From a bacterium (GTDB taxonomy: Bacteria; Hinthialibacterota; Hinthialibacteria; Hinthialibacterales; Hinthialibacteraceae), in contig CAXXSM010000132.1 of assembly GCA_963663405.2 (NCBI GenBank), positions 224,001 to 288,000 of the forward strand: DNA of 64,000 nucleotides, written 5' to 3'. The notes below the pieces were generated by a model. The model searched no databases and was not told the origin of the DNA. It saw only the letters and a list, made by a program, of their open reading frames with translations. Position 1 is the stretch's first letter; each line of letters opens with the position of its first letter. The position numbers and the translations under genes are program-made. Below are positions 1 through 64,000 of this stretch, piece after piece.

Positions 1-235
1 AGTCCGTATTCCCATCTGGAAGAATGGGGAAGGGAACTTCGTTATTGTCTACTTTGTACATTTCGATTGCGTTCGATAACGCTCGCATATCCGAATAGAC
101 GCGGCTGACTTTGGCCCGCACTTGAGCGTTTAAAAAGTTCGGAACTGCGATCGCTGCTAAAATGCCGATAATGGCGACGACGATTAATAATTCAATTAGT
201 GTAAATCCGGTCTTCCATCCCAATACTTTTCCCAT
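1..235 (-). CDS. Prepilin-type N-terminal cleavage/methylation protein (type IV pilin / GspG-like), runs off the window edge
   Basis: Manual translation MGKVLGWKTG|FTLIELLIVVAIIGILAAIAVPNFLNAQVRAKVSRVYSDMRALSNAIEMYKVDNNEVP; class III signal G|FTLIE; AAGGA upstream. Not in ORF track. Confidence 0.93.
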   Translation of the reverse strand, partial: MGKVLGWKTGFTLIELLIVVAIIGILAAIAVPNFLNAQVRAKVSRVYSDMRALSNAIEMYKVDNNEVPFPILPDGNTD

Positions 236-466
236 TTTAATACTATCCTTAATTCTTTTTTACAATGAATCAGTTAGGATACCATAAAACCCAGTGAATA
301 ATAAAAGGACATCAGCGCGTTTTTTTTGAATACTATTAATTTTTCCGGTTTTGTATAGGAGAATGTATTTCTACATCTTGATTCTTTTCTCTTTTGCAAC
401 GAAACTTATAGGTTTAATCGTCAACCCTCAATCCCCATAAGGATGAGGATACTATTGGAGGAATTT

Positions 467-1546
467 ATGAAAACGCATAAAATCGCCGTCATGGGTGGCG
501 ACGGAACGGGGCCGGAAGTTATTCGGGAAGGGATTAAAGTACTCAAAACGCTGGAACAGAAATGTGGTTTTAAGTGTGAATACACCGATTTTGATTTTGG
601 TGGAGATCGCTATCTCAAAACAGGTGAAGTGCTGCCGGACAGCGCGATCGATGATCTTCGTCAATTTGACGCGATTTATTTAGGCGCGATTGGACATCCC
701 GATGTAGCGCCGGGAATTTTGGAAAAAGGGATTCTCCTGCGCGCTCGTTTTGAATTGGATCAATATATCAACCTTCGTCCCGTGAAATTGTATCCTGGCG
801 TCTGGACACCGGTGAAAGATAAAGGACCCGAAGAAATCGATTTTGTTGTTGTTCGCGAAAACACCGCTGGACTATATACGGGGAATGGTGGCATCATTAA
901 AAAAGGGACGCCGCAGGAAGTCGCCGTCCAGGAAATGGTCTACACCCGGTTCGATGTGGACCGTTGCTTAAAATACGCCTTTGAATACACTCGAAAACGC
1001 AAGAAAGACAACACCCTGACCCTCTGTGGGAAAACTAACGTCTTGACGTTCGTTTTTGATTTATGGGAGAGGGCTTTTCATGAGATGGGTGAAAAAGAGT
1101 ATCCGGATATTAAGCGTGAGTATGCTCATGTGGACGCGACAACCATGTGGATGGTGAAGAATCCCGAATGGTTCGATGTGATTGTGACGGGGAATATGTT
1201 CGGTGATATCATCACGGACCTGGGCGCGATGGTACAAGGTGGAATGGGTGTCGCCGCGGGCGGCAACATCAATCCGGAAGGCACATCCATGTTTGAGCCC
1301 ATCGGTGGTTCAGCGCCGAAATACACCGGTCAGAATGTTATCAATCCGATCGCGTGTATCTCCGCCGGTCAGATGATGATCGAAGCGCTGGGAGAAGACG
1401 CCGCCGCGAAGATGCTGGATCAAGCGGTTTCTGATTTCTTCTCAAGTGGGGTGCTTCCTGGTTTGGGAGTGAGTGATATTATCAAAGCGGGAATGTCCAC
1501 CACGAAAATCGGAGACGATATCGCGCAGCGAATTCAAGATATGTGA
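467..1546 (+). CDS. leuB: 3-isopropylmalate dehydrogenase
   Basis: [48 protein letters not shown] motifs; GGAGG RBS before ATG 467. Confidence 0.9.
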
Positions 1547-1646
1547 GAGTCGTAGGTTGATTAGGTTGAAGACTGAAGGTTGAAGGAACCGCTTCAATCA
1601 AGTTCTGTGTAGAGTATTTTTTTATCGCTGTATCATTCAAAAATAG

Positions 1647-1683
1647 AAACAGCCCTTTTCTTTTGGATCGGGCTGTTTTTTTT
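1647..1683 (+). terminator. Rho-independent terminator after leuB
   Basis: AAACAGCCC...GGGCTGTTT stem followed by a T run. Confidence 0.7.
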
Positions 1684-1890
1684 CTTCTGAGCGCTTTGTT
1701 CGATTGATCGATCATACCACCTATGTTGTCCGCTGGTTTTGCAAACGGTAATTTTACTGCCGCCTTAAAAGAATCCCCTAAATTTGTTAAATGAATAAGG
1801 TATACTTCTCAAGGATTAATGTAATATTAATTTTCTGTTATGTAAAACTATGATTTCTTTTGGATTTGTATAGGAAATAAAATTCATCCA

Positions 1891-3195
1891 TTGAGGCCAA
1901 GGAAGAATATGGGCTCAAAAGATATAGCATCAACACAATTTTATCCCGTTGAATGCTTTCGCGCTGTGCGAATAGGGTGGACGATTTTTTTAAAAGCGCT
2001 TTATCTTTTTATTAGTATCATAATTCCTTTAGACGCATTCAGCCAAACGCAAAACGAAATCGTATTAGGGATGTCCACAGCGTTGTCGGGACCGACAGCG
2101 TATTTGGGAGTCAACATGCGGGATGGAGTGGAGGCGGCCCTTGATGAGATCAATGAAAAGGGTGGAATCCATGGATATACGCTTCGATTAATTTGTTTGG
2201 ATGATGGATACGAACCCAAACGCACAATTCCCAATATCTATCGGCTTGTTGAACGGGAAAAAGTACTATCGATTATTGGAAATGTTGGAACGCCAACCGC
2301 AGTGACCGCAATTCCCATCGTACAAAAATTGAAAGTACTATTCTTTGGCGCGTATACCGGCGCCGGTGTGTTGAGAAAAACGCCGCCCGATCGGTATGTC
2401 ATTAACTACCGGGCCAGTTACGCCGAAGAAACCGCCTCCATGATCCAACATTTAATAGAATCGGCGAATCTACAACCGGAAGAGATCGCTTTTTTTACCC
2501 AGCGGGACGCGTTTGGCGAAGCGGGGTACTCGGGCGGAATTAACGCGCTTAAGAAATATGGATTAAAGAATGAGTGGAAGATCGCTCACGGGCGGTACGA
2601 TCGAAATACGCTGGCGGTCGAAAATGCGCTCGCTGATTTGTTGATGCACCCCGTCACGCCGAAAGCCATTATTTTGTATGGAACATACGCTCCCTGCGCG
2701 AAATTCATTCGCCTTGCGAAAGAAAATGGATTAGACGCGATTTTTATGATCGGTTCGTTTGTTGGAAGCGAACAATACTTGGCTGAGGTGGGAGAAAGTG
2801 GTGAAGACACATTTATCATGCAAGTGGTTCCCCACTACGAATTGGATATTCCGATCGCTAAACGCTACCTGAATGCGATACGGCAAATAGATGCTCAAAT
2901 GCAGCCAACGTTCACGTCTTTCGAAGGCTATATTTGCGCGCAAATCTTTTTTCTGGCGCTACAGAGTGCCAATCCTCCCTTTGATCGAGAATCGATTGTA
3001 TGCGTGATGGAATCCTTAGGGGAGTTTGATATTGGATTGAATTTTCCTCTTTCGATCAATCCATCCGAACATCAAGCTTCTCATCAAGTATGGCCCACGG
3101 TTGTTCAGGATGGAGAAATTAGACCTTTTGATTGGAATGCGTTGGGCTCATTCACGGATTTAAGAAAAGAAAATACAACGTTCCGTTCTAAATGA
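1891..3195 (+). CDS. LivJ-like periplasmic binding protein (type 1 PBP); true start uncertain
   Basis: LGMSTALSGP, GGIHG..LRLICLDDGYEP, GNVGTPT, INYRASYAEET motifs; hydrophobic N-terminal segment. Confidence 0.88.
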   Translation: MRPRKNMGSKDIASTQFYPVECFRAVRIGWTIFLKALYLFISIIIPLDAFSQTQNEIVLGMSTALSGPTAYLGVNMRDGVEAALDEINEKGGIHGYTLRLICLDDGYEPKRTIPNIYRLVEREKVLSIIGNVGTPTAVTAIPIVQKLKVLFFGAYTGAGVLRKTPPDRYVINYRASYAEETASMIQHLIESANLQPEEIAFFTQRDAFGEAGYSGGINALKKYGLKNEWKIAHGRYDRNTLAVENALADLLMHPVTPKAIILYGTYAPCAKFIRLAKENGLDAIFMIGSFVGSEQYLAEVGESGEDTFIMQVVPHYELDIPIAKRYLNAIRQIDAQMQPTFTSFEGYICAQIFFLALQSANPPFDRESIVCVMESLGEFDIGLNFPLSINPSEHQASHQVWPTVVQDGEIRPFDWNALGSFTDLRKENTTFRSK

Positions 3196-3222
3196 ATCTC
3201 CTTTGAAAGATAAAGACTATTC

Positions 3223-5157
3223 ATGATGAATCCGCCAATCGCAAGATCTCCGATTACAAGCTATCTAAAATTGTTTGTCCTCTTGGGTATTGGTGTTGGA
3301 TTTCTTTTACTCGTGTCGATTCGCTTGATTACATCCTATATGCAATCGGAACGAGAGAATGGTGAACTACTAAAGGATGAATCTACACAGTTCTTGCATG
3401 TCTTTGAGTTGAAATTAAAAGAAGGGAAAGAAGATCTGATCGAATTTCTTCAACCCACTCCCAAGTTAAATCCAAGAAAACAGTGGATCGAAACACTCAA
3501 GCAGAAAACGAATGAATACTACAAAAACCACCAGGAAGATTTTTTTTCCTTTCTAAAAGAGATTACACATTATACAGAGTTAGTGTCCGATTTATATCAT
3601 ACCTGCGCGCCCTGGAATTCTCATTATGTTTCCGTTCAAAATAAGATCAATCAAACAAGAAATCAGCTCTATGACTCGATCAATATGTTTCATGAATTAA
3701 CCAATATCGCCGAAGGGGAAAACCGGATTCAATTAGCCGCTCTGATCCATCGCTACAGAGATTCATCAGCAATGCGGAATGATACAATCGGCGCAGAGAT
3801 AATCGGCAAAATGACGGCGCTCAATTTTTCCAACTTGAAAATGGAAATCGGAACGTTGTCCCTATTAATTGAGCGTTTAATCAGCGAAACGGAAATCGAT
3901 GTGTTCGTGGATTACAAAGACAATCAGATCAAACCTGTTTTGTCGCGCATCGAGCGGATTGTGGGGTATTTAAATGACGCCTCTGGTGACAAATACCTTG
4001 CTATAACTAATTTAAAAAGGGAGATTATCAATGAATTGTTCGGTGACGGCGCGCTGCTGAATGATGAATACCAAACGATTGAATTAGGCCGGGAAGGATT
4101 ATATTCTTTTTTACTTGACGCGTTGTTGTTGGAGAGGGAACGGCAAAAAAACCTCGATCGAATTTCATTGATTTTTAATCAGTTCGAAGAGATTCTGATC
4201 CAGATGCAGAATGCTCTGTATTTTCAACTTGAAAATTTGTCCATTAACACCGGCATCCGGATCCAGTATGCTTCATACATTATCTACGCGATCACATTTC
4301 TTTTGTCCGCTGTTTTTCTACTCTTAGCCAGTGTGATTGTTAAAGCGGTTAATCGGCAGGTTGTAACAATTCATTCGGTCAATCAACGTCTGCAATCCCA
4401 AACCCAGGAATTGGAAACGGTAAACCAGACATTATATGCTGAGATTGAAAGACGAAAAGTCACGGAAAAGGCCTTGACAATCAGCGAAGAACGATACCGC
4501 AGTTTGTTTGAAACCAGCCGGGATAGTATTGTGTTTGTGACATTGGATGGGCGTATTGAAGATCCCAATCAAGCGTATCTGGATCTTTTAGGCTATTCAC
4601 GGGAGGAAGCGTTGAATAAATCAATTACCGATTTCACGCCCAGCCAGTGGAATGAATTCGAAGAAAGAATTCATGAAGAACAAGTGATGAAACAAGGCTT
4701 TTCGGAAGAATATGAAAAGGAAGTCGTTCGAAAAGATGGCAGTATACGTTATGTGAGTGTGCGTTCATGGTTGGTCAACAACGAAAAGAAAAAACCGATT
4801 CGCACATTACGTATTCTCCGTGATATCACGGAACGAAAAATTCTTGAAGGGGAACTTCAGAGAAAGACGCTTGAGTACGAACGGCAGCAGGTCATGATTA
4901 AAAGCTTTGCTACAATTTGCCATTATCTCAGTCAACCGTTGACGGTTTTATGGGGTCTTTTGCGGCTCCTCAAGAATACACCTGAATTCAGTCAGGACAA
5001 AAAAGTCAGCAAATACATCAACCAATGTATCGAGTCGACAGATAAAATGTCATCCTTGATCAATAAACTCCGTGCGATTGATGAATACAAAACCACCGAT
5101 TATACGAAACTTACTGAAATGGTGGAGATCGAAAAAGAGTCCGAAAACAACCTCTGA
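3223..5157 (+). CDS. Membrane sensor: TM - large helical periplasmic domain - TM - coiled coil - PAS/PAC - HisKA-like helix, no HATPase domain
   Basis: Two hydrophobic segments; SEERYRSLFE, NQAYLDLLGYSREE, RKDGS, RDITERK (PAS/PAC); ATICHYLSQPLTVL H-box; ends about 75 aa later. Confidence 0.82.
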   Translation: MMNPPIARSPITSYLKLFVLLGIGVGFLLLVSIRLITSYMQSERENGELLKDESTQFLHVFELKLKEGKEDLIEFLQPTPKLNPRKQWIETLKQKTNEYYKNHQEDFFSFLKEITHYTELVSDLYHTCAPWNSHYVSVQNKINQTRNQLYDSINMFHELTNIAEGENRIQLAALIHRYRDSSAMRNDTIGAEIIGKMTALNFSNLKMEIGTLSLLIERLISETEIDVFVDYKDNQIKPVLSRIERIVGYLNDASGDKYLAITNLKREIINELFGDGALLNDEYQTIELGREGLYSFLLDALLLERERQKNLDRISLIFNQFEEILIQMQNALYFQLENLSINTGIRIQYASYIIYAITFLLSAVFLLLASVIVKAVNRQVVTIHSVNQRLQSQTQELETVNQTLYAEIERRKVTEKALTISEERYRSLFETSRDSIVFVTLDGRIEDPNQAYLDLLGYSREEALNKSITDFTPSQWNEFEERIHEEQVMKQGFSEEYEKEVVRKDGSIRYVSVRSWLVNNEKKKPIRTLRILRDITERKILEGELQRKTLEYERQQVMIKSFATICHYLSQPLTVLWGLLRLLKNTPEFSQDKKVSKYINQCIESTDKMSSLINKLRAIDEYKTTDYTKLTEMVEIEKESENNL

Positions 5158-5324
5158 ATGTGATAAACCGAAAAGATTTGATTGGGTTCTTCCAATCAGG
5201 GAAATACCTTGGAATATTTAACTGCTCTGCGTTCATAATCCCTTTCTCAACCCCTCGTCAAAAACGATCGGATATATCCACGTATCAAATGTGTTGATGA
5301 ACGCGGATTCCGTGTTTCGAAAAA

Positions 5325-5377
5325 AATACAAATGTCGATATTTTGGGTTGACAAATAGACAGATGTCGATATACAAT
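5325..5377 (+). promoter_or_regulatory. Sigma70 promoter of the blaI-blaR operon with two BlaI/CopY-type operators
   Basis: TTGACA 5348-5353, TACAAT 5372-5377; TACA-AA-TGTC 5327-5336 and GACA-GA-TGTC 5358-5367, each followed by GATAT. Confidence 0.72.
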
Positions 5378-5525
5378 TCTCTATAACGCGCGTTGGTAGT
5401 AGTAAACAGTTTGACAAAGCAGATCGTTGTAGAAATACGAACGGTTCTTTATCCTAGTGTCTCTCTAAAGAAGTTAGAGATGATCCAGGAGAGATGAAGA
5501 GCCGGGAGAGAAAGAGAAAAACACA

Positions 5526-5933
5526 ATGGTTCCTCAAGAGATTCGGATTCCCGATTCGGAATTGCAGGTGCTGCAAGCGCTTTGGGAAAAGGGGCCTTCA
5601 ACGGCGCGGGAGATCCGAGAGACGATTGACGAAGCCCGTGGTGGGCGTCTCGCCCATGCGACCGTTGTGACCCTAATCCAACGGTTGGAAGAGAAGGGAT
5701 ACATCAAACGGACGGGAAAACAAGTGGGGAAAGCGTTTGTTTACCGCGCCTCGCTCAAACCGGAACGGGCGCAACAGCATTTCGTCCAGAAATATCTGAC
5801 CCGCGCGTTCGGCGGTGATCCCATCCCACTGTTTTCGCAGCTCATTGAAAGCGAAGACCTGAGTTTGGATGAGATCGTTAGGATCCGGGAGATGCTGGAC
5901 GAGAGAGAACGCCGGATGAAGGAGAAGGGCTGA
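5526..5933 (+). CDS. BlaI/MecI/CopY family transcriptional repressor
   Basis: SELQVLQALWEKGPSTAREI...TVVTLIQRLEEKGYI..AFVY...FGG..PLFSQLI. Confidence 0.93.
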   Translation: MVPQEIRIPDSELQVLQALWEKGPSTAREIRETIDEARGGRLAHATVVTLIQRLEEKGYIKRTGKQVGKAFVYRASLKPERAQQHFVQKYLTRAFGGDPIPLFSQLIESEDLSLDEIVRIREMLDERERRMKEKG

Positions 5934-7864
5934 TGGTTGGCGAATGGATCGTTTCGGGGGCGGCGGTTTGGTGGGATTGGATTCTTGCCTGCCTGCCGGG
6001 AGCGCTTGGCTTGTACCTGATTGTTGAATTGGTGATCCGGTACGGGAAAAATATCCCGGCGCGAGCGCGGTATTGCATGCTGTTGCTCGTTTTACTGAAG
6101 TGTGTGATCCCCTGCCCCTGGACCCTTCAAGCGCCACTCCCCGCGCTGGAGGCGCCGGCGCCGATTTTAATGGACTGGGATTCACTGTCCTCGAAACCAA
6201 CGGTTCCCATCGTCAGCGCGAACGTCTCTACTCCCATTGATGTAGAGCCGATCTCTAAAGAGGTGGAACGTGTCACTTCACTGCTTCCAGCGTTTTCGAT
6301 CTTGTTTCTACTCAGCCTCTGCGGGACGATTCTGGCCGCGGCGGCGATTATCGCCAAGATGATTCGCTCGCGGATGCTGATACCGCTTCCACGTGAGGAT
6401 GAAATCGCGGTGGAATGCGCCCGGATCTGTGAGTGTCTGCGAATGAAAATACCCCGGATGCTTGTCTCGCAAACCGGTCAGGGACCGTATGCGGGGGGCT
6501 TGTTTTCACCGTGTTTGATTGTGCCGGCGCATTGGCTTGGACGCCCGGTTGCGCAGCGGCGCCCGGCGCTTGCCCATGAATTGGCTCACATCCGGCGTGG
6601 GGATTATTTCGTCAATTGGCTTCAAGTGACGGTGACGGCGTTCTGTTGGTGGAATCCTCTCATCGCCCGGTTGAATTATTTAATCCGGCTCGAACGTGAG
6701 TTGTGCTGTGATGAATTTGTTCTGCGCACTCTTGATATAGAACCCATCGCGTATTCCCGATTGTTGTTAGACGCGGCGGAAGAACAAGTCCGATTCCGCC
6801 ATTTCAGTTGGACTCCGGCCTTCGCCGATTCCACGCATTCGATCAATCAACGCATAAGGAGAATTCTCATGTTAAAAAAAGTTCGGCCTCGTTTTTCATG
6901 GATAGGATTATTCATTGTTTTGGCTTTCGGTTTTTCATTGTTCTTTGGCTTTCAGATCGCAGCCGCGGTATCGGATCAATCAAAACGGGATTTGGCTTAT
7001 CTCCGTATTGAACTCGCGCAACTGCAATCTATACTGAAAATCGCCTATGAGAATGATTTGGAAATTCCCTCCGAAGAAATCAGCGCCCTGCGGGAAGAAT
7101 TAGGGAAATTGAAAAAGACTGTAGAGATTGAAGGGTATAGGAATCCCAAGAATCCATTGCATCACCCCTTTGATAAACCTTATGAAACGATTCGTGATAT
7201 CACCGCCCATTTTTATGAATCTATACTAGACGCGAAACTGAGAGGCGATCAAGAGAAATTGAACGAATCCAAGAAAAAATTAAAAGCGTTTTATGATGAA
7301 TTGGAACAACAAAAATCGATTGGCCTTTCGATTTATGAAGAAGACAAAAAAGAGGAGAATTACGAACGTAGAGCCTTAGAATACGGTACCTCTCTCGTGT
7401 ATCGCGGGCAGCGGAGTATGCAGAACGCGCTGGAATCCTTCTTTATCGACCACAATACATATCCCGTACCCATCGAGGGGTATCGGCTCGATCAAATGGG
7501 ACTTATCGCACGAATGGAAACGGATGAGAAAGGAAATATGAAGATTACGCCTATAGAAGAAAAGCGGCCTGTAGGATCTCCATTAAAAGAGGGGGAAAGT
7601 ATTATACGGTTGACCACCCCCATCGCTTATCTCGTGGGATTTCCAAAAGATCCCTTTGATGTGGATGGGAAGACATACCGGTATTTCAGTGATGGGCCTT
7701 CGTTTTATATTCTTTCTTCCAAAGGCCCTGACGGGGATATCGATTTCAACGTCAGTGATTATAAAGGAGAACCGAAATCGGATATAATCAATAAATATCA
7801 GTATCAATATGATTTCAAAACAGGGAAGTACAGCTCAGGGGATATTATCCGTATTGGCCCGTGA
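5933..7864 (+). CDS. BlaR1/MecR1-like M56 metallopeptidase with C-terminal GspG/pilin-like domain
   Basis: TM segments, AHELAHIRRGD (HExxH), WWNPL, ERELCCDE, RIRRIL; C-terminus NALESFFIDHNTYP...LTTPIAYL...DPF...SKGPDG...GDIIR; TGATG coupling to the repressor gene. Confidence 0.9.
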   Translation: MVGEWIVSGAAVWWDWILACLPGALGLYLIVELVIRYGKNIPARARYCMLLLVLLKCVIPCPWTLQAPLPALEAPAPILMDWDSLSSKPTVPIVSANVSTPIDVEPISKEVERVTSLLPAFSILFLLSLCGTILAAAAIIAKMIRSRMLIPLPREDEIAVECARICECLRMKIPRMLVSQTGQGPYAGGLFSPCLIVPAHWLGRPVAQRRPALAHELAHIRRGDYFVNWLQVTVTAFCWWNPLIARLNYLIRLERELCCDEFVLRTLDIEPIAYSRLLLDAAEEQVRFRHFSWTPAFADSTHSINQRIRRILMLKKVRPRFSWIGLFIVLAFGFSLFFGFQIAAAVSDQSKRDLAYLRIELAQLQSILKIAYENDLEIPSEEISALREELGKLKKTVEIEGYRNPKNPLHHPFDKPYETIRDITAHFYESILDAKLRGDQEKLNESKKKLKAFYDELEQQKSIGLSIYEEDKKEENYERRALEYGTSLVYRGQRSMQNALESFFIDHNTYPVPIEGYRLDQMGLIARMETDEKGNMKITPIEEKRPVGSPLKEGESIIRLTTPIAYLVGFPKDPFDVDGKTYRYFSDGPSFYILSSKGPDGDIDFNVSDYKGEPKSDIINKYQYQYDFKTGKYSSGDIIRIGP

Positions 7865-7891
7865 TGAATGTAAAATTGATGAAAGGATCAG

Positions 7892-7923
7892 AAGCCTCCT
7901 CCAACATTGGGGGAGGCTTTTTT
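7892..7923. terminator. Terminator hairpin between convergent blaR and the oxidoreductase gamma gene
   Basis: AAGCCTCCTCCAA...TTGGGGGAGGCTT stem with T tail. Confidence 0.8.
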
Positions 7924-8482
7924 AAGCGCTGACGGACGCCGCCGCTTGGATGGGCTCGAAGTTGTAGCCATGTTTGAATGCGTTAAGGTTGATGTCGATG
8001 GTTTTGGAGGGCACGGTGATTCGGATCGCTTCTTCCAAGGCCTCTTTGGAAATCGCATTGCACATCTTGGCGAGAAAACCGAGCATGACGATATTCAATA
8101 CAACACGGCTTCCCAATTCTTCCGCGAGGCGCGTGCAAGTGATGCCATAAGCGTTCCCACTTGGAGGAAGCGGCCCCGGCGTGACCAAGTCGCTTTCATA
8201 GAGTAATGTGCCGTTTTCGGCGAGATCAGGCAAATATTGCGAGCAGGCTTCCTGCGACAGTGTCACGAGCACATCGGGTTTAATCACGTATGGATATGTG
8301 ACGGGTGTATCCGAGATGACGATTTGAGCGCCACAGGCGCCGCCCCGCGCTTCCGGACCGTAACTGCGTGTCATGGTCGCAAATTTATTGTCAAATATGG
8401 CGCTTGCTTTACCGATAATTGTGCCGGACATCACAACTCCCTGCCCGCCAAAGCCGCCGACTTTAATTTGTGTAAGACTCAT
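7922..8482 (-). CDS. korC: 2-oxoacid:ferredoxin oxidoreductase gamma subunit
   Basis: GFGGQGVV, SYGPEARGG, NIVMLGFL. Confidence 0.9.
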   Translation of the reverse strand: MSLTQIKVGGFGGQGVVMSGTIIGKASAIFDNKFATMTRSYGPEARGGACGAQIVISDTPVTYPYVIKPDVLVTLSQEACSQYLPDLAENGTLLYESDLVTPGPLPPSGNAYGITCTRLAEELGSRVVLNIVMLGFLAKMCNAISKEALEEAIRITVPSKTIDINLNAFKHGYNFEPIQAAASVSA

Positions 8483-9405
8483 ACTATCGCTCCTGTATAT
8501 GGCACGTACTCGTCACCGATGCTGGCGCGGTATTGCTCTATCATTGAATCAAGAAATGTGGAGCGGTCTTTGTCAATGAATTTCCCACAGATGATTTTGC
8601 TCCCCGGTTCGATGACCGCTTCACGCGTGTCGATATCATTCTTGATTTCACTGTGATCTTTGAACATTTTTTGCTGGATTAGACCCGTGCGGCATTGGTT
8701 GCGCCGGCCGTACAGGGTTGGACAGGGTGAAAGGGCTTCGATAAAGGTGAAGCCTTTCTTGTCGAATGTTTCTTTAATCGCCTTTTGCAGCTGACGCACG
8801 TGGGCTGTTGTCCATCGAGCGATATAGACAGCGCCGCAGGCTTCCATGAATTGAGGCAGATTCAATTGATGCTCGTAGAATCCATATGGCGTCGTACTGG
8901 CGAGAGTGCCCCTCGGAGTGGTTGGCGCGGCCTGCCCGCCTGTCATGGAATAGACGAAATTGTTGACGCAAATGACTTTCAGATCAATGTTGCGGCGGGC
9001 GGCGTGAACAAGATGATTTCCGCCAATGGCGGTGAGATCCCCGTCACCGCTGAATACAACAACGGTCAGTTCGGGATTGGCCAGCTTTAATCCTGTGGCA
9101 AATGGAATCGCTCGGCCGTGGGTGGTGTGGAATGAATCAAAATCCAGGTACCCCGCTACGCGGCCGGTGCATCCAATTCCCGACACGATACACAATTTTT
9201 TCCTCTCGATTTTTGACGCCATAAACGCGCGGATAAACGCATTGACGACCGTTCCGACCCCACATCCTGGACACCAAATGTGGGGGATGCGGTCCATTCG
9301 GAGGTACTCTTCCAATGGATTCTTCGCCACTTCGGCGGGAGGGGAATCGGGCGCTGGATTTGGTTCGCTTGTTGGAGTGGCAATTGCGGCGCAAGTCTCG
9401 CTCAT
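8479..9405 (-). CDS. korB: 2-oxoacid:ferredoxin oxidoreductase beta subunit (TPP-binding)
   Basis: WCPGCG, SGIGCTG, HTTHGRA, GDGD..AIGGNH, MTGGQ, SPCPT; start moved to the ATG just after the alpha stop. Confidence 0.9.
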   Translation of the reverse strand: MSETCAAIATPTSEPNPAPDSPPAEVAKNPLEEYLRMDRIPHIWCPGCGVGTVVNAFIRAFMASKIERKKLCIVSGIGCTGRVAGYLDFDSFHTTHGRAIPFATGLKLANPELTVVVFSGDGDLTAIGGNHLVHAARRNIDLKVICVNNFVYSMTGGQAAPTTPRGTLASTTPYGFYEHQLNLPQFMEACGAVYIARWTTAHVRQLQKAIKETFDKKGFTFIEALSPCPTLYGRRNQCRTGLIQQKMFKDHSEIKNDIDTREAVIEPGSKIICGKFIDKDRSTFLDSMIEQYRASIGDEYVPYTGAIV

Positions 9406-9406
9406 G

Positions 9407-10561
9407 TTATGATACTCCCATGATGCATTCAAGAATTTCTTCCGGCGGATGCACGGCGCCACCGGCGTTTAATACACCTGAAGTCGGGACTTTTCCGTTC
9501 GCGCATCGCTGCACTTCACGGACGATCTGTCCCTTGTTCATTTCTACAACAACAAATGCTTTAATCCGGTTGGCGAGTTCCTCAATAAATTTTTCTGGGA
9601 AAGGCCAAACGGTAATTAAGCGGAGATGACCGACTTTTAAACCTCGTTCGCGGGCGAGATCGACGCCACGAACGGCGACGCGGGAACTGATTCCATACGA
9701 AACTACGACGATATCCGCATCGTCCATTCCATCTTCTTCAATCCGGATGATCTTGTCTACGTTTGTGCGGATTTTATCGATTAGGCGGTTGACGAGAACT
9801 TGTTGGGCTTTTGCGTTCATGGCCGGATACCCACGCTCGTCGTGGGTCAAGCCGGTGATATGAACGTTGTATCCGTCACCCGCTTTAATCATCCGAGGCA
9901 CCAGTCCGTCTAAATCTTTGTACGGATAATATTCCCCCGGTTTCTGAGTTGTGTATTTCCTTGGCGTCAACTCAATCGAGTCTGGCGGGGGGATCACGAC
10001 TTTTTCGGTCATGTGACCGACGCATTCATCCATCATTAAAAAAACGGGTGTGCGGTATTCTTCCGCAAGGTTAAAACATTCGATCGTCAGATCAAAACAT
10101 TCCTGCGGGGAATTCGGCGCTAAAGCGATGGCTTCGTAATCTCCATGTGAACCCCAGCGGGCCTGCATCATATCTTGCTGACCGGGAAGCGTAGGCAGAC
10201 CGGTGGATGGTCCCCCGCGTTGAACATCGACGAACACACAGGGCGTTTCGGTCATGATAGCCAATCCGATATGTTCCATCATGAGCGAAAATCCTGGACC
10301 GGAAGTGACGGTCATGGTTTTGGCGCCTCCCCAGGCGGCGCCGGCGATCGCGATTGAGGAAGCGAGTTCATCCTCCATTTGGATAAACATCCCACCGATT
10401 CGGGGAACGCGTCTCGCCATTAATTCAACGACTTCCGTGGATGGGGTGATCGGATAACCAGCGACGAAACGGCACTCGGCGGCCAGCGCGCCCTCACAGC
10501 ATGCGCTGTCACCATCCATGAAGTGAGTTCCTGTGTTTACACCTTTTGGATCTGCTTTCAT
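9407..10561 (-). CDS. korA: 2-oxoacid:ferredoxin oxidoreductase alpha subunit
   Basis: AGYPITPSTE, QMEDE, TSGPGFSLM, QRGGPSTGLPT, RWGSHGD. Confidence 0.92.
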   Translation of the reverse strand: MKADPKGVNTGTHFMDGDSACCEGALAAECRFVAGYPITPSTEVVELMARRVPRIGGMFIQMEDELASSIAIAGAAWGGAKTMTVTSGPGFSLMMEHIGLAIMTETPCVFVDVQRGGPSTGLPTLPGQQDMMQARWGSHGDYEAIALAPNSPQECFDLTIECFNLAEEYRTPVFLMMDECVGHMTEKVVIPPPDSIELTPRKYTTQKPGEYYPYKDLDGLVPRMIKAGDGYNVHITGLTHDERGYPAMNAKAQQVLVNRLIDKIRTNVDKIIRIEEDGMDDADIVVVSYGISSRVAVRGVDLARERGLKVGHLRLITVWPFPEKFIEELANRIKAFVVVEMNKGQIVREVQRCANGKVPTSGVLNAGGAVHPPEEILECIMGVS

Positions 10562-10579
10562 TTTATTCTATACCATCTC

Positions 10580-10819
10580 TCAGGATTTTTTGAACCGAGC
10601 GCCATAGATCGCAAAGTCGGGGCAGTACGAACCACATTGATCGCAGCCCGTGCACTTCTCACTATGATTGGCGATGGGGAAGTGATAACCATGACTATTA
10701 AATTCTTTGGCGAGTTCGAGAACGTTTAATGGGCAGAATTCAACGCAGAAGCCGCATCCTTTGCAACGTTCTTCGTTGATAACAACGTATCCTTTCGGTT
10801 TTTTTTCGGGTTTCTCCAT
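10580..10819 (-). CDS. korD: 2x[4Fe-4S] ferredoxin, oxidoreductase delta subunit
   Basis: CKGCGFCVEFCP and CTGCDQCGSYCPDFAI. Confidence 0.88.
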   Translation of the reverse strand: MEKPEKKPKGYVVINEERCKGCGFCVEFCPLNVLELAKEFNSHGYHFPIANHSEKCTGCDQCGSYCPDFAIYGARFKKS

Positions 10820-10853
10820 CTTTCTTTCCTTCTCAGGGTGGCGAGCCGCGAGG

Positions 10854-11453
10854 TTACGACCCAGAGCGCACTTTGGCGCTTTCTTCAAACACATCTTGAA
10901 TGCGGCGCCAAAAATCGACGATGTTTTGGGACATAATGACTAGATTATGTTTCACATCTTTTCCATCCACAACGTGATCTTTCAGAATCGCTTCCTGTTC
11001 GAATCCCAAACGAGAAAACACGTGAATCGCCGACGTTTGATCTTCCATCATTTGAGCGATGACTTTATCCAGTTTTAATTTCAAGGCGAGGAAGAAAATC
11101 TCTCTCGCCAAGTGGCAGCCAAGTCCCATCCGGCGGAATTCTGGATGAGTGACGATCCGGATTTCACCGACATGTTTGGACCAGCCGAATTGATTCCGAT
11201 GAAGTGTCGCGTCCCCAATAATTTTACCATCATAGATCGCCAGTAGGGGGATCACATGGTCGTAATCGAGATTTTCCGCCCAGCGATGGATCACTTCGGG
11301 GTGTGTGACATCTTCCTTGAGATAGAACCGGTCTTCAGGGGAGAGGCTAAGGAAGAAATTCCTGAGATCTTCTTCATCTTCCTTCACCATCTGCCGGATC
11401 GTGGCTTTCTGGCCCTTCAACAAAGCGATCGTTTTCGGGTATTCAGCAAACAT
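10854..11453 (-). CDS. GNAT family N-acetyltransferase
   Basis: HPEFRRMGLG acetyl-CoA motif A, FSRLGF; GGAGG RBS before ATG 11453. Confidence 0.88.
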   Translation of the reverse strand: MFAEYPKTIALLKGQKATIRQMVKEDEEDLRNFFLSLSPEDRFYLKEDVTHPEVIHRWAENLDYDHVIPLLAIYDGKIIGDATLHRNQFGWSKHVGEIRIVTHPEFRRMGLGCHLAREIFFLALKLKLDKVIAQMMEDQTSAIHVFSRLGFEQEAILKDHVVDGKDVKHNLVIMSQNIVDFWRRIQDVFEESAKVRSGS

Positions 11454-11832
11454 GATCCCAGGACCTCCCTTTAGGCAAGAATTCAAATCCATCAATACAA
11501 TTTATGAAGTTACACTATTTATAATTTATTAATGAGATAAGAAACATTATCTTTTTTTTAATTATACCGCAAGTTCTTAAGATGGGTATTGCTAAAAAAA
11601 ATTATGTTTTTTTAGCGATAGTTAGAAATAGAGATACAAATTTTTGATTTTAATAGATTGAGAAAATGGCTTGGATTATTTTAGAATAGAGATTGCATAG
11701 AGTATGGTCTATCATAATCGGTTTGACGAAAATTGAAGATTAATCTTACGTTGACAGTACTACACATTACAGATTAATATAAGAAATTGAGATCGTTTAT
11801 GGAACATTAAAACTATTTATGGAGGTAGTAAA

Positions 11833-12798
11833 ATGAATAGAATCAATGGAACCGCATGGTTCGTAGTCTATGTTGGATTGCTAGTTTTTACTTGCCCTTC
11901 TCAATCGGAAATCGTGTGGACGGATTATCTGGAAAATCCTTTGGCAATGCCTATGCCGAATGGGGACCGGTCGTATATGCCGAATGTAATATGGAATCCA
12001 GATCTTCAGAGATACCAATGTTGGTACGAGCAAGGGAGCATCGATCTTGTCACCTACGCTGAATCGGATGATGGAATCACTTGGTCGAATGAGACGTTGA
12101 CTCAAGGAATCACGATCGATGATCTCCAGGTAGGCCGCGGATTCATGCTCTATAACACAGAATGGGAATATCCTTATAAAGCGTATTTTTTTGGTAGAGG
12201 GGGTGATTTAGGGGATCATGTCAGGTTTGCAGAATCAATAGATGGAATTGTATGGGAGAACAATCAACCTCTCGATATGTCCGATGCGACCGTATCGGGT
12301 CAAACAATCAGTTCCCCCGACGGTCATGCGGTTTTATTCGATCCAGATTTTCCTGGAGAGCCATACCGGATGTACCTCAAGACAGGCGATCAAACATCGA
12401 TTATGCAGTCTTCGGATGGAATCACATGGACATGGTTTGATTTCGCTACACTGGATGAAGGTTTTCACATTACAGCTATCCTTCAAATCAGTGAGAATGA
12501 TTATCGAGCCTGGGGATTCCGGGATTACAGCGTGGCGGGGATTCAATATTTCCGCTCGGCCGATGGAATTGAGTTTGAACTTATTCAAGATCCAGTAGAG
12601 GTTATAGGGGGAGCTGGACCCGCTGAATCTTGGAATGGAGATCGTAACTACCACCCCAGCGTCGTGTATGAAGGAAACGGGCAGTTCAAAATGTGGCGAT
12701 CCGGAAAACATGATGTAACAGGCGCCTACCGGATGGGATTCGCAACAGGAATCGATACAGACTTAGGAACGCTCGTGGATCAATGGAGTATTTTTTAA
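11833..12798 (+). CDS. Secreted beta-propeller, glycoside-hydrolase-like protein
   Basis: Signal peptide; Asp-box-like repeats AESDDGITW, AESIDGIVW, QSSDGITW, RSADGIEF; GGAGG RBS. Confidence 0.75.
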   Translation: MNRINGTAWFVVYVGLLVFTCPSQSEIVWTDYLENPLAMPMPNGDRSYMPNVIWNPDLQRYQCWYEQGSIDLVTYAESDDGITWSNETLTQGITIDDLQVGRGFMLYNTEWEYPYKAYFFGRGGDLGDHVRFAESIDGIVWENNQPLDMSDATVSGQTISSPDGHAVLFDPDFPGEPYRMYLKTGDQTSIMQSSDGITWTWFDFATLDEGFHITAILQISENDYRAWGFRDYSVAGIQYFRSADGIEFELIQDPVEVIGGAGPAESWNGDRNYHPSVVYEGNGQFKMWRSGKHDVTGAYRMGFATGIDTDLGTLVDQWSIF

Positions 12799-12827
12799 AA
12801 TCAATAAATAATAAATCTAAACCAACT

Positions 12828-12858
12828 AAAAAAGGGCGGCTGTTTTTGGCCGCCCTTT
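12828..12858. terminator. Terminator between convergent genes; ends the tuf-rpmG transcript
   Basis: AAAAAAGGGCGGC...GCCGCCCTTT. Confidence 0.85.
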
Positions 12859-12878
12859 CATAATCTTATGAATCGTTT

Positions 12879-13028
12879 TTAGCGTGTTTCTCGATGGGGT
12901 GTATGTTTCCCACAAAACCGGCAGTATTTTTTGAACTCCAACCGGTCGGGTTGTTTCCGTTTATCTTTTGTCGTGCTGTAATTCCGACGTTTGCATTCTG
13001 TACATGCCAATAGAATCTGCTCTCTCAT
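12879..13028 (-). CDS. rpmG: 50S ribosomal protein L33 (Zn-ribbon form)
   Basis: Manual translation [49 protein letters not shown]; AGGAG RBS; below ORF-track cutoff. Confidence 0.97.
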
Positions 13029-13141
13029 GATTATCTCCTAAATAGATTCTTTCAAGGCCAATCTGCAAATTCATATCTAAGATTCATTAAATGCCTTGAA
13101 AGAATTTGCAGTTACTTTCTACCAAAATATTCGAGTTGTTG

Positions 13142-14335
<1,194 letters not shown>

Positions 14336-14418
14336 GGTGGTTCCTTCCTGTCCTCGATTTCAAAGTGTGTTTTTTGTAATTGAATTTATAGATTGTAAAA
14401 ATTTATTTATAAAAGATA

Positions 14419-14492
14419 AGCCCTCGACCGGAGTTGAACCGGTGACCTCATCCTTACCAAGGATGCGCTCTGACCTACTGAGCTACGAGGGC
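14419..14492 (-). tRNA. tRNA-Thr(GGT), CCA not encoded
   Basis: GCCCTCGTAGCTCAG...CATCC-TT-GGT-AA-GGATG...GGTTCAACTCC...CGAGGGCT cloverleaf. Confidence 0.96.
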
Positions 14493-14598
14493 GTGATTAC
14501 GGTCAATAACTGCAAAATAGTAAAAGGCGCTCATCGTACTGTCAAGGAAAGCGGAACTTGAATTTCTGTTTCCATAATTCTATTAAAAACAAATAAGC

Positions 14599-14689
14599 CG
14601 GAGGGGGAGGGATTCGAACCCCCGAAACAGTTTAACCCGTTTAACCGCTTTCGAGGCGGTCGCCTTCAGCCAAACTCGGCCACCCCTCC
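14599..14689 (-). tRNA. tRNA-Ser(CGA), long variable arm, CCA not encoded
   Basis: GGAGGGGTGGCCGAG...ACCGC-CT-CGA-AA-GCGGT...GGTTCGAATCCC...CCCCTCCG. Confidence 0.95.
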
Positions 14690-14869
14690 ATGTAATTCTT
14701 TAATTGTCAAATGACGATACGGAAAAGGACGTATTTTTAATTATATACCCTATCGTGGGTATATTGTTTGATTTGTTTGGACATATTATAGAGTTTTTCG
14801 CCTAACGAAAATATTAATCTCTATCTCATCCAATTGAAATCAGCTCTTTATTGTATCACGGAAAGTCCA

Positions 14870-15328
14870 TTATCGTAACCGCTCAAAAAAATCTTTCAAT
14901 AACTGTTGGCAATTTTCTTCAAGAATTTTTGGATGAACCAAGATTTGATGATTTAAGCGAGCGTCTTCGGTGATCTGATAAAGACTTTCCACTCCCCCCG
15001 CCTTTGGATCGGACGCGCCATAATATAGATGTTCAATCCGGGCTTGTACGATCGCTCCTGCGCACATGATACATGGCTCGAGTGTACAGTACAGCGAACA
15101 TCCATCAAGGCGCCATTCACCCCGCGCCGCAGCGGCGTCGCGCAATGCGAGAATCTCCGCATGGGCGGTTGGATCGTTGGTTTCTTCCCGCTGGTTCCGG
15201 CCCCGGCCAATCACTTGTCCTTTGTAGACAATAATCGCTCCAATGGGGGTGTCTCCATACGCCTGCGCGATTTTCCCTTGGTTGATAGCTAATCGCATGT
15301 ATCGTTCGTGTTCGTGTAATGAATTCAC
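14870..15328 (-). CDS. tadA: tRNA adenosine(34) deaminase
   Basis: PIGAIIV, DPTAHAE, TLEPCIMCAGA, DPKAG. Confidence 0.95.
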   Translation of the reverse strand: MNSLHEHERYMRLAINQGKIAQAYGDTPIGAIIVYKGQVIGRGRNQREETNDPTAHAEILALRDAAAARGEWRLDGCSLYCTLEPCIMCAGAIVQARIEHLYYGASDPKAGGVESLYQITEDARLNHQILVHPKILEENCQQLLKDFFERLR

Positions 15329-15505
15329 TCTCTATTCCTGTCTTGTCACACTCTTTTAATGGAGCCATTTGTATTTTATTAAACTATTATAAACGACTTC
15401 AATTGATAACGATACTAACCAGCGGCGCATTGATCGTGGACAATTCGTTTAGACCGGACTATTATACTTATAAAGAGAATCGTTTGATTGGAGGTAGAAT
15501 TAATA

Positions 15506-15766
15506 ATGATTTTAGATCATGCGGCGTTGACGGCGGGGCCTGGAATTGGAGCGATTCTCTATGGGGCAACGGCGTGGGTGTTGAGTATGCTGGTCGTTCT
15601 ATTTCATCGCGAGGGAATCAAAGTCGTGGGAGGGACGATCGTGTTTACCGGCTTTTTGATCTTGCTCATTCATCCACAAATCATTCTTTCTATTGGCCTT
15701 ATCGCTTTTGGACTGGCCGTGCATTGGTGTGGACAGACGCTTTACAATCTGCGGCGCCGCGGATGA
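15506..15766 (+). CDS. Small hypothetical membrane protein (about 3 TM)
   Basis: GGAGG RBS; hydrophobic segments; basic C-terminus. Confidence 0.65.
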   Translation: MILDHAALTAGPGIGAILYGATAWVLSMLVVLFHREGIKVVGGTIVFTGFLILLIHPQIILSIGLIAFGLAVHWCGQTLYNLRRRG

Positions 15767-15861
15767 AAGAATTACGTATCCAAATGTAAATAGATCAGTG
15801 GTTTATGGGCGAGTCTGACATAAGAGCCGTATTGTATTCCCCAAATTGTTTAACCGCCACC

Positions 15862-16146
15862 TTATGTTTTGATCCCAAACTCGGCATACCGAATTTTGAA
15901 CATATCATTCCATAAATTTTCCCGGATTCGTTTAAAGTCCTGCAACCGTTTTTGATAGAGTTTACTCCCCGCTTTCCAACGCGCGCTCCAAGCGAGAAAA
16001 CTGGGCTCCGCTCGCGCCAAGTGTTTAATGATCTTCCGGCTGTCACGTTCGTACTCGGAAATGATTCGCTCGTTTCTAATGATTTTGTCCGTTGTTTCTG
16101 CAAGAATGCTAATGTTCGTTTCCATTTTACATCCTTCCCATTGCAT
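15862..16146 (-). CDS. Hypothetical small helical protein
   Basis: ORF fills an intergenic gap, GGAAGG before METNIS; no recognisable motif. Confidence 0.5.
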   Translation of the reverse strand: MQWEGCKMETNISILAETTDKIIRNERIISEYERDSRKIIKHLARAEPSFLAWSARWKAGSKLYQKRLQDFKRIRENLWNDMFKIRYAEFGIKT

Positions 16147-16400
16147 ACGCGGATTTATACATTGTACATATATTTTACATTAAATTTAACGTTTTGCAAT
16201 ACCCTATTTCATTTATTTTCTAGATAAGTCTAAACTACGGTAATTTTCTATATTGAAAGGGCTCCAATTGAATTATTTGTGGGTACAGAGCCATTCATCT
16301 ATACAAACCCTATTGATTTCGTTTATCCTGAAACCTTTCAACAAGATAAACCATCAATAATTTTAATATATTTTTAATAAGGATGATCAGGAGATGTACG

Positions 16401-17423
16401 ATGAAGGAATTTGAAATTGCGCTTGAGAATCTTATCGCCGGGAAGAATCTATCCAGGGCAGAGGCGGGGGAATTGATTTCTTCGATCATGGAGGGCAAAT
16501 TAACTCCCTCGCAGATCGCCGCTTTTTTGACGGCCCTGCGATGCAAAGGGGAGAGTGTGGATGAGATTACCGGCGCCGCTGAAGCGATGCGTTCGCATGC
16601 GATGCAGGTAAAAAGCAAGCGGGAAGGGATTCTCGATACATGCGGAACGGGTGGTGACAAAAGCGGGACGTTCAATATATCCACCACAGCCGCCTGCATT
16701 GTGGCCGGCGCGGGCGCGCCTGTGGCGAAACATGGGAACCGGTCCGCTTCCAGCCAATGTGGAAGCATCGATCTGCTCGAAAAACTGGGAGTGAACGTGA
16801 ATTTGGATCCAGCGAAGATTGGAGCGTGCCTGGATACTGTGGGAATCGGAATTTTGTTTGCGCGGGTAGTGCATCCGGCAATGAAACATGCGGCTCCGAT
16901 CCGGGGAGAATTGAAAATCCGGACGATCTTCAATTTTTTGGGACCGTTGACTAACCCGGCGACGCCGGATTTTCAACTGGTTGGGATCAGCAATGTTAAG
17001 TTTATTGAGACGTACGCGGAATGTCTACAAAAACTGGGCATCAAACGCGCTTGGGTAGTCGCGGGAGAAGACGGATTGGATGAGATTACGCTGACGGGTT
17101 CGTCAACTATCCTGGATGTGCGTCCGGATTCAATCGAAAAGCGGAAGATTGTTCCTGAAGACGCCGGTCTCTCGCGTTGTACGCGGGAAGATCTCCTTGG
17201 CGGCTCTGTCGAGGACAACGCTCGTATGACGCTGGCGATTCTTGATGGAACCGACCGGGGAACGCGGCGTGACGCGGCGCTCTTCAACGCGGGCGCGGCG
17301 CTGCTTGTCGCTGGGAAAGCGGATTCGTTGCAAGCGGGCGTCAATCTCGCGGTGGAGAGTGTGGATTCCGGCAAAGCGAATGCGGTGTTGGATCAGTTAA
17401 TCCAATTCACGAATGAGTGTTAA
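16401..17423 (+). CDS. trpD: Anthranilate phosphoribosyltransferase
   Basis: DTCGTGGD, FNISTT, KHGNRSASS, RTIFNFLGPLTNP, GLDEI. Confidence 0.97.
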   Translation: MKEFEIALENLIAGKNLSRAEAGELISSIMEGKLTPSQIAAFLTALRCKGESVDEITGAAEAMRSHAMQVKSKREGILDTCGTGGDKSGTFNISTTAACIVAGAGAPVAKHGNRSASSQCGSIDLLEKLGVNVNLDPAKIGACLDTVGIGILFARVVHPAMKHAAPIRGELKIRTIFNFLGPLTNPATPDFQLVGISNVKFIETYAECLQKLGIKRAWVVAGEDGLDEITLTGSSTILDVRPDSIEKRKIVPEDAGLSRCTREDLLGGSVEDNARMTLAILDGTDRGTRRDAALFNAGAALLVAGKADSLQAGVNLAVESVDSGKANAVLDQLIQFTNEC

Positions 17424-17429
17424 TCTGGC

Positions 17430-18743
17430 CTATACTTCATCGGGAACGTCGAACGGCCTGCGGTATTTCCCATGCAGGATTTCGTTCGCTTCGTCGTCGT
17501 TTACGCAGCGTTCTGTTGTGGGATCGAATTGAAGCGTTCGTTCGACTAGGTAGGACGCGTTGGCGAGATGACATAGCGAGGCGGAGAGATGCCCTTCGAG
17601 GATTTCCGCATGAAGGTCTTCTTTCTTCCGGCTGCGGACCGCGTCGATGAAGTTCTGGAAATGATTCTCTCCCGACTCACGGGATGGGCCTTCTTTCCGG
17701 TCGCGGCCCAGGAATACGCGATAGCGTCCATAATTGTCTGTGATCATATAGCCTTTTGAACCGAGGAACAGATCCCCAATCACGTTATCCGTGCCTCCCA
17801 CATTGATCTCATCGTTCGTTATCCAATGACGGACTTCGAACACCAGCATTTTATTCTCATCCGGATATTTAAACGTCGAGACGAGAGTGTTGGGGGTGTT
17901 TTGGTCGTCGTCGAACATGAAATGCCCACCGATGGCGGATGCGAGTTTGGGCAGGCCGACGCCCAATCCCCACCGGGCGATATCCATCTCATGCACGCCC
18001 TGGTTCCCGATGTCTCCATTGCCGTATTCATAATTCCAGTGCCAGTTGTAATGGAAGCGGTTGGGATTGAACGGGCGTTTATCCGCCGGACCGAGCCAGA
18101 GATTATAATGCACGCCGGGAGGAACGTCTCCATCCGGTTTGTGACCGATGGTGTCCCGCCATTTGTAGCAGAGGCCTTTCGCGTAATACACATCCCCGAT
18201 CACGCCGTCCCGCAGCAGTTCGACCGCTTCCCGGAACGCGGAGACGCTGCGGCCCTGGGTGCCCTGTTGGACGATTCGATTGTATTTCCGGGCGGCTTTG
18301 ACGAGTTGACGGCCTTCATGGATATTGTGCGAACACGGTTTTTCGACATATGCGTCTTTTCCATGTTGGCAGGCCCAGATACCCATGAGCGCGTGCCAGT
18401 GGTTGGGTGTCGCGATGGAGACGGCGTCGATCTCGTCGTTCTGCAGCATCTCGCGGATATCTGTGTATTTTTTGACGGGTTGTGCAAGAAATTCCTTCAG
18501 TTCCTCCGCCCGCTCGTTCAGGATATTCTCATCCACGTCACAGATCGCGATGACCTGGGTGTTCGTACATTTTGCGAATTCCCTTATATGATCCGCTCCC
18601 CGTCCTCTCAATCCCACCACGCCTATGTGGACTGTCTCATTCGCACTGGCCCCGGCTTTTGTCTGAATCAGAATGTTCAACGCAGCCGCGCCCCCAGCGG
18701 CGTTCTTCAAAAAACTTCGCCGATTTTCACTCATTATGATCAC
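17430..18743 (-). CDS. Tat-exported Gfo/Idh/MocA oxidoreductase
   Basis: RRSFLK Tat motif, GVVGLRGRG, IATPNHWH, YVEKP, GNQGVHEMD. Confidence 0.92.
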   Translation of the reverse strand: MIIMSENRRSFLKNAAGGAAALNILIQTKAGASANETVHIGVVGLRGRGADHIREFAKCTNTQVIAICDVDENILNERAEELKEFLAQPVKKYTDIREMLQNDEIDAVSIATPNHWHALMGIWACQHGKDAYVEKPCSHNIHEGRQLVKAARKYNRIVQQGTQGRSVSAFREAVELLRDGVIGDVYYAKGLCYKWRDTIGHKPDGDVPPGVHYNLWLGPADKRPFNPNRFHYNWHWNYEYGNGDIGNQGVHEMDIARWGLGVGLPKLASAIGGHFMFDDDQNTPNTLVSTFKYPDENKMLVFEVRHWITNDEINVGGTDNVIGDLFLGSKGYMITDNYGRYRVFLGRDRKEGPSRESGENHFQNFIDAVRSRKKEDLHAEILEGHLSASLCHLANASYLVERTLQFDPTTERCVNDDEANEILHGKYRRPFDVPDEV

Positions 18744-19091
18744 TCCTTCGCTTGAAGAAAATTTGAATGGATAGATACGAGATTACATGGATTTTTCTTT
18801 TGGGATAAGGGGGTGATCTATATATTTAAGGGGCTAAATGAAGACTGGTTCGAGCAGAATCGTGACTCTCGTAATCCTGATGTAATCCTATTAAGACGAT
18901 GCAAAATTGAAATATTATTTTTGTTTTCTCGTTGTTATTTAATGGACGTATTATTTTCATTCGAGAGAGTATATCATAATAATAAATGATAACGAAAAAT
19001 TATCCGCTCCATCAATCTAGATGTTTAGATTTTGTGCCGACTAGTGGGAATTCAGATTTTCTGAAATCAACTTGAAAGAAGGAATTAGAAT

Positions 19092-21106
19092 ATGATGTCA
19101 TATAAATCTTTCATTTTCTTTATTTTAACGTTCATGATTTTCCTTTCTTATCACCAAAAAACATCCTATGCGAGTTCTATCCTATCATTCAGTGAAGCCG
19201 AATCATGGGTGATAGAGAGAATCCAAAATGGAGAAATCGCTGATTTGAATAAATTTTCTCCCAAAGGAAATGATCGGATTTTGAGCGCTACGTTTTTAGA
19301 GAGATTGCTAACACGAAAAATTGGTGAACTGGAGAATACATTTAGTAGTGAGATTCGTAACGTCACCTTTACAGAACCTATAATTATGTTTTATGAAGAA
19401 ATTGATTTTGCCATATTATTCTCGAATTGCCAATTCAATGAAACAGTTAATTTTTCACGATGCCATTTTAAGAAGTTTCTAGGATTTGAAAATTCATCTT
19501 TTTGAAAAATGTTGATTTCCACAGAATGAGATCAGATTATGATGTAGAATTCACACGAATATCATTTCATGGAGATGTGAATTTAAAAGGAGCTAGCATT
19601 AATGGTGAATTAATCTCAAATTTCGGTCAATATAATCAGAAAGCAATTTTTAACAATATTAAAGTAGTTGACAATGCAGAATTTAATGAAACAATTTTTA
19701 AAGGATCTGTTGATTTCATTGGAGCAAACATAAATGGAGATTTCTTGTTTAGAAATGCTCAATTACTTAACAACGAAATTGAATCCTATTTTAATGGAAT
19801 TCAAGTCGCAGGGAATTTAGATATAAAAGAATCTTTGTTTATTTGTCCAGTCAGTTTTGCACATATTAAAATTGGAAAGAATTTCTTTGCTCGAAGAACT
19901 CGCTTTTTGAACTCAACCAATAAAACTACATTTAATGGTATGAAAGTTGAAGGTTTAGTAACTTTCAATTATGCAATTTTTGCTGGAGGGGCTAATTTTG
20001 TAGGTGGAAAGATTAATGGAGAATTTCAATTACATGAATGCCAATTTTATAATAGCTCTAATGGAGTTAGTTTCCAAGGTATTCAAATTTTGGGAAGTTT
20101 AATTATTAATAAAACTACATTTGAATGTCCTGCAGATTTCTCATATGCAAGAATTGGGAATTTATTTGATGCTAACAATACACAATTTTTAAATCCAAAT
20201 CATAAGATTGATTTTACTAATTTGAGTGTCCAAGGTGTTGCTTTCTTCAGTAATGCAAATTTTATGGGACCTGCACAATTTATAAATACAAAAATTGGGG
20301 GAGAATTCATTGCTAAAAAGGCAAATTTTCTAAATTCTGATTCTATGACAACTTTTAGTGCCATGGAAGTTCAAGGTATAGCTACTTTTGATAATGCAAT
20401 TTTCAATGGACCTGTTGATTTTCTTGGGACAATAATAAAAGGGGAATTACATACAAATGAATCAATTTTTTATAAAAATGTAAGATTTAATAAAATGAGT
20501 GTAGATATTCCAATATTTCGTTGCCTTACGATTAAAGGCTCTTATTGTCTAAATGGTATGATCTTCCAATCAATTGACGTTGGTGATGAAGAGGGTAAAT
20601 GTGAGAAAGTATTGTCATTTTTAAATAAAGCAGAATATAGTGCTGATGTTTATGCAAGATTAGAAGATTTTTATAAATTAAACGGCTATCAAGAAACTGC
20701 TAACAAGGTATTTATTACTTTCAAAAGAAGAGAACGTTGGGATGGAAACCTACCTTTTTTAATGAGAATGTGGAGTGATATTAAATATTATTTAATTGGT
20801 TATGGACGAAGGATTGAACAATCTATATATATTAGTATTTTTTTTATCATTTTAGGTTCATTTATTTTAAGAAAAGAAATAATGACCAAAAGCAGATCTC
20901 AAGAAAAGGTTCTATATTTTAATTGTTTTTGGTATAGTGTTGATCTTTTTCTACCTTTCATAGACTTGAAAATGGAAAAAAATTGGATTCCGAATCCTGA
21001 TCTTCCTTGTATTTGGTTATTAAGATTATACATGTGCCTGCATATAATTTCAGGCTGGTTTCTTATCCCCATCGGTTTGGCGGCATTCACAGGGATTATT
21101 GAATGA
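19092..21106 (+). CDS. AT-rich beta-solenoid (pentapeptide-like repeat) membrane protein, split by one indel near 19500
   Basis: Two ORFs overlap at a T5 run with continuous repeat pattern; C-terminal TM block FWYSVDLFLPFIDL...GW...LAAFTGII. Confidence 0.75.
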
Positions 21107-21145
21107 TTATTATATAAGGTTTATTTTTATTGTATTGGAGCCTGA

Positions 21146-22327
21146 ATGAACGAATTTACTCCCAAATATGACCTAATCCTAATTCTGAATTATTTCCGGA
21201 CGTTGACGTATTATCTGCCCCTGATTGAGCATCTTAGGGATGAATTTCGGATTGGGATATATCCTATTCCTTTGCATGAGAGTGAAGCGAAGAAGCATCA
21301 GAGTACGCAGCGGGAATTTATGCGGGAATGTGTAAACCGGGGGGCGGAGATCATTGAACGAGGGCCGGCGCGGGCGGCTGTTACGCTTTTTCCGCAGGAT
21401 GTTTACTCGGACGAAGCGGTTCAGTTGATTCATGAGAATATAATTAGTGACCGGAAAGTTGCGTCTCTTACGCTGGCGCGGCCTGGGATTATCGATGCGT
21501 TTATTGAAGCGTTCGATCCGTCGGTTGTGTTTGTTGTGCATAAGGCCTTTTTCGATTTTCTCTTGCGTCAGCGCGGCGATCCGGCGGTGTATGAAGGCCG
21601 TGAGTTGATTGAAGTGGGTCTTCCGTATCGGAAATATCCCCCGTTCCCGGAATTCGAAGCGGATTATTTTATCGCGATGCCGACGCCGTTCAGTTTTCCA
21701 AGAGAAGAGGATAAATGGGATTTTCTTGAAACGATCTTCGATTTAATTCAACAAATCCCACGCCAGGACCGAATCGTTCACAAAGCGCACAACGCATTGG
21801 AGAACGATTATTTTTCCGGGAAAAAACTCCGCTATATCGCGCGTTTTCTCAACCTCGATCCTACGGGCTGTCTGCGAAAAATCGTTAAGAAACTGACGGC
21901 GCTTGATTCCAGTGGGACAAACGGACGTGTAAGCCGCCTGTATACGGCGATGCTCTACGAAAAGCTGATGAAGCGTGTCGTTCCAATGCACGAAATGACT
22001 CCCCATGCCAATCTTGCGTTTGAAGCGTTCCTGCTGGGCGTCAAAAAGGGAGTGATCGGAGGGCTCAGCAATACGATCTGGGGCACGCTTTTCTTTGAAT
22101 TGCCGTTTTATAACTGTGTGGATATGGAACGGCAGAAACGGGAAGCGGGCGAGACGCTTTATAAAAAAGACGCTACGCGGCTGCTCGAATTAAATCTCCA
22201 ATTTTTCAACGTGCCTTTTTGTGAAGGAAAACTGGAATTCGATCGAAAATTTTTTGATATTGTAGACGAATCCACGCGGCAGGGCGATCTGTTTAATGAA
22301 TTGAGGACGTTGATCCAGCAAACATAA
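21146..22327 (+). CDS. Hypothetical protein (possibly glycosyltransferase-fold)
   Basis: 393 aa ORF with GGAG RBS; no diagnostic motif. Confidence 0.6.
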   Translation: MNEFTPKYDLILILNYFRTLTYYLPLIEHLRDEFRIGIYPIPLHESEAKKHQSTQREFMRECVNRGAEIIERGPARAAVTLFPQDVYSDEAVQLIHENIISDRKVASLTLARPGIIDAFIEAFDPSVVFVVHKAFFDFLLRQRGDPAVYEGRELIEVGLPYRKYPPFPEFEADYFIAMPTPFSFPREEDKWDFLETIFDLIQQIPRQDRIVHKAHNALENDYFSGKKLRYIARFLNLDPTGCLRKIVKKLTALDSSGTNGRVSRLYTAMLYEKLMKRVVPMHEMTPHANLAFEAFLLGVKKGVIGGLSNTIWGTLFFELPFYNCVDMERQKREAGETLYKKDATRLLELNLQFFNVPFCEGKLEFDRKFFDIVDESTRQGDLFNELRTLIQQT

Positions 22328-22480
22328 GGTTCTGTCAATCGATAGAATGTACGAAAATGAAGGCGAAAATCGGTTAAAAAACGGATTCGATGTAACCATT
22401 TCACAGCCTGACTCGTTTACAGATATGATAACTGCGCCTATAATTTCGTTAACTGAAATTTACTTTCTTATTTTGATACA

Positions 22481-23368
22481 ATGCAAAAGGGTTTGATCTT
22501 CCGTTTTCTCTCTTCATTATACGTCGCGCTAGTAGTCATTGTGCCGTTCAGCGTTATGTTCCGCATGATGCTGTATATGGAAAGTCTTTGTAAAAAGGGC
22601 GCGATCGACAATACGGAAATTCCTGTTCTTTATGTGGCGAAACTCGATTCCGGCATGGAAGCGCCTCGTCAGCAGGAGATCGTTTCCCAGATCGCCAATC
22701 TGGAGAACGTCGCCGCCGCGTCTATCAATCTCCCTATACCCGCCTGGCCGGGTGATTCAGATCAGGAAGCGCAATGGAATGAACTTTGGAAAACCTATCT
22801 CTCTCCTCTGCTCTATGCGACCTGTGAAATTCAGCTGACCGACACGAGTCTCGCTGACCGAATCGCTGGACAAATTGAATCAGTCTCTGGAATTGTGGAG
22901 ACCGCCTGGGATCAAGACGATTTCGATAGACAAGTGAACGCGCTGACTCCTATCAGCGGGGAAGATTCGTTTTATTCGCGCTTATTCTTCTTTTTTATTG
23001 CGGCGTCGCTTTGCGCGCTGGTGGCGAGTTATCCGATCCGCTTCCGCCGCGATTTTGCTGTCCGCGCGGGATTGGGTGGGGCTGGGTCCCAGATCAATCC
23101 TGAGTTAATTTGGATAAGACTGGTGAGTTGGCAGGCTGGTTGGAGCGCCGCCTTGTACGTGATCGTCTACACGATTGGTTATCAATTGTTTCCCTGTCCA
23201 TCCGGTCAAATCCATCTCCCGCTCTACTTCTCGCTGTTGTGGAAAGGCGTATTGATGACAGCGGGATTGGTGACAGCCGTTTGCCTGATCGGGTGGTGGC
23301 TGCCAGCGGATGAAATCAACGATATCAGCGCCCCACATCCGGCGCCGTTGGAGTGGGAACGAGAATGA
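22481..23368 (+). CDS. Divergent FtsX-like permease
   Basis: TM - periplasmic loop (A.QIESVSGIVE) - 3 TM topology; coupled to the envC-like gene. Confidence 0.55.
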   Translation: MQKGLIFRFLSSLYVALVVIVPFSVMFRMMLYMESLCKKGAIDNTEIPVLYVAKLDSGMEAPRQQEIVSQIANLENVAAASINLPIPAWPGDSDQEAQWNELWKTYLSPLLYATCEIQLTDTSLADRIAGQIESVSGIVETAWDQDDFDRQVNALTPISGEDSFYSRLFFFFIAASLCALVASYPIRFRRDFAVRAGLGGAGSQINPELIWIRLVSWQAGWSAALYVIVYTIGYQLFPCPSGQIHLPLYFSLLWKGVLMTAGLVTAVCLIGWWLPADEINDISAPHPAPLEWERE

Positions 23369-24594
23369 AACGATCTTCCTGCGTCCTCTTCACATTCCTA
23401 GTCTTGCTTTTGATGAAACCATATGGGCTTATCGCGAAAACTGCGCCGGATAAAAGCGCAGCGATTCTCCTCAAACAGCTGAAAGCCGAAGAAGCCCGCG
23501 CCAAGAAACTCAAACAAGAACGCCAACAATTGCAAGAATGGATTCAGCAGGGTAAATCCCGCATGAAACGCTTCGATAGTATCCTGCAAACGTACAATTA
23601 CAACCTAACACAAGCTCAAAAGGTGATTGACGCGGCGGAATCGGAAATCGGACAGATTCATAAACGGAATAATGAGAGAGAACTCTTGTTTTATCACTGC
23701 GTTAACACATTCGATCAAATGATCGATCTCCGATCTTCCGACCGGGCTGATGATCAGATGCTCTTCAATATGTACGCCCAGGCCGTCTCGGAGACCGCTT
23801 CAAAAATCTTCTCGGATATGTTGGCGGAACAGCCCCGCCTGCATGAGTTGGAACAAGTCATCACAGACCGGCGCGCTTATCAAGATCGAATCATGAAGAA
23901 ATACATGCCCGCCGACACCGAGAAGAAAGAACGGCATGAACGACTGCTCAACAAACGTGAAGAAGAGGCGAAAGCCATTCAAGACCTCTCCAAGCAGAAT
24001 GCCCAACGTGTTACAGAACTGAAAAATCAACTCGCCGCCGCACAAAAACGAATCGAAGAAATCCGGCTCCAACGGCTGAAAGAACAGCGGGAGCGCGAGG
24101 AAAAAGAACGCCAGGAATTAGCGAAACGACAACAAACTGCAGCCGCTAATTCAAAAACCACTTCTCCCCCCCAACCGCTGCCGAGTGGAACGCCGTTCGC
24201 TAACCGGAAAGGCGCTCTTCCGTGGCCTGCCCGTGGAACGATTGTCCGGCCCTTCGGTGAGTTTACCCATCCCGAATTCAAGGTTAAAATAGATAATCCA
24301 GGGATTGATGTCCGCATCAAACCCGGCGCGCCTATTTTGGCCGTCGCGCCGGGGCGGGTTCTTTATACGGGCGATATCCCCGGAATCGGACCCGCTGTGA
24401 TTCTCGATCACGGCGGTGATTACTGTACGGTCTATGGAAACGTAATTAGTTCCGTTTCAGAAAATAACAATGTGGAAAGCCAATCGGTTATAGGGAACGC
24501 GGCGACTAAAAACACGGATGGCACGAGCGCCTACCATTTCCAGATTCTTCAAGGAAAACGGTCCTTAAATCCTCTTTCCTGGCTTGTAAAATAA
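23365..24594 (+). CDS. envC: EnvC-like murein hydrolase activator (coiled coil + degenerate M23)
   Basis: Long coiled coil; KGALPWPARG, NPGIDV, ILDHGGDYCTVYGN, HFQI, NPLSWL. Confidence 0.8.
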   Translation: MKRSSCVLFTFLVLLLMKPYGLIAKTAPDKSAAILLKQLKAEEARAKKLKQERQQLQEWIQQGKSRMKRFDSILQTYNYNLTQAQKVIDAAESEIGQIHKRNNERELLFYHCVNTFDQMIDLRSSDRADDQMLFNMYAQAVSETASKIFSDMLAEQPRLHELEQVITDRRAYQDRIMKKYMPADTEKKERHERLLNKREEEAKAIQDLSKQNAQRVTELKNQLAAAQKRIEEIRLQRLKEQREREEKERQELAKRQQTAAANSKTTSPPQPLPSGTPFANRKGALPWPARGTIVRPFGEFTHPEFKVKIDNPGIDVRIKPGAPILAVAPGRVLYTGDIPGIGPAVILDHGGDYCTVYGNVISSVSENNNVESQSVIGNAATKNTDGTSAYHFQILQGKRSLNPLSWLVK

Positions 24595-24703
24595 AACAAT
24601 TCGAATCAAGCGTCGTTTCATTGTTACATAACGATATTACCGTTAGAATTCAGAATAAAACTATATACTCTTTTTTCGAACGTATTCTTTAAGGAGTTCA
24701 TTT

Positions 24704-26107
24704 ATGAAAACCCCAGGCGTCAGACATTTCGCGTTACTCTTCTGTTTTCTTTTTCTCGTATTTATCGTCCTTGGGATTGGCGTTCAGAGGAGCGTATTGG
24801 CCATTGATAATTATGAAGAGGCCATGAAACAATCCCTTACGCTGATAAAAATACTATCCGAAATCCAAAAAGAGTACTTTGATCCCGAAAAAACGAAAAC
24901 AGTGGATCTCATCGATGGAGCGATTCACGGTATGGTCGAAACGCTCGATCGATATAGCGTCTATCTGGATGAAGACGAGTATAAGGAGTTCAACGATCAA
25001 ACCCAGGGCATGTTCGGCGGCCTCGGCATTCACATCGATATCGTCAATCACTGGTTGACCGTCATCGCGCCGCTGCCGGGCACTCCCGCCGCCAAAGCCG
25101 GTTTAATGGAAGGAGACCGGATCGTTGAGATCGAGGGGGAAAGCACAAAAAATAAAAACATCTTCGATGCCCAGAAGAAACTGAAAGGGGAAGCGGGCAC
25201 ACCGGTGACGATCACCATCGCCCGCAAGGGTGAAAAAGAATTAATCACAAAAACCATCACGCGGGCCATTATCAACACGCTCGCCATTGAAGCAGAAGAA
25301 TGTAAAATGCTGGATGACACGGTGGGGTATATCCGTCTGCGGGATTTCACAAAAGACGCCGCGGAAGAACTCGAACAATCGATCCGTGATCTCCAGATGC
25401 AGGGGATGCGGAGCCTGATCCTCGATCTTCGGGATAATCCCGGTGGATTGCTGCCGGTTGCCGTTGATATTTGCGATCTCTTTTTAGATAAAGAACAAGC
25501 CATCGTATCCCAGCGGGATAAAAACGACCGGGAAACCTTCTATACCGCCCGGCGTGACAGCACAGGCGCTTTCCTTCTCGCTGTTTTGGTCAATGAATTC
25601 ACCGCCAGCGCCTCCGAAATTGTCGCCGGGTGCATGCAGGACCACAACCGGGGTATCGTGATCGGTCCCGTCGGGCACAAAACCTTCGGGAAAGGCACAG
25701 TCCAAACACTGATCGATCTTGGTGATTCCGCCCTGAAACTGACTACCGCGAAATACTATACCCCCAAAGGACGATCGATCCACGATGATGAAGGTTTAAT
25801 ACCCGATATCTTCGCACAGGTCACGGACGACGAACGATTTAATATTCGCGTCGCCAAAAAAGTCGGTTTTCTCCCGCCCGAATTGCTGGGTAAAAAACTG
25901 GTCAAAAAAGAAGAACCGGAAACCGTGGATGATTCACAACCAGTTACCGTGGAAGAAGTCTTCAACGACGAAGAGGAGGAGATCAAGGAAGAGAAAGATA
26001 GCCTATACGACGTCGAACTGTTCACCGCTTACCAATGCATAAAGGGCGCTGAAGTGCTTAAGTTTGGAAAGAAAGAACGAGAGAATTTTGCTGATTCTAG
26101 GAATTGA
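24704..26107 (+). CDS. ctpA: Carboxyl-terminal processing protease (S41, PDZ)
   Basis: FGGLGI, LDLRDNPGG, TASASEI, TFGKGTVQ, TTAKYYTP. Confidence 0.93.
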   Translation: MKTPGVRHFALLFCFLFLVFIVLGIGVQRSVLAIDNYEEAMKQSLTLIKILSEIQKEYFDPEKTKTVDLIDGAIHGMVETLDRYSVYLDEDEYKEFNDQTQGMFGGLGIHIDIVNHWLTVIAPLPGTPAAKAGLMEGDRIVEIEGESTKNKNIFDAQKKLKGEAGTPVTITIARKGEKELITKTITRAIINTLAIEAEECKMLDDTVGYIRLRDFTKDAAEELEQSIRDLQMQGMRSLILDLRDNPGGLLPVAVDICDLFLDKEQAIVSQRDKNDRETFYTARRDSTGAFLLAVLVNEFTASASEIVAGCMQDHNRGIVIGPVGHKTFGKGTVQTLIDLGDSALKLTTAKYYTPKGRSIHDDEGLIPDIFAQVTDDERFNIRVAKKVGFLPPELLGKKLVKKEEPETVDDSQPVTVEEVFNDEEEEIKEEKDSLYDVELFTAYQCIKGAEVLKFGKKERENFADSRN

Positions 26108-27077
26108 AACTTCATGCGACGACACAGGAGCCGCGATTGTACGTGATGGCTTCCACGTTCTTTCCAATCTCGTTTCCTCTCAAGTGGAAATCCACCGCCC
26201 CTACGGCGGTGTGGTTCCCGAAATCGCCTCCCGCGCGCATATCGAAACGCTCCTGCCTCTTGTCACCCGTTGTCTGGATGAATCCGGTGTGACCTTAGAG
26301 GAGATTGACGCCGTAGCGGTGACGAACACGCCGGGTTTGGCGGGATGTCTACTTGTAGGCGTATCGTTCGCTAAATCACTGGCGTACGCGATGAAGAAAC
26401 CGCTGATCGGCGTGAACCATTTAGAAGCCCATATCTACACCACGGTCCTCGACACGCCGGAAGAAAACCGCCCTCCTTTCCCCCATCTCTCGCTGCTTGT
26501 CTCCGGTGGACATACGGCCCTCTATCGTGTTGATGGTTGGAGCCAATTAACACCACTGGGCCGTACGAAAGATGACGCCGCTGGGGAAGCGTTTGATAAA
26601 GCGGCCAAAGCCCTCGGTTTGGGATATCCGGGTGGTCCAGCTATTCAACAGCGCGCGGAACCGTTCCAAGGCAATTGGATCGAGTTTCCCCGTCCCATGC
26701 TCCATCAAGGCTTCGATTTCTCTTTCAGTGGACTGAAGACGGCGGTTGTCAACTATATCAACGAGAATCAGCCGGATGAAGACGAAACCACCCGCATCGC
26801 CGCGTCTTTTCAACAGGCGGCGACCGATGTTCTGGTCACCAAAACGATCCGCGCCGCGAAACAGGAACAAATCGGCCATATCTCCCTTGTTGGAGGCGTC
26901 TCCGCCAACGAGCCGTTACGGAACGAACTGCGGCGCCGGGCCGAAAAGCGGGGATATACCGTCTATCTGCCCGAAAAACGTTTCTCGATGGACAACGGGG
27001 CGATGGTGGCTGGATTGGCCTATCATTATCTCAACGAAGGCCGTGTCTCCGATCTTACCCTCAACGCCACGGCTTGA
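26088..27077 (+). CDS. tsaD: tRNA N6-threonylcarbamoyltransferase
   Basis: LGIETSCDDT, GGVVPEIASRAH, NHLEAH, VSGGHT, DDAAGEAFDK, FSFSGLKT, DNGAM. Confidence 0.97.
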   Translation: MLILGIETSCDDTGAAIVRDGFHVLSNLVSSQVEIHRPYGGVVPEIASRAHIETLLPLVTRCLDESGVTLEEIDAVAVTNTPGLAGCLLVGVSFAKSLAYAMKKPLIGVNHLEAHIYTTVLDTPEENRPPFPHLSLLVSGGHTALYRVDGWSQLTPLGRTKDDAAGEAFDKAAKALGLGYPGGPAIQQRAEPFQGNWIEFPRPMLHQGFDFSFSGLKTAVVNYINENQPDEDETTRIAASFQQAATDVLVTKTIRAAKQEQIGHISLVGGVSANEPLRNELRRRAEKRGYTVYLPEKRFSMDNGAMVAGLAYHYLNEGRVSDLTLNATA

Positions 27078-27127
27078 AAGCATAAAATCCCGTAATTCTC
27101 TCCTCCTCTGATTTGTGAAAAGAGTCT

Positions 27128-27904
27128 ATGCTGTTTCCCATCATGGAATCCGCTTTCATCGCATTGTTGCTTTTTCTCATTGCGGCGGCGTACGCGTCCG
27201 TCGGCCTGGGGGGAGGAACTGCTTATCTAGCGGTTCTCTCGTTCTGGGATCCGAATCCGGAAAGCCTGCGCCCATTGGCTTGGACGTTGAATGTCCTTTG
27301 CAGCGGGGTTGTGTTTGTCAATTATTACCGTGGAGGATTTTTCAACGCCCGGATCGCGTGGCCGTATCTCTTGGGAGGGATCGTCGGCGCGGCGTTGGGA
27401 GCAAGCATAGACATCCAGGCTTTGAAATTTCAAATCCTGCTGGCTGCAACATTGACCTTCATCAGCGTGCAGATGCTCGTACAAACGAGGCGTTCAGGCC
27501 AACAGGAGAACGAACGGATTGAAGCGTCTCCAGTTTTCTGGTCACTGGGCTTGGGTTTAATCATCGGATTCATATCAGGGATCGTTGGGATTGGCGGGGG
27601 GATATTGTTAGGGCCGGTTCTCATCGCGTTCCGGTGGGTGGACGTGAAACGCTGCGCGGCGATCACGAGTTTATATATCTTTCTCTCTTCACTCTCCGCT
27701 CTGATCATGCATGGCGCGGGCCAAGGATCGATCGACTGGATAAAATCCATCCTCTATGGAGCAGCGGCTCTCCTGGGAGGTTTTCTCGGTTCCCGTTATG
27801 GATCGGAGAAAGCCTCCCCTACTGTATTGAAGCGGATTTTTGCGGTGATTATATTGACTGCGGCGGTGAATTTGTTGATTCGGACGATGTCTATATTATG
27901 GTGA
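27128..27904 (+). CDS. TauE/SafE sulfite exporter family protein
   Basis: YASVGLGGG and SGIVGIGGG repeats; about 8 TM. Confidence 0.88.
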   Translation: MLFPIMESAFIALLLFLIAAAYASVGLGGGTAYLAVLSFWDPNPESLRPLAWTLNVLCSGVVFVNYYRGGFFNARIAWPYLLGGIVGAALGASIDIQALKFQILLAATLTFISVQMLVQTRRSGQQENERIEASPVFWSLGLGLIIGFISGIVGIGGGILLGPVLIAFRWVDVKRCAAITSLYIFLSSLSALIMHGAGQGSIDWIKSILYGAAALLGGFLGSRYGSEKASPTVLKRIFAVIILTAAVNLLIRTMSILW

Positions 27905-27918
27905 AAGTTAACTTCCAG

Positions 27919-28140
27919 AATAATAGGCTCATCCGAGTGAGTATGTAAAGTTAATATTATTCTCTTTTCATGTAAGATTGTGCAATCATGTTCGCCCAGC
28001 CTTGAAAGGCTGGGCTAGTATCTAATGTCCCTCCGGGACAAAAGAAAATAGCCCAGGATTTTAATCCTGGGGATAGAGAGATGTACTTTCTTATTATGAA
28101 TCGCATTAACTAACGATACTCACTGGATGAACCAAATATT
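27919..28140. mobile_element. MITE/REPIN-like element: ~37 bp imperfect terminal inverted repeats enclosing three REP-like hairpins
   Basis: Left AATAATAGGCTCATCCGAGTGAGTATGTAAAGTTAAT vs reverse complement of right AATATTTGGTTCATCCAGTGAGTATCGTTAGTTAAT; hairpins at 27994-28015, 28026-28040, 28052-28071. Confidence 0.62.
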
Positions 28141-28162
28141 GCATTGATTATTTAGATATAGC

Positions 28163-29165
28163 TTAATACATGCCCCATATTTCAATATCCATTATTTCGC
28201 GCATTTCATATATGGATGTGTCTTTGGGAAGATTGAGTTTTTCGATGGCCAATTTCATTTGTCTTACATAGCTTTTTGTTGGTGATGGCTCTTCACAAAC
28301 ATTGTTAATTGGATAGCGCCATTTAATACGCTTGTCCTTTAATGCACTGCACTTTTTCCGCCATCTCCGGTTCTAGTTGATCGATCAATTCCCGATCAAT
28401 TAATGAAGAATCAATTGTGTATATAAAAGTCGCTGCGCGCAATCGGAGATCTTCTCGAAGAGTCTTGTCTTTGACGGCGCTTAACAACTTTGGCGCAGCT
28501 GATTCCGTATTATTGAATATCGCGAAAGCGGAAGGCCAGTATTTTAACCGTTGCTCTGGTGTAAGTTTCACGATCGGATCACTAAATACAGATGTAACAA
28601 TCAAAGGCGCGCCAAATGCATATTGTGAAGCGCCAATATAAACTCTCGCATATTCGAGATAAGGTACAATGTTTTGTATGGAGCCAAGTTTGCCCGGATA
28701 AGAAGATTGCCGCTAACACACGCACGGAATCGATATCACCAGGTTTCTGCGAAATGACTGCCATTAAGTTGTGGTAACCCTGTATTGGAAAAGGATTGTT
28801 TTTTTGAAGTTCTTCAGCAAACACGGATTGAAAGTATTGATCCCGTTTTTCCTTAACTAAGGAACCAGTCCAATACATGTCGACTATCTCTCTTAATACT
28901 ATATTATATTGTTGATCGATAGCTCCTTGAAATAACTGTTTTTTTATCTGCATCAATTTCACTCTTATCAACCGGGAATCCGACGAGAACTTTTAAAACC
29001 TCAGCATTCACAATATCCGATTCTTGCGGCGGTTTTTTTTGAATTTTCAAGCATTTCATTAATGGATGGCTCACCTAAAATAACTGGCTGTCCAAATTCG
29101 TTCTCTTTCGCGATGGATATTAAACTGATAGCTAAACACAGCGTAAGTAATAGCAGGCGCTTCAT
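28163..29165 (-). pseudogene. Secreted hypothetical protein broken by about 4 frameshifts (pseudogene or read errors)
   Basis: Signal peptide MKRLLLLTLCLAISLISIA at 29165; reading continues through ORFs 28582-28971 and 28323-28604 and on to ...IEIWGMY* after single-base shifts. Confidence 0.55.
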
Positions 29166-29922
29166 TATATAGTATCCTTTCGATTTATCCTCATCAAATA
29201 TTTTCTACATTCCCCGCCATGACCAGAATACAGAACGTCACAACCGCCACGAGTATAGAAAAACACAGTTCCTAAAATCGGGAAGAGTTTATTTCGATCT
29301 TTTTGAAAGAGGCTTGCTGCGCCAAGAATAAAAGCGACGAAGTCCGCGCACAATAATAATGCAATACCTATGAAAAAAGATTGGATTCCAACTTCTCTCC
29401 CGGATTCTTTTATTGCTTCTGCGATGGATAAAAATACGATGACGAAAATGCCTACCATGACGCTCAAGAGGAAAGATAAAATCCCTATGCCTGAATGGCT
29501 TAATTTCTTATTTTGAACAAAATGTTCATTGACTGGAGAAAAGTAAGCTAGAGCAATGATTATTCCACTCATTAGCACTGTGGCGTCATCCATTGCATCG
29601 GTCAATCCAATTCCAATATTGGGACCCAGAAAAACCAGTAAGAATAATTCCGAATATCGTCGTCCATAAATAGATAGACCTAGCCTGTTTCCAAAATACG
29701 AATAAACCAATCGAAGAAATTAAAAGAGCAATTACGAAGAATATAAATAAAAAGACAAAGATATTTCCATATTCTGAAAACAACTTATCCATTTCCTTTT
29801 CACAATACTGCCTTATTTCTAATGGCAAATATTGTCCCCCGATTTCTGAAGCGATCATTATTAAGACAAATAAAATCCATTCCAGAACGATTAGTAATCG
29901 AAAAAAGGTTTTTGAGTGTCAT
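29165..29922 (-). pseudogene. Hypothetical multi-TM membrane protein, frameshifted
   Basis: AGGAGG RBS + ATG 29922; hydrophobic segments spread over ORFs 29586-29858 and 29165-29710. Confidence 0.55.
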
Positions 29923-30622
29923 GATATCCCTCCTATTATCAAATGAATGGTCAATCCTTATGTCTTCATTCTGTTATTAAGGATAATAAACCAATGATCG
30001 AACGACTCTTCTTTGAATATGCTTTAATTATTGTTGTTGCAATTATGGAACATGAGAAGAATTTACGCAAGGGATATTATGCTTCTTTAATGCAAATTAA
30101 ATAATTGTGCCGCATATGTGTATTTAGACGCTATTGTTTGTTAGATAATACTCAGAAATGAATTATGGTGTAAAATCCATGTGTATCAGGCAGAATATTG
30201 ACGATTTTGTCTGAATTGATGGGGAGCAGCATAAACATGGATTCACGACATGTTCAATCTTCATTGAGATTAAAGAAAACAATTTTTAAGAAGCCCTTGC
30301 GGCTTACAAACCGTTGTCAAAAACGTTCTGAGAGAAAATTCAGCGATTGGCATGGGTTGAATCCATAAAAAATAGAAGAAGTAGAGAGAAGGATTATTCG
30401 TTCGTAAAGCCTTGGAATAGTTTATTTTCTATCTGTTCCGGCAGGGAAAAAACGCTGGAGTTTTTCTCTTATCTTGCTTTGAATCCGTTGACGCCCTTGA
30501 ACCTGCGTTTTCTGGATGCTAGATTTATTGTTCGTGTGTTAGACGCAGGCCGAACCGGTCTTGGACATTTTTTTATCCAGTTGTTTTGTTGAGAGACCTT
30601 TAAGAGAAGGAGAGTGTTTTTC

Positions 30623-31053
30623 GTGATCGAACTATCGATGTTGGCGAAAATTCTCCGTAGTTTCTAGTTTTTTTGTTAGTCGGCGTTGGTTTTATTCTAT
30701 TTAACCTCTTGGTTCCTATCCTGTTCCGGCCTAGTAATCCCTATTCAGAAAAATTGACGAATTACGAATGCGGTGAACGCCCTGTCGGCGGCCCGTGGAT
30801 TCGTTTTAACGTTCGTTTTTATATTGTTGCGATTGTGTTTTTGATTTTTGATGTGGAAGTCCTTTTTATTGTTCCTTGGGCGGTTGTTTATAAACAATTG
30901 TTTGGGGAATTGGGCTTATTGGTCTTTTTTGAAATGTTTGTGTTCCTTATCGTACTGGGCGTGGGACTCGCCTATTGCTGGAAAAAGGGACACTTGGAAT
31001 GGGTTCTTCGTGTGAAGACCAAGGATGGGAAATCCAAGCCCGTGATGTCCTGA
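30623..31053 (+). CDS. nuoA: NADH-quinone oxidoreductase subunit A (5' indels)
   Basis: YECGE.P, RFYIVAIVFLIFDVE, PWA, WKKGHLEW; AAGGAG RBS before GTG 30623. Confidence 0.93.
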
Positions 31054-31344
31054 TTGTGAGGTAATCGATTATGGAATCATCCATTGAGGGATTGAGTACA
31101 GGTTTTTCATTAGCGCCGTTGGTTGAAATTGGTATTTGGATTGGATTAATTCTGGCGATTGGTTTATTCCTTTGTAATATCGGCCGGTTTTTCGACTTTG
31201 GCCAAGCGGTAATAAACCAGCGTCATTTGTAATCCCCGCCTTGCGCAGGATGAAGTTTTTGAGGGAATCCTTTACATTCCCGGTTTTCAAAGCGCAAGGC
31301 GCTCTCTCCCCCGGATCGGATTTCGTGGGGGAGGAAGGAGAACA

Positions 31345-31879
31345 TTGGTGGGCGTTTTAGAAGGCAAATTTGAAGAAAACGTCATCGTCACATCCGTCGA
31401 CGCGGTATTTAATTGGGCGCGCCTCTCTTCCGTTTGGCCGATGACATTCGGTTTGGCGTGCTGCGCGATTGAGATGATGCACACCGGCGCGTGCCGCTTC
31501 GATCTGGACCGGTACGGGATGGGCGTGTTCCGTGGTTCGCCGCGTCAGAGCGATCTGATGATCGTGGCCGGTACAGTGACCTATAAAAATGGCGAAACGG
31601 ATCAAACTGCTCTATGACCAGATGCCGGAACCCCGCTGGGTCATGGCGATGGGTGGATGCGCGATCGGCGGTGGGCCTTATTACGAACATGGATATCACG
31701 TCGTGAAGGGCGTGGATCTCTATGTGCCCGTGGATGTGTACGTGCCCGGATGTCCACCCCGGCCTGAAACGTTAATGGCGGGATTGATCGAATTGCAGCA
31801 GAAAATCCGCCAGGACCGGCTCCTGCGCAAAAAAGAGAAAGAACCGGAAAAACGCCGCTTAATTGAATATTACCTTTGA
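31345..31879 (+). CDS. nuoB: NADH-quinone oxidoreductase subunit B (frameshift in A5 near 31587)
   Basis: [26 protein letters not shown] / KMA...[23 protein letters not shown]. Confidence 0.95.
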
Positions 31880-31901
31880 TTGACGGAAGCCGGAAATCAA
31901 T

Positions 31902-32397
31902 ATGGAACGAATAGAGATCTACAACCTGCTGAAAGAGACCTTCGGTGAAAAGAAGGTTCTTGAATACGTCGTGACCGGTGAAGAAAAGAAGGGATTGCGC
32001 GATCCTTTTTATCTTAATAGAAACCGAAGCGCTTCCAGAAATCGCGCAGTTCCTGCGGGATGACGAGCGCTTGCGCTTCGATATGCTTCACTGTCTCAGT
32101 GGTGTGGATTGGCCCGATTATTTTGAGAGTGTCTACCATCTCTGGTCGATGACGCACAAGCATTGGACGGTGTTGAAAGTCCGGATGTCAAAAGATGAAC
32201 CCAAAGTTCCCACTATGACACATCTATGGCCGGCGGCCGATTGGCACGAACGGGAAGCGTACGATCTCTTCGGCATTCAGTATGAAGGACATCCCGATTT
32301 GACGCGGATACTTCTTCCCGATGAATGGGAAGGCCATCCGCTTCGAAAAGATTACGTATATCCAGAACACGAACATCTCAGAGAATTGGGAATGTGA
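31902..32397 (+). CDS. nuoC: NADH-quinone oxidoreductase subunit C (frameshift in T run near 32008)
   Basis: LSGVD, ADWHEREAYDLFGI..EGHPDLTRILLP..WEGHPLRKDY. Confidence 0.93.
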
Positions 32398-32447
32398 TTG
32401 ATTCACCGATTCCTGGATGCGCGTTTTTTACTTCGTGAGAGAAGACG

Positions 32448-33591
32448 ATGTCGATAACCGCACAACCGAAAAAAACTGCAAGGTGAACCTCTCATCGTGC
32501 AAATGGGTCCTCAGCACCCAAGCACGCATGGGGTGTTGCGTGTGGAACTGGAGACCGACGGCGAAGTCGTCACCCGCGCAAAACCCCACATCGGCTATCT
32601 GCACCGCTGCAAAGAGAAGATCGGTGAAAAAGTCGGCTACGACAGCTATCTTCCCTACACCGACCGGATGGACTACCTCGCGTCCATGAACAATAATTGG
32701 ACGTGGTCCATGTGCGTTGAAAAAATGGCGGAGATTGATGTGCCGGAACGGGCGGAATACCTGCGCGTATTCGCCGCGGAGTTTGGACGGATCGCCAGCC
32801 ATCTCGTAACCGTCGGCTGTTTAGGGAATGATTTAGGAGCGTGGACTCCGTTTCTCCATGCGTTCCGCGAACGGGAGATGATCTTAGATATTTTGGAAGA
32901 ACTGTCCGGAGGACGGCTCTGTTTCGGGTATGTCAATATTGGTGGTGTGATGGCGGATATGACGCCACGGGCCATGGAGTTGGCGAAAACATTCCTGAAA
33001 CAGTTCCCGGCGAAACTGGATAGCTACAATCAGCTGTTAACATACAATCATATATTCATTAAACGGACGGCGGATATCGCTGTGCTCACGGCGGACCGAG
33101 CGATCGCGTATGGAGTTACAGGACCCATGCTGCGGGCGTCCGGGGTGAACTGGGATCTTCGCCATGATGAGCCCTATTCTATCTACGATAAGCTTGATTT
33201 TGAAACCGCTGTTGGTAAAGGTGAAAAAGGCTCGGTTGGTGATAACTGGGACCGGTATTGGGTGCGCGTCAAAGAGATGTATGAGAGCGTGCGCATTTTG
33301 GAACAAGTGATCGACGGATTTCCCGAAGGTGGTGAATTCCGGGGGAAAGTTCCTGCTTCGATCCGGCCCCCGAAAGACGCGGAAGTGTATGTCCGCAGCG
33401 AATGTCCGCGCGGGGAACTGGCATTCTACTTGATCAGCGATGGGAAAAATGTTCCTTACCGTTTGAAAGTGAGAGGCCCTTCGTTCTGCAATTTATGTTG
33501 TTTTGAAGAATTGACGCGCGACATGTTGGTAGCCGATGTGGTCGCTACGCTGGGAACTATCGATATAGTCATGGGAGAGGTAGACCGCTAA
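32448..33591 (+). CDS. nuoD: NADH-quinone oxidoreductase subunit D (5' frameshift in A7)
   Basis: MGPQHPSTHGVLR, GYLHR..EK, DRMDYL, GPMLRASG, PRGE, IDIVMGEVDR. Confidence 0.96.
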
Positions 33592-34642
33592 ATGGATTTT
33601 GTTCAAGGGTTGTTCCAGGTTTTGCCTTTAATCGATTATATACCGGATACGATACTATTCCTGACGGCGGCGTTGATCTGCGGGGATCATCGCGATCGCG
33701 GGTGTGGCGGTTGTCGCGCTGGTCACGGTGTTGGTCGAACGGAAAGTCGCCGGTCACATGCAATGCCGTCTTGGCCCAATGGATGTGGGCTGGCATGGTA
33801 TTTTGCAGACCGCCGCGGACGGGCTGAAACTCTGGATTAAAGAAGATATTATTCCAGCGGCGGGCGGACCGGTGGTTGTTTATCCTGGCGCCGTTTCTCG
33901 TGTTCTGCGGGGCGTTTCTCGCTTGGTCTGTGATTCCGTTGGGACCGGATTTTGTCGCCGCCGATATCAATGTAGGATTGTTGTTCCTGCTGGCGACTTC
34001 ATCCTTGGTCGCCATCGGTATTATCATGGCGGGTTGGGCTTCGTATAATAAGTGGTCTCTCTATGGGGCCCATGCGGACATCCGCCCAGTTTCTCAGTTA
34101 TGAAATCCCCTCCGCGCTGCATGTTCTTCCACCCGTGCTTTTGGCCGGTTCGTTGCATTTAGGAACGATTGTTGACGATCAATCGGGTGGATTGCTGGGG
34201 ATTGGCAATTGGTATATTTGGAATCCATTCTGCGCGATCGCGTTTATTTGCTATTATGTTTCTTCGTTGGCCGAGATCGGCCGGGTTCCATTTGACTTGC
34301 CCGAATCCGAATCGGAATTGGTCTCTGGTTTTCATACGGAATATTCGGGGATCCGTTTCGCGTTCTTCTTCATGGCGGAATATGCGGATATGTTCATCGT
34401 GTCGGTGTTGGGTTCAATCCTGTTTTTCGGGGGCTGGCATGGGCCGTTCGGTCTTAGCAGCATTTTTATTTACCTCGTAAAAATCGCCGCTTTGATGTTC
34501 GTCGCCATTTGGCTGCGGTGGACGTTGCCCCGTTTTGCGAATCGATCAAGTCATGGCGGCCTGCTGGAAGTTCTTGATCCCCGTCGGGCTGGTGAATCTT
34601 GTGGGCGCTAGTTTTTGGATGTACCTAATTGGAAAAGTGTAA
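33592..34642 (+). CDS. nuoH: NADH-quinone oxidoreductase subunit H (about 4 frameshifts)
   Basis: [68 protein letters not shown] spread over three ORFs. Confidence 0.92.
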
Positions 34643-34651
34643 TGGAGCGTC

Positions 34652-35156
34652 GTGATGTCCATTTTGAGTGATATATTCGCTGGTTTCATCACCACGATGA
34701 AAGGGATGGCCGTAACGGGGAAAGAATTCCTTATCCCTGCTTACACGGTCCAATACCCCAAAGAAAAGCGCGTTATGCCCGAACGCTTTCGCGGTATGCT
34801 GGTATGTGACGCCAGCCGATGCATCGCGTGTAACAAATGCGTTCGGATCTGCCCGGCCGAATGTCTTGTCTGCGAGGGGACCGGGAAAGGCAAAGAACGG
34901 CGCGCTGCGCTCTATTCCGTGGATTACGCGAAATGCTGTTGGTGCGGATTATGTGTAGACGCCTGTCCCACAAATTGTCCTTACAATGTCGAAGGATTAT
35001 GAAACCGTGTTCACCGACCGCAGTCAGATGGTCCGTGAATTTTGCTCGGATCCAGTTCCCCCGTTCAATGTAGAATCCCCGGACGGCGATCCAAAAGGCC
35101 CTGGACCGGATACCGGTAAAAAGGAGAAAGCGGATAGTGGACGCGCTGCTGCATAA
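34652..35156 (+). CDS. nuoI: NADH-quinone oxidoreductase subunit I (frameshift near 34980)
   Basis: TVQYP, RFRG, CIACNKCVRICP, CCWCGLCVDACP. Confidence 0.92.
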
Positions 35157-35697
35157 TCTGATTTTTTACATACTGGCTTTGATCGTGATTGGTTCGGCGG
35201 CGATAACCGCGTTCGCACGGAATCTAGTTCACGCGGCGTTTTCGCTGTTATTCACCTTTTTCGGCCTCGCCTGCCTATATATCTATCTCGCCGCCGATTT
35301 CGTCGGTTTGTCGCAGGTGATTGTCTATGTCGGTGGCATCCTGATTCTGCTCCTGTTCGGTGTTATGTTTACAGGCAACGTTACGGGTGTGGGGGTGAAA
35401 CAAGTCCTGCACAAACGGTGGGGCGCTTTGGCGTTGGTCCTCTTTTTGTTTGTCTTACTGATTACAGTTTTGGGAACCCCTTGGCCTGCGATGGAGAATC
35501 CAGCGGATAAGGAACTCAGCTCAACTGTGTCGCCGATTGGCATACTGCTTTTAACGGATTACCTTCTTCCGTTTGAAATCGCGTCACTCCTCCTGCTGAT
35601 CGCGTTAATCGGCGCGGTCGTCATCGCGCAGAGTGAACCGAAAGTGGAGGGCGCGCCTCCGGAGGCGGAAGATACGACTCCGGAAACTTCAGGATAA
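35137..35697 (+). CDS. nuoJ: NADH-quinone oxidoreductase subunit J
   Basis: ADFVGLSQVIVYVGGILILLLFGVM, YLLPFEIASLLLLIALIGA. Confidence 0.94.
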   Translation: MDALLHNLIFYILALIVIGSAAITAFARNLVHAAFSLLFTFFGLACLYIYLAADFVGLSQVIVYVGGILILLLFGVMFTGNVTGVGVKQVLHKRWGALALVLFLFVLLITVLGTPWPAMENPADKELSSTVSPIGILLLTDYLLPFEIASLLLLIALIGAVVIAQSEPKVEGAPPEAEDTTPETSG

Positions 35698-35797
35698 TAA
35701 AAAAGATTGCTAGAACGCGGCGGGCGGGATTTTGAACAACGCTGGGCGCGTAGAGAGAGATTAAAGCGGATTAAAAAACACACTGTGGTGTAGAGTT

Positions 35798-36109
35798 ATG
35801 ACCGTAGGTTTAGAACATTGTTTAGTCGTATCCGTCATTCTGTTCAGTTTGGGTATTTTTATTGTGATGACCCGGCGGAACGGAATTCGCATCTTGATGG
35901 GAGTCGAATTGATCTTGAACTCGGCCAATTTAAATTTGATCGCGTTCAACCGGTTCCTGCCAAATTCGGATGCGGTAGGAAGCGTGTTCGCGGTATTTGT
36001 GATTATTCTCGCCGCGGCGGAAGCCGCTGTGGCTTTAGCGATCGTTTTATCCATCTATCAGCAGTTCTCGACGGTTCAGCTGGACGAAATCAATAGCATG
36101 AAACACTGA
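35798..36109 (+). CDS. nuoK: NADH-quinone oxidoreductase subunit K
   Basis: RRN..ILMGVELILNS, AAAEAAVALAI. Confidence 0.95.
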   Translation: MTVGLEHCLVVSVILFSLGIFIVMTRRNGIRILMGVELILNSANLNLIAFNRFLPNSDAVGSVFAVFVIILAAAEAAVALAIVLSIYQQFSTVQLDEINSMKH

Positions 36110-36112
36110 GGA

Positions 36113-38233
36113 ATGGGCATGAGTAAATACGAACTTCTCGCCTGGTTAATTCTGGCGTTTCCGCTGGCGGCGTTTGTGATTCAAATGTTCGTTGGCAAGC
36201 GTTTGCCCCGGCAAGGTGACTGGGTTTCCGTGACGGCGATCTGCCTGTCGCTAGCCTGTGGATTATTCCTCTCTTTCTCAATTATTTTTGGAGAGAACGA
36301 TCCCCACTTTCTCTATCCCGAAGAACCCACGTATTACCAATGGTTCACCGGGGGCAGTATGATCTTTGGTTGGGGATTCCACATTGACAACCTGACCGCC
36401 GTTATGATGCTGGTCGTTACGATTGTCAGCTCACTGGTCCATATCTATTCCATGGGCTATATGCAGGGGGAGCAGTATTACCATCGTTTTTTCGCGTATC
36501 TAAGCCTTTTCAGCTTCTCCATGCTGTTGTTGATCCTTTGTGACAACCTTTTCTTGTTGTATATCACATGGGAACTTGTGGGAGTCAGTTCGTATCTTCT
36601 GATTGGATTCTTCTTTTGGAAAGATTCAGCGGCGGACGCGTGTAAAAAAGCGTTTCTCACCACGCGGGTGGGCGATATTTTCATGTTTATCGGCATCATG
36701 CTGATCGTGATGTCCACCGGTAAGATAAATTTCGTCGAAGTCTTCAACGCGATCGCGCATGGGGAATTAAATGGTTTGACATTGACCATCGCAGGCATCT
36801 GCCTCTTCGGTGGCGCGGTGGGTAAATCGGCGCAGTTCCCCCTGCATGTCTGGCTGCCGGACGCGATGGAAGGCCCGACACCTGTCAGCGCGTTAATCCA
36901 TGCGGCGACAATGGTGGCGGCGGGTGTGTACATGGTCGGCCGACTCTTCCCCATTTTTTCCGCTTCAGCCACGACGATGCTGGTGATCGCGTATGTCGGA
37001 CTAATCACAGCCTTCTTCGCCGCGACGATCGCGATAACACAAACGGATATTAAGCGGGTTTTGGCATATTCGACTGTCAGCCAATTAGGTTATATGATCA
37101 CCGCGTTGGGTGTGGGCGCTTACACGGCGGGGCTCTATCATCTGATGACCCATGCGTTCTTCAAAGCGCTTCTCTTCCTCGGCAGCGGCAGTGTGATTCA
37201 TGCGGTTCATACCAATGAGATGCCAGAGATGGGCGGATTAAAGAAGAAAATGCCCATTACGTTCTGGACGATGCTGATCGCGACTTTGGCCATTTCTGGT
37301 GTGCCCTTTTTCTCCGGTTTCGGCAGTAAAGACGCGATCCTAGCCGGGGCGCTGCAATTCGGCGTCGATCATCCCCAGCATATACTTATCTTCCTTGGTT
37401 TATTATTCGGCGCGGGGATCACCGCTTTTTATATGTTCCGTTTGATCTTTCTTACCTTCTTTGGGGAGCCCCGCGATCAGAAACGGTACGATCACGCGCA
37501 TGAATCTCCCTTCAGCATGACGGTTCCATTAATGATCTTAGCCTTCTTGTCCTTCATTGGCGGTTTTGGCGCGTTTGGCTCGCTTTGGTTGAATAAACTC
37601 GTCGTTCCTCCCGCGATTGAGCAGGTTGTGATAGAAGACGCGCATGCGGCGGAAGGCGCCCATGCTTCCGCTGATGAAACCCATGCGGAAAATGAAGCGC
37701 ATCCTGCTGACGCCGGTCATGCGGTAGAAGGCGAACATGGAGAACATCATCATAATCCATTCGTCCATTATGGGGCGATGATTCTTTCGATCCTCTTCGC
37801 GTTTTCGGGTATCGCGTTCTCTTATCTCGTCTATTACAAAAAGAAGTTTTCCGCGGAGAAGATGGCGAATCAATGGCGGCCTCTCTACGAGCTGTCATTC
37901 CACAAATATTGGGTGGATGAGTTCTACGAGAAGACAGTGATCGCTTTCGTGCTGAAGATCCGTATGGTTTTGGCGCGGTTCGATAACAAAATCGTGGATG
38001 GAGCCGTCAATATTACCGCTCCGATAACACGCGGGACGTCGGCGTTCTCCGGCGCAGTGGATAAATATGTCGTCGATGGATTGGTCAATCTCTTGGCGAT
38101 CGTGATCCAAGCCATTGGCGCAATCAGCACATTATTCCAGAGCGGTGTGATACAAAATTACTTGATGAAAGCCGGTGTCGCGGCAGGTCTGATTCTGTTG
38201 CTGCACAATTTCATCATGAGAATATTTGGATAA
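36113..38233 (+). CDS. nuoL: NADH-quinone oxidoreductase subunit L
   Basis: GKSAQFPLHVWLPDAMEGPTPVSALIHAATMV, DIKRVLAYSTVSQLG, THAFFKALLFL. Confidence 0.97.
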   Translation: MGMSKYELLAWLILAFPLAAFVIQMFVGKRLPRQGDWVSVTAICLSLACGLFLSFSIIFGENDPHFLYPEEPTYYQWFTGGSMIFGWGFHIDNLTAVMMLVVTIVSSLVHIYSMGYMQGEQYYHRFFAYLSLFSFSMLLLILCDNLFLLYITWELVGVSSYLLIGFFFWKDSAADACKKAFLTTRVGDIFMFIGIMLIVMSTGKINFVEVFNAIAHGELNGLTLTIAGICLFGGAVGKSAQFPLHVWLPDAMEGPTPVSALIHAATMVAAGVYMVGRLFPIFSASATTMLVIAYVGLITAFFAATIAITQTDIKRVLAYSTVSQLGYMITALGVGAYTAGLYHLMTHAFFKALLFLGSGSVIHAVHTNEMPEMGGLKKKMPITFWTMLIATLAISGVPFFSGFGSKDAILAGALQFGVDHPQHILIFLGLLFGAGITAFYMFRLIFLTFFGEPRDQKRYDHAHESPFSMTVPLMILAFLSFIGGFGAFGSLWLNKLVVPPAIEQVVIEDAHAAEGAHASADETHAENEAHPADAGHAVEGEHGEHHHNPFVHYGAMILSILFAFSGIAFSYLVYYKKKFSAEKMANQWRPLYELSFHKYWVDEFYEKTVIAFVLKIRMVLARFDNKIVDGAVNITAPITRGTSAFSGAVDKYVVDGLVNLLAIVIQAIGAISTLFQSGVIQNYLMKAGVAAGLILLLHNFIMRIFG

Positions 38234-38330
38234 AGTTTGTACTTTAGAAATCGATTCAAAAAAGGAAAGCCGAAAAATTAATAAAGGAATTGCGTTGATT
38301 CCTTTGTTATTCTTAGCGTAGGGAGCAGAC

Positions 38331-39820
38331 ATGATAGAGAACAACCACTTACTGAGCTGGATCATATTTTGGCCGTTGATCGGCATGGTACTGGTTTTAT
38401 TAACGCCGGCGCGCGCAAAGACATTTATCAAGCAACTCGCTTTTCTCTTCACGCTTCCGTCGCTGATCGCCGGTATTGTGATGATAATGCAGTACGATCC
38501 ATCCGCTGGGATGCAGTTCCAGGCCAAGGTCCAGTGGATTAGCGCGTTCAATATATACTATTATATTGGAGCGGACGGATTGAGCGTCCCGATGATTTTC
38601 CTGACGGTTATTCTCTGTCCGATCTGTATTCTTGCTTCCTGGAATATCAACGATCGCACCAAAGGATATATGGCGCTCTTCCTGCTGTTGGAAGTGGGAA
38701 TGCTAGGCGTCTTCTGCGCGCTGGATTTCTTCTTGTTCTATGTGTTCTGGGAACTGATGCTGCTTCCCATGTACTTCCTGATCGGCATCTGGGGTGGACC
38801 TCGCCGGGAATACGCGGCGATCAAGTTTTTCCTCTATACATTATTGGGCAGTGTGTTTCTCTTCATCGCCATGATCGCCATTTACCTCTATACGGGTTCG
38901 TTCGATCTGATTGAATTGAAAACATTAATTCCTGGATCGGACTTAATGTCGGCGATGGCGCTGAAATGGTGGCTCTTCCTCGGTATGTATGTCGCGTTCG
39001 CGATCAAGATTCCCGCGTTTCCGTTCCATACATGGTTACCGGACGCGCATGTCGAAGCGCCGACTGCGATCAGTGTGATTCTGGCGGGAATTCTTCTGAA
39101 GATGGGAACATACGGCATCCTCCGGATCAGTTATCCTCTCATGCCGGACATGGCCCTGCATTTCGCGTATTTCATCGCAGTGATCGCGTTGATCAATATT
39201 GTCTACGGCGCGCTGGTGGCGATGGCGCAGACCGATTTAAAGAAACTGGTCGCGTATTCCAGTATCAGCCATATGGGCTACGTGATGCTGGGCATGGCGA
39301 CATTCACGCCGGAAGGTATGAACGGCGCTGTTTTACAAATGTTCAACCACGGCTGCATTACGGCGATGCTCTTCCTTCTCGTAGGTGTTGTCTATGACCG
39401 GGCGCATCACCGTGACATTGATGGATTTGGTGGGTTGGCGAAAGTGACTCCGATTTATTCCGTCATCACCTGTGTGGCCTTTTCGCCGCGTTGGGATTGC
39501 CAGGGCTTTCGGGATTTATCAGTGAGGCGCTGGTCTTCCTGGGCGCGTTCCCGGTTTATATGTGGATCACGATTTTTGCGACTTCAGGAATTGTGTTGGG
39601 CGCGGCGTATATGCTGTGGACCTACCAGCGAATCTTCCTTGGGCCGTTGAATGAGAAATACGCCAATCTCCCCGATTGTACGATCCGCGAACAGGTGACT
39701 CTCTATCCGCTCGCGTTTATCGTCGTTCTGGTTGGAGTGTTCCCGCATTTGATCATCAATTTGTTTAATCCCACGATGCAAGAACTGATTAAATTTGTTA
39801 AGGACTCGGTTGGAGCGTAA
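38331..39820 (+). CDS. nuoM: NADH-quinone oxidoreductase subunit M (frameshift in T run near 39481)
   Basis: FYVFWE..LLPMYFLIGIWG, PFHTWLPDAHVEAPT, DLKKLVAYSSISHMG / GLPGLSGFISE. Confidence 0.95.
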
Positions 39821-39824
39821 ATTT

Positions 39825-41327
39825 ATGGGTATCGTCGAAAGCCTATCTAACGTCGAAAGCCTATCCTATTTTATACCGGAATTGATTCTGTCGTTGACGG
39901 TTCTTCTGGTGTTATTAGCCAGTTTATTCGATCCTGAAAAGGAAGGGCTCGATCTTCCCAGTGTGATGGCTCTGGTGGGGTGTTTTCTGGCGTTCATCGC
40001 TCATATTTGGCTGTACTACATGGAACCGGCCACCCTTTTCATGGGGATGATCGTTCATGATAACTTCTCCGCCTTTTTCCGTGGATTTTTCTTATTGGCG
40101 ACCCTGATTATTGTGACGTTCACAACCTTCGGCCGGGAAGTGGTTTATCTTAAGAAATGTGAGTTTTACTCCATCCTTCTTTCTGTAACCGTGGGCATGT
40201 GCCTTGTCGCGTCAGCGCAGGATTTAGTAATGGCCTACTTGGGGCTCGAACTGATGAGTATCGGTTCGTATATCCTCGCCGGGTTCGCGCGGAAGATTGG
40301 AAAATCCGAAGAGGCGTCATTGAAATACGTGCTGTATGGCGGCGTTTCGACCGGCGTGATGCTCTTTGGCCTTACTCTGCTTTATGGATTGACGGGTGAG
40401 ACGGGATTTTCCGCTATTCGTAATTCGTTAATGGGAACCGGGCAGGGAATCGATATCGCCGCGTTTACTATTTTCTTGATGATCATGGTTGGGATTGGGT
40501 ATAAGATTTCAGCCGTGCCGTTCCATTTCTGGGCGCCGGATGTGTATGAAGGGGCGCCGACTCCGGTGACCGCCTATCTTTCCGTCGCGTCCAAAGGCGC
40601 GGGTTTTGCGCTTCTGATCCGTCTCTTTTATTCCATCCTTTTGACGCCCTCTACCGAGGGCGCTTTCTGGATAGAGATCGCCAATATCGATATTCAATGG
40701 ACATTTTACATCGCTCTCCTCTCTGCGATTACCATGACCGTTGGTAATCTGGGGGCGATCAGCCAGAACAACCTAAAACGTCTGTTGGCCTATTCGGGTA
40801 TCGCTCACGCCGGTTATCTATTGATGGGCGTGTGTATTATGACCGTATCGGGTCTGCAAGCAGTGATTTTTTACTTGACGGTTTATCTATTTACAAACCT
40901 CGCCGCGTTCTTAGTAATTATCATCATTGTTGAAGAACAAGATGACGATACCATCAACGGCGTACGCGGGCTTGGAACGCGCGCGCCACTCGCCGCGGCA
41001 GTAATGGCGTTAGCCCTTTTCTCTTTGGTTGGATTACCTCCAACGGCTGGATTTGTCGGTAAGTACTATCTTTTTATCGCATTGCTGGATGAACAATTAT
41101 ATTGGCTGGCCTTGGTCGCTGTTTTGAACACGGTTGTATCGCTTTACTATTATGCGCGCATCGTGCGGGCCATGTATTTAGATAAAACGCCAACAACAAA
41201 ACCGGTTCATGTGCATCCTGTTTTTGCCGGATTGTTGATTGCCCTTGCTGTGCCCATCCTTTACTTTGGAATTTTCTTCGGCAAACTCGTAGATTACGCC
41301 CAGCATTGCGCGTCGCTGATTCAGTAA
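39825..41327 (+). CDS. nuoN: NADH-quinone oxidoreductase subunit N
   Basis: EASLKY, KISAVPFHFWAPDVYEGAPTPV, KRLLAYSGIAHAGY, GLPPTAGFVGK, SLYYY. Confidence 0.96.
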   Translation: MGIVESLSNVESLSYFIPELILSLTVLLVLLASLFDPEKEGLDLPSVMALVGCFLAFIAHIWLYYMEPATLFMGMIVHDNFSAFFRGFFLLATLIIVTFTTFGREVVYLKKCEFYSILLSVTVGMCLVASAQDLVMAYLGLELMSIGSYILAGFARKIGKSEEASLKYVLYGGVSTGVMLFGLTLLYGLTGETGFSAIRNSLMGTGQGIDIAAFTIFLMIMVGIGYKISAVPFHFWAPDVYEGAPTPVTAYLSVASKGAGFALLIRLFYSILLTPSTEGAFWIEIANIDIQWTFYIALLSAITMTVGNLGAISQNNLKRLLAYSGIAHAGYLLMGVCIMTVSGLQAVIFYLTVYLFTNLAAFLVIIIIVEEQDDDTINGVRGLGTRAPLAAAVMALALFSLVGLPPTAGFVGKYYLFIALLDEQLYWLALVAVLNTVVSLYYYARIVRAMYLDKTPTTKPVHVHPVFAGLLIALAVPILYFGIFFGKLVDYAQHCASLIQ

Positions 41328-41522
41328 TAACGTAAAGCAAGGAATCTCTTAAGGCGAAACGTAACTAATATCTCCTTTACCTGTTACATCCTCCCCTTTC
41401 ATTCTACCAATCATATGGTTTACCATTTCATGAAATGATACATATTCATTTCATGAGCGTGGTTCGTGTTTTGACGCTAAAAAATATACTCTAAAACTTA
41501 GATGGGAAGGATGGATGGAGAA

Positions 41523-43070
41523 ATGTGTGATCATTGCAATGGAATAGGCAGACGTGAATTCATGGGCGCGGTGGGCGCCGCTTCAGCGATTGGAGCGATC
41601 GCTGTTTCTTCGGTAAATGCGAATGCGGCTGAATCGGCGGATACTACATATCAAAATGGATCCTCTTTACCGTCAGGCGTTCCGTTGAAGGTCAAGCCGG
41701 TTTTTGTATATGCGTTGTATAAACGGGCGGAAAAAACAAGTTGGCGGGGGTATGGTGGACTCCATACGGAGGATGATGTGAAAGCGGAGACGCGGCGGAT
41801 CGAGGGGGAATTGAAAGAACTTGCATCCAATGCAGAGTTTCCGGTTGATATCCTGCCGGTGACGCTGGTCAACAACGATCAACAAGCGATGGAAGCATCG
41901 GAAAGCGTATGCGATGTAATATTAGTATACGCGTCTGGTGGAGGAGGCCGTGATTCTTATAGCTGGTACTCATCGTTGGCTTCCAAAACGCCGAACATAA
42001 TGTTCCTTCGTCATCAATCGGGGCCTTACTACCTTTGGCACGAAATCGCCCACTGGCGCTTCCTGCGGAGGAATGGAGACATCATCGAAGAGCCGAACAT
42101 GGATGTGGATGATATTGTGGTAGACGAATATGACGATGTGTTGTGGAGGCTTCGGGCGTTATATGGACTCAAAAACGCTAAGGGCACAAAAATGCTGGCG
42201 ATTGGAAGTTTGGCCGCATACAGTGAACCTGCTCAGCGGCTTGGTCCTGCTCATGCAAAAGAAATTTGGGATTATGATATTGAAATTATCTCGCGGGAGG
42301 TTTTTGCCCAGCGTCTCCAAAAAGCCCGTATAGACGAAACGCGAATGAAAAAAATAGAGCGGCAAGTGGACGCTTACCTCACCCAACCGGGTGTGATTCT
42401 GCAAACAGACCGGAAATTCGTTGTTAATTCGTTCATCGCGTTATCGGTATGTAAAGAATTCATGGAAGAAACCGGAGCGATGAATTTTGGTTTTGATTAC
42501 TGCATGTCGCGTCAGGTGATCGAAATGCTGGATACACCACCGTGTTTGGTTTTGAGCCTAGCGAATGACGAGGGGTATACAGCATATTGTCATACGGACT
42601 TATCCCATACAGTGCCCGGTGTGCTGCTGCGTTGGATCACCGGCAAACCTGCGTTTTTGTGTAATACACATTTTCCACATCACGGTATTTTCACCGTGGC
42701 CCATTGCGCCGCCCCGCGAAGAATGAATGGAAAAGATTACGAACCGGCCCGGATCATGACTCATTTTGAATCAGATTACGGCGCGGCTACCAAAGTGACG
42801 TATACCAAAGGGCAAATGGTGACGGCTATTATTCCGAACCTTCATTGTACGAAGTGGCAAGGGCTGAAAGGAACCATTCTTGATTCACCTTCTCTTCCCG
42901 TATGCCGGTCGCAAATGGATATTCAGATGGAGGGAGATTTTCGCAAGCTGCTTACGGACATGGAAGGATTTCATGCGCAAATCTGCTATGGTGATTATCT
43001 TCGCGAAGTTGGTTACGCTCTCAAGAAAATTGGGAAAGTCGAATGGCAGAATTTCAGTGGCGCCGTTTAA
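41523..43070 (+). CDS. Tat-exported protein, L-fucose/arabinose isomerase-like fold
   Basis: GRREFMG Tat motif; PPCL..SLANDEG, AHC..P, H.ES..G, CR.Q, H....YGDY pattern. Confidence 0.62.
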   Translation: MCDHCNGIGRREFMGAVGAASAIGAIAVSSVNANAAESADTTYQNGSSLPSGVPLKVKPVFVYALYKRAEKTSWRGYGGLHTEDDVKAETRRIEGELKELASNAEFPVDILPVTLVNNDQQAMEASESVCDVILVYASGGGGRDSYSWYSSLASKTPNIMFLRHQSGPYYLWHEIAHWRFLRRNGDIIEEPNMDVDDIVVDEYDDVLWRLRALYGLKNAKGTKMLAIGSLAAYSEPAQRLGPAHAKEIWDYDIEIISREVFAQRLQKARIDETRMKKIERQVDAYLTQPGVILQTDRKFVVNSFIALSVCKEFMEETGAMNFGFDYCMSRQVIEMLDTPPCLVLSLANDEGYTAYCHTDLSHTVPGVLLRWITGKPAFLCNTHFPHHGIFTVAHCAAPRRMNGKDYEPARIMTHFESDYGAATKVTYTKGQMVTAIIPNLHCTKWQGLKGTILDSPSLPVCRSQMDIQMEGDFRKLLTDMEGFHAQICYGDYLREVGYALKKIGKVEWQNFSGAV

Positions 43071-43263
43071 GAAATCTGAAACACCTAAAAAAATTGACTC
43101 CGGTACTTTCCTAAACTGATCTCTCCACAGTGCCGTTTTTTGTGTTGAATCATTGTGTTTCCATTTTAAAACATCCATTAGGGGATGTGTTGTGAATAAC
43201 AGAAAACGTTTTTCATTGATTCTCGCAGTTGCTTTTCTGCGCCTGCTATATAACGATCGCGTC

Positions 43264-44736
43264 TTATTTTTTCTTCTCTTCTACAAACACTTTCAAACGC
43301 GCCATTGCGGAAGTTCCATTCTCGGAATCCCGTGTGACGGTGACGATGTATAAACCAGGTTTGCTGTAGTGATGTGAGATTGTCGCGAATTCATTTTGCG
43401 AGCAGGTTTCACCCTTCGTTCCGTCTCCAAAATCCCAACGCTCTTTCCCACCTTGTGTCCGGAATGTCCGCGCTTTGAAGAAGACGACGTCTCCAGGAGC
43501 GATCCCTGTGGTTGGGTAATATGTCGCATGAATCGAAGGTGGAAGTTTTTCAAGTGTGTTCTCTCCCGCGTATGCGTGAACGACAGCAAAGTCAACATCG
43601 ACTTGCCCGCGATCGTCTTTGACCCAAAGGATTTCAGAGTAGACGCCGGGTTTCTCATAGACTTTTGTTGCAACTGGGCCTTGCGCATCTGAACCGTCGC
43701 AAAATGTCCACTTGTAGGAGACGATCTTCCCACCGTCACAGATGGAATTGGATCCGTCCAGCGTCACTTCATCGCCTGTGCTGACAAGGTGATGAGGTCT
43801 CGCTACTGCTAATAGAGCGCCGGGATTTTCACGCAGGTAGGCTTCTACGATGAAAGGATAGCCGTTGATCAATCCCTTTTCATCTCCCGCTGCGCCATTA
43901 ATGTCGAAATGAAGATGCGACCAACCGCCCGACGCGCCTTCTTTCCCTAAAATACCAATCCAATCCCCTTTTTGAACGCGGGTTCCCGGTTTGACATGCG
44001 GCAGAATGGAAGAGAAATGCGAATAACGATAATACCAGCCCCGGCTGTCTTCGATATAAACCACGTCGTATCGTGGAGAGAGATTAGGATACTTCTCCTT
44101 CGTCACTTCCGGCAGTGTCTTGCCCGCCGCGGAGAGCACGTACCCATCCGTCGCCGCAAGGACTGGAACGAGGTGATCGTAGCCGCCGAAATCCAGCCCG
44201 TAATGGTAGTAAATGTCCTTACGGTTTGGATCTTCTCCACCATCAACGAAACAGGGATCATTCGCCATCTGTGTATCCGACGCGAACCAGCGTTGTTTGA
44301 CTGGATAACCGAAACTGCCCGGTTCCAACAAAGGTTGATCCGGATCCCAGAATCGTAGCCTAACATCCGCGCCGGGCTCCAAATCCCAGACCTCCGGGCT
44401 GCTGGAATTGCTTAAATATCCCTTCGTAACCGCCGCGTCCAGTTTGAGTCCATTGACCACCTTCGGCATAGTGTACAACGCCACGGGGATCACTGCTTGC
44501 GTACCGCTGACATCGACGTTTACTTCCGCTTTCCGGATCGCATTGCGGAATGGATCGCGGACATCGTGAATGGAGAGAACAGTGATGATTTTTTTCTCTC
44601 CTGTTTTCAGCGTGTAAGTGAACGATTCTCCAATCGCCAAATCCGCCGTGACCGGTTTCGCCTGTGGCGCCGCTACTATCGCGCATACGAACAACGCAAC
44701 GAAGAAAATGCTTTTGAATCCTGTATTCAATTTCAT
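43264..44736 (-). CDS. Secreted M23 peptidase with two PKD domains
   Basis: HYGLDFG, YRYSH, SHLHF (M23 Zn ligands); SYKWTF.DG and WDFGDG..HYSKPGLY (PKD). Confidence 0.85.
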   Translation of the reverse strand: MKLNTGFKSIFFVALFVCAIVAAPQAKPVTADLAIGESFTYTLKTGEKKIITVLSIHDVRDPFRNAIRKAEVNVDVSGTQAVIPVALYTMPKVVNGLKLDAAVTKGYLSNSSSPEVWDLEPGADVRLRFWDPDQPLLEPGSFGYPVKQRWFASDTQMANDPCFVDGGEDPNRKDIYYHYGLDFGGYDHLVPVLAATDGYVLSAAGKTLPEVTKEKYPNLSPRYDVVYIEDSRGWYYRYSHFSSILPHVKPGTRVQKGDWIGILGKEGASGGWSHLHFDINGAAGDEKGLINGYPFIVEAYLRENPGALLAVARPHHLVSTGDEVTLDGSNSICDGGKIVSYKWTFCDGSDAQGPVATKVYEKPGVYSEILWVKDDRGQVDVDFAVVHAYAGENTLEKLPPSIHATYYPTTGIAPGDVVFFKARTFRTQGGKERWDFGDGTKGETCSQNEFATISHHYSKPGLYIVTVTRDSENGTSAMARLKVFVEEKKK

Positions 44737-44813
44737 GATTAACGATCTCCTTTCGATTGGTTCAAAAATTTTTTGTATTCATATTGAGACGCTCTTTATG
44801 AAACAGGCGTCAT

Positions 44814-46143
44814 TTATTTTTCTTTGGGACGCCGGTCGTCAATCTTGGTTGCCGCTTCGATGATATTGCCTTCCATATGAACCTGCCCGGCTTTTTCCTC
44901 GATAAGAATTCCGGTGGTCTGCGTTCTCTCTCCTTCCGGACGGTTGTCACGGATGATGTTGTTCTTGAAGATGAGACCGTTGGTTTCACCACGGATGCGG
45001 ATCCCCGCTGATTCTTCATTCGTTCCGTTCTCTTCGATAATGTTATTCTCCAACCGGTTGCGGTGACCCGCCATTCCTATAGTTTCGTTACGGAAAAAGA
45101 CGCCGTTGAGGCTGTTCATTCGTACGACATTATTCTGCAGAAGATTGTCGGAATCCTTATGTCCAATCGAGATGCCGAATCGCCCGTTTTCGTTCAGAAC
45201 ATTATTCTCAAACAAGCCATGCCGCACTCGCCAACAGAGGAACAGACCATCATTACCGTTATGAGTGGCGACGCACTTACGAATGATGGGACGCTGCGAG
45301 CCGCTGCCGGGGTGCAATCCGAGAGACGCGTTGTCGCTCGAAACGCATTCGATGACTTGCACATCGTTGGATTGTTGAAAACTGATTCCATCCCCGTTGT
45401 AGTTTTGAACCACGCAGCCTTTGATAATCGTTCCAAATCCACGGTAGAGGAAAAATCCCCGCGCCCCGGCATCCATTGAGCGGGATATTGTTCTCTTTGT
45501 CGCCATCGATAGTAAGATTCTCAACCTGCGCGCCTTCGATATGGTAACCGCTGACGACGGGAAAGACCGTCGCCGCATGCGCTTTCCTGTGAATCATGTA
45601 GTCCGACATCAAAGGATTGCTGATTGAGAACGTATTACCATTGCGCCCTGTGATTCGAGCGACGGTCGTGTGAAATCCGCCCGACTGATCGTCCATAATT
45701 GCGACACCATCGCCAACTTGAAAACCATCAGGATTCTCCAAAGTAATCTGTTCCTCCCCATAATCACCATCAATCGCGAGTGGAGAGGATACACTGGCCG
45801 TTTTCCGCAGTATGGTTTTTCCTTTTTCGCCGGTTACGGTGACGTTCGCGCGCAGATGCAGGGAATCGCGCATCATGTATTCTCCGGCTTGAATCTTCAC
45901 AATACCGCCGCCTAATCCAGCGATGTAGTCCACCGCCGATTGTAGAACGCGGTGATCGGTTCCAATCAGATCCGCGTCCGATGGGCCGACAGTAATAGAT
46001 GGCCGTTCTTTCATCTCCGAATGCATGGCCCGAGGGAGTTGCTGTTCTTCCGGTTTCGGCGAGAAATCAACCGTTTCAGACGCTTGTGATACGAAAACGG
46101 TTAGAAGAAGAATCGAACAGATTGGGAGTAGAGTTTTTTTCAT
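44814..46143 (-). CDS. Secreted right-handed parallel beta-helix protein (frameshift near 45455)
   Basis: Signal peptide; LQSAVD...GGG.V.I.AGEY; repeated N..DGI turns; two ORFs join at GIF/LYRG in an A5/T5 run. Confidence 0.82.
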
Positions 46144-46325
46144 AAGTGGTATACCTCCTCCTGCGTTTTGCTATCTATCTTATAGGAGAACAAATCGAAT
46201 TGATATATCACGAGCCGCTGAAAAGAAATAAAAATTCATTGAATGGAGCGTGGGTATAATTTGAGCTTTTCAATCTATATTTTGTTTTCAATGGGCTTGT
46301 TTCTGGTAATGAGAAACGAAGATTA

Positions 46326-46500
46326 GGATCGCCCAGAGTATATATCAATCAGCTGGGTAGCAAAGTGAAGGCTTTTTTCTTCCCTTGCATAATTGCCGGA
46401 TCGTAGGCCAGGACAGAAAAAAGCCTTGCCCTGGGCACCCGCAGAATGAAGTAAAGGCTCCGGCGAAAGCGCCGGTACTTGCCCTGGGCGCCCGCGATCC
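46326..46500. repeat. Structured intergenic element with nested inverted and direct repeats
   Basis: GGATCGC/GCGATCC ends; AAGGCTTTTTTCT/AGAAAAAAGCCTT; CTTGCCCTGGGC(A/G)CCCGC twice; CCGGCG..CGCCGG hairpin. Confidence 0.55.
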
Positions 46501-46564
46501 GCCCGTAGAAAACAAAATAATCATTCTATAAACAAAGCGATTCTATCTTTCTGCCAATGACATC

Positions 46565-46615
46565 AATCCTCATCCTGAATATCCTGCTTATCCTGTCTAT
46601 CCGGATTCAGACAAA
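46565..46615 (+). repeat. ATCCTG-periodic dispersed repeat, copy 1
   Basis: AATCCTCATCCTGAATATCCTGCTTATCCTGTCTATCCGGATTCAGACAAA; related to 49215-49263. Confidence 0.65.
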
Positions 46616-46716
46616 AACTAAATCCTACATACAATCAAGTCATCACAAAATTATCGATAGAATTGTTATCTCATTCAAAAATAATGCTATGATAATGGGA
46701 AAAAGGGGTTGATGAA

Positions 46717-46962
46717 ATGGCGAAGGTAACGATTTCACTACCGGATTCAATGAGCGAATATATTTCAGATCGCATTAGATCCGGCCCTTATGAAAGTAAA
46801 AGTGAATATTTCCGTGATCTAGTGCGCCGGGATCAAGAGCATTTTGAATCATTGCGGCGCGAGCTGATTAAGGGTGAGCAAAGCGCGGAAAGTTCCCTCT
46901 CTCCCGAAGACATATTGAACCGGGCGCGGGCGCGCGCTAAATTCATAAGTGATCTGACATAA
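46717..46962 (+). CDS. ParD-like ribbon-helix-helix antitoxin (CC2985 family)
   Basis: TISLPDSMSEYI...SG.YESKSEYFRDLVRRDQE...LRRELIKGEQS. Confidence 0.85.
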   Translation: MAKVTISLPDSMSEYISDRIRSGPYESKSEYFRDLVRRDQEHFESLRRELIKGEQSAESSLSPEDILNRARARAKFISDLT

Positions 46963-46989
46963 AGAAACAATTGAACTGGAGGGAATGGT

Positions 46990-48033
46990 ATGAATTGCGA
47001 TGTCTGGAATTGGAAGCGTATTCATTATGTTACTGCTCTAATTTTTGCATCCACGATTATCTTAATCTTTTCTTCGAACGCATCAGCGTTTGAATATCAA
47101 CGCGAAGCGATGGAAACATTCGCCGCGTTGTTGAAAATACCTGTTGAAGCGCCATCCGTTGATGTCACTGTCCAAAGCCGTACAGAAGAAGAAGGCTTGA
47201 TTATAGAAGATATCCGCTGGCCGTCGTGGAAGGGGGAACAGCCGATCGCTTTTGTGATCCGTCCGGCGCAGGCGAAAGAACCGCTTCCCGCGATTGTCTG
47301 CCTTCATGGAACAGGCGGCAGCCGCGAAGCGATGTGTACGCGCGAATTCGGCCGGGGAACCTGGACGCGCTATGGATACTCGGAATCCCATCAACGCCTG
47401 AAAGGCTGGGCCAGGGAACTCGCCCGCAGGGGCTATCTCGTTCTCGCCATGACCCAGCGGGGCTTGGATTGCCGCACACCAAACACGAACGATCAAGCCA
47501 AAGATTTACTCGCGCGTGGGAAGACGCTCATGGGAGCGATCGTCTATGAAATCCGCCAGGCCGTTACGCATTTATGCGAGCGGCCCGATACCGATCCCAA
47601 CCGGATTGGCATGACGGGTATGTCGTTCGGCGGGATCACGACGTTTTATACTTGGCTGGTTGATGAAAGAATCGGCGCGGCTGCCCCGCTTTGTGGAGGC
47701 GTTGGATCTGTGGATGTGTTTCTCAAGATTGGGGCGCGGGGATATCATGGCTTCTATTGGTGGATCCCTGATATGCTAACCAAAGGCGATCAGGGAGATT
47801 TCGCCGCCGCAATGGCTCCACGGCCTTTGATGCTCTGGGCTCCATTGGAAGATATCGGCATGCCCAAGGAAGGTGTTGACCGCTTTTTGGATGTGGTTCG
47901 TCCCGCGTATGAAAGCGCCGGGCGCCCGGACGCGCTCGTAATCCACCGGAATCCAGGAGAACACAGTTTTTCTATGGAAGCGTTTGAAGCGATGGTGGAT
48001 TTCTTTGACGATCAGTTCCGAGTTTCCAGGTAA
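46990..48033 (+). CDS. Secreted alpha/beta hydrolase (dienelactone hydrolase/acetylxylan esterase-like)
   Basis: CLHGTGG, RIGMTGMSFGG nucleophile elbow, APRPL, PGEHSF. Confidence 0.85.
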   Translation: MNCDVWNWKRIHYVTALIFASTIILIFSSNASAFEYQREAMETFAALLKIPVEAPSVDVTVQSRTEEEGLIIEDIRWPSWKGEQPIAFVIRPAQAKEPLPAIVCLHGTGGSREAMCTREFGRGTWTRYGYSESHQRLKGWARELARRGYLVLAMTQRGLDCRTPNTNDQAKDLLARGKTLMGAIVYEIRQAVTHLCERPDTDPNRIGMTGMSFGGITTFYTWLVDERIGAAAPLCGGVGSVDVFLKIGARGYHGFYWWIPDMLTKGDQGDFAAAMAPRPLMLWAPLEDIGMPKEGVDRFLDVVRPAYESAGRPDALVIHRNPGEHSFSMEAFEAMVDFFDDQFRVSR

Positions 48034-49088
48034 GGTTGGATTGTTCCTCCACCAAGAATCTCATCCCCTTTCGATACAACCAGCGCCTGTCCTGGCGCCA
48101 CGCCGTACTGTGGTTCGTTGAATTCCAGCGTGAATCCTCCTTCTTGGATACGGGTAATGATTCCAAGAGCGGGGACATGGCGGGAGCGAATTTGGCCGAG
48201 AACTTCATCGCCGGTTTGTGGTTCATGAATCCAGCGTGAATCGAAAGTATTCACGATTCGTTTTCCTAATTCCTCCCATTTACCTACAATAACGGTGTTC
48301 CTTTTCGGGTCGATCGCGCAGACATAGAACGGCCCTCCCGAAAGGCCCAAACCCCGCCGTTGTCCAACCGTATAGTGAATTACGCCCCTATGCGTTCCCA
48401 AAACAGTTCCTTTTTGATCCAGGATAGGGCCTTCTTGGGAGGGGATACGCTCCGCGAGAAATTCAGTATACGGGCGGCCTAGCGTGAAACAGATATCCTG
48501 ACTCTCCGGTTTATCCGCCGTGACGAGACCTAGATGCGAAGCGATGGCCCGGACCTCTTCCTTCTTTTTATCTCCCAGCGGAAAGAGGATTTTTTGCAGT
48601 AAGTGTTTAGGGATACCGTAGAGAAAGTAACTCTGATCTTTCTCCCGATAATTCGCCCGGTAGAGCCGGGGCGCGCCGGTTTCATCCTGTTCAATTCGCG
48701 CGTAATGGCCTGTGGCGGCGAATTGGTAATCCCATTCCAGCGCCAGCCCGAAGGCTTCCTCAAAACGAACGAAACTGTTGCAATGCACGCATGGATTCGG
48801 AGTCAATCCATTTTCATAACTGCGGATGAAAGGAACGATGACGTTCTCATGGAAATTCTTCGCCGTGTCAATCGAACAGTGAGGAATCCCCAGCGTTTCC
48901 GCCGCATGTTTGGCGTCGCGGATATCTTTTTGGGAACAACACCCGCCTTCCTCCCCGCTGGGATCGACGGAACGGAGCTGCATCATCGTAACGCCGACAA
49001 CATCGTATCCCTGCTCCAGCAAGAGCGCTCCCGCCACGCTGCTATCCACTCCCCCGCTCATCAATAACAGTACCGTTCCTTTAGACAT
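48012..49088 (-). CDS. mnmA: tRNA 2-thiouridine(34) synthase
   Basis: MSGGVDSSV, TPNPCVHCN, ATGHYA, KDQSYFL, ESQDICF, YTVGQRRGLG, APGQ. Confidence 0.97.
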   Translation of the reverse strand: MSKGTVLLLMSGGVDSSVAGALLLEQGYDVVGVTMMQLRSVDPSGEEGGCCSQKDIRDAKHAAETLGIPHCSIDTAKNFHENVIVPFIRSYENGLTPNPCVHCNSFVRFEEAFGLALEWDYQFAATGHYARIEQDETGAPRLYRANYREKDQSYFLYGIPKHLLQKILFPLGDKKKEEVRAIASHLGLVTADKPESQDICFTLGRPYTEFLAERIPSQEGPILDQKGTVLGTHRGVIHYTVGQRRGLGLSGGPFYVCAIDPKRNTVIVGKWEELGKRIVNTFDSRWIHEPQTGDEVLGQIRSRHVPALGIITRIQEGGFTLEFNEPQYGVAPGQALVVSKGDEILGGGTIQPYLETRN

Positions 49089-49140
49089 GGTGTATCCTTA
49101 TCTCTTATTATCGAAATTATTATACCGGCATTGTGGATGA

Positions 49141-49163
49141 ATGGACCGCGGGCGTCCCGCCCG
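49141..49163 (+). repeat. REP-like palindrome, copy 1
   Basis: ATGGACCGCGGGCG-TCC-CGCCCG; related to 61426-61447. Confidence 0.6.
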
Positions 49164-49214
49164 TGGAAAGAAGGCTGTCTTTTCGTTTTCCGGGTGTAAT
49201 GATAGAGCCTAATG

Positions 49215-49263
49215 AATCTTATCCTGAAAATCCTTTTATCCTGGCAATCTTGATTCAGACAAA
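49215..49263 (+). repeat. ATCCTG-periodic dispersed repeat, copy 2
   Basis: AATCTTATCCTGAAAATCCTTTTATCCTGGCAATCTTGATTCAGACAAA. Confidence 0.65.
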
Positions 49264-49279
49264 GAGTGAGACCGCGTAT

Positions 49280-50359
49280 ATGAATTGGATGTCCCTCGCC
49301 GATCAAAATAAAAAAGAACTCCGCCGGATTCTATTAGACTGGTTCCGCCGGACCGCCCGCGATCTCCCCTGGCGGCGTACGCGCGATCCCTATTGCATAT
49401 GGCTTTCTGAAATTATGCTCCAGCAAACCCGTGTTGAAGCGGTGATCGCCTTTTACCAGCGATTTCTTGAAACGTTCCCAACGTTAGAATCTCTCGCCGC
49501 CGCGCCGGAAGACCATGTACTCAAACAATGGGAAGGGCTTGGTTATTATTCCCGCGCGCGGAATCTGCGGCGGACCGCAAAGATTTTAGTTGAAGAATAT
49601 GGCGGGAATATCCCGCGGACGCTTGAAGAATGGCGCCGCTTGCCTGGCGTGGGACGGTATACGGCGGGGGCGGTTGTGAGTATCGCCTTTGGAGTTCCCG
49701 CGCCGGTTGTGGATGGAAACGTCAAACGGGTATTCGCCCGTCTCTTCTGCGTCGAAGATTGTGTCAATGACGCAAAGACGGTTGACGCGTTTTGGGAGGC
49801 GGCGGAACGGTTGCTTTCCAGACGGGCGCCGGGGAATTTCAATCAATCATTGATGGAACTTGGCGCCCGAATCTGCATTCCTAAAAAGCCCCGGTGTGGG
49901 GAGTGTCCCGTTCAGACATATTGTGAGGCGTATAAGAATAATATGGCCGAATCACTCCCTATTAAACGTTTGAAAAAGACGCCTCCCCACGCCGAAGTTG
50001 TAGCAGCGGCGATTCGTAAAAATGGACGGTATCTGCTGGGGAAACGTCCACATGGAGGGATGCTAGGCGGCTTGTGGGAATTCCCCGGCGGCAAAGTGGA
50101 AAAGGGAGAGACGCATGAAGAAGCGTTGCGCCGCGAAATCATGGAAGAACTAGGGATTGAAGTAGAGATTACGGAATTGCTAACTTCCGTCGATCACGTC
50201 TACTCGCATCTCACCGTGACCATACATCTTTATTCATGCCGGCAGCTAGGCGGTAAACCGAAGCCGTTATATCACAGCGAACTCAAATGGGTGTCCCGCG
50301 CGCGATTCGAGGAATTCGCGTTCCCCGCCGCTAATATTAAGTTCTTTCCATTTCTGTAA
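49280..50359 (+). CDS. mutY: A/G-specific adenine glycosylase with C-terminal MutT-type Nudix domain
   Basis: RDLPWR, WLSEIMLQQT, WEGLGYYSRARNL, LPGVGRYTA, VDGNVKRV, C-x6-C-x2-C-x5-C. Confidence 0.96.
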   Translation: MNWMSLADQNKKELRRILLDWFRRTARDLPWRRTRDPYCIWLSEIMLQQTRVEAVIAFYQRFLETFPTLESLAAAPEDHVLKQWEGLGYYSRARNLRRTAKILVEEYGGNIPRTLEEWRRLPGVGRYTAGAVVSIAFGVPAPVVDGNVKRVFARLFCVEDCVNDAKTVDAFWEAAERLLSRRAPGNFNQSLMELGARICIPKKPRCGECPVQTYCEAYKNNMAESLPIKRLKKTPPHAEVVAAAIRKNGRYLLGKRPHGGMLGGLWEFPGGKVEKGETHEEALRREIMEELGIEVEITELLTSVDHVYSHLTVTIHLYSCRQLGGKPKPLYHSELKWVSRARFEEFAFPAANIKFFPFL

Positions 50360-50369
50360 AACGGCGTTT

Positions 50370-50927
50370 CTATTTTGGGAACAGTTTCAAGGGATCGGAG
50401 AAAGCGTCTTCGTTGTCTTGAATACTAAGAATCATTCGTTGCAGCTCTTTCGTAGGTGCGGTTAAAACAATCCGCTCGTCTCCGAACTCCATTGAATCGA
50501 TACGAATTTTTCTATCCTCAATCGCTTCCTGGAGCCATTCGAGTGAGAGGAATTCGATTTCGATGCGGCTCCCTTTGATTAACACGCGCGCGAAGGAATG
50601 AGCGGGGATGAGATGGAGCGAATAAAACTCATTCAATTCAGCGGATTCCTGCGGATAGAAATCGAGGAATGTCTCATCTTCCAACCGCACGAGACAGACG
50701 TCAAACATCGAGACCATCTCATCTTCCGTGTATGTCAATTCATAGAAATCCTCCGATCCCCGTTCAAACCGCCAAGTTGATTTCTCATCCTCATCAGTCC
50801 AGGTACCGAGTAATTTTTGGTCGAATTCGATATCCTTGTCCGTATAGAGCGGATAGATCGATGGCACGATGCATCCGGTTATAAAAGGAAGAATGATGAG
50901 AATGAACAAGAATCGTTTAGTTTTCAC
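50370..50927 (-). CDS. Hypothetical lipoprotein
   Basis: Lipobox ITG-C (CIVPSIYPLY), LLGTW. Confidence 0.75.
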   Translation of the reverse strand: MKTKRFLFILIILPFITGCIVPSIYPLYTDKDIEFDQKLLGTWTDEDEKSTWRFERGSEDFYELTYTEDEMVSMFDVCLVRLEDETFLDFYPQESAELNEFYSLHLIPAHSFARVLIKGSRIEIEFLSLEWLQEAIEDRKIRIDSMEFGDERIVLTAPTKELQRMILSIQDNEDAFSDPLKLFPK

Positions 50928-50941
50928 GGCCGCCTTCTCCT

Positions 50942-52591
50942 TTATCCACGAACGTATACCTGATAGGTGTAGATCAATTTAATCTGATTGTCTTTACCCG
51001 GTTTTACGTCGACTGTCCAGACGAGCTGGCTTGTTGGATTGACCATCCGAAGTCCGGACGCCAGTTTCACGATTTCAGGATCGCCGGTGGTTTCTTGGAT
51101 TTCGCCGATCAGCGTTTTCGTGATTTCAACGGTCACGTCTTCGGTTTTATAATTCGTTAATTCCAATTCTCCCTTGATCGTAACAAGATCGTAATTGGAA
51201 TGATAGAACTGTGCGGCGTTCCTTCTGCGTTCGGTTTCGTATTCGTTTTGTTCCCCTTTGATGGAGATGGCATGGGTGATTTTCAGTTCGGACGACGCGT
51301 TTGGGGGGGTGTATTTGATCGTATCCTGTCCGAGAATGTGTCCGTCTTTAACGGTCATGGCGGGCGCCGTGGTCCAGGGCTGACCGGTTGTATTTGTCAG
51401 GCGCAGTGAATGCCAGACAACTTGTGGCGCCTGCGGCTGGTTCTGCTGATAGCTGTTGTTTGGATCGATGTAATTGGGAATTTCCCATGTATAAAGATGT
51501 TCGTAGGGAATCTCTCCCGCGAAGAGCGGGTAATAACCACGTTCTCCCTTTTTAAGCGTTACATTATCCACCGGATAAAAATAGAGATCCTCCGCGCTCT
51601 CTCCCATCACCGGTTCGACCGGCATGGAGGGTGTGAACGCTTCGGCGGTGTTTGAGATCATCATTTGTTGGCTGATTTGGCTGCCTACGTTGAAACGCTC
51701 ATTTCTCCGGCCAAATGATCGGATTCGCTCAAGGATTTGTTGAACCGGTTGCAGGGAAAAAGCGCTGTTTACTGAATCGAATTGAATATGGGGGAAACCA
51801 GCGATCAATTCTACACGGGTGTCTTGCAATGGAATTAAATCGTTGACAATGACTGATTTGGATGAAAACAGGGCTTTCTCTTTCTTCGATATATCAACTA
51901 CATAGCTCGGCGCCCAAGCGGATCCTTGACCCAAAAACGTCAACGTGATGATAGGTTTTTTTGAAGAGGCGCCAGTGGAGGAGGCGGTAAATTCGACGAC
52001 GTTTTCCACTTTCGGCCGTTCAATGAAATAATTCGTCTCTTCCGATGGGAACCGCACTTGTTGTATCCAATTTATTGGGATGCCTTGGACGCCCATTGTA
52101 TCTTTTATGAGGATCAACTCACCTCGCTCCGGGGGATTGGGGACGGGGATGACATTCTCCGGGTGAAGTGGAATTATCGTTCCGTCATGACGGCTGGGGA
52201 TATCCACGATCTTGACCCGGTTCCATTGATCGCGGAATTTTACGTCTAAGGTTTCACCGATATTCGCTTCGAGCAGCTCCCCGATGTTTGCGGCTTTTAC
52301 TTTTTCCAACGTCTGAACCTGCGTGGCTTTGATATTGGTTAGTGTGATAGTCTCTGGCCAGCTGATCCAGAAACTGCCAAGCAGCGCGTCCGGCAAGGGC
52401 CGCAGGCGATACGTCCCTGAATCTTCCGGCAGTTCCGCTTGCAGAACCGCCAGCGCCACACCGTTCTTGAATGTGGAAACGCTGACCGCTTTCGCTTGAA
52501 TCGTATGGACCTCTTCCTCCGCGAAAAGCGCAGTGGGAAAGAGAAGCGTAGTTAATCCGAGCGTCAGGGCGATGGATTGTTTGCGTAACAT
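50942..52591 (-). CDS. DUF4139/DUF4140-like secreted protein, paralog 1
   Basis: Signal peptide; VSVSTFKNG, WAPSY.VD, EDLYFY, LRLTNTTGQPWTTAP, LGQDTI.YTP. Confidence 0.72.
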   Translation of the reverse strand: MLRKQSIALTLGLTTLLFPTALFAEEEVHTIQAKAVSVSTFKNGVALAVLQAELPEDSGTYRLRPLPDALLGSFWISWPETITLTNIKATQVQTLEKVKAANIGELLEANIGETLDVKFRDQWNRVKIVDIPSRHDGTIIPLHPENVIPVPNPPERGELILIKDTMGVQGIPINWIQQVRFPSEETNYFIERPKVENVVEFTASSTGASSKKPIITLTFLGQGSAWAPSYVVDISKKEKALFSSKSVIVNDLIPLQDTRVELIAGFPHIQFDSVNSAFSLQPVQQILERIRSFGRRNERFNVGSQISQQMMISNTAEAFTPSMPVEPVMGESAEDLYFYPVDNVTLKKGERGYYPLFAGEIPYEHLYTWEIPNYIDPNNSYQQNQPQAPQVVWHSLRLTNTTGQPWTTAPAMTVKDGHILGQDTIKYTPPNASSELKITHAISIKGEQNEYETERRRNAAQFYHSNYDLVTIKGELELTNYKTEDVTVEITKTLIGEIQETTGDPEIVKLASGLRMVNPTSQLVWTVDVKPGKDNQIKLIYTYQVYVRG

Positions 52592-52735
52592 TAATTTGTC
52601 TCCTTGATTGCTTTGTTTAATGTGGATTGTACGCCTTGAATCTAGGTCTATTCAGATTAAACGGAGCAACGCCGGGGAAGTTAGAGATTTCTGATATTTT
52701 TTTATTTTTGGAAAGATGGACGCTTATTTTGACAT

Positions 52736-52963
52736 TTAATGGCTTAAACTGGCATGAGCCACCGTTATTTCGCAATCAGGAGGAAGAGATTTACCTTCCT
52801 CCTGGTATTCCTCTTGTATCATATCGAACACATTGTGGAGTTCGCTTTGAGCTTCACTTGGATTATTTCCAAGCGCGTGACAGCCGGGAATTGCGGGTAA
52901 ATGAGCTACATATGTGCCGTTATCATCCGGACGAATAACAAGAGTATAATCTTCAAACCGCAT
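52736..52963 (-). CDS. hicB: HicB-like antitoxin
   Basis: YTLVIRPDDNGTYVAHLPAIPGCHALG...EA; AGGAGG RBS. Confidence 0.85.
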   Translation of the reverse strand: MRFEDYTLVIRPDDNGTYVAHLPAIPGCHALGNNPSEAQSELHNVFDMIQEEYQEEGKSLPPDCEITVAHASLSH

Positions 52964-52998
52964 GATTTTCCTCCTGTTTTTCTTCACATTATATATCA

Positions 52999-54657
52999 TT
53001 AAGCCCGTGTGTATACAAGATACGAATATTTTAGCTGTATCTTATTGTCAATGCCGGGTTTGACAGTGACAGTCCAAATGATCTGGGTGGATGAATTGAC
53101 TCGCCGAAGACTCGACGCCAGTTTGACTGTTTTCGGATCGCCGGTAGTTTCAATAATGTCACCAACGATTGTTTTCTTGATTTCGACTGTCACATCCTCA
53201 TTTTTATAATTCGTCAATTCCAATTCCCCTTGGATCGTGACGAGATCGTAATTCATATTGTATAACTGTGTCACGTTTCGTTGCCGGTCGGTTTCGTATT
53301 CTTTCTGTTCCGCTTTGATGGAAAGGGCGTGCGCAATCTTTAAATCCGACAGCGCGTTTGGTGGGGTATATGGGATCGTATCCTGTCCGAGAATGTGTCC
53401 GTCTTTAACGGTCATAGCCGGAGCGGTCGTCCAGGGCTGACCCGTTGTATTCTTCAGACGCAGGGAATGCCAAACCGTCTGTTCGCTGTGCGATTCTTCA
53501 TGCGGGCGCCGGTTGTCAGGATCGAGGTAATTTGGTATTTCCCACGTGTAGATATGTTCGTAGGGAATCTCTTTAGCGAAGAGTGGATAATAGCCGCGCT
53601 CGCCTTTTTTCAGTGTGACATCTTCCACTGGATAGAAATAGAGGTCCTCTGCGCTTTCTCCCATCACCGGTGTTGATGGCATGGTTGGAGGGGAAGAGAA
53701 AATGGCGTATACAAAAGGTTCCGGCTGAGATACTTGGGTGCCCACGTCATAACGTTCCCTCCTACTCCTCTTCCTTGAGCGAATCCCTTCGATGATTTTT
53801 TCAATTGGCTGTAGAGAGAATGCGCCGTCAACTTCATCGAACTCAATATGAGGGAATCCAGCGATTAATTCCACATGTGTGTTCTTCCACGGCATTAAGT
53901 CGTTGATAATAATGGATTTGGATGATAATTGGGCTTTCTCTTTCTTGGAAATATCCACTACATAACTCGGCGCCCATGCGGCCCCTTGGCTTAGTACTGT
54001 CAGCGTGATGGGAACCGATTTCTTCACCGGGGTGGCTCCATCAGCGGGTTGGGCGGTGAATTCCAAGACATTTTCAACACTCGGCCGGTTGATGTGATAA
54101 TTTACATTGGTGGATGGAAACTGCGCTTCTTGAATCCAACCTTTTGGGACCACACGGATACCCACCGACGCTTCCAAGATGATTACATCACTGCGCTTTT
54201 GAGAAATGGTTTGAGTGATTATATCCCTATGTTGTGGTTGAGTCTTCTGTTCATTTGGGTGGGGGATGTCCACGATTTTGACACGGGCCCATTTATCTTG
54301 GATTCTTAAATCCAACGTCTGGCCGATATTCGCTTCCAATATTTCTTCAATACTGGCGGCCAATATTTTTTCCTGCGTTTGGGCTTGCGTGGCTTTTATA
54401 TTGGATAGGGTCACATTTTCCGGCCAGCCGATCCAGAAACTGCCAAGCAGCGAGTACGGTAATGGCCGCAGGCGGTAGTGTCCAGAATTTTCCGGCAATT
54501 CCGTTTCGAGAACGGCCATGACAACACCGTTCTTAAATAGAGATACGCTGGTCACTTTCGCCTCAAGCGTTGCAGGTTCTTCCTCGGATAATAGCGGGGT
54601 GGGAAAAAAGAGGGCTGTTAGAAAAAGAGTCAGGGCGATGGTTTTCTTCGGTGTCAT
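52999..54657 (-). CDS. DUF4139/DUF4140-like secreted protein, paralog 2
   Basis: Collinear with 50942-52591, long identical peptide blocks. Confidence 0.72.
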   Translation of the reverse strand: MTPKKTIALTLFLTALFFPTPLLSEEEPATLEAKVTSVSLFKNGVVMAVLETELPENSGHYRLRPLPYSLLGSFWIGWPENVTLSNIKATQAQTQEKILAASIEEILEANIGQTLDLRIQDKWARVKIVDIPHPNEQKTQPQHRDIITQTISQKRSDVIILEASVGIRVVPKGWIQEAQFPSTNVNYHINRPSVENVLEFTAQPADGATPVKKSVPITLTVLSQGAAWAPSYVVDISKKEKAQLSSKSIIINDLMPWKNTHVELIAGFPHIEFDEVDGAFSLQPIEKIIEGIRSRKRSRRERYDVGTQVSQPEPFVYAIFSSPPTMPSTPVMGESAEDLYFYPVEDVTLKKGERGYYPLFAKEIPYEHIYTWEIPNYLDPDNRRPHEESHSEQTVWHSLRLKNTTGQPWTTAPAMTVKDGHILGQDTIPYTPPNALSDLKIAHALSIKAEQKEYETDRQRNVTQLYNMNYDLVTIQGELELTNYKNEDVTVEIKKTIVGDIIETTGDPKTVKLASSLRRVNSSTQIIWTVTVKPGIDNKIQLKYSYLVYTRA

Positions 54658-54752
54658 CGGTGTTTCTCCTTTTTGTTATAGATAAGAAACGAACTCCAGT
54701 TTAAAATTCGCTCTTATTAGGATATAACGCCGATGCGATGAAAAAGTTATAT

Positions 54753-56120
54753 TTACTTTACTTTACGGGCGATTTCATAAGAAATAGGAGAACCGTTGAC
54801 CTTCAATGTATTGATGTGTTGTATGGCCCGTTGCAGTTTTTCATTGGGATTCCCTTCCCATCCCGATAAATCCAGGTCATTCACTTTTACAATGATATCA
54901 CCTTTTTGGATTACGTTTGTTGATTGGCCGGACGGCGCCGCAGTGATCGTAAGGCCTTGATTTTCGTCTGTGTCCCATTCCACGATGGTTTCAACGCCAT
55001 AAAATAACTGGCCGTCGATATTTTTTGTAAAAAACGCTAACCCCGAATGAATGTCAATATCATGGATTGAATTACTATTCTTTGGAGTTCGTCTGGTACG
55101 TCTATTGGCTTGACTGATTTGTATCACACCGTTTTCAAGAACATGGTAGTCCAGCCAATAGGAAGGCAGGACCGTGTCAAGAAAATCCCGGACGGTAGGA
55201 TTATCCAAACAAAAAGAAAGTTTTTTATTCATCCCATCATCCAGAACAAATTGCAAGCCGCATTCTTGGTGAAAGGTTGATAGAATTGAAAATAAATCGA
55301 CGTTATTCGCTTCAAACGGGCCCTCGAACCGCTTATCCAGCGCAGCGGATGGGGAAGGGGGAGCTATTTCCTTGATCAGGACAACCCCGTTTTCCATAAT
55401 CTGATATTTCAAACCACAGGATAATAAAACTGTGTCTAAAACATCGCGTACAGTAGGATTCTGAAAACTGAAAGTGGCTTTTTTCTCAATGACTCCTTCA
55501 TCCAAGACAAATGGAAGGCCGCATGCTTGTTGAAGGATTTGTATGATCGTGGAGAGTTCGACGCTTCGCGCTTCAACAGGGCCTTCAATTTGAGAGTCCA
55601 AGGCGTTGGATATTTCTTCCGGGATCTCATCGATGGGTTCTATGGAAGATTCACTAGATGAAGGTATATCCTTAGCCCGCCGGATCAGGATTGTTCCATT
55701 CTCCGTAATCTGATAACCCAGATTATTTGCAGGAAGGACACAACCTAAGATGTCCTGGACTGTTGGATTGTTGAAAGAAAAAGTCACTTTCTTGTAAATT
55801 CCCTGCTCAATGGCCATAGGAATGCCGGATTGCGCTTGCAGCGTTTGGATAACTATGGCTAGATCGACGCCACGGGCTTCAACAGGGCCTTCGATGCGAG
55901 TGTCCAACACGGCTTGAATTTTCTTGTCTATAACTGTATGAGGGGATGGCGCCGGCGCTTGTACTTTTTCTCCACTCGGAATCAATAATAATAAAGAACA
56001 ACTCCAATTCTCTTGCGAAATGTCCATTGGCGCTGTGACTCTTTGGGCGGAAACAATTAACGGGAAGGCGGTGAAAACGATCGGAAGGATAGCAAATACA
56101 TAATACCGTGATTTTTTCAT
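54753..56120 (-). CDS. Secreted protein with three tandem STN/N0-like domains and a PDZ-like C-terminus
   Basis: 3x LD....GP.EA..V.L..I...L....G....D.G..KK..F...NPTV.D.L..VL....L.Y...ENG...I; C-terminal IQKGDIIVKVND; AAGGAG RBS. Confidence 0.7.
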   Translation of the reverse strand: MKKSRYYVFAILPIVFTAFPLIVSAQRVTAPMDISQENWSCSLLLLIPSGEKVQAPAPSPHTVIDKKIQAVLDTRIEGPVEARGVDLAIVIQTLQAQSGIPMAIEQGIYKKVTFSFNNPTVQDILGCVLPANNLGYQITENGTILIRRAKDIPSSSESSIEPIDEIPEEISNALDSQIEGPVEARSVELSTIIQILQQACGLPFVLDEGVIEKKATFSFQNPTVRDVLDTVLLSCGLKYQIMENGVVLIKEIAPPSPSAALDKRFEGPFEANNVDLFSILSTFHQECGLQFVLDDGMNKKLSFCLDNPTVRDFLDTVLPSYWLDYHVLENGVIQISQANRRTRRTPKNSNSIHDIDIHSGLAFFTKNIDGQLFYGVETIVEWDTDENQGLTITAAPSGQSTNVIQKGDIIVKVNDLDLSGWEGNPNEKLQRAIQHINTLKVNGSPISYEIARKVK

Positions 56121-56482
56121 TATTTTCTCTCCTTGAATGTAATTATTTTGACCGTTTAGCCGAAAGAAGTGGTAAAATACCTGCAAAAGGAGATAATGTG
56201 TCAAAGATTATACTCTCAAAAGCAGGATAGGATTTCTATACCCCTATCGGCCGTTCAATGTTGTTTGTTTTAGGCGCCTATTAAAAAAAACGGTTGGGGA
56301 AAAGCGGAGATAACAACCAAATTGATTTGATTTGAAAAAAGAGAGAGAGTATCATTTTAATTGGAATGAGTTTCGAAGGCTTTCTCATTCGCGATTTCTA
56401 CCGCAACTCATTTTCATTTGCGCATGGGCATCTAAATCATTTGAAGTTTTTTAGAAACTATCTGAATCTCTTTCTAACAACA

Positions 56483-56510
56483 TTGACACATGAAAAAGAA
56501 ACCCTATAAT
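56483..56510 (+). promoter_or_regulatory. Consensus sigma70 promoter of tRNA-Val
   Basis: TTGACA 56483-56488, 16 nt spacer, TATAAT 56505-56510. Confidence 0.8.
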
Positions 56511-56531
56511 TAAAGACTTATGATTCAAAGT

Positions 56532-56609
56532 GGGTCCTTAGCTCAGCTTGGTTAGAGTGCTTGCTTGACATGCAAGAGGTCACTGGTTCAAGTCCAGTAG
56601 GACCCACCA
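56532..56609 (+). tRNA. tRNA-Val(GAC), CCA encoded
   Basis: GGGTCCTTAGCTCAG...CTTGC-TT-GAC-AT-GCAAG...GGTTCAAGTCC...AGGACCCACCA. Confidence 0.97.
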
Positions 56610-56674
56610 TTTTTCGATTTCTTTTTCTTGATCCGTTGGAAAGCGGATATCAGAGATTTAAAAAGGAGTTTGAG

Positions 56675-56701
56675 AGAGGGAGACCTGGAGGTCTCTTTTT
56701 T
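56675..56701 (+). terminator. Terminator after tRNA-Val
   Basis: GAGACC-TGGA-GGTCTC followed by a T run. Confidence 0.65.
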
Positions 56702-56847
56702 ATATTAAAAAACGCAACGGCAATTAACTAGGTCAAACTATATACCCATAGATAGATATGCCGATAGGATTATTGCGTACTATATATGGGTTGGTTTTGT
56801 CTAAAATGACTTTGTAACGACGCTTTTTTATACGTGTGAACGACATT

Positions 56848-58791
56848 ATGAGCGCATCATCTTCTGTTAAACAAATTAAACTGCGGGTAAATGGCGGGAA
56901 GGAATCTCTGGTAGTTCCCGCCCTAACCACTCCAATGACTCTGTTGGACGAGCGCCGGGAATTCCCCAAGGACGCCGTCGCCGCCACGTTTAATGGAGTG
57001 AAGGTGGATTTACTGCGCCCATTGCCTGGAGATGGTGAAATCCAGTTTATTACGTTCCGCGATCCGGAAGGAAAAGAGATACTCTATCACAGCGCGGCGC
57101 ATCTTTTGGCCCAGGCTGTTACGGAACTCTTTCCCAACGCCAAGTTAGCGATTGGCCCACCGATCGACAACGGATTCTATTACGATTTCGATGTCGAAAA
57201 ACCTTTCACGCCGGAAGATCTTGAACGTATTGAAGAGCGTATGCGTGAACACGCCGCGGAAAAAATACCGATCGAGCGGTTTGAAATGAGCCGGCAGGAA
57301 GCGATCGATTATTACAAAGAAAAGAACGAACCTTATAAAGTTGAACTCATCGAAGATTTCGAAGACGATTCGTTCAGTTTTTATAAACAGGGTGATTTCA
57401 TAGATATGTGCCGGGGACCGCATGTTCCCCACACCGGTTTTCTGAAGCATTTTAAACTCCTGCAGAACGCTGGAGCGTATTGGCGTGGACACGAACGAAA
57501 TCCGATGCTTCAGCGGATCTATGGAACCGCCGCGTCAAATCCAAAAGAACTGAAAGCGTATCTCAAACAGCTGGAAGAAGCGAAAGAACGCGATCACCGA
57601 AAGATCGGCCGCGAACTCGACCTCTTCAGCATTCATGATGAAGCGGGGCCGGGATTGGTTCTGTGGCATCCACACGGCGCGCGCGTCCGTAACGTTATCG
57701 AGAATTTCTGGCGTGAGGAACATTACCGCCGGGGTTATGAATTGGTTTACATTCCCCACATCGTCCGGGAAAACCTGTTTCAGAAATCCGGACACCTCGA
57801 AAATTTCCGGGATGACATGTATTCGCCGATGGATGTTGATGGGATGAATTATTACGCCAAACCGATGAACTGCCCGGCGCATATTCTCATCTATCAATCT
57901 CAATTGCGCAGTTACCGGGATATGCCGGTTCGCTATGCGGAATTGGGAACGGTCTACCGGTACGAGCGCTCCGGCGCGTTACATGGCCTTCTGCGCGTAC
58001 GGGGATTCACCCAAGACGACGCGCATATTTTCTGCCGCCCCGATCAGCTGGAAGATGAAATCCTTGGGATCATCGATCTGGCCGATTTTATGATGAAAGC
58101 TTTCGGGTTTGAGTACAAACTCTGCCTCTCCACCCGTCCGGAAAAGTCGATCGGCACGGAAGAAATTTGGGAATACGCCACCGAAACTCTCCGGAAAGCG
58201 CTCGAAAAAAATGGTCAGCCCTACGAGGTCGATGAAGGGGGTGGGGCCTTTTATGGGCCGAAAATTGATGTTATGCTGTTGGACGCTTTGGGACGCACAT
58301 GGCAGGGACCGACGTTTCAATTGGATTTTAATTTCCCAGAGCGTTTTGATATTACGTATGTCGATACAGATGGCGAGAAGAAACGGGCGGTCATGCTTCA
58401 TCGTACAGTCTTAGGATCGATGGAGCGATTCTTTGGAAACCTGATCGAGCATTATAAAGGCGCGTTTCCACCGTGGTTGTCGCCGGTACAGGCCAAAGTG
58501 ATGACCATAACCGATGATTCGATTCCCTATGCGAAATCATTGAATCAGCGATTACGCTGTGCGAAAATACGATCGGAACTTGATATACGTAACGAGAAGA
58601 TTAACTATAAAGTCAGAGAAGCTGAATCCTTAAAAATCCCATTCATGCTCGTCGCAGGGAAAAAAGAGATGCAAGAAGGAACCGTCTCTCTTCGCGAGAG
58701 AGGACGGAAAGATCATGGCGTCATGAGTGTGGAAACCGTATTGGATATGATCCAAGAAGCGGCTGGAGCGCCTCGAAGTCCGTTGGAATAG
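56848..58791 (+). CDS. thrS: Threonine--tRNA ligase
   Basis: HSAAHLLAQA, GFYYDF, DMCRGPH, RDHRKIG, KPMNCP, RVRGFTQDDAH, AFYGPKID, GSMERF. Confidence 0.98.
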   Translation: MSASSSVKQIKLRVNGGKESLVVPALTTPMTLLDERREFPKDAVAATFNGVKVDLLRPLPGDGEIQFITFRDPEGKEILYHSAAHLLAQAVTELFPNAKLAIGPPIDNGFYYDFDVEKPFTPEDLERIEERMREHAAEKIPIERFEMSRQEAIDYYKEKNEPYKVELIEDFEDDSFSFYKQGDFIDMCRGPHVPHTGFLKHFKLLQNAGAYWRGHERNPMLQRIYGTAASNPKELKAYLKQLEEAKERDHRKIGRELDLFSIHDEAGPGLVLWHPHGARVRNVIENFWREEHYRRGYELVYIPHIVRENLFQKSGHLENFRDDMYSPMDVDGMNYYAKPMNCPAHILIYQSQLRSYRDMPVRYAELGTVYRYERSGALHGLLRVRGFTQDDAHIFCRPDQLEDEILGIIDLADFMMKAFGFEYKLCLSTRPEKSIGTEEIWEYATETLRKALEKNGQPYEVDEGGGAFYGPKIDVMLLDALGRTWQGPTFQLDFNFPERFDITYVDTDGEKKRAVMLHRTVLGSMERFFGNLIEHYKGAFPPWLSPVQAKVMTITDDSIPYAKSLNQRLRCAKIRSELDIRNEKINYKVREAESLKIPFMLVAGKKEMQEGTVSLRERGRKDHGVMSVETVLDMIQEAAGAPRSPLE

Positions 58792-58853
58792 TAAACCGGG
58801 GCGTGGAGTGACTGAGTTTGGCCGAATGAAGCCAGAGAGGAGTGTGAGTTTCC

Positions 58854-59519
58854 ATTAGGAGCAAAAGAAGTATTTCTCGGCGCGAGCCACAGCGGGACAC
58901 CACTCGCATTAATGAAACGATTCGTGAACGTGAAATCCGTCTCATCGATCAGAACGACGAACATGTAGGCGTTGTCACGGTCGACACCGCCTTGAAATTA
59001 GCGCGGGAGGCCGGATTGGATCTGGTGGAAGTGAGCGCCAAATCCAAGCCGCATGTGTGCCGTGTTATGGACTATGGCCAGTATAAATATCAGCAGGCCA
59101 AAAAACAAAAAGACGCGAAGAAGAAACAAAAACAAATTGTGGTTAAAGAGATAAAACTTCGTCCGCGTATTGACGACCACGATTATGAATTTAAATTAAA
59201 TCACGCGATCAAGTTTCTCGAACACGGCGATAAAGTCCGTTTTATCATGCAGTTCCGCGGGCGTGAAATGGCGCACAAAGACTTTGGCCGCCGGGTCATG
59301 GACCGGGTCATTGAAGATCTAAACGAAATCGCTTCTGTTGAACAAGCTCCCCGGCAAGAAGGGCGGTTCATGAATATGACACTTGCGCCTTTGCCCGGAG
59401 TCAAGAAAAAAAGTGATAAAAGCAGTGATGATGAACGAAAGAGTGATGAATCAACGCTAGAATCCTTTGAACCGTCATCCCTACCGGATGATGATTCGGC
59501 GAAAGAGGAAGAAATTTAA
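58854..59519 (+). CDS. infC: Translation initiation factor IF-3, probable ATT start
   Basis: Frame extends upstream of the ORF call ([16 protein letters not shown]) to an in-frame TGA; GAGGAG 11 nt before ATT 58854; LDLVEVS, MDYG.YKY, FRGRE. Confidence 0.93.
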
Positions 59520-59520
59520 G

Positions 59521-59724
59521 ATGGCAAATGGACCTAAAATGAAATCCAATCGCGGAGCGATGAAACGCTTCCGCAAAACGAAAAACGGTAAATTCAAACG
59601 GGAACGGGCGTATCTAAGCCACATTCGCACCAAAAAAACGTCGAAACGGAAACGGCGTCTGCGCCAACAGACTCTCGTCAGTACCGCCGAAGTGAAACGC
59701 GTTTCCCGGATGTTAACCACGTAA
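59521..59724 (+). CDS. rpmI: 50S ribosomal protein L35
   Basis: [21 protein letters not shown]...SH..TKK..KRKRRLR. Confidence 0.95.
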
Positions 59725-59984
59725 TCGCGGTTGGCTCTTCCCTATCTTCTCTCGCCCACTATCATTTCAAAGGTGAGTTGGCTCCGTTTAAGCACGGTGA
59801 TGGAATCACACCGGGAAGAGGATACGCGGTGACTAATAATTTGAAACGCATCCAACGTTGAACTGTATTGGTTCCTATTACAGCGGAATGAAATGCTGGA
59901 ATCCACTCGATTCCTTTCTCAGTATATCGAATTCCGTTCTTTCCGCCGGTTCGAATTCGGCCGATAGAACGCAGGAGAACAGAC

Positions 59985-60337
59985 ATGCCACGCGCAATCA
60001 GTCAGGTCGCTTCCAGGCGGCGCCGGAAAAAAATTCTCAAATTAGCCAAAGGTTCCCGTCTCGGACGGCGCAATCAGATACGATCCGCCCGTCATGGAGT
60101 GTTCAAAGGTCTTCAGTACGCGTACCGGGACCGGCGAAACCGCAAACGGGATTTCCGCCGGTTGTGGATCACCCGCATCAACGCCGCGACACGGATCGAT
60201 GGTCTTTCTATAGCAAGTTTATCCATGGACTCACCCAAGCCGGGATCGAGATTGATCGTAAAATGCTCGCGGAACTTGCGGTCCACGACGCCGAAGCCTT
60301 TCACGGGCTCGTTGAAATCGCCAAAGGAAACGCGTAA
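59985..60337 (+). CDS. rplT: 50S ribosomal protein L20 (one base missing near 60210)
   Basis: [16 protein letters not shown]...[24 protein letters not shown] / [22 protein letters not shown]. Confidence 0.95.
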
Positions 60338-60406
60338 GCCTCCCGGCTTCGAATTACGTTCACCATTCCTACTTTTCAACCAACGGAAGAGCGGATCGAT
60401 TAACCA

Positions 60407-61426
60407 ATGACCACGGGTGTTACATCTCTCCAATCGCAACTGGAAGAAGCGAAGGCGGAAGGCCTTAAGGAACTCGCCCAGGCGGAGAATCCACAGCTTC
60501 TTTACGAAACACGCACAGGCTATCTCGGTAAAAAAGGGAAAGTCAAAGCGGTTCTTCGCGGTTTGGGGAAGCTTTCCGCCGAAGAACGGCCTCTTGTCGG
60601 CCAATTGGCGAACACCGTCGCCGATGCGCTGGAAGAAGCCTATCAACGCCGCCTTGCCGAACTGAAGGCCAATGAATCTGAGCGGCGCCTTGAAGAAGAC
60701 GCGGTGGATATCACGTTGCCGGGCACATGGAACCAGCGAGGCGCGATTCATCCCTTAACCCGCGTTCAAACCGAAATCGAAGAATTGTTCTATTCGATGG
60801 GCTTCGACATCGCTGAAGGCCCGGAAGTCGAATCAGAGCGCTACAACTTCGAATCGCTCAATTTCGTCCCCGATCATCCCGCGCGGGATATGCAGGACAC
60901 GTTCTTCACAAAAAGTGGACACGTTCTCCGGACGCATACATCCCCTGTCCAGATCCGCTATATGGAGACCCATGAGCCGCCCCTGCGCATGATCGCGCCG
61001 GGCCGGGTGTATCGCTGCGATTCCGATATCACACACTCCCCCATGTTCCACCAGATCGAGGGGCTTGTCGTAGACCGGAATATTACCTTCTGCGATCTAA
61101 AAGGTACTTTGGAATTCCTGATCCACCGTATCTTCAGCCCGGAAACTGAAACCCGCTTCCGGCCTTCCTTTTTCCCCTTCACCGAACCCAGCGCGGAGAT
61201 GGACATTATGTTCAAAACGCACCGGGGTGAGATGGAATGGCTCGAAGTCCTCGGTTGCGGTATGGTTCACCCCGCCGTTCTCGAAGCGGTCAACTACGAT
61301 CCAGAAGAATACACCGGATTCGCCTTCGGCCTGGGCGTAGAACGCTTCGCCATGCTCAAATACGGAATCACCGACATCCGTCTCTTCTACGAAAACGATA
61401 TTCGCATGTTGCGTCAATTCCGATAA
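60407..61426 (+). CDS. pheS: Phenylalanine--tRNA ligase alpha subunit
   Basis: [50 protein letters not shown]. Confidence 0.98.
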
Positions 61427-61447
61427 TGGAGCGCGGGCATCCTGCCC
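61426..61447 (+). repeat. REP-like palindrome, copy 2
   Basis: ATGGAGCGCGGGCA-TCC-TGCCC. Confidence 0.55.
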
Positions 61448-61494
61448 ATAAAATTTTCTTTGCACAAATATAAACAATAAAAAAAACTTATATT

Positions 61495-61895
61495 TTATTC
61501 AAATCGCACTACAGGATATGCCACAATCCATATTTCATCTTGTGGTCTTTTATAGTATTCGTATGTTTTCATGATGAAATTTTTGAGTTTCTTAAGTGAA
61601 TTACGAAATTTTTGTATCTTCAAGTGAATATTCATAATCAACAATAAAAAGAGCGATGTCATCAGGTGTCGATAATTTTGTTTTGGGATCGGTCCAATAT
61701 CCACGAAAGGATGCTTTTGGATAATAGGCGCTATGTGTAAAACCACTGACTCGAATTCCATATCTCACAATTTTTCAATCTTTTCAGCTGAGTGATCACT
61801 TCATTTACGGCTTTTAATTCTTCTTTCATTCCAGCAGGAAGATTAAACATTACTCGTGTTCGACTCTCCAGTTCTTTTGTATAGTCCTCTGTCAT
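61495..61895 (-). CDS. Hypothetical ~132 aa protein, reconstructed across two A-run insertions
   Basis: GGAG RBS; MTEDY..RTRVMFNLP..LK / IVRYGIRVSGFTHS..FRGYW..PDDIALFIVDY / ..RPQDEIWIVAYPVVRFE. Confidence 0.6.
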
Positions 61896-61921
61896 AGAAA
61901 ACTCCAAAATCATCTGAATTA

Positions 61922-62227
61922 TTACATCCGTCTATCACGTTGCAGCGTAGTGTATTCTTCGATGGTTAAATCACTTTTCGGTTTCACCTTGCCCGTACTA
62001 AATCGTAATCTTCTTTCTTTAAAAAAAGGAATGAGCTTACCTGGAACAACAAAAATCATACCTTCCATGTCAACTGGAATTCCTGGAAAGTAGTCACAAA
62101 GAAGATCGATCGCGGTATCACGATCCTTTCGTGCTTTAAATGTGATCGTTGACACATCATCGTATAAAAGAACATCCGGTTTCCACTCAATTTTTGGTAT
62201 ATTGTTCTTTAATTCGTAATAAATCAT
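61922..62227 (-). CDS. Hypothetical protein
   Basis: 101 aa ORF with GAGG RBS, co-oriented with neighbours. Confidence 0.6.
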   Translation of the reverse strand: MIYYELKNNIPKIEWKPDVLLYDDVSTITFKARKDRDTAIDLLCDYFPGIPVDMEGMIFVVPGKLIPFFKERRLRFSTGKVKPKSDLTIEEYTTLQRDRRM

Positions 62228-62240
62228 CAAAATCCGCCTC

Positions 62241-62501
62241 TTAATCTGCATATGATTGTCGATCTGATCGGAAAACGTTTTTACACCAACTATTGGCTTT
62301 TCGGCGATCTAATGATACTTGTTGGTGATTTCCTTCAAATAAATCCGGTGTGTTTTTCCATCGATTAAGATAGGATGCCGATCCAATCGATTCATAGCAT
62401 TCCTTGAAAATTTCTCTGATTTTTTCATTGTCGAGATTCTTGCTTAAATGAAGGACTTTTTCTTTAATTTCAGAATTTTCCCATGCGTGGCTTTCATGCA
62501 A
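62241..62501 (-). CDS. Hypothetical protein
   Basis: AAAGGAGGTGA RBS immediately upstream. Confidence 0.55.
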   Translation of the reverse strand: MHESHAWENSEIKEKVLHLSKNLDNEKIREIFKECYESIGSASYLNRWKNTPDLFEGNHQQVSLDRRKANSWCKNVFRSDRQSYAD

Positions 62502-62666
62502 TATTTATCACCTCCTTTCATGTAATTGTGTTGCAGCATTTGTGCTTGCAAAAAACTATGATCGTTAATTTTTTGCTTTTTTATATCATAGTCTGACATG
62601 ATATACTATTATATACCATATACGCCTCGTGATGGCAAGGTATTTTCTCATTGTATTTACTATGAA

Positions 62667-64000
62667 TCATTCAAACCGATGAATCTGCTTCTGCAACCAT
62701 TCCCAAAACGCTTTAAATGAAATGATTTTGTTTGGATCATTGACGAGGCGGATACCGATCCGGTCGGAGAAGATATTGGTGGATGGGGCGAGGAAATACT
62801 CTTTGGGAAGCGTTCCGTAGAGTTGTAGGCGGTCTCCATCGATCAACCGGGCGCGCAGGCCGATGCCGGAATACTTATACTGTTTCCGTTTCACAATCTG
62901 ATCCGCCTGGGCGGAGATGTCGCTGACCGTGACGAATAAACTGATTGTTTCCTGGCTGATTGTTTCATTCCGTTTGTTTTGACTTTGAAGTTCCAGGTCG
63001 AACGCGATCGGCAGGGGTGGATCAGTGGAATCGCTTGAGGGAAGGGCGACCTGAAGGTCATGAATCTTTCCGGAAATGACACCGGTGATGTATCCAAAAT
63101 TGTAATACTTCGCAAGCGGTTCCATATCTAGATGGTCCACATCCACACTCATCCCCGCCGTTGCAAAATCTGTGAAGGGGTAATCCATGTATAGATCACT
63201 CAGAATGATATGGCCGCTGAACGCGTTTAAATCAATGGAACCTTCCAAAGATATCCGGTCTTGCCCACCTGTGATCGTGTGAATCATTCCATTTAACGTT
63301 CCTTGTTTAAGCATGAAGGGAATCTCTTCACTGATCCGGCTCATCTCCAATTGATCGAATGTAAGCCGTCCCTTGAATTGCGGCTGCGAAGAGGCCCAGT
63401 TTTGAATTCGGAAATTGTCAATGGTTATATTTCCCCCAAATAAAGGAAGCGTCAAATGTTTCAGCAGGATAATCGACGTGGCTTCGATAGGGATGCTGTG
63501 AGTGACTTGGGCGTATTTTTCTTTCGCGAAGAGAATCTTCTCCGCTGAGAAGAGAACTTCTTTCCGGGGAAGAGATTCATATTGCAGGGGATAGCTGACA
63601 GGGATGATCAATGAAGCGTTTTCAATAAGCGCGCTCGCTGGACCGTTATAATCGAACGACGTATTTGATAGACCAATCTCTCCAGTGATGATGGAATCTA
63701 CAGTCAACCATCCATTCATTTTCCCTGACGCCTTCCATATTGGATCCTCACCCTCACCTCCGGTTTCGAGCGCAAACCGATTCACCAATGGAAGAACGAA
63801 TGATTTCAGGTCTAGATTATTCCATTCCATTCGCGCTGGCTGTTTTGGTGATTCTGTATATGTAAATTCGCCTCCACCAGGAGGATGGATCGTACAGACT
63901 GTTTGGGTTTCTCTTCCACCGGTGTATTTTGCCAAAATAGCAATCTGCTGTCCTGCCCATTCCATGTCATTTCCATTGAAGGATAGATATGGTGTCGACG
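62667..64000 (-). CDS. C-terminal part of a large beta-rich envelope protein (YdbH/AsmA-like); starts beyond the window
   Basis: Amphipathic beta-strand pattern, LPLFGGNI.I, FGYITG.ISG.I..L, Y..IGL. Confidence 0.6.
   Translation of the reverse strand, partial: STPYLSFNGNDMEWAGQQIAILAKYTGGRETQTVCTIHPPGGGEFTYTESPKQPARMEWNNLDLKSFVLPLVNRFALETGGEGEDPIWKASGKMNGWLTVDSIITGEIGLSNTSFDYNGPASALIENASLIIPVSYPLQYESLPRKEVLFSAEKILFAKEKYAQVTHSIPIEATSIILLKHLTLPLFGGNITIDNFRIQNWASSQPQFKGRLTFDQLEMSRISEEIPFMLKQGTLNGMIHTITGGQDRISLEGSIDLNAFSGHIILSDLYMDYPFTDFATAGMSVDVDHLDMEPLAKYYNFGYITGVISGKIHDLQVALPSSDSTDPPLPIAFDLELQSQNKRNETISQETISLFVTVSDISAQADQIVKRKQYKYSGIGLRARLIDGDRLQLYGTLPKEYFLAPSTNIFSDRIGIRLVNDPNKIISFKAFWEWLQKQIHRFE

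What the first reader, a model, noticed from the sequence alone, without database searches (positions are those of the whole stretch)
5526..7864. BlaI/BlaR-type signalling system whose sensor ectodomain is a pilin/pseudopilin head
Seen: intact M56 protease (HELAH), last TM, a helical stalk, then from ~7391 SLVYRGQRSMQNALESFFIDHNTYP. This aligns without gaps to the prepilin in this window, SRVYSDMRALSNAIEMYKVDNNEVP (10 of 25 identical), and is followed by LTTPIAYL..DPF..YILSSKGPDG..GDIIR, resembling GspG (T2SSG) head motifs. Known: BlaR1/MecR1 use a penicillin-binding ectodomain and control a beta-lactamase or PBP; neither is present here. Inference: a regulated-proteolysis receptor that uses a pilin head (lacking its hydrophobic alpha1-N) to sense pilins, pilus state or a pilin ligand. 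I do not know a description of such a system; it is the best novelty candidate in the window.
Basis: partly seen in the sequence, partly recalled or inferred. Interest (0 to 1): 0.82.

Follow-up and report, generated by a model that had tools for sequence, protein, structure and literature searches.

The report
BlaR-type sensor with pilin-head ectodomain
A two-gene repressor/membrane-protease switch of the kind that senses penicillins in staphylococci here carries, in place of the penicillin-binding part, the globular head of a pilus subunit, so it must sense something other than an antibiotic, and what that is remains unknown.

Summary
Window 5526-5933 encodes a BlaI-family repressor. Window 5933-7864 encodes a 643-aa M56 protease with intact HELAH and ExxxD motifs, four hydrophobic helices, a helical stalk and a 157-aa C-terminal domain. 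That domain is a GspG-type pilin head without the hydrophobic alpha1-N. It is 40% identical to true prepilins of the same genome (E 1e-15). Its AF2 model has pLDDT 92.7, and the best solved match is EpsG (Z 8.6), aligned from chain residue 27. The fusion is not a chimera: a contig from a second study bridges it, and six other representative clusters carry M56 plus head. It is still rare, seen in 2 of 41 related genomes. The head belongs to a supported clade of anchorless heads that are also fused to redoxins and LolA-like proteins; heads outside that clade sit on ECF sigma factors. Two conserved operator dyads sit on the operon's own promoter, which indicates autoregulation. No operator enrichment was found elsewhere or upstream of prepilin genes. 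The signal sensed is not shown. Pilin sensing remains an untested inference. Non-penicillin BlaR sensors are already known to be the majority, so this is a new variant of a known kind.

The parts
5324..5339 (+). operator dyad 1 (AAATAC-AAAT-GTCGAT), just upstream of the -35 hexamer
   Evidence: The same position and dyad type (ATCGAC-N4-GTCGAT or variants) occur in five related promoters. The shared 14-mer occurs only twice in the 8.44-Mb genome, both times here.
5348..5377 (+). sigma-70-like promoter, TTGACA-18-TACAAT (11 of 12 matches)
   Evidence: Consensus scan. A TTGACA flanked by the two dyads is conserved in L014-L017 and L019.
5355..5370 (+). operator dyad 2 (ATAGAC-AGAT-GTCGAT), between -35 and -10
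   Evidence: PWM score 19.1 bits; with dyad 1 it is the best-scoring pair in the genome.
5526..5933 (+). BlaI/MecI/CopY-family winged-helix repressor, 135 aa
   Evidence: PF03965 E 1.4e-25 over residues 10-126. It scores below the NCBIfam equivalog cut-offs for BlaI, MecI and CopY.
5933..7864 (+). M56 membrane metalloprotease-sensor, 643 aa (P0001)
   Evidence: The start overlaps the blaI-like stop (TGATG), and AAGGAG lies 9 nt upstream.
6002..6862 (+). Peptidase_M56 domain (residues 24-310) with three N-terminal hydrophobic helices (15-36, 47-67, 113-145)
   Evidence: and the hydropathy scan.
6575..6589 (+). HELAH zinc-binding motif (residues 215-219)
   Evidence: Invariant in the five M56-head proteins aligned.
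6698..6712 (+). ELCCD, the gluzincin ExxxD motif (residues 256-260), 41 residues after the first His as in S. aureus BlaR1 (H201, E242)
   Evidence: BlaR1 motif positions come from PMC9834060. E256 and D260 are invariant.
6893..6970 (+). fourth transmembrane helix (about residues 321-346)
   Evidence: Hydropathy maximum 2.22. Helical in the low-confidence full-length model.
6971..7390 (+). helical periplasmic stalk (about residues 347-486), variable in length and content among relatives
   Evidence: Secondary structure of the full-length model, confidence low. The stalk carries insertions, including a redoxin domain, in P0010 and P0038.
7391..7861 (+). anchorless GspG-type pilin head (residues 487-643): alpha1-C helix, beta-sheet, LTTPxAY, DPF, GPDG and GDI motifs
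7505..7585 (+). 27-residue insertion in the alpha-beta loop (residues 525-551), modelled as a beta-hairpin and found in this protein alone among the 24 heads of its clade
   Evidence: Clade alignment. Model strands 43-51 and 57-61 of P0002.
7896..7923 (+). terminator-like hairpin plus T-run, 32 nt after the stop codon
   Evidence: Pattern scan only. The region gave 5 such sites against 3.1 expected, so this is weak.

Best explanation
This is a non-canonical BlaI/BlaR-type regulated-proteolysis switch. The 643-aa protein has the BlaR1 transducer core: four membrane helices and a cytoplasm-facing gluzincin (M56) active site. After the fourth helix it projects a helical stalk of about 140 residues into the periplasm, ending in a minimal GspG-type pilin head. 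The head has no class III signal peptide and no hydrophobic alpha1-N, so it can be neither processed nor polymerised like a pilin. Shown here: the architecture, the fold, intact catalytic motifs, the adjacent repressor, and two conserved operator dyads that overlap the operon's own promoter. Inferred: an event at the head is passed through the stalk and helix 4 to the protease. The protease then cleaves the BlaI-like repressor dimer and derepresses the operon and targets not yet identified. My committed guess for the input is that the head acts as a pilin mimic. It would dock to, or be acted on by, whatever recognises pilin heads in the periplasm, meaning pilins or filaments of the roughly 150-member prepilin family, or their assembly and turnover machinery. 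It would not be binding a small molecule. I put about 0.8 on the signalling skeleton and about 0.3 on that input. The confidence given is for the whole statement.
For: Transducer: PF05569 scores 102.9 bits against a cut-off of 31. HELAH 215-219 and ELCCD 256-260 have the BlaR1 spacing of 41. D224, Y274 and RIRR 307-310 are invariant among five M56-head proteins (BlaR1 residues from PMC9834060). The four hydrophobic helices and the loop charges fit an N-out, protease-in topology.
Repressor and operator: PF03965 E 1.4e-25. Two dyads flank or overlap a TTGACA...TACAAT promoter. The same layout is kept in five related genomes and in a paralogous locus with changed half-sites.
Head: 40% identity to own-genome prepilins, E 1e-15. 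AF2 pLDDT 92.7. VIA-align gives EpsG Z 8.6 (rmsd 2.0 over 86 residues, 26% identity) and PulG Z 7.5; the first 22 rows are all pilins or pseudopilins, and model residue 1 aligns to chain residue 27. The profile hits N-truncated GspG chains at E 3.1e-8 to 1.1e-5.
Fusion is real: a 5876-nt contig from another study covers 5727-7900 at about 95% identity. M56 plus head also occurs in P0005, P0006, P0010, P0016, P0029 and P0038.
For a docking or mimic role: heads of the same supported clade (SH-like 95; 24 rows, none with a prepilin motif) are fused to redoxins, to LolA-like DUF2092 plus redoxin, and to DUF6263, where a common binding role is more economical than ligand sensing. The clade keeps the core motifs of its sister prepilins. 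It differs from them at only two substituted conserved positions (R583, D604) and by losing three loops. Other M56 proteins carry STN/secretin-N or secretin domains.
Against: No partner or signal was identified. No operator enrichment was found upstream of pilin-family genes or anywhere else in the 82%-complete genome, so the output is unknown beyond autoregulation. No pilus or T2SS machinery gene lies in the 64-kb window. The cut prepilin gene sits 5.3 kb away behind three unrelated genes. A stalk of about 140 residues would hold the head away from membrane-anchored pilin heads. Orthologous M56 cores in two related genomes carry other, unassigned ectodomains, and only 2 of 41 related genomes have the M56-head form, so the link is not deeply conserved. 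A paralogous copy in the same genome is frameshifted. Z 8.6 is only just above the range the tool calls common, and Foldseek gave no match at E 0.001 or better. Pfam T2SSG is below threshold on this protein itself (11.3 bits against 21). Cleavage of the repressor and the membrane topology are inferred, not measured.
Confidence: 0.5

Rival explanations
1. The head is a sensor of a non-protein cue. The cue would be an ion (for example the calcium that stabilises GspG-type heads) or a glycan or other envelope polymer. Ligand-dependent folding or binding would switch the protease.
For: The GPDG...D loop, nearly invariant in the family (S117, G119, P120, D121, D125 of P0002), aligns with the SLGPDG loop of PulG. 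A solved entry is titled 'calcium bound form of PulG' (5o2y, listing). That this loop is the calcium site is recalled, not tested. This protein alone has a 27-residue hairpin inserted in the alpha-beta loop, which could form a specific site. Most BlaR-like ectodomains are thought to bind unknown ligands (PMC13492132).
Against: The anchorless clade shows no clade-specific conserved pocket residues beyond two positions. The same head on redoxins and LolA-like proteins is hard to explain as a ligand sensor. No ligand-related genes are adjacent.
Confidence: 0.25
2. The head is only a localisation or oligomerisation tag, or an evolutionary leftover, and carries no signal. The protease would be regulated otherwise or be constitutive, or the system would be decaying.
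For: The same head sits on enzymes that are not signalling proteins. The paralogous M56-head gene on contig C109 is split over at least four frames. The architecture is rare among relatives. No regulon was detectable.
Against: This copy is intact over 643 codons with all catalytic motifs. A variant at about 95% identity in another study keeps the frame through two compensating indels. Head motifs are conserved across five M56-head proteins of 33-43% identity. Operator dyads are conserved across genera.
Confidence: 0.15
3. It is a canonical beta-lactam sensor (BlaR1/MecR1) controlling resistance.
For: Only the M56 core and the BlaI-family partner.
Against: No transpeptidase or penicillin-binding domain was found. 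NCBIfam blaR1_generic scores 73 bits against a cut-off of 400 and matches only profile positions 12-340 of 585. No beta-lactamase or PBP family appeared among the 51 window ORFs.
Confidence: 0.01
4. The fusion is an assembly or gene-calling artefact that joins an M56 gene to a pilin gene.
For: The genome is a 170-contig assembly estimated at 82% complete.
Against: One open frame with no stop runs through the whole gene. The head has no signal peptide of its own. A contig of a different study spans the junction. Co-linear homologues exist in another genus (G010, 39% identity over residues 1-643) and in the representative library.
Confidence: 0.01

Closest known systems
BlaR1/BlaI and MecR1/MecI of Staphylococcus aureus and Bacillus licheniformis
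   Same: M56 gluzincin core with HExxH and ExxxD at the same spacing, four membrane helices, an extracytoplasmic C-terminal sensor, an adjacent winged-helix repressor of family PF03965, and two operator dyads on the promoter.
   Different: The sensor is a pilin head on a long helical stalk, not an acylatable penicillin-binding domain with SxxK. No beta-lactamase or PBP target is present. It scores far below the NCBIfam equivalog cut-off.
Non-canonical BlaIR systems (CenIR of Clostridioides difficile; the mycobacterial BlaRI orthologue)
   Same: An M56 transducer plus a BlaI-like repressor with an ectodomain that cannot bind beta-lactams, and an unknown signal. Such systems are reported to be the majority of the family (PMC13492132, passages read; the mycobacterial case only as cited there).
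   Different: Those ectodomains are described as disordered or unassigned. Here the ectodomain is a confidently folded, identifiable domain taken from the type IV filament world. T2SSG is not among the eight architectures with 100 or more entries named in that paper. The full list of 254 was not visible to me, and the terms were absent from the one supplement held.
Major pseudopilin GspG (EpsG, PulG, XcpT), Pfam T2SSG
   Same: Fold: an alpha1-C helix packed on a beta-sheet. Shared DP(F/W) and S-x-GPDG motifs. Profile E 3e-8 and Z 8.6 / 7.5.
   Different: No class III signal peptide, no Glu5, no hydrophobic alpha1-N. It is tethered at its N-terminus to a membrane protease through a stalk. It is larger (157 against about 110 residues) with a C-terminal NG..S.GDI.R.GP extension shared with this genome's own prepilin family.
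Pilin-sensing two-component kinases (PilS-PilA of Pseudomonas aeruginosa; PleC-PilA of Caulobacter)
   Same: The idea that a cell measures its pilin pool with a membrane sensor and adjusts transcription. For PMC6058289 and PMC7196804 I saw only the search listing and the start of the abstracts.
   Different: Those sensors are histidine kinases. As I recall from the literature, they recognise the pilin's membrane-embedded alpha1-N, which is the very part missing here. No sensor bearing a pilin head was found in my searches.
Membrane-tethered ECF sigma / anti-sigma factors released by regulated proteolysis
   Same: Pilin heads of this family also end single-chain ECF-sigma-TM proteins (P0040, P0133), although the tree does not place these inside the anchorless clade. 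In both systems an extracytoplasmic module controls proteolytic release of a transcription regulator.
   Different: The output chemistry differs: a sigma factor against a repressor cleaved by M56. No sigma domain is present here.

Membership tests
Peptidase M56 / BlaR1-type signal transducers | Match to the Peptidase_M56 model above its curated threshold | tested here: met
   PF05569 scores 102.9 bits against a cut-off of 31, residues 24-310.
Peptidase M56 / BlaR1-type signal transducers | Gluzincin HExxH ... ExxxD signature | tested here: met
   HELAH 215-219 and ELCCD 256-260, with His-to-Glu spacing of 41 as in BlaR1 H201/E242. Invariant in five homologues.
Peptidase M56 / BlaR1-type signal transducers | Four transmembrane helices, protease facing the cytoplasm, C-terminal domain outside | tested here: inconclusive
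   Four hydrophobic segments and loop charges fit this topology. The helices appear in a low-confidence model (pLDDT 55). No dedicated topology predictor or experiment was used.
Peptidase M56 / BlaR1-type signal transducers | Adjacent BlaI/MecI-family repressor | tested here: met
   PF03965 E 1.4e-25, same strand, one-base overlap. Also present upstream of the related M56 genes in L014-L017 and L019.
Bona fide beta-lactam sensors BlaR1/MecR1 | C-terminal penicillin-binding (transpeptidase-like, SxxK) sensor domain | tested here: not met
   No such Pfam match. NCBIfam blaR1_generic scores 73 bits against a cut-off of 400 and aligns only to profile positions 12-340 of 585. The C-terminus is a pilin head.
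Bona fide beta-lactam sensors BlaR1/MecR1 | Controls a neighbouring beta-lactamase or PBP2a gene | tested here: not met
   None among the 51 window ORFs scanned. The flanking genes are a PAS-HisKA protein and a convergent 2-oxoacid:ferredoxin oxidoreductase operon.
Bona fide beta-lactam sensors BlaR1/MecR1 | Repressor cleaved by the M56 protease (Asn101-Phe102 in S. aureus BlaI) | not testable with these tools
   Needs biochemistry. I did not align the cleavage site.
Type IV pilin / pseudopilin (T2SSG, GspG) | Head fold: alpha1-C helix on an antiparallel beta-sheet | tested here: met
   AF2 pLDDT 92.7. EpsG Z 8.6 and PulG Z 7.5, with the first 22 rows all pilins or pseudopilins. The Foldseek top 7 are all GspG but only at E 0.04-0.3.
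Type IV pilin / pseudopilin (T2SSG, GspG) | Sequence match to the T2SSG family | tested here: inconclusive
   On this protein alone PF08334 scores 11.3 bits against a cut-off of 21. Clade members pass (for example P0006 24.9, P0008 31.9, P0014 34.9 bits). The family profile hits N-truncated GspG chains at E 3.1e-8 to 1.1e-5.
Type IV pilin / pseudopilin (T2SSG, GspG) | Class III signal peptide (G|F-T-L-x-E) and hydrophobic alpha1-N for processing and polymerisation | tested here: not met
   No such motif is found in P0001. The head is preceded by a charged helical stalk. The sister prepilins do have it. The domain is therefore a pilin head, not a pilin.
PilS/PleC-type pilin-sensing kinases | Histidine kinase that recognises the pilin alpha1-N in the membrane | tested here: not met
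   No HisKA or HATPase domain in P0001. The neighbouring PAS-HisKA ORF (3223-5157) is a separate gene with no pilin-like part.

The most novel reading that the evidence does not exclude
The anchorless pilin head is a homotypic recognition module. Through it the cell would read the state of its roughly 150-paralogue prepilin and filament system. On the M56 protease, and on membrane-tethered ECF sigma factors, it would turn filament assembly, retraction or pilin-pool size into regulated proteolysis of a transcription factor. On redoxins and LolA-like proteins the same module would deliver enzymes to pilins or filaments. That would be a pilus-state signalling principle different from the alpha1-N/kinase route known for PilS and PleC.
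Probability: 0.2. Interest if true: 0.8.

Novelty: new variant of a known kind. Interest (0 to 1): 0.5.

Why it matters
BlaR-like M56 sensors are widespread, and almost none has a known signal. In this case the ectodomain is a confidently folded, recognisable domain, which gives a concrete, testable candidate class of partner: things that bind pilin heads. The wider observation may be the more useful one. A supported clade of pilin heads has lost its membrane anchor and been spread by domain shuffling onto signalling proteins and periplasmic enzymes, in bacteria that also encode about 150 prepilins of unknown function. If the head proves to be a pilin- or filament-recognition module, it would explain how such organisms monitor and service that repertoire. 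If it binds something else, it shows a pilin fold re-used as a general periplasmic binding domain.

Tried and rejected
1. Single-sequence searches of the tail: Pfam T2SSG E 0.38, phmmer against PDB nothing relevant, Foldseek PDB nothing at E 0.001 or better. Profile and VIA-align searches were needed.
2. The repeat finder found no inverted repeat in 5150-5540. The dyads were found by eye and by comparing related promoters.
3. Regulon search with a 16-nt PWM built from 12 sites. Genome-wide hits were at chance level. The only other site pair of note belongs to another M56 paralogue's own promoter, C132:87905-87952. There was no enrichment upstream of pilin-family ORFs.
4. Complex prediction of the head against the closest own-genome prepilin (mature form): no answer, score 0.00, controls not run. 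This says nothing either way.
5. The full-length AF2 model from a 5-row alignment had mean pLDDT 55. I used it only for secondary structure.
6. The search for related loci in genome contigs picked M56-core patterns and returned mostly generic M56 genes (Chitinophaga and others). The two closest loci are unnamed MAGs, so I did not assign a phylum.
7. The search for homologous proteins is limited by shared words. It found only P0003 and P0004 with the tail, and only P0005 and P0152 as close full-length relatives.
8. Eight further long head-bearing ORFs of relatives were fetched to look for M56. 0 of 8 have it; they are redoxin or LolA-like fusions.
9. No RNA holder was listed among the sequencing runs, so expression was not examined.
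10. Three look-ups of earlier findings returned nothing.
11. Literature: four searches found no paper describing an M56 or other sensor with a pilin-head ectodomain, or anchorless T2SSG-domain fusions. The CenIR paper's one held supplement does not contain T2SSG, PF08334 or pilin.
12. The Tad pilus cluster 6 kb from the frameshifted paralogue on C109 is separated from it by SbcCD-like genes. I do not count it as linkage.
Full report
**Observation**

The two ORFs are as described. Window 5526-5933 (+) encodes a 135-aa protein of the Penicillinase_R family (PF03965, E 1.4e-25). Its stop overlaps by one base (TGATG) the start of a 643-aa ORF, 5933-7864, kept as P0001. P0001 matches Peptidase_M56 over residues 24-310 (PF05569, 102.9 bits against a cut-off of 31).

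- HELAH is at residues 215-219.
- The quoted SLVYRG... stretch begins at residue 487, which is nt 7391.
- The prepilin used for comparison lies on the minus strand at window 1-259 and is cut by the window's start.
- The 10-of-25 gapless identity is correct by my count, but it is not significant alone: tblastn of the 164-aa tail (P0002) against that gene gives E 1.2.

**The transducer half**

P0001 has the two gluzincin signatures that define the BlaR1 active site, H201ExxH and E242xxxD (PMC9834060, passages read).

- HELAH is at 215-219 and ELCCD at 256-260, with the same 41-residue spacing.
- These residues, D224 (five residues after the second His, like BlaR1 D210), Y274 and RIRR 307-310 are invariant among five M56-head proteins that are 33-43% identical.
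- Hydropathy shows four hydrophobic helices: 15-36, 47-67, 113-145 and about 321-346.
- The short 38-46 loop is basic and the 60-117 loop is acidic. The 146-320 protease region is rich in K and R. This fits the N-out, protease-in topology of BlaR1, but I ran no topology predictor.
- NCBIfam's BlaR1 equivalog model scores only 73 bits against a cut-off of 400 and aligns only to its first 340 of 585 positions. The penicillin-binding half is absent.

**Promoter and operator**

A near-consensus promoter, TTGACA-18-TACAAT, lies at 5348-5377. Two 16-nt dyads sit on it: AAATAC-AAAT-GTCGAT at 5324-5339, abutting the -35, and ATAGAC-AGAT-GTCGAT at 5355-5370, between -35 and -10.

- Their shared 14-mer occurs only at these two places in the 8.44-Mb genome.
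- The same design, two dyads of type ATCGAC-N4-GTCGAT (or TTTAC/GTAAA variants) around a TTGACA, recurs upstream of the BlaI-like gene at five related loci in other genera (L014-L017, L019).
- A paralogous locus on contig C109 has the same layout with changed half-sites, ATCGGC/GCCGAT.
- This is the layout expected for an autoregulated BlaI-type operon. Binding itself is inferred.

**The ectodomain**

After helix 4 comes a charged, helical stretch of about 140 residues (helices in the low-confidence full-length model, mean pLDDT 55), then the last 157 residues.

- P0002 matches 80 places in its own genome.
- The best matches with a class III signal motif (MRRLQGFTLIELL...) are three prepilins, on contigs C143, C89 and C25. 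They are 40% identical over about 150 residues, with E 9.5e-16, 1.2e-14 and 3.4e-12.
- Against 1.84 billion representatives there are 537 hits at E 1e-3 or better.
- An alignment of 60 short hits shows the family motifs ALExYxxDxxxYP, LTTPxAY, DPF, SxGPDGD and NGxxSxGDIxR.
- With that alignment AF2 gives a confident model: pLDDT 92.7, pTM 0.84, one long N-terminal helix followed by strands.
- Foldseek finds nothing at E 0.001 or better, but its top seven rows are all major pseudopilins (EpsG/GspG, E 0.04-0.3).
- VIA-align against 48,161 chains gives EpsG at Z 8.6 (rmsd 2.0 over 86 residues, 26% identity) and PulG at Z 7.5. The first 22 rows are all type IV pilins or pseudopilins.
- Model residue 1 aligns to chain residue 27, which is where alpha1-C begins in N-truncated pilin structures. 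The tool warns that Z below 8 is common, so 8.6 alone is modest.
- It is backed by sequence. The family profile hits N-truncated GspG chains from profile position 32 onward at E 3.1e-8 (2kep), 6.9e-8 (3g20), 1.6e-6 (1t92) and 1.1e-5 (4lw9).
- The feature search of the protein atlas also returns T2SSG clusters.
- Pfam's T2SSG model is below threshold on this protein itself (11.3 bits against 21), though it passes on clade relatives.

The domain is therefore a GspG-type pilin head. It is not a pilin: there is no signal motif, no Glu5 and no hydrophobic alpha1-N.

**Is the fusion real and recurrent?**

- A contig identical to the window spans 5300-7900 in run X1. This may be the source of the assembly.
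- A 5876-nt contig of run X2, from another study, covers 5727-7900 with 107 differences and two compensating one-base indels at 7164 and 7180. It bridges protease, stalk and head.
- I scanned 47 of the 150 listed representative hits, namely all those of 358 aa or more other than the query. Six carry M56 plus head: P0005, P0006, P0010, P0016 (with STN/secretin-N domains), P0029 (two heads) and P0038 (a redoxin inserted in the stalk).
- P0005 is the gene of relative G010. It is co-linear at 39% identity over residues 1-643 and has a BlaI-like gene upstream.
- The architecture is nevertheless rare. Among 41 genomes searched, only G000 and G010 show it with this query.
- The orthologous M56 cores of G007 and G004 (41% and 35% identity over the first 350 residues) end in other regions without a Pfam match.
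- 0 of 8 further long head-bearing ORFs fetched from relatives have an M56 part.
- The genome has 21 M56 matches at about 18 places.

**The head as a shuffled module**

The other long hits carry the head at the C-terminus of many different proteins:

- LolA-like DUF2092 plus redoxin (P0008, P0013, P0019, P0020)
- redoxin (P0014, P0017, P0024)
- DUF3352
- DUF6263
- TPR plus DUF3108
- an RDD protein
- two single-chain ECF-sigma-TM proteins (P0040, P0133)

In the own genome a head HMM finds 158 ORFs at E below 1e-3. Most are prepilins of about 200 aa. Six are anchorless fusions: ours, the frameshifted C109 paralogue, a tandem pair on C22, C132:190331-191146 and C92.

I built a FastTree of 288 head segments, after dropping two duplicates of P0001 and P0003 (134 columns, so resolution is limited).

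- It puts our head in a clade of 24 (SH-like 95) that contains no sequence with a prepilin motif.
- That clade holds 6 M56 rows, 6 redoxin rows, 4 DUF2092-redoxin rows and others.
- Its sister group within a clade of 45 (SH-like 96) contains the true prepilins C89, C143, C25, P0041, P0068 and P0103.
- The two ECF-sigma heads are not among the 45 rows listed for that wider clade.
- Compared with those prepilins, the anchorless clade keeps all core motifs and lacks three loops. It differs at only two substituted conserved positions, R583 and D604.
- Our protein alone has a 27-residue insertion (525-551), modelled as a beta-hairpin.

**Output**

I built a PWM from the 12 sites and scanned the genome.

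- There were 21 hits of 16 bits or more, against 14-24 in five Markov simulations.
- The only other site pair of note lies at another M56 paralogue's promoter.
- Upstream of the 158 pilin-family ORFs there were 2 hits of 12 bits or more, against 0-4 in 20 random gene sets.

Nothing beyond autoregulation can be assigned, and 18% of the genome is estimated missing. The window holds no T2SS or pilus machinery. Elsewhere the genome has two prepilin peptidases and seven T2SSE-family ATPases.

**Mechanism**

The best-supported reading is a BlaR-type regulated-proteolysis switch with a pilin-head input. An event at the head would be relayed through the stalk and helix 4 to the M56 site, which cleaves the repressor and derepresses the operon.

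- Architecture, motifs and operators are shown.
- Relay and cleavage are inferred by analogy with BlaR1 (PMC9834060, abstract and passages).

For the input I favour a pilin-mimic or docking role, at about 0.3.

- The same clade of heads sits on non-signalling periplasmic enzymes.
- It has no new conserved pocket.
- M56 proteins of these lineages also carry STN, secretin-N or secretin modules.

Against that reading:

- The long stalk would hold the head away from membrane-anchored pilin heads.
- There is no genomic linkage to pilus genes.
- The architecture is rare.
- There is no partner evidence at all.

Rivals are an ion or glycan sensor (0.25) and a signal-less tag or a decaying system (0.15). 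The calcium-type loop is conserved, but that this loop is the calcium site is recalled, not tested. A canonical beta-lactam sensor and an assembly artefact are excluded.

**Comparison and novelty**

A 2026 paper reports about 15,000 M56 proteins in 254 architectures, with only about 6% carrying the penicillin-binding domain. It names the eight architectures with 100 or more entries, and T2SSG is not among them (PMC13492132, passages read). Its one held supplement lacks the terms, and I could not see the full list.

Four full-text searches found no description of a sensor with a pilin-head ectodomain or of anchorless T2SSG fusions.

The known pilin-sensing systems (PilS, PleC) are kinases. For these I saw only search listings and the start of abstracts. 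As I recall, they read the membrane-embedded alpha1-N, which is the part missing here.

I therefore rate this a new variant of a known kind, of moderate interest. The wider pattern of anchorless pilin heads as a shuffled periplasmic module is the more original part.

Noticed in passing
G000:C109:23873-26167 (outside the window; L113/L002): A second BlaI plus M56-stalk-head locus in the same genome. The repressor gene is intact, but the M56 gene is split over at least four reading frames, so it is a pseudogene or carries assembly errors. Its promoter keeps the two-dyad layout with different half-sites (ATCGGC/GCCGAT), which suggests paralogue-specific operators.
   Followed up: partly
G000:C109:6800-17700 (L113): A Tad/Flp pilus cluster: TadB/C, TadA-like ATPase, TadZ-like, TadG, RcpA secretin, RcpC/CpaB, TadE and a prepilin peptidase. 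It lies 6 kb from the frameshifted paralogue, separated by SbcCD-like genes. I do not count it as linkage.
   Followed up: partly
whole genome G000: 158 ORFs match the pilin-head HMM at E below 1e-3. Most are about 200 aa with a class III signal motif. This is a very large prepilin family of unknown function in an 8.4-Mb genome.
   Followed up: partly
G000:C22:37663-42171 (L004/L005) and relatives L105-L108: A tandem pair of proteins of about 640-730 aa: signal peptide, redoxin, two repeats resembling the pilin alpha1-C region, in some an STN-like unit, then one or two anchorless heads. This architecture is more widespread among the related genomes than the M56 form.
   Followed up: partly
P0040, P0133 (representative library): Single polypeptides with an ECF sigma factor, a membrane segment and a C-terminal pilin head. 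This is a second regulated-proteolysis-type signalling context for this head family.
   Followed up: no
P0153, P0223, P0226, P0240, P0247: M56 proteins whose precomputed Pfam list includes Secretin (PF00263). P0016 and the M56 protein of L019 carry STN/secretin-N-like repeats. M56 sensors in these lineages often carry parts borrowed from secretion or pilus machines.
   Followed up: no
window 3223-5157 (+): A 644-aa ORF with a PAS domain and a HisKA domain that ends without any HATPase_c match. It follows a periplasmic-binding-protein gene (1891-3195). It may be a truncated or atypical histidine kinase.
   Followed up: no
window 7164 and 7180: The variant contig from run X2 has a one-base insertion and a one-base deletion 16 nt apart in the stalk region. 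They restore the frame, so about five codons differ in an otherwise roughly 95% identical gene.
   Followed up: no
window 1-259 (-): The 5' part of a 194-aa prepilin gene (G000:C132:223678-224259), cut by the window's start. It belongs to the big family (head HMM E 9.6e-26) but not to the sister group of the sensor's head.
   Followed up: partly
window 54756-56204 (-), 53002-54657 (-), 50945-52591 (-): Three consecutive large ORFs on the minus strand. The first has an STN domain and the other two have no Pfam match at E 1e-5.
   Followed up: no
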